Part shown: in pieces, positions 1 through 64,000 of the stretch
How the letters are laid out: the number at the start of each line of letters is the position of its first letter
Numbering within the stretch: position 1 is the stretch's first letter
Assembly: GCA_965112155.1 (NCBI GenBank)
Contig: OZ218103.1
Source: Podarcis liolepis
Taxonomy: Eukaryota
Direction: 5' to 3' (one strand)
DNA length: 64,000 nt
Notes under the pieces: generated by a model
Database searches by the model: none
Seen by the model: the letters and a program-made list of their open reading frames with translations, nothing else
Told to the model about the DNA's origin: nothing
Position numbers and translations under genes: made by a program

Positions 1-31187: not shown

Positions 31188-32450
31188 CTGGTCTCAAAGC
31201 AAATAACTATGTTGGAGCAAGTGGTGGGGTCTGGTGAAGGGTACTGAATATCCCCATATTCATCCCTTCCAAATTCTAAAGAGCTATTACACCAGTTTTA
31301 ACACCTTCCTCATGTTATGTTTAAAAATAAATTTATGAAACAGTTTTAAAATATGCACAGTTGCATCCTGGAGAACCTAAGGTGGCGCCTTATAGTATCA
31401 CGTGTTAGAAGCTTTTTGAATGGTGCATTTAACGCAACTGGTAACTGCAAATCTACTTTGCCTCTTTAAGTAAACATTATAGACAGTTCTACTCTGGTAG
31501 ACCTTATGAAATTCTGCACTGAAAGGATATACATATATCTTTATCTATATATATATTTCCTTAATTCACATCTTGCCAAGGTGTTACAATGCCTTAGCTT
31601 TCAGTTGCTTTACTCTCTCTTAAGACAGGAGAGGTTAAGTTCCTGTTCATTCTGCTCTAGTTTTGAGGACCATATGAGGATGAATATACCAACTGTTTAT
31701 ATAGAATCCTGTATGAGCACTCAAACCAGTTCCTTAAGTTGATGGCCAAATGTTAAAATGTTTTGTATGTCTCATTTAAACTAAAGTCCATATAGCAAGC
31801 AACGTTATCTCCTAGATCACATTGAAAGTATCTTCCAGAGTAGACTTGATAGTTTTTGTAATTATCTTCAATTAGCATGCACAGTGCAGAATTTCATAAG
31901 GATGAGGTGTGCCATCAGTGTGATAACTTAAAGATATTTAAAACAATGCACAAATTTGCTGCTGCTTAGAACACTGCAGCTTCTAAACCCAGTTTATTTT
32001 ACTGAATAAAAAATTTAAAAAGTTGTGCCTGAAGTGAATACATTTTTTTTTTTTTTTTTGCAGCCAGCACCCAGTGTACTGTAAAAGAATACTTAGGCTT
32101 TCCATAGCTGTATTGAGACTTTCATCAAGGTGAAATAGTTGATGTCTGTGTGCTTTTTTTTTTCTCCCTCCAGGCCCCTTCTCTCCCCTCCCTCCCCTTC
32201 CTCAGCCACACTTTATCAAGCGAGCAAACTAAATGATTGGTCTAAGTATTACTTTAACCAAAAAGATCAGGAGTTATTTTCTTTGAATAGAGGGCAGTAC
32301 TGTGTTTTTTTCCCATGTTACCTCTATTCTCAATTTAGGGTTTTTCTTCTCTGGGAGATGCATTATCTTTGTAAAACAAACATTGCTTTCTCCAATTTTT
32401 CTGTTAATGGCGAAGAATGGAAATAGAATAAAGTTTTACTGATTTTGAAA
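31188..32450 (+). terminator. CSDE1: CSDE1 3'UTR with three AATAAA poly(A) signals (31326, 32005, 32427)
   Basis: Three AATAAA hexamers seen directly. The distal context GAATGGAAATAGAATAAAGTTTTACTG resembles the recalled mammalian 3' end. Confidence 0.75.
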
Positions 32451-35400
32451 AACTGCCTCAATCTTGTAACTCCTTCATTAAGACTATTCCTAGTCGCAAA
32501 ATATACCCCATGTGGTATAGATCAGAGTTGACTAACTTCTGTATTCTCAGGCCATTCTAGACACTTTGTCCAGCCCCTGTAAGGATATCTGGCTCAATGA
32601 AGTGTTGTATCCTACTGGAAAGGGTTTCACTGGTACAGAGCACATGTCCTTGGATGGTATGAGGTCACATGCTGAGCACAGGTTGGCAAGGAACAGTGTT
32701 TTTTTTCCCCAGGCAGGGGGGTCTCTTCTACACATCCCACAGTGAAATGGATGTCATACCAGTCACACTGGTAACTGGAATTGAAATTGCCGTGCCTAAG
32801 TAGAATTAGAATAATTTCAAGGAAAGCATTGGGTTTTTAAAAGATAACACTTAAAACCACACTGATTGCACTTAAAAAAAAAAAAAGTATCAAAGATTTC
32901 AGTTCAAACATTTTGGACTATGAGACAGAATCTTGAGATTTATGCAACATGTAAAATTAAAGATGTTCTTCATGCATACATACAAACGCACTCACTCACT
33001 CTATTCAAATATCTCAGATTTGTTGTCATTAATTTAGGGCACGTATTCAGATTAAAATTTGCCAGGAAACCTTTCTCACTGGTATGCTGAAATCAAACTT
33101 TCACACAACACTGTGTTTGCATTCCCCACCTCAATAATTTGCATTGCTAAACAGGCAAGCTGATCTTAAGCTTGTCATGCAATTGCATTAGAAACTTTAC
33201 ACACCACCTCAATGCAGTCATTTCTTGTGCATGTGTCCTAGGGCTGTGTGTACTCCTGGTCTGCTGCTAGGCCCCAACTAGATCTAGCCTGCAAATGGAT
33301 TTGGGGACCAGCCCTCATGTACAATCAGGATTTTAACTATTAAATGTGCCCAGGAGTGGGAAGACAAGGAAACACAGCATTTCCTTTCCCCTGCTCTGCT
33401 GACCACACTGTAGAGAGCAGGACTGAACCTTCCACTCAGCAGCAGGTGAGCAGAGAGTTAATTACTGCAGTGTGCTTCACCAACACCACCTCTGCAGGGA
33501 ATGCAAATGCCTGCAGCCAGTAGGATTGCACTTTGTTCCTTAGTTGGTAAGGTTATACTGGAAACTGGCAGGTTCAATTCAAAGTGCAATGTGGCAACAA
33601 GTTGAAAGCCCTTTTGCAAATTGTCACGCGGCTCTTTAATCTTGCAGAGGCTGCTTGCCTTCCCCTTTCCTCTTCCACTACCCACCTGACCACTCCACTT
33701 TCTGAGATCGCCCCAATTCACTATGGGTGGGCAGACTAGACCCATGGCAGTCTCAACCAAATAGTCAAAGCCCAGATCTGCCCAATTCAGTTTGTGATCT
33801 GGGCTTCAGTCAGATCCTGGTGCACAACATTAAGATGTACATATCGTTGTCGTGCTGTAAAGCAGGGGTGGGCAGATTAGGTTTGTATGCTTAGAACATA
33901 CAGGGGATGAGTCTACAGTACCTCTCCACAATGGTGCTTTAAAACATTTCTTCCCTGCAGTATATTAGGGTTGAGAGAGTTCAGTTCTTGTCAGCCAAAA
34001 TTTGGGAGTAGCTTGAGAAGTCTGTTGCTGGGGAATAAATCCAACTTCAGATTTCTCTGTATTTGAACAAAAACACATTCTTTTCAAATGAAAGTAGTCT
34101 ACTTCCAATTCCATTCACGTTTTCTTTCATTTAAGCAATAAATGGTGCCTCTTTAAATGACTTGGTATCAGTTACATTTGCTAAACAAAAGCAGGTACCA
34201 ATATTCCACTGGGAACAATGCAATATGATGTCTATTAGATTAGATAAACCAAAATGTCACAAAGATACTAGCATGCCATCAACTTCAGAACTATCTCTAA
34301 ATAAACCAAAGGCATTGTCTGAAAGCTTACTTTATTTGGGGGGTGGGGGGTGGTAGGCAGGAATACTGCTAGCAAAAGCATGATATATCTTCAAATAATG
34401 GTACCAAGTGATTAGTTACTTCCATAGCTGATACATCCTCATCATGGGTAGTATTTAACTAAATTTTACACTGAGCAGATGTGCTGAAATTAATGTACCT
34501 AACTTAATCTCATGTTTGTTAATTTCAATGGGTCTACTCTTGATTAAAACTGAATTTTCTACTACCCATAAATCCTTTCTACAGTGAAATTATCAGACTG
34601 ATAAATGAGTCCATAGACAGATTCTGACAATAGTTATTCTCAGTGTGTAGTATATATGCAGCTATTTGTTTATACAAAGTATAAGTGCTTTGGTAAAAAC
34701 TGATCACTCTCTAAAGTTGGTCAACATGTCTAGGATGTTGCCAACTAGATGTTTCCAGAAGGCACAAGAACAAGAAATCAATTAACAGATTCCTGCTGTT
34801 GTGCATGTGTTGTGTACACAAATCAGCTGCTATTACTTTCTCTGAACAGTTTTGAATTGATGTTTTATTTATTTATTAAAATTTATACACTGCTTGATTG
34901 TAAAAAAACAACCCTCAAAGTAGTTTACATAGGATCTTGTTAATTATATTGTAAGAAAGTAACTTTATTTTGGCTTTGCTGAATCTAATGAATTTCAGCT
35001 TCATTATGTAACTGATTTCAAGTGTTTGTGGATAAGGTTCCCCTTTATTCACTATCTCTATACATGATTTTGTAAAACACTTGCTTATGTTAGGCATATA
35101 TACTATTTTTGCTATAATGGTGATCACTGGGTGCCCACTGTGATTTTACAAGTGTCATGAAGTACCTATTGGCCATTATAGGGTGGGTGTTGGGTGTAAA
35201 ATGTGTTTTCAGTATATTATCTCCCCCTCTCCTATCTTAAGAGGCTTGACTAGAAGCCAAGTCTAGCTGGATTCAGAGGTGACGGGTAAAGAACTGTGGC
35301 GCTGGTCTGTTCACACAGTGAGAAAAGGGAAGAAGAGCGAGGGTGGGACACCATGCCAAGAGCACATTTTCACAAAAGCACACCATCTTCTAGTGAGAAG

Positions 35401-35859
35401 GGATTTTGAAAAGTTCAATTCGTTTCATTTACACTCCAGTGGGACCCGTGCTCTGTAAGTGATAACATGTGCAAGGTCCTGCATTCAATCCCCTGCCATG
35501 ACCACTTTAAAAGGGCAGCATGAGATCATTGTGAGAACATGCAGCAGTGGCTACAATGGACACACAAGTGTGCCTGATGGGCAGGGATGATGATGTTGGC
35601 CTCCATCTGCCTCAAGAATGGAGTGTGACTCAGGGGTGAAGTCCAACCGCTGCAAAGTGACCTCCCCAGGGCGAAAGCTTGGGCATTGTGTATGGAGGTT
35701 TTGGGCTGCCCAGACGGCAAGGCCTCCCTCCCAGTTTTGCTGATGTAGCCCAAAGGATGGTGATGATGATACCCCGCCCATCTGGCTGGGTTTCCCTAGG
35801 AAAGCAGAGCAACACGTTTGGCACCAGCTTGGCTGTAGGACTGCAGCTAAGCTGGTGCA

Positions 35860-36760
35860 GGAGGAGGCGGCGGCGTACAAGGCGCCATCCAACCATCTTA
35901 GGAACCCCACTCCCGATCCGTGTAGACCAACAACAGACGAAGAGCTACAGTTCAGGGCCACCTGGCTCCATAAGCCACTGCTGTGGTCCTGAAGAAAGCC
36001 ACTTCCATCAACTCCCGGGGCTGGAGCATTGCGTTTGGCTTCGGAGTCCTGCCGGAACGAATCCGGCGCTGTCCTTCCTTCCTACTTGCCGCAACTGGGG
36101 TGGGAAGCGCCGTCCCGCGAGCCCTCCTCCCACCCTGCTCTCGTCAGGCAGAAGGACAACAACACCCAGCCGCCCAGCGCTCCCCACGGAGCCCTTGCTT
36201 TCAGTTAGCCCCGCCCAAGCGAGCGACGTCTCCGAATGCTTCCGGCGCCGGGGGATGACGTCAACCGTACGGCGGGTCGGAAGGACCGATCTTGGGAAGG
36301 GCGTTCTGGCGGCTGCGGAGCCTGGAAGTGAGGTGAGAGGCGAGTCGTAACGAGGAAAGGGGGAGGCAGGGCAGCCCCGTCGCCCCTTCGGGCTGAGGGG
36401 CTGGTCGGGAAGGTGCGGCGCTGCCTTTCTCCGCCTGGTGCCGGGAGACGCTGCCTTGGGCGGCTCTTCGTTCGCTGCCAGGGTTGGGTGTGCCCGTCCC
36501 TTCCGCTGAAGCCGCTTCTCCCCTGGACCTCCATGCGGACTGCTGGGGGCTCTATCTCAGCGGCTCTATGCGTTTGGGGTCCGGCAGCCTGAGGGCTTGG
36601 TGGGCGACCCCCTTTCGCTGTCCTGCTCGTATGGGGAAGGGTCCTCCGGGGGCTGCCCGGCTGCCCTTGGTGGTCCCAAGGCGTGCAGAGAGATGGGGTG
36701 TGGGGCTGCCAAGCGGGGCTCGCCTTTGTCCCCCTCTGGACATCAGATGTTGGCAGTCGC
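35860..36760. promoter_or_regulatory. NRAS: CpG island / NRAS promoter and non-coding exon 1 (donor at 36332|gtgaga)
   Basis: CpG-rich; GC box CCCCGCCC ~36209, ETS-like CTTCCGG ~36239, perfect CRE TGACGTCA 36256-36263. Confidence 0.8.
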
Positions 36761-38399
36761 AGGCTAGACGCGATTGAAGGAAAGAAGAGCCCTGATGATG
36801 GATCAGGCCAGTGGTCCCTCTAGTAGTCTAACATCCTGTACCCACAGTGGTGGGACAGGTGCCGGTGGGAAGCCCGAAAGCAGGACACGGGCGCAACAGC
36901 ACTCTGCCCACCTGCGATTCCCAGCCACTGGTATTTGGAGGTGCACCGAATGCTGTCAGTGGAGGTGGAAGATAGCCATTGTGGCTTGGTAGCTTTCTCT
37001 GCCACAAGTTTGTGTCCTGAAATGTTTACATTTTGACACGAGACACCGCCTGAATCTATTCACTGTATGCTCTGTATTAAAACAACATTTCTATTTATAA
37101 AATCATTTGTATGCTAGCCTTCTGTGCAAAGCCATCCAGTGCAGATTGCAGCACCATAAAACCGTACATATACAAAATATAACAGCAGCAGCATTTACAG
37201 TCATTAAAAAACCTAAGCTAGTTTGAAAACAGTTTAAAAACATCAGTATACATTGCTAATACAGAACTCTCTGCACCAAAATTACCAATTCTAAAAGAGC
37301 AACCTTTAAGAGAAATTGGACCAAAAGAGAAGTTTTTAAGGATGACATAATGTTGAGGCCATACAAATCTGCTAATAACAGATGTCAGCTGCACTTCAAA
37401 CTACAAATTTTGATATCACCCTTCAGGAAATGCAATGCAATCTGAGGCCAGTTGTACCTCTCTATCCAGATCAGCCAGATCCTCATTCAGAGCAGCTCTA
37501 TCTTTTCAGAATTGAGTTTCAGCTGGGTTATCTTCATCCATCTCAAAATTGTCTCAGTTTCCTATTCAGAAATCATTTACATATTTTTCATCTTATTCTC
37601 ACATCAGTTTAGGTTGAGCAGTAGCTTGCCCAGCACCACCCAGTAACTTTCTTTCCACTGTAGAAGTTCCTTAGTGGCCTTGTGCAAGCTGCCGTTCAAC
37701 CTAAACTGCTTCACTGTATTGTGAGAGTAAGGGGACCCTCAGGCCCAGGGGCCAGGCCTCTCTACCTGGCCCACAAGACTCTTCCTAGGCCACACACACT
37801 CCCGAGCCACACCCCTCCTTAAATATTTTTGCCTGTCTGGAATGCACATTTGACTTCTGATAACATTTCTTGTTTGCCTGGCTGGAGTTAAGAGAGGGAT
37901 GTGTAACTTACAGTACAAACATATATCTACAGTTGCTCCCCCCACTAATGTTCTGGCCATGCTCACTACTGGCATGTGGCCCCAGACAGGTTGCCGTGCA
38001 GGGAATGTGGCCAGGGGCTGACCAAGCTTCTCCACTCCTGTGGTAGAGAATGGATTTGAGCCATGGACAATCCTGTCCATGCCTACTCAAAAGTAAACTC
38101 CACAGAACTTTCTCTCAGGTAAATGTGTACAATATTGCAGCCCAGGTCTAGGATCTTATTATTTTACACTGCTGAGCCTGTATTGGGGGCGATTTGGGTC
38201 CAGATCAATCATCCATGAATTCTCAGACTGGGTTTGGCCTTGTTTTGTTTAATTTATCATCTGCCTTTCAGCCTGTGGTAAAGCCCTCTAGCTGATTACT
38301 ACAGTACCAAACACGTTGGGTGTTCAGAATTTTTATTCTGTCTCTGCATTTGCTATGTGTTTCTGAAAGACGCTTTCTTTGAGATCTTGGCTCTGCTAA

Positions 38400-42102
<3,703 letters not shown>

Positions 42103-42716
42103 TCAGGTGGGTGGCAGTTTCTGCTAAACAAGTGATTGAGAAATATGAGGGCACAGTGTTTTTGAAGAAATCTCTTATTTTGAAGGACAGTGATAAAGAC
42201 AAGTTTTGCAAAGTAGGCGTAGGAGACGGCAAGAGTCAGAAAGCTGAGTGGCAAACGAGAAAATGCAGATGAATGCCTCATAAGAAGGACTTGTCAGCTT
42301 GCATCTTTAAAGCAGGCTCCTACAAAGCTCAAATGGACAAAAAGGGCTTGGCAAAAATCTTTGGAAACCTCTGACATAGGGGCTGTAGCTTCCTAATGCT
42401 AAAGTTCATGTAATAGGTGTCAGGTCTCTATAGCATCTTTTAAAAATAGATGTTTAAATAACATAAAAATCTACCAGTTGGACTACAGTCTTTCTGATAG
42501 GGATAAAATGCCTACAGCCTGTTCCCTCTGCTCTAGCGTCACTATCCTGGGCAAATTCTACAACTTTCTTGGTTTTTGTGGGTTTGATTCACTGGAAATT
42601 AATGCTGCATGTGGAGTTCTCCTGGGACTCTGTTTTGGCAGTCTTAAACTTCGCCCTGTTTCTGTTATAGAGCATGTAGTGGAGCAAAACTAACACGATG
42701 TATCTCTTTGTTTCAG

Positions 42717-45700
42717 CTGTCAAAAACATCTGGCCAAAGTGCAGCTAGAGGGTGAATCTTAAGTCCACTGTTGCATTTCACCAGTACCCTAGTGCCAGTT
42801 CTAATTCTTTTCTGTCGGCACCTGAAGAAAATGTCTCTGAACATCTACCTCTTTGCTCAGCTGAGCAAGCAAAGAAAGTCTCCTCTGTTGGTGGTGGGAT
42901 TTCCCCGCCCCCACCCTCTCTTTCTCGGAAAGGTTCAAACAGAGGAACTGGTATGTGAAACTGTAGAGGCCGAATACTTTGAAAGGACCATATACCTGTT
43001 TCTGGAAGGAAAGCTGGAGAAAATTGTGATCACACTGTACTGAAAAGCCTGACACTCTCCACCATTTTTGGACAGGGAAATGCTAGCAGCATGCCCCTGC
43101 ACTGTATATCTAAAATATTTCTATAGCACACCAACTTATTGCACTTATTTTGACCTCTAGCCCTTGGCTTTCTTTCTAGTAAGAGATCTTGAATAACCAA
43201 GTGCCTATTTGCAAAGGCAGGACAGGCCTTAAACTTACCCTGCAAAGCTCCTAGCTGTCCCATCTTGAGCACATGAACCTGCCTCAGACCATTGGTCTGC
43301 CTGCTCTTGACCTGCAGTGGGTTTCCAGTGTCCTCCTTCCCCGCTCTGTTCACTGATCCTTCTTAATAGGACTTTCAGGGGATTGAATGTGGAACCTTCT
43401 ACATGCAGAGCATGTGTTCTGCCATTGAGCTATATCACCTCCCCAGTAATGCACAAGGACGTCTCTGCACCGTTGACCGAAATACACATTGATCTTTAAG
43501 ACCTGTGGGGAACTCCAGCAGTCATTCGCCATCCTCCAGTGTTAAATACATTTCATTTAACTCTCCTTGACAATGCTGGAAGCCATTGGTGCCTCTCACC
43601 AGGCCCAGTTAACAGCCGTGGATATTAAAACTAACATTTACTCCAATGCCGGTCATAAATCATGGCTCTGTGAGGGCTATGTAGAGAAGATTGAACTGCC
43701 CCAGCTTTCTATGCACTTCTCTCTCTCTTTTTAATTTGTTCAACACCTTTGTCAGGCACAGACTCTTTATTTTTGATCTGTGAAAAATGAACCAGGGGGA
43801 AACACACTTCATCAAGATTATATACTTTGAAAGCTCTTTTCGGGTGACTGCTGTGCAGTTAAGCTACAGGTAAAGAGCTAGGGGAACAAAAGGGGAACAC
43901 AAGGGGATTTAGCCGCACAGTTTGATGCTGCTTGGATAAAGAAGTAAATTGCTGTTGTGCATTCAGCCTTACGAACTTTGGAACTGGATTTTTCATGAGC
44001 CTATGTGCCCCATAATTCTCTGTTCAAATGAATATTTGCTGGGAAAGACCTGATTGACTAGATAACCACTATTTATTTGAAAGCCATAATATTTGATCCT
44101 GGTTCTCATGTCCTGTTCCTGTTTTGCAACTGAATGTGTGAACTGCCTTGATTCCAAAGTGTTCTTGCTTGATATGATGGAAATTTGTACAAAAGCGCTG
44201 TCTGTGGTAGTTGTTTGATACATACATGTCGTTGCTAGATGTTGTGGTTATTGCATTTATAAAATCTTCCTAAGCAGGGGCCAGACTTCAGTAGAAATGG
44301 AGTACAGGATCATAAGTCCTTTATTGGTGGTTTTATTACGTTGCCATTTTACTGTACAAGCTCCAAGTTGGAGAAATCACTGTGCAATCTCAAATAGCGA
44401 GATGGTGGACACCTGTTTCCTAAAATAGCTTTGCTCTTGCCTAATATGAAGATGATGGTGTTTCATTTCAGAGATGTGCAGTATTCTGAGAGGGTGTTAA
44501 TATTTCTTGCATCTAGGTAAACTCTTAATCAGGTCTAGGCCTTAAGACATCACAGAACTCCCTTTGTTAAGGGGCTGGTATCACTTAAGCAATAAAGTGG
44601 TACATTGTTTAAGTCCATTTCCTTTGTTTTTATGGCCAGAGTTCCTATGCCCCTTTCTATTTGCATGGCATGTATAACTGTAACAGGTACATTGATGGAG
44701 GGAGCAGTATTTGTTGATTTTCTGCTCATCTTGTAGCTGTTCAGGATGTTGAACATAGGAGTACTGCCAGATAAAAGTGGCAGTCCTTGTACCACTTTAG
44801 GAATTCTCCCTCCACTTGCATTTACCATGTAAAGCTTGTGTCTGCAGAAGCCTGAAGATTAAGTGTCATGTCTGGCTGAGCTTTCTGCATATTAGCCAGC
44901 GAAAAAGCAGCAGTGAAGAAGATATTGGCCAGTTTCACACCCATTGTTAATCTGAGTCCAGTTGCTGCAGATGATATTCCTTCACTAGACTAACTTTGCA
45001 TTCTCTAGAGATAAAGCATTCTTCCACCTTCAGAATAATTATTATTGTTATTATTATTATTTGCCTTGATGAACACCTAATTGATTAACTGAAACTAGTG
45101 GTCAGTATTTTTTAAAGTATTTGCGGTATTGTTTTTAAAAATACTATTTGAATTCTTCTGGCTCGGGGGCAGGGGTGGTACCCTGCAGATGTTACATCTT
45201 CCCATCTTCCCTGACTAGTGGGCTGACAATTGGGATCCAGCAGCATCTGGAGGCACCATATTGCCTGCCTCTGCTCTGTGCCTTTGTAAGTGGCCAGTTT
45301 TGCCGCATGTGACTGAATTAATGGTTAGAGAAAGCACAGATATGGAGTTGAAAAGGGAAGAAAGTGCCTATTTGCTGCCTGATGAATTTGAGTTCTGGGG
45401 TGTTATAATTTTAAAATGCTCACAATGGTGCTTGCCTCTTCAGATTCTCCAGCATAATATAGGATGGTCATAAGCTACGAGAAATAATAGTAATATACAT
45501 GAGCAAATGGCAAAGTGTGCATTAATAAGATCTATACTGATTTTACAGCTAATTGAAGAAAAGCTCCCTTGTATGTTCTTGAGTTATGGGAGTGACACTC
45601 TGCCAATTTCCTACCATTTGGATAGTAGAAAAGGTGTCTTGTCTTAATTGGTCTCTAACATACCGGTAACTGATTCTGCCACTGTTTTGCTCTTGCTGAC

Positions 45701-45930
45701 AGGCAATCTCATTTCCTACAGCAGAATACCACAATTAATATGGGGCAGTAGATTCTGTGTGGATAGGAAGCAAGGCATGCTTCAGCTGTGATTGCACAAC
45801 ACTGGATGGGCTCTCTTTTTAAACATGCATTTAAACATGGCATGTCACCAAAGGACTAATGTCAACTCTATTACTATGTAATCCATTTCTCACTCATTTT
45901 GTGTTTTAATCAAATAATGTTTGTAAAAAA
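42717..45930 (+). other. NRAS: Probable NRAS 3'UTR exon (3' end uncertain)
   Basis: Branch point ACTAAC ~42689, then tctctttgtttcag acceptor; let-7 seed match at 42845; AATAAA ~44590. Confidence 0.5.
43280..43444 (-). mobile_element. tRNA-derived SINE, antisense in the probable NRAS 3'UTR
   Basis: Reverse-strand TAGCTCAATGGCAGAACACATGCTCTGCATG head. Confidence 0.6.
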
Positions 45931-46420
45931 ATTCTAAAATATATCGATATTATTCCTTGTTGTGTGTGTAATTCTTATTATCCATTTCATTTCTATATTG
46001 CTTTATATTTTTAAGGGGAAAACAAATCTCAAAGCGGCTTGCAACCTTGGGATACTAGTAGTAACTTCTAAGTGGCAAAGAAGTATGAGCCTTCTTAAAA
46101 GTCAGTGTAAATCTATAAGTAATGACGGAGTGATCTGAACTGGTCTGAACCCTATATTACTCAATCAAGCCACAGCAAGCCTGCTGCTGTGTCATAGACT
46201 CTGTCTGACAGTAAGGAAATTGATTTACACTTATCTGTCTTTATCTTCACCTCCTACTTGCTTTAGATAAGTCTCTCATGGGAGAAGTCTCTAGGTTTCC
46301 TGTTCTCTCTTCAGCTTAGAGGGTTTTCCCCTTCCTAAATCATACTTTGTAGCTGGACTAGAGATTCTCCATTAGTTATACATAGGTGATGGTGGAAAGT
46401 TCCTGAGTAAAGGCTGTTAT

Positions 46421-46602
46421 GAAAGCTAGCATGGTGTAGTGGTCAGAATGTCAGACTGGAGGAGATCTGGGTTCAAATCCCCAGTCAGCCATTATGCTTA
46501 CTTGGCCCAATTACTCAGCATAGTCTTCACAGGCTTGTGAGGCTAAGCCAGAGGTCCTTGAGGAGAGCAACTTGGGGAAAGGCTGGGATGTAATAAATGA
46601 AT
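46421..46602 (+). mobile_element. MIR-derived SINE (Squam3-like)
   Basis: GCATGGTGTAGTGGTCAG...GGGTTCAAATCCC...CAGCCAT head and taaat tail. Confidence 0.65.
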
Positions 46603-48124
46603 GATTTCTCTTTTACCTTAAGGGGCATCGCTTTTCCTAAGGGAGCACAAAGCTACAATTTCTCCTATGTCCACAGACTACAGTCTGATTGGTGGGATAA
46701 GCCCATCTGGGCAAACAAGACTTCTATTGTTGGGAATTTAGAGCCTATAATCCTACCTCTGCCAAGCACTTGCACTTTCTGCTTTTGAAAGGGCTGCAGT
46801 GGATCCAGTTTATCTTCAATATGAATTCAAAACTTTTTTGGGGTTAGTTGTCATGGATAACAAACCCTAGCCTGCTTCTACCCTAAAGTCACATTTTTGC
46901 ATATGGGTCAGCGGTCACTCAGAAATGTGGATTATCTGTTTCTAGGTGAGTAATACCTACATGTTGCTTAGTCTTCAGATTTTAGTGATCTTTGCCACCC
47001 CTTTTCTAGGTGCCCAGGACCCTTAATTCCTAGACTCGCTTGCCATGTTGACACATTTTCTGGGATTTGCAAGCTTCTCTCACAGGAGCTCAAGAGGAAA
47101 GCATAAATGCACTTTGATGGGTACTGCAAAATGATAAGCAACAAAGCCAGAAAGGTTTTCATGAGAACATTGTTGTTTTACCTCTTTGTTGCAGAAGTTT
47201 GGTTCTGTAGAAGCAGTGTGAAGAAGCTCATTTGAAGGAGAAACACTAACCAGGAAAATGTTATGCAGGACGTGTCCTACCAGCTTTCTTTGAATCATAG
47301 TGGCTGGGTAGAACAATTACAGTACTGTACTGTTGAATTGGTACACTAAATGGGCAGAGGATTTTTTGTGCTTTTTTTTTTTTTTTTTTTTGGTAACTAT
47401 AAGAGCCCATCCCTTTCCTCTAAAGTAGGAATGGGAAACCTGTGGCACTCCAGGTATTATTGAACTTGCCTCAGCCAGCATGGCCAATGCTTAGGGATGA
47501 CAAAGTCAAAAACAACCTATCACAAGCAGTTCTCATTCCTCCTCTAAAGCTTCTGCAGGTGTGTTACCCTGGTATAAATTATCAGAAAGGAGCAAGCAGA
47601 ATCTACGTATGTTTACTTCTCCCTTAATACTGGAGCTGGCTGGTGGCTTGCCACGCAGAGGAAATCCAATCCCTTAGTTATCTGATATGACCACATGCAA
47701 GTGTGACTTGGACAAGGGCTGTTGCTTCAAGAAAGAGTAGTAAGAACTAGTCTGTGATGTGTGGACTATTTGTGCGAGTGTACAAACAGAAACAGCATTT
47801 CCCATACTTCTGCTAAAGGTCACAATTTGTTTTTATGAATTAAAATCAGGCAGAGCACTCATGGCAATATCTGAATTAAAATGAAGCTTTGCTGCTAAGA
47901 GTGAGACCTTACATTTGAACCCTGATTGTAGAGTTGGAAGTGACTGTGAGCATCATCTAGTCCACCCCCTGCAACGCAGGAATTACTATTGCACTGGGGA
48001 AATGTCTGTGCAGCGCACTTCTCCCATTCGTTTGCTTCCCGTTTTCTTTTTCCTAGTGTAAAGTATGAAGCCTTTCCCTAGATGTACCTGAGCTGACGTC
48101 CTCAGCTGCCACTTTGTTTCAGCA

Positions 48125-48513
48125 CAGGACCCGGGTGGTGCTGTGGTCTAAAACCACTGAGCTTCTTGGGCTTGCCGATTAGAAAGTCGGCGGTTTGAAT
48201 CCCCACAACAGGGTGAGCTCCCATTGCTCTGTCCTAGTTCCTGCCAACCTAGCAGTTCGAAACCACACTAGTGCAAGTAGATAAATAGGTACCATTGTGG
48301 CGGGGAAGGTAAACAGTGTTTCCATGCGCTCTGGTTTCCACCATGGTGTCCCGTTGTGTCAGACGTGGTTTAGTCATACTGGCCACATGACTCAGAAAGC
48401 TGTCTGCAGACAAACGCCGGCTCCGTTGGCCTGAAGCAAGATGAGTTCCGCAACCCCTTAGTCGCCTTTGACTGGACTTAACCGTCCAGGGGTCCTTTAC
48501 CTTTTACCTTACC
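48125..48513 (+). mobile_element. Sauria SINE, full length
   Basis: TSD ttgtttcagca. Confidence 0.9.
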
Positions 48514-49739
48514 TTGTTTCAGCATGGAATATACACATTGGTCTCAGCAGCACCCTAGTTCTGTGCATCAACAGCCACTTCAGCCTGAATGTTTAATGTC
48601 AAAAAGCCTGCCACATCTTGGTGTCATACATGAAAAGAACAGAAGCCCAAACTGCTTAGGTTAAGAATCTTGGTCTTGAAACTATTGGATTTTTGCATAC
48701 ACGTGTATGCCAGGAGAAGTTAGGCAATGAAACTTCCCAGCCAAGGAGGAAAATGTACTTTTAATAAAGCCCTGCCAATGGGACACAGTCATCATGGAGC
48801 ACAAGGGTCTATCTGCTCTGCTCATATCCTCACATTCTCTGTTCACCCTTTTCCTTCTGACCCCAAGGAAGCTTAGCTAGTTAATTTGATATTCTGGATA
48901 AAAGAAGGCTCAAGAACTCAAAAGAGAATTAACAAGACTGTAGAGCCTGAAGGTCATTCTTGGTTTCAGATGCAAATTTAATGCCGTTGACATTCAGTGC
49001 AGAAAGATTAGAAGCAAATGCACTCTTTATAGATAGCCATAGAGGGCAGATAGTTTGCGCATTCAAAAGAGTGAGCCATTGGGCTTGGCTGTAAGGTTTG
49101 GTTATATTGATGGGGGATAAGGAATTTGGAGCGCCTGGTCAGAAGACATTGGTGACTGGAAATAGTTGTCATGGTTGTACATCAGAAGCAAAGCAGTGTT
49201 TTAGGAAGGCCACTCAAATACTTGGCCCTGTTGCAGTAGTCGTAATATTCATTTCTTGTGCTATCCTTGCTTTAAAATTTGATTTTATATCCCACCATTC
49301 TAGCCCTTAGGATGACTATTGCCAATTGAAGTTAGTTATAAAATACAATAACATTAAATAATGTAACATCATAAAACGGGTAGGTTCAGCAGGGGGTAGA
49401 TAAAACAAATAAAACAAAACCCTGGCTACCACAGAAACTTGAGCATCCATTCTCAGGAAGGATTGGAGTCATATAAAGCCATACAATAACATTTCAAAAA
49501 GCACTAAACTTATTTGGTATGTATTGATGAATTCAATATTTCTTAGTTTTGCCATGCAATCTTGCTCTAAGGGAGCAGAGTACCCACCGCTAGCCTGGAT
49601 CGATACAGATTTTGAAGAGGCAAAAAGCTGCTTGAAAGGATGCTGCAGATAAGTTCCAGTGCTGAACATATCCCAAAGGATTGTGGTGCAAAGTCAGTAC
49701 TTTTTTATTCAGTGCAAATAGTTGTGCTAATCTGGTCTC

Positions 49740-50108
49740 CATTCATGAGTCAGTGATAGGGGCCACCTGTGACCAACTCAAAAACACCCAGTCCTGGCCA
49801 TGATCCTGGCAACATTCTCTCATTTGTGGTGGGTGGAGCAGAGCTCCCAAATTTACTGCCCATACATCTCGGGACAAACAGAGTTAACCCCCAAGCCTGT
49901 AGCTTCACCTGTTAACAACTGAGACTTTGCCTGGCTGCAGCTTTAAATAGTCTGCTGCGTATTCCTTCACTCCTTTTAGACGAGGAGAGTTGGGTTACAA
50001 GAGCAGAGATAAATAGTAAAATGAGTGTTGGGTGGTTGTGCAGTTTCGTTCTTCCACTCGTCCACGCCACACTTGGTTTCTCAGGACTCTCCTGAGGTAG
50101 TAGGGAAA
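49740..50108 (+). promoter_or_regulatory. AMPD1: AMPD1 proximal promoter / 5'UTR
   Basis: TATA/MEF2-like CTTTAAATAG 49941-49950 lies ~28 nt before Inr-like TCACTCC (A at 49969). E-boxes CACCTG ~49764 and ~49907, AP-1 TGAGTCA ~49746. Confidence 0.55.
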
Positions 50109-50130
50109 ATGCCGAAGGTGAAAGTTCCAG
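50109..50130 (+). CDS. AMPD1: AMPD1 coding exon 1 (MPKVKVP)
   Basis: gaaaATGCCG...CCAG|gtaggt; 22 nt, phase 1, as in human exon 1. Confidence 0.85.
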
Positions 50131-53100
50131 GTAGGTCTAAATTCCCAAGTAGCCTTTGGCAAGTTGGGAGGAAGCCTTCTTTTATGATGAGGTCGGTGCC
50201 AATAGCCAGACTCTCAAGAATGGATTCACAAAGCAGCTCTGATTGCCTATTTAAGTTATGCAAGGCACAGGAGGTGGAAGGAGAGAGAGCTTGAGCCATT
50301 AGCTTTCCCAATATGAGTACAGTAGTTTGGATAGACAGTCAGGCAAGTGGCTTTTAGGCCACAGAAGTGAAATTGGATGAGACCAGTTGATTCAGCAGAA
50401 CCCAGTTTTGCTGTGTTAAAAATTTATCAGAGGTTGGATAAACTTCCACAGGAGCACCCCTAGACATTGGTGTTTGCCAGATAAAAGAGAAATTAGAGGG
50501 TTTTCAGTAACCTTTAATGGCTTATCATTAGCAGCAAGGTAATTAAGACATGCACCAGGCTAGTAGTCAAAAGGGGGCTGGATTTAGCTTCTCTTTGTCA
50601 GCTCGTAAAAGACCTGAATAAACCCTCCTGGGAACATGTTGCCTTCCAACTCTGTGGTTCTGTGCTGTTACTAGCAGAATAGCAACATGGTCCAAGGAAT
50701 ATAGAACAAAACTGATTAGATTTATTGCATTTTTTGAAGCAGCAGCAGCAACTATCCACATATTAAATCTAAGCCTTTGATAAGCTTAAAAATTACATAA
50801 ATAATCCTTTCAACTTGCTCTTATTTTGTTATGCTCCTAAAGGAACATTTCTTACAGCAAACAAAATGGGTTTAAAAAGTGTTTTGTCGCTTTTCTCTTT
50901 GTCCAATATTTCAAGTTGTTATCAAAGAGTTCAGTTCTCTCCCCCCCCCCATATTAGCATACAAAGATGCTTCCCTTTTAAATAAAAATACTGTAATAAA
51001 TATCCACAGCTCATAATCAAATATTCCTACAATGTCCATGCCACATGAACAGGTAGCCTCAGGTCTGTTGATTTCGTTTGACAGAACGCGAATGGTGCAA
51101 TAGTTTCCCTTTGAGTATGACAGTTATATTTAACAAACAGACCTTGGTTCCAGTTTGTACTTTTGCATGTTTTTTTTTTAAAGGTGAAGTATAGGAAGTT
51201 TTGCTGCTGTATCCTTTCACTTCCTTTGAGCAAGCGAGCTGAGAAGATGAATCCTACTGGTAGACATGCTAATAAATTGTCAGGGGAGGATTGAGCATTG
51301 ATGGACCTGTGCTTTTAATGGTAGAAATGCTGAATAATGCCCATAGGTGCCTACTAAGAAGACCTGGACCACATTTTTGTGTTGCACTTTCAACTGATAT
51401 CTCACACTAACTTTTTTAAAAAACTGTCAGTCTGCACCCCCTTCGGATACAGTGGTATCTTCCATGCTTGGAAACACTCCAGCTAAGGGCTCGTACACAC
51501 TTCTGCTTGACCTGTGATTTGTAGGCATGGATCTGAGCGGTTTTCCTCTTGCCTCGCTCCAGCCCCAGGGAAAACACACTCTCTAGTGCTAAATTGGAGC
51601 AAATGTCAATCTGGAGAAAACCTGAATTGCTGTTTGCCCTGATTGAGCGCAAATGAGTGGAGGAAAGCAGTGGAACAAAAGGAAGTGGAGTTAGGCCCTC
51701 AAACTAGTCTACGCTGATTTTCTCCTTACCAAACAACTGTTCTACATACTAGGTTTTAGAATATTTGTGTGTGGACTAAAGGATTATCTTTTCATATTAT
51801 TACTTTGGCATATATGAAAGGTGGTAATCAGAGTCATGCCCCAGACTACCATATGTTCACAGTTAAGAGTTACCATTTGCAAAGAGAGTATTACATTTGT
51901 AGGCAAATGTTCCAAATCATGCATACAAGAAGCTATATACCTTCAGATGTACAAGCACAGAGTCTGTGAAAACAGTATTTTTTGAATACATGGAGTCATT
52001 GAGTTCAGGCCCTCACAAGCCCCTTCCATATGCTCACTTGTATCCAAATAAATGCATGGAAAGGGATATTGGTGGTGCCAATCCCTGGTTCTGAGGTAGA
52101 ATTTAAAAGACTGCATCCGTCATATCAGGATGTCTGGGCAAGTTATCCCAAATTGCTTTCTTAACTGTTCTTTCTTCCCATTGTAGAGCTGTTCAACTAC
52201 TATGGTATGTAGAGTATATATTTCTGCAAACATTTGCTCATTAAAACTGTTCGTTTCTGTATATAAATGTGGACAACGGGTTAAAAAAAAACTTTAGGTG
52301 CTACATTCTGTGATCTGATTACATTTATTTTATTTCACTCTCAAACAGCAGAGGAGAAACGTGAGTATAACTCGGCCTTCCTTGTGCCGCCTGCTGCTTT
52401 GTTAAGCAGTTGATCATATCCAAAAGACAAATGATCACAGCAACTCAGCGACTGTCTGTTTCTCAGCAGTCATTGCCAGGAGCTATTGATGCATCTGGGG
52501 TGAGGAAGAAAGCTTGTATGGGGCTTGGAGGAAGGCAGGGTGTCATAACAGGACTTGCATGGGGTGTGCTGTCCTCATGAGTCTGGATGATTCAGCCCTT
52601 CATCAAACCTGCCTTTTCAAGGAGCTCAGATACCTTCCTTTGAGTTGCAATACTAGGAAGGAATGCTGGAGCCCAGTTCTCTCCACCAAGTCTTTTACCT
52701 GGGCACCAACTAAAGGCAGGGATGCGGGTGGCACTGTGGGTTAAACCACAGAGCCTAGGACTTGCTGATCAGAAGGTCAGTGGTTTGAATCCCTGCGACG
52801 GGGTGAGCTCCCGTTGCTCGGTCCCTGCTCCTGGCAACCTAGCAGTTCGAAAGCACGTCAAAGTGCAAGTAGATAAATAGGTACCACTCTGGCGGGAAGG
52901 TAAACGGCGTTTTCTTGCTTCTCTGGTTCACCAGAAGCGGCTTATTCATGCTGGCCACATGACCCGGAAGCTGTACACCCTTGGCCAATAAAGCGAGATG
53001 AGCGCCGCAACCCCAGAGTCAGCCACAACTGGACCTAATGGTCAGGGGTCCCTTTACCTTTACAACTAAGCTGGACCCTCAAAAGCACCTGCTTGCAGGG

Positions 53101-56100
53101 AAAAGAGGAACACGAGTGGATGGTTGAAGTTACTTGGTAGTGGGCCCACTTTGACTCTTGGGTTGTATAGTTGGACTCTAAGGTTCTCTCCTCATTAAGC
53201 TCCTGGTATATGACTGCATTTCAACCTAAAAACTGGGCATTGGCACAGATTGCCCTGCTGAGAAATGGCTGTCTTTCTGGGCTGGCTGGCTACCGCTGGG
53301 TGCACAGGTGAGCATGAGCCACATTGCCCAGCAACCCCTGTGCGCAAGGGCATTTGCTGGGAACAGTGTTGCTTCCCTGTTCTTGTGGAATTGAGATGTG
53401 GATCACTGGCTGCTTTGACAACACAAGAGGTCTCTAGGCAGGACTTAGGAGCTCGGAATAGGACGACAACCCCTTATGTCCAAACTTCTAGTCTGGTGTG
53501 AGTGTGGACTTCATTCCCCGCTCAATCCCCATGCACATTGTCTGTTTGGAAAGTGGCATTGCATGAACTTGCCATTTGCATGGCCTCTGGCATTCCCATC
53601 TCATTGTCATGATGCCCTATGCCCTTCCTGCTTATTCCACTTGCATATCTCCTGCTGAACCAGATTACTTCCCTGCTTCCTCAATGTCCACCATCAAAGC
53701 AGTGCTTGCACAAACATGCCCTTCTGATAGCCTACGTGTGTGGATGGATTACAGTGATCGAGATATTAAATTCTTATAGAAAAGCATTTTCTCGGCAGCA
53801 AAATAGTCACCGATCACCAAAACATTTTACTATATGAATTTAATGTATCCAATAAACTAATCCCATTAGTGCAAGGATTTCCATTTGGGCAATGGAACCT
53901 TCCCTCCTCCTCTTCCCCACCCCCATTTCTTCCCCAAATCTGCTCCAAAGAGTTGGAGAAAACTTCAGAACGGATTTAGGGGACGCTCAAAGAAAGCAAG
54001 AGAGGAGAGGTTCTGTTGCACAGTCCAAAGTCCTTGCACTAAGAGAACCACTTTGCTGGGTACCACCCAATATATCTGTTTTGTTAGTCACTGTAATAAA
54101 TATATGCTTTTAATAATTAATTTCATCCTTCCTAGATCCAGAGCAACACACACACACACACCCCTGCAGCCTTTTGTATGATACAGTCGTACCTTGGTTG
54201 TTGAACTTAATCTGTTCCGGGAGTCCGTTCGACTCCCGAAATGGTTCAAAAACCAAAGCGTAGCTTCCGATTGGCTGCAGGAGCTTCCTGCACTCAATTG
54301 GAAGCTGCGTCACATGTTCAGCTTCCGAAAAACATTCACAAACCGGAACACTCACTTTCGGGTTTGCAGCATTCAGGAGCAAAAACGTCTGAGTACCAAG
54401 GCGTTTGAGAACCAAGCTATGACTGTACTAAGGCTGCAGTTCTGGGCACACTTACTCGGGTGATGGTGACTTTTACTTGTGAGTAAACATGCATAGAATT
54501 GGACAGTAAAATTGTAAGACATAGCCAATGCTTGATTCTCAGCAGACGTGACTATCCTGCGAAACACCATAACCTGAAAGGTCTCACACCATCCATACTC
54601 AGAAGGACCTGTACAGATCTGTATAACATATCCTTTCATGGGACTGTACCTGCATACACTACCATTGCTGGCTACAACAAGAAACATCATGCAGTAGTCT
54701 CAGGCTGTTTGAAAGATCGGAGCCTGCCTTTTGGAGCTCTGACCCCACAGTTATTTGTGAGCACTCCTTATTGTGCACCTTGAGATCTCTAAGCAGAAAC
54801 ATCTATGACTGTTGCCCTTTCCTGTACACGTTGCTCAGTGGCAGAAGGGTGCTATCCAGGCTCTGATTTCCACAAAAACGGGCTAAGACTACAATGAGGA
54901 AGCCCAAAACAGGTAAGACACTTCTTTTCTAAGTCACCTGGTTTCACATTAGCTTGGAATTTAGTTTAGATCCAGTTCACAGTCCAAAGCAGGTTGCACC
55001 CACTATGGTGATGCCATCTACACTTACTGGCTGAGAAAGCCAAACCTATCAGCCCAAATTCAGCTTCATTCTTATTCTCATTGCCATGACAGCATACTCA
55101 GTGTAGAGAGGCACAAACATTTCCAGACTATGGAGAAGCGCAGACTCTAACCACCCAGAATCTAGAGCCATGAGTGGATACCAAGAGAAGCTTGTCAGTC
55201 TTCACCTCCATGAAGCATTTATGCACCCCAACACGTCCATGGTTCGTCACTGGTGTTTCACCTTTCCTCACTGAAGCCCTGGAATCTCGCTGTAAAAGGT
55301 TATCAGTAGAAGTACTAAGAATACTATCTGCTTAAAACCCTGCAGCGACATTGAGTCAAAGTAGACTATGTTGAGGCTGATGGATCAATTGTGTGACACA
55401 TGATAAGTAAGCTTTGTAAATACTCTGCAGCCCTGTAGTTGCATTCTTCCCTAGAACTACCAAGCTGCATCCAGGAATGTGGTGCAGGTAAGTCTTCAGT
55501 TTCAGAGCACATGTGACATACTGTTTTAGCCTGTCAGTTCCCTGTCATGCGTACAAAGAGAATGCAGGCATGAGGTGGCCTCTGAGTGCACACAGGGCTG
55601 GTGTGCTGAGTGACGCAATTGATCCATCCTCCCGCAATGACCAAGAGCTGGCCTAGTGACCTTCTGCTTTCTCCTGACAGAAACGGATGATGCCATGCGC
55701 TCCTTCGCAGAGAAGGTCTTTGCCTCAGAGGTGAAGGATGAAGGGGGCCGGCACGAAATCTCTCCCTTTGATGTGGAGGATGTCTGCCCCATATCACATC
55801 ATGAAATGCAACAGCATATGATCAACGAGGAGGAGAGTTCAAGTGACACTGGGAAAAAGTGAGAGTTCTGTATGTGTGCATGCACTGCTGGGATAATGGG
55901 AAATTGGGGCTGAGGAAGGAGGAGCCATGAAAGATTGGATGGGTAACCTAGTAAGGTGTGGCTCAGATAGATCCTGTGCCAGATGTGTGCTGATCACAGT
56001 ACCTCATAATGCAGGCGCCAGATACACTTGCACTCACACTAAGGAAAGGTGGCAACGGATGTGAAAAGAGCTGGTTCCTGAACCTTGGAAGACTTGCGTT

Positions 56101-59100
56101 TATGGGAAACTACAGAGTGGCTGTGGGATGCGGGTGGCGCTGTGGATAAAACCTCAGTGCCTAGGAGTTGCCGATCGCATGGTCGGCGGTTCGAATCCCC
56201 GCGGCGGGGTGAGCTCCCGTCATTTGGTCCCAGCTCCTTCCCACCTAGCAGTTCGAAAGCACCCTTAAGTGCAAGTAGATAAATAGGTACCGCTTTATAG
56301 CGGGAAGGTAAACGGCGTTTCCGTGTGCTGCACTGGTGCTGGCTCGCCAGAGCAGCTTCGTCACACTGGCCACGTGACCCGGAAGTGTCTCCGGACAGCG
56401 CTGGCTCCCAGCCTCTAGAGTGAGATGAGCGCACAACCCTAGAGTCGGACACGACTGGCCCGTACGGGCAGGGGTACCTTTACCTTTACAGAGTGGCTAA
56501 TTCCAGTTGGAGCAGCCACCAGCACAGAGTGCACCATCTGTACTAGCAACCCTTAATCATCAGAGCAGACCAAGTGATTAAGTATTTTGAAGATTAGCTT
56601 AAAGCGAAACCATTTGCTCACATAGATTTTCAAAACTGATGTGGATATAAAACATTCCTCAAGCCACTTGGCTGGAATTGTTGGAAGAGTAGCCTTTGCC
56701 CTATGTTTCTAGGCACTGAACAGTTTTGAGCAGATATATTCTCAACCACATTGCCTTTCTACGGAAGAATGGAGTATTTCCATGTGATAATGACGGCAGA
56801 TAGGTAGCTTTTCACTACAAGCAAGTGTGAAAGCCATGGTCTTATTTGTCCTTTTGATTTCCATAAGTGTGCCTCTTGTCAATACTACCTGAGCAGTGGC
56901 ACTTTGCTCCTATTCCTCAGTGGCTTACTCTGACCCCATAATTTGTATGCCCTGCTTCCTCGTGGAAATGTCTTTAGATGCAGATTACAAATTTGCTGAA
57001 GAAGCTAGTCAATTCAGAGAAGGTCCAAAACCACACCAGAAAGATGCTAGTTCTGAATCTATTTATAGAATGTATAGTTCAGCTTCATCACAAGTGATCC
57101 TTGGGCAGATCACAACAACAACAACAAAAGACAAAATGTAATTAAAACATACCACTATCACTTCCTCTCTCCTTTTTCAAAAACCAATTCAAAGGCTTTT
57201 TGAATTGGAGGAAGAGATAGATCTTTAGTTGGTGCCACAAAATAGGCATGGTAGGTGCCAGCCAGTCTTCAGGGTGCCATTACTGACAAGGCCTTCCACA
57301 ATACAGTATATAAAGACATTTGTATATTCCTTTGCTACCTCCCTCCAGGATCATGAAATATCAGCCAAACTTTCAATGTAGCCAGAGCTATGGGAAGTGT
57401 ATGGTGAACTGACCATGCAATACAGATGATTGCTGCCAAAGCATAGACAAAACTATATGAAATGAGTTTCCATTAGTGTTGCTTTCCTTTTCTTCATCCC
57501 TTCTAGGAAGAAGAGGCTCTTGCGGCTGAAGACCATTGCACTGCTTGTTCCTACTGCGGGAAAGTCTTCGACCAAACTGTCCACCTTAGATGAGGTCATC
57601 TCCAGCAGTGCTTCGTATCAAGCCGTTCCCAAATTCCAGCGTGTTCAGATCACGGGCGACTATGCTGCAGGGGTCAGTAGCTGGAGGTGCCAAACCATCT
57701 CCTGTCATGGATGAGCCTATTCTGCTGCCTCTTCTTCCATTTTGTTAGATGTGGTACTCCCAATACTGCGGTACTCATAATACTGCAACTTGGAATGGGG
57801 GGGGGGAAGGTAACCCTCCTGTTTTTCAGGGCTTCCCTGAATAATAATAATAATAATATATTTAAAAGTCTGTTCAGGGTTGGTACACACCATATATTTA
57901 AAGCAGACCTTACCTGTAGTATGTGCTGGGTTTTGTAGCTCACTGGTAAACTACAGTTCCCAGGTTTCTTTGGGGGTGCTTTAAATGTATAGTGTGTGTG
58001 CTAACTGCAAGTGGGATCGACAAGGGAAGTAAAATAAAGTGTGTTCAGAGAATTTAAAAAAATAGCCCTCTAAAACTAAAATGTAATGAAGTGGATATAA
58101 TCAAGCATTGTGCTTACAGAGCACTTGGAAAATGTGGTACACTCCCCTCCTCCAGCACTGCCTTGAGAGAGAATATCTGCCGGCTTTATAGATGGGCAAC
58201 AAAGGCGCATTTATTGGGCACAAACCCCGATAACGCAGAAAAGGCTTGCTGTTCTTTCCAGATCTTCATCCCCCATACCCCCCCTCCCATTTCAAGTTGC
58301 AAGAGACACAGCCCCGAAATGGAATGGGAGGAGGTGGAGTTCAGTGGGACTCCTGCAACTAACCTTAGCTGTGTCCTTAGGCTAGCTGCGTCTGTGTTTT
58401 GAGTGGCCTAACTTGAACCTGTTGAGAAATAAATCAAATATGGGGGGATTTGCTGGGTCAAGGGATATTGATGAAATTGAAGTGGGAACATCCTGGCGCT
58501 CAAAATAGCTTCAACAGTTGGATCCTGCCATGTCCCTGATCACCTTTCATTGCCAGCCTTGGTGGGTTATTGGAAGACATGGCTGCTGCTGGAATATACG
58601 CTGTACGCTCTCCTTCACTCGAGCAACCATACTGGGCTCTATCCCACAGGCAGCTCCAGGTTTAAGCAAAGTTCTTGCTGTGGCCTCCCTCCTGGGTGGG
58701 CTTCCTTTGCAGCATTGCAAAACAGTGGCCCTTCCTTCCTTCCTTCCTTCCTTCCTTCCTTCCTTCCTAATTGTAAGGAGCAGAAAGGTTCCTGTGAGTG
58801 ACAATCTCCCAATGTCGGCCATTTTGTTTTCCTTACCATAGCCCAGGAATTGTGATGGCCCAGAGCATTGTAGGGAAAATAAAATGGCAGGCACCAGCTA
58901 AATGGCAGCCACCAGAGCTCAACGAGGACAGGCAACTGTAAGTGCAATCGGCCCTGCCAAGGACATGGGAGCCGCAATAGCTGCCATGTGCTGACGCTGG
59001 GCCTGCTTCATTCTCATTGCTATTGTTATCCCCACCACCACCTCCAACCAGGCATGCTGGGAGACGACTCTTTATCTCACAGTGCAAGAGTAGGAAACTT

Positions 59101-62100
59101 TAGGCCCATGGGCTAAATGTGTCCCCCATGCCTCTCCATCTGGTCCTTGGGATTCTCCATAGGCCGTTCCCTCCCCCTACCAGACACATTATCTGTCCTC
59201 AGGCTACAACCTCTGCCAGTTTTGCCTAACACCTTCCATGAGCGTTTTGGTTTTTGCATGATTTGAACTCTGAGAATCCCCTTTCCTTGCCTGCTGTATT
59301 ATTTGTATCATTTATTATTCCTATGACAGACCCTCCAAGTGTCCCTATTTTCCAGGGACAGTCCCAGATTTACAGAAGCCATCCTGGTTTCTGATTTGAT
59401 CCTACAATGTCCCACTTTTCCTACAATGCCCCTATTTTCATTGGAGAAATGTCAGAGGGTTTGGAATAGGGCATCCCTATTTTCCTCAGAGAAATGTCAG
59501 AGGGTATGGAATAGGGTATCTCCATTTTCATTGGAGAAATGTTGAAGGGGAAGTCTCTATTTTCATCAGAGAAATGTTGGAAGGTATGGAATAGGGCTAA
59601 AGTGCCCTTTTGTGGTTTTCAGCACACCTGGGTTTCCCCCCCTTTTGTTTTGTAATTTCTGTCTTTTTTTTATCAGTGCCAGAAGTTTTAACAAATATTT
59701 CCACAGGTGACAGTGGAGGATTTTGAAGTGGTCTGCAGAGGCCTGTATCGTGCCCTGTGTATCCGGGAGAAGTACATGCACAAATCTTTCCAGCGTTTTC
59801 CCAAGACTCCCTCCCAGTTCTTGCGCACTATTGAAAATGAGGTGTGGAAGCCAAATGACGACCTGCTTCCAGGTAAGTACCCAGGCAGGCTGTGCAGGCT
59901 GTACTGGGTGACTGGGCTTGTGGGTGTGTCCCAGAGCAAGACAGCAGGTGTCGGGGTGGTGGGGTGGTGGGATGGAGGGCACTGTGGAGAATTGCATTAG
60001 CTGCTTTAATCTTTTTTTAAAAAAACACCACCACCACACTCCTGTCTGTGCAGAGCTGGTGTGCTGAGCATGCAGAACGCTTACGAACATAGGAAGCTGC
60101 CTTAGACTGTTGGTCCATCTGGTTCAGTATTGTTTACACTGACTGGCAGCAGCAATCCAGGGTTTCAGACAGGAGTCTCCTCCAGCCCTGCCTGGAGATG
60201 GCCAGGGGTTGAACCTGGGATCCACTGCCTTCCATTCGGATGCTCCACCACTGAGCTATGGGCCTTCCTTACTTAGAAGTAAGAGCACAGTGAGAGCAGC
60301 TTTCTGCCGGGGCCAGTGAGAGCCAGGCCTTTGCAAAGACTTGAGGAGAGGAGCTTCCCAGATGGAGTTGTAGAGGTTTGGCACCTCCCCTCCACCTTGG
60401 CTCTCATTCTTATCTGAGCAAGTATCTTTTTGAATTTACTATGAATACTGTCAGGTAGTCAGAGAATCTGAATGACATGTAGCCTTGGCCTTAGGGCTAT
60501 ATTTCTTGTGCTGGACCTCTTTCCAGTGTGCAATATCATGCCATATTTTGGCTAAGCTTTGGTGACTCACCCAGTCTACCATTTTCAACCTCACCCCCCT
60601 GTTTTCCCATGTTACAAAGAACAGCCTGGCCTAAGTGGAGTTCTCATGCTTCTGTCACACATGCTTGTTCATAACAGGTAGGAATATAGGAAATTCCCTT
60701 TTGCCACATCATCTAGCCTGCTGTTGTCTACTGTGACTGGCAGAGGCTTTCCAAAAGACATCTTAGCTAGGGTTCCTTCATACCTTCCTCCATCTGATCC
60801 TTTTTTTAACTGGAGAGGGCTAGAATTGAGCAAGAAACCTACTGCATGAAAAACATGTGCAAAGGGGTATTCTTCTTAGTCTGTACCTGAATCAGACTTT
60901 AATTCTCTGGTCTAGACTTCCATTATATCAGATCTATCTACATACAAGAGGAAAAGGGGCCTGTGAATCAAACGAGGATATGATGTAAAGCAGGGATAGC
61001 CGACAGGTACCCTTGGGAAGCTGTTGGACTTCAACTCCCATCAGCCCTAGCTAGCATGGCCAGTGGTCAGGGGTGGTGGGAGCTGTAGTCCAGCAATAAA
61101 TGAAAGGTGCTGTGTTGGCTAGCCCTGGTGTGAGGTATGAAAAGCCTAGGCACCCGTTATCTTAGGGCTAGAGCACTGACCGTGCTGCTTCTCCTTCTGC
61201 CTTTGAGGCGGAGGCAGGACTTTCACATTTCTGGGAATGCTTTTCACTACACACTCAAAACAAAAGATATGTGCAATTACTAAAACACACCTAAGCTTGT
61301 TATTAGTCACGCAGAATAAATTGGATTTTAGGATTGTGCTACAAGAGGCGCCATCTTGTTAAAGGATACTCATGCAGTCGGGAGCCAAAATTAGCTAAAA
61401 CAAAGACAGAAATTGTAGCAAAAGCATCTGCATGCAGGGGATGGGTAGTGGTGGCGTTCTCTCATGGGGATTTCAGCCAGTCTCAGTCCTGGCAGTCATG
61501 TGGTTTCCTTAGCGGTGTAGAATTTAATTCTTGTAGGTTGACAGCTGTAAGAGAAGCATGCTAAAAAACCCCAAGCCTTTTCCTTTGTCCTTCCCTTGTT
61601 CAACGTTAGTGCACTTTCCTCTTGATTTTAGTGTTCTCTCCCCCTGTGAAGAAAGACGAAGATCCCTTCCAGTCTGGCAACTTGCCTGAGAATCTGGGCT
61701 ACCATGTGGAAATGAAAGAAGGTGTGGTATACATCTATGCTGACAAAGCTGCTGCTGCCAGGGGTGAGCCCAAGGACCTGCCCTACCCTAACCTGGATGT
61801 CTTCATTGATGACATGAACTTCCTGCTGGCCCTTATAGCTCAGGGACCTGTGTAAGTGTCTTGGAGGTATGGCCCCTTTGCGCATAAGCAGGGCCAGCCC
61901 AAGAGATTATTGAAGCCTCAGGCAGAAAATCCAAAGGGCGCCCAGCCTGCAATGAAAAATGTAACAGTGAGCTAACAACCAATGTGCTTCCTTTTATTGA
62001 TGCCCAGGGTTTGCTGCCTAAGGTGGCTGCTGCTGACCTGGGTTTGCCCTGAATAGGAAAAGGGCAAAAGTCTAGCCACCCCAAGGCAGCACACATATAT

Positions 62101-62651
62101 CCCTGTTGCAATGACTTCTGCTGTCTCGGGTCACTTGCTCTGGAATGTGACCTTTATCAAGCTGTCGTGTGACAGCAGCAGGGTTACTGCCGGCTGGCAA
62201 ATGTTGGTTGCGTTGGCAAGCTGGTGAACCTGGGCTCGGTCTCTTATTCTGCGAGTGGCTTATTTGAGACGATGCTCTTTCCTTTGACTGTTGCAGCAAA
62301 ACCTACACACACCGACGCCTTCGGTTCCTCTCCTCCAAGTTCAGTGTGCATGAGATGCTGAATGAGATGGAAGAGCTGAAGGAGCTGAAGAACAATCCCC
62401 ATCGGGACTTCTATAATTGCCGTAAGGTGAGGGATCTGTCCAAGGTGTTGCCTCCTCAAGCAGGAGTGGCTGATCTTTGTCACCCTCTGGGGCTGCAGAT
62501 CAAAGTGGGTGTGGCCAAAGTGTAGGTGTGGGTGTGGCCAATATTTTTTAAAGGGCAAATTTTGCTGGATCATAAAAATTACAGCAAAGGATATTTATTT
62601 TATTATGTGAACTGCCCTGAGACCTCCGGGTATAGGGCAGTATATAAATTC

Positions 62652-62690
<39 letters not shown>

Positions 62691-64000
62691 GCAAAAATGG
62701 TCTGTATCTTTTTTAATTTAATTTTTTAAAAAATGTTTATTCATAATGGATGGATTTGGGAGTTTGGGGGATCAACAAAACCTTTCGGACCCAGTGCTAC
62801 CAGAGGAGAAGTAGTCAGTAAACATATTTTTAAATATTATTATTTTAATTTACAAGATTTGGAGGGGCCTTGGATGGCCACAAAAAACCGCCACACATGT
62901 GGCACCGTAATATTACCATAATATCACATTCTGGCCTCCCCCTGCAAAACTAGTGGGAGTGCTTTAAGAGCTACAAAAAAGTCTGGTGTCACAGTGGAAG
63001 GCCAATAGGGGCAGTAAATAAAATAAAATAAAATACAGCATTTAACTATTATTTTTTAAAGGCAAATGGAAGAAGGTTGTGGGGGATGAATGAGACCTGC
63101 AAGTTGTGGGTTAGGTACCCTGGCCTTAAGGTACAATGATGTACCTCATCAGTGCCTACCCCAATATTATTGCTGGGGTGGGTTCTGTGGGAAGGAGGCA
63201 TCTGCCTCCTAGGCTGACCTTCCTCTTCTCTTAACAGATCGACACACACATCCATGCTGCCGCTTGCATGAACCAGAAGCACTTGCTGCGATTCATTAAG
63301 AAGTCTTACCGGGAAAATTCTGAAAGGGTTGTGTACAAATCCAAGGACAAGACCTTGACGCTCAAGCAGCTTTTTGAGCAGCTCAACCTTCACCCTTATG
63401 ACCTGACTGTGGACTCCCTTGATGTCCACGCAGTGAGTCCTGCTTTTCCTTTCCAATACAGGAGATCTCCCACCCTTCCGCATGGTCTCTGTCATATGAC
63501 TGGCTGTGGCTAATTACTCCCCTCCCCCAGCTGTTGCTGCCCCGCCATCTCTACCTCCTACAAGTATTCTTTGCTCAGTGCATCTAGCCAATGACTTCTC
63601 CTCCTCCTCCATGTCACAGGGCCGGCAGACCTTCCAGCGCTTTGACAAGTTCAACGCCAAGTATAACCCGGTGGGTGCCAGTGAGCTGCGTGATCTCTAC
63701 CTCAAGTCTGAAAATGCCATCAATGGCGAATACTTTGCCACCATCATCAAGGTTAGAGACTATGGTATGCAAGGGTTTGTGTCTGTGCGGCTGGTAGACT
63801 GAGGATAAGGCCAGTTCCTGGAAGCAGATCAGGTAATCCCTTTCCCTTTTTATTTCGCAGGAGGTTGGCTCTGACCTGGAGGATGCCAAGTACCAGTACG
63901 CAGAGCCACGGCTCTCCATCTATGGCCGTTCACCAGAAGAGTGGCCAAAATTAGCCAGCTGGTTCAACGCACACCGTGTTTATTCACCTAATATGAAGTG
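50109..64000 (+). CDS. AMPD1: AMP deaminase 1 (muscle), 3'-truncated by window end
   Basis: Phases are consistent across exons. Motifs [42 protein letters not shown] (metal-binding His). Lies directly after NRAS, as in mammals. Confidence 0.96.
52187..52204 (+). CDS. AMPD1: Candidate 18-nt AMPD1 microexon (ELFNYY)
   Basis: cttaac branch point, polypyrimidine tract, ttgtag|AGCTGTTCAACTACTATG|gtatgt; phase 1-1, open frame. Confidence 0.55.
52349..52360 (+). CDS. AMPD1: AMPD1 12-nt mini-exon 2 (AEEK)
   Basis: caaacag|CAGAGGAGAAAC|gtgagt; gives AEEKQ as in human AMPD1 exon 2. Confidence 0.85.
52719..53063 (+). mobile_element. Sauria SINE, full length
   Basis: Very similar to the 40890 copy; imperfect TSD caactaa. 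Confidence 0.9.
54184..54425. mobile_element. Tigger-like MITE
   Basis: TA|CAGTCGTACCTTGGTT...AACCAAGCTATGACTG|TA. Confidence 0.85.
55455..55487 (+). CDS. AMPD1: Candidate 33-nt AMPD1 cassette exon ([11 protein letters not shown])
   Basis: cattcttccctag|...GTGCAG|gtaagt; phase 1-1, open frame. Confidence 0.4.
55681..55858 (+). CDS. AMPD1: AMPD1 exon 3
   Basis: gacag|TDDAMRSF...TGK AA|gtgaga. Confidence 0.93.
56123..56486 (+). mobile_element. Sauria SINE, full length
   Basis: Same subtype as the 21673 copy; TSD tacagagtggct. Confidence 0.92.
57507..57672 (+). CDS. AMPD1: AMPD1 exon 4
   Basis: tctag|KKRLL...ITGDYAAG|gtcagt. Confidence 0.93.
58731..58767. repeat. (CTTC)n microsatellite
   Basis: Read directly. 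Confidence 0.95.
59327..59596. repeat. MITE-like element ending in a ~45-bp tandem array (4 units)
   Basis: Units start at 59431, 59476, 59521 and 59556; CAGACCCTCC vs GAGGGTATG inverted ends. Confidence 0.75.
59707..59872 (+). CDS. AMPD1: AMPD1 exon 5
   Basis: cacag|VTVEDF...LLP G|gtaagt. Confidence 0.95.
60085..60264 (-). mobile_element. tRNA-derived SINE (Squam2-like)
   Basis: Reverse complement of the 2231 element. Confidence 0.75.
60991..61127. mobile_element. Palindromic hAT MITE (same family as 19884)
   Basis: CAGGGATAGCC...GGCTAGCCCTG with a ggact.caactcccatca core. Confidence 0.7.
61632..61851 (+). CDS. AMPD1: AMPD1 exon 6
   Basis: tttag|FSPPVK...AQGP GT|gtaagt. Confidence 0.95.
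62297..62426 (+). CDS. AMPD1: AMPD1 exon 7
   Basis: tgcag|KTYTHRRL...NCRK|gtgagg. Confidence 0.95.
62655..62690. repeat. (AAT)n microsatellite
   Basis: Read directly. Confidence 0.95.
63238..63432 (+). CDS. AMPD1: AMPD1 exon 8
   Basis: aacag|IDTHIH...DVHA|gtgagt. Confidence 0.95.
63620..63751 (+). CDS. AMPD1: AMPD1 exon 9
   Basis: cacag|[12 protein letters not shown]...TIIK|gttaga. Confidence 0.95.
63861..64000 (+). CDS. AMPD1: AMPD1 exon 10 (partial)
   Basis: cgcag|[23 protein letters not shown]... Confidence 0.95.

Follow-up and report, generated by a model that had tools for sequence, protein, structure and literature searches.

The AMPD1 gene in the window, a stretch of 64,000 nucleotides from Podarcis liolepis, most probably carries a single conserved 12-nt mini-exon 2 at positions 52349–52360, while the 18-nt, 33-nt and ATG-led pieces that the initial annotation combined with it into an array of alternative N-termini are most probably cryptic, used at trace level or unused. 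Judging from sequence comparisons, the 12-nt cassette is the only one of those proposed that behaves as a real exon. Exon 1 is spliced to exon 3 with or without the mini-exon between them, which adds four residues, and a tandem acceptor sometimes trims the insert to three residues (five vs. four in geckos). The skipped, four-residue and tandem-acceptor forms are all found among database proteins.

The coding part of exon 1 (50109–50130) ends in phase 1 at a GTAGGT donor, is kept in a bird-like locus (L062) and matches the N-termini of the fetched proteins. The identification of the gene as AMPD1 was right. Exon 3 (55681–55858) starts in phase 1 and contains an in-frame Met at 55695, which is the start of 11 of the 63 squamate database proteins (among those listed). 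Upstream of the coding sequence, the promoter/5′ region (49933–50044) is conserved with L062 (blastn E 8e-7, 73% over 114 nt) and includes an AT-rich box that we take to be MEF2-like. A metagenome scan yielded one locus from 321 candidate stretches. L062, being bird-like, cannot test lizard-specific exons. The intron also holds a high-copy, SINE-like repeat (52718–53063) with a read pile-up and loose ends at both borders. The AMPD1 N-terminus lies outside every solved structure, the best match beginning at residue 113. All exons, candidates and motifs described here are on the plus strand. On re-reading of the sequence, all previously assigned coordinates were right, and the 18-, 12- and 33-nt cassettes were indeed multiples of three nucleotides and stop-free in phase 1.

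Mini-exon 2 sits between AMPD1 exons 1 and 3 in phase 1, flanked by a CAG acceptor and a GTGAGT donor. It corresponds to positions 5163–5174 of L062, with a score that was reached by 0/200 shuffles, and L062 keeps the promoter, exon 1, the mini-exon and the CAGCAG acceptor and donor of the latter. The alignment with L062 and the protein inserts indicate that the sequence and splice sites of this optional exon are conserved across amniotes. Mammalian AMPD1 is described as having a single mini-exon, a cassette that adds four residues (PMC6164516) and is the site of the C34T/Gln12Stop allele (PMC6164516, PMC3026686). The lizard exon is its orthologue, found in the same gene at the same position, with the same length and phase and a near-identical peptide. 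A re-splicing route reported for AMPD1 is said to require a GT where exon 1 meets exon 2; because the lizard mini-exon starts with CAG, this route is not available there.

The four-residue insert was found in 40 of the 112 fetched proteins that had exon 1, and forms with and without the mini-exon are present in databases for lizards, birds, crocodilians and mammals. Among the 40 listed squamate proteins with a normal exon 1, 15 include the mini-exon and 23 skip it; the inserts comprise four residues in 11 proteins, five in 3 and three in 1, while 2 are unrelated. Both forms are annotated as P0107 and P0118, which share two differences from the window and otherwise differ solely by the insert, although both are annotation models rather than observed reads. 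The inserts in Python (P0148), Varanus (P0102) and Alligator (P0027) were set aside, as they are unrelated to those of the lizard and are apparently products of gene modelling.

The CAGCAG sequence of mini-exon 2 is a tandem acceptor, missed in the initial annotation, from which a 9-nt form starting at 52352 can be made; P0108 is this three-residue form. Inserts of three and four residues are found in a lacertid and quail, and of four and five residues in geckos. Lizards, geckos and birds thus share a recurring tandem acceptor, with inserts of 3–5 residues. It is a feature of the reptile and bird copies, set against mammalian AMPD1. The 9-nt form fits the tandem alternative acceptors described as NAGNAG (PMC8055015). 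Unlike a NAGNAG of pure noise, however, the lizard CAGCAG is retained in the bird-like locus, which is some sign of constraint.

About 100 nt 3′ of the mini-exon, a 12-nt intronic stretch (52459–52470) is identical in L062, an identity reached in 11/2000 and 16/500 shuffles; this stretch is a candidate regulatory element. Two TGCATG motifs (52053–52058 and 52556–52561), presumably of the RBFOX type, are present where they were placed previously, but their reading as RBFOX regulatory sites was rejected: 2.6 such motifs are expected per intron and 5 are present, no GCATG lies ≤750 nt from the mini-exon in L062, and chance is the likely explanation for both.

A matrix built from 28 local introns (30 were predicted, of which 1 doubtful intron was dropped and 1 junction was not found) was used to score the splice sites. 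The acceptor/donor scores were 11.0/6.1 bits for the 18-nt, 7.2/9.0 bits for the 12-nt and 4.6/12.2 bits for the 33-nt cassette. Thus, the good splice sites ascribed to these cassettes hold for the 18-nt acceptor and the 33-nt donor, which are strong, but not for the 33-nt acceptor, which is weak, or the 18-nt donor, which is middling. The 18-nt candidate (52187–52204; TAG acceptor, GTATGT donor) has an acceptor as strong as real ones, with an AG-free zone of 44 nt and a tandem AG at 52189 that had been overlooked. Its donor has no counterpart in L062. In L062, 13 nt identical to part of its pyrimidine tract lie at a comparable distance, a match that 12/500 and 13/200 shuffles also reach. The acceptor of the 33-nt candidate (55455–55487; TAG acceptor, consensus GTAAGT donor) outscores just 7% of real ones, and at 16 nt its AG-free zone is shorter than those in 28/28 real introns. 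Record 15 of X2 and record 32 of X4 run unspliced across the 33-nt donor into exon 3, the region is not conserved in L062 (90/200 shuffles reach its score), and a minus-strand open reading frame over the cassette, used as a query, yielded no candidate. The 33-nt stretch is likely a pseudo-exon.

How often such cassettes arise by chance was estimated on both strands of 40 further stretches of this chromosome, 800 kb in all, which may include a few real exons. In these 800 kb, 23 cassettes reached the summed score of the weaker candidate, or ~1 per 35 kb, so that 0.16 are expected per 5.55-kb intron. The resulting probability of finding at least two is 1.2%, or 3.2–19% under looser definitions, and these values are lower bounds because the cut-offs were set post hoc at the candidates' own scores. 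The two extra cassettes are mildly unusual, not compelling. Their P of ~1% at the strictest cut-off, the strength of the 18-nt acceptor, the partial match of its tract in L062 and a contig with one end exactly at that acceptor are points against reading them as cryptic.

Neither the 18-nt nor the 33-nt peptide was found in the 269 fetched proteins or in the 63 squamate proteins (among those listed), counts outside which lie 23/38 and 13/28 members of two squamate clusters, including X1/X2 isoforms of Lacerta agilis and Zootoca vivipara. The raw RNA reads of X21–X24 cover the AMPD1 exons in 49900–57800 at ~1–6x and are swamped by repeats; they are too thin to speak for or against trace inclusion, and no AMPD1 joint is among those listed. 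The contigs of X1–X4 (49900–56120) leave exon 1 uncovered and include no joint of the AMPD1 5′ part, not even that of exon 1 with exon 3. A 2261-nt mRNA contig of X2 stops exactly at 55681, a break that would be caused by a fork between upstream pieces ending in G and in C; among the candidates, the mini-exon alone ends in C.

The proposed combinatorial array, in which regulated 18-, 12- and 33-nt exons would be mixed into many N-termini, would follow the model of fast skeletal troponin T, a muscle protein whose N-terminal variable region is described as being built from alternative exons 4–8 and a fetal exon (PMC11016001), i.e., from several tiny in-frame exons. Many combinations are detected as transcripts of fast troponin T, whereas in lizard AMPD1 the mini-exon alone has protein or conservation support. 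The shared phase 1, the lengths divisible by three and the lack of stops would suit an array, as would the 1.2–19% probability of two extra cassettes (post hoc cut-offs), the TGCATG motifs on either side of the pair of small exons (~0.8%, also post hoc) and the described importance of the N-terminus for regulation and actomyosin binding (PMC6164516). Against these stand the absence of either peptide from the listed proteins (0/63 squamate, 0/269 in total), the weak 33-nt acceptor and the loss of the ATG-led exon in a relative; no joint at either cassette was seen in 8 RNA runs, in which the cover is too thin to count. In the cross-species alignment of the intron, made with the bird-like L062 alone, the 18- and 33-nt cassettes and the TGCATG sites were not conserved. 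An array is very improbable. It is also unlikely, if less so, that one extra cassette, with the 18-nt cassette the better candidate, is a minor exon of recent, lacertid-specific origin with a few percent inclusion and no regulated function. The splice scores fall in the range of real exons, species-specific exons are described as mostly alternative and poorly included (PMC2592719), a pattern that the cryptic cassettes would fit, and other intron-derived first exons are annotated in AMPD1 of close relatives; such an exon is absent, however, from annotations that captured the 9-nt form and obscure first exons.

Alongside the single mini-exon, the acceptor at 52187/52189 may at times pair with the mini-exon donor, which would yield an exon 2 of 172 or 174 nt with an early stop; this product would be unproductive, or translation might restart at the exon-3 Met. 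It is unlikely that exon 2 has a regulated distal 3′ splice site at this acceptor, with the long form leading to nonsense-mediated decay or to a start moved to the exon-3 Met. The 174-nt contig record 20 of X3 (depth 3.3) runs exactly from 52187 to 52360, so that its ends coincide with both sites; the chance of this is roughly 2e-4 among the 22 listed intronic contigs, and a left end at 52187 would be expected from the logic of a 31-mer graph if an AG-ending exon were spliced to 52189. L062 has a similar pyrimidine tract with an AAG that would yield a 136-nt, frame-shifting exon, and the 11 of 63 listed squamate proteins that begin in exon 3 are consistent with a moved start. But record 20 is a single low-depth contig from one run with no joint, possibly noise or an intermediate of processing; the acceptor in L062 has a score of just 5.4 and the match is of low complexity; and many other 5′ variants can produce exon-3 starts.

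The ATG-initiated phase-1 donor (54894–54912; donor GTAAGA) exists as proposed and is annotated as an exon in P0105 of one close relative. The runs X3 and X4 of organism C, another close relative, however, show the changes 54895 T>C and 54913 G>C, which abolish both the ATG and the GT. The region has no match in L062 (89/200 shuffles reach its score), and an ATG-led donor this strong is expected by chance with P = 14%. Several other intron-derived first exons are annotated in AMPD1 of close relatives. The ATG-led piece would be a minor, lineage-restricted alternative first exon with a recent, unfixed start.

The literature searched, of partial coverage, contained nothing on AMPD1 splicing in reptiles. 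It is highly improbable that the lacertid AMPD1 N-terminus is tuned to muscle type or temperature through 18- and 33-nt microexons that were added to the ancestral 12-nt one and are combined with the tandem acceptor and the stop-containing exon 2. If true, such an array would be a lineage-specific microexon code that arose rapidly on an enzyme whose regulation and myofibril binding are governed by its N-terminus, and in lacertids a metabolic enzyme would bear a code like that of troponin T. The single mini-exon extends a textbook case to lizards, in which it is already annotated in databases, and is mostly ordinary and already known; of interest to splicing specialists might be the recurring tandem acceptor and a possible long exon 2 that contains a stop.

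The region corresponds to the 5' end of AMPD1. Exon 3 (55681-55858), which has one copy in the P. liolepis genome, matches AMP deaminase 1 proteins (101 of 105 candidates), and the exons downstream of it join into a 734-residue frame with 2-5 differences from close relatives; against Lacerta agilis and Zootoca vivipara the count is 17-18, which places the animal among the lacertids. NRAS (38436-42099) is found on the same strand, 8 kb upstream, and peptides identify plus-strand exons of a cold-shock-domain gene, presumably CSDE1, at 13007-27298. The promoter region contains an AT-rich, MEF2-like box.

The observations of the initial annotation stood, with all coordinates correct: the phase-1 end of exon 1 is at 50130; the 18-nt (52187-52204), 12-nt (52349-52360) and 33-nt (55455-55487) stretches are stop-free multiples of three bordered by AG and GT; and the ATG-led donor (54894-54912) and both TGCATG sites (52053 and 52556) are present. 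Its interpretation, that these microexons could be mixed into many N-termini, was supported only in part, for the 12-nt mini-exon, which is optional, occurs in database proteins and is conserved in L062, the one orthologous locus among 321 candidate stretches, judged bird-like by its protein. L062 retains the AMPD1 promoter region, exon 1, and the mini-exon with its donor and tandem CAGCAG acceptor (52346-52351; L062 5160-5165), a score reached by 0 of 200 shuffles. Use of the tandem acceptor yields forms of three or four residues in a lacertid (P0108/P0110) and quail (P0069/P0070), and of four or five in a gecko (P0126/P0131). A 12-nt exact lizard-bird match (52459-52470; L062 5291-5302) that resembles an acceptor lies downstream of the mini-exon at a distance of about 100 nt; in the lizard it is followed by a stop-containing 30/33-nt cassette that closes with a strong donor (52499, 10.3 bits), for which L062 shows no counterpart.

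Among the 269 proteins compared, which are gene models rather than reads, neither the 18-nt nor the 33-nt peptide was listed (0/269), and the ATG-exon peptide occurred once (P0105). The exon 1 start was found in 40 of the 63 squamate proteins listed, with no insert in 23, four residues in 11, five in 3, three in 1 and unrelated inserts in 2, while 11 others begin in exon 3, 5 use a different first exon and 7 begin further down; of two squamate clusters these figures take in 15 of 38 and 15 of 28 members, the X1/X2 isoforms of two named lacertids being among the rest. The annotations of close relatives are sensitive, capturing the 9-nt tandem-acceptor form (P0108). They also contain ATG-led first exons from intron sequence (59054-59089 and 59539-59583; P0119, P0121, P0122), which shows the ease with which cryptic AMPD1 donors reach annotations. 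Both join to an exon at 59707, and the latter sits in a short repeat array.

Splice-site strength was scored with a matrix trained on 28 local introns (one doubtful intron was left out and one junction was not located), for which real-site medians are 8.6 bits for acceptors and 8.1 bits for donors. Acceptor and donor scored 11.0 and 6.1 bits for the 18-nt cassette, 7.2 and 9.0 for the mini-exon, and 4.6 and 12.2 for the 33-nt cassette; the ATG-led donor scored 10.4. The weak 33-nt acceptor has an AG-free zone of 16 nt, below that of all 28 real introns. Unrelated DNA from the same chromosome (800 kb) contained 23 cassettes, 9-33 nt long, with at least the summed score of the weaker candidate, or ~1.8 for each strand in a window of 64 kb. 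The probability of two or more in 5.55 kb was 1.2%, or 7.6% when each site need only equal the weaker site, and 3.2% or 19% with lengths widened to 3-51 nt. Thus, the cluster is only mildly unusual and often expected in a genome scan. TGCATG, presumably the RBFOX motif, occurs 5 times in the AMPD1 intron against 2.6 expected, and GCATG is absent within 750 nt of the L062 mini-exon.

Against L062, which being bird-like does not reach lizard-specific exons, the 33-nt and ATG regions gave shuffle-like scores (reached by 90/200 and 89/200 shuffles), while the 18-nt region matched only in a 13-nt pyrimidine tract (13/200; 12/500 shuffles) and its donor had no match. In organism C, a close relative read from one contig in each of two samples of one study (X3 and X4), both the ATG start (54895 T>C) and its donor GT (54913 G>C) are altered.

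RNA-type data were sparse, and among the runs catalogued as RNA none contained the stretch. Raw reads of four runs covered AMPD1 exons just ~1-6x, high-copy repeats dominated read mapping (52718-53063, 56125-56489 and 54168-54420; two SINE-like copies and one other element), and the four contig sets leave exon 1 uncovered and contain no AMPD1 joint, so that trace inclusion is not refutable from them. A 2261-nt X2 contig stops precisely at 55681, which would fit a fork between upstream pieces ending in G and in C, the latter being the mini-exon only. Unspliced sequence continues across the 33-nt donor into exon 3 in X2 record 15 and X4 record 32. X3 record 20 spans precisely 52187-52360, joining the acceptor region of the 18-nt cassette to the mini-exon donor; the chance of this span is roughly 2e-4, for one contig at depth 3.3. 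It is possibly a long, stop-containing exon 2 made through a distal acceptor, although it may be an intermediate, and it does not argue against the 18-nt exon being used on its own. By 31-mer graph logic, its left end fits splicing to the tandem AG at 52189 better than to 52187; exon 2 of 172 or 174 nt meets an early stop at 52242-52244 or 52210-52212. The next contig, record 21, begins at 52360. NRAS-AMPD1 fusions occur in several database models (P0017, P0038, P0161). Given these models and the contigs that cover a large part of the AMPD1 intron, cryptic junctions may be supplied by transcripts that read through or stay unspliced.

Fast troponin T offers the true combinatorial precedent (PMC11016001); for AMPD1 we consider such an array very improbable, both extra peptides being missing from the 269 proteins compared. 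Minor tandem sites are described as mostly low-level and often noise (PMC8055015), and species-specific exons as usually poorly included (PMC2592719). No publication on reptile AMPD1 splicing was found in the literature searched.

Rodent inserts (P0018, P0209, P0212, P0215, P0217) begin with Gly, the exon starting with G, and those of lizards and most others with Ala. AMPD1 is reportedly subject to a re-splicing mechanism, and this route may be confined to lineages whose insert begins with Gly.

The demonstrated structure runs from exon 1 to exon 3, and between them lies an optional 12-nt exon that has a tandem acceptor. It is probable that this one optional mini-exon explains the region overall, in which case the remaining splice sites between exons 1 and 3 would be cryptic, the ATG exon would be an unfixed minor start, and the distal acceptor may give an unproductive long exon 2. 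In mammals, AMPD1 likewise gives rise to two mRNAs through its mini-exon 2, a cassette that contributes four residues, and the N-terminal region influences regulation and actomyosin binding (PMC6164516; PMC3026686).
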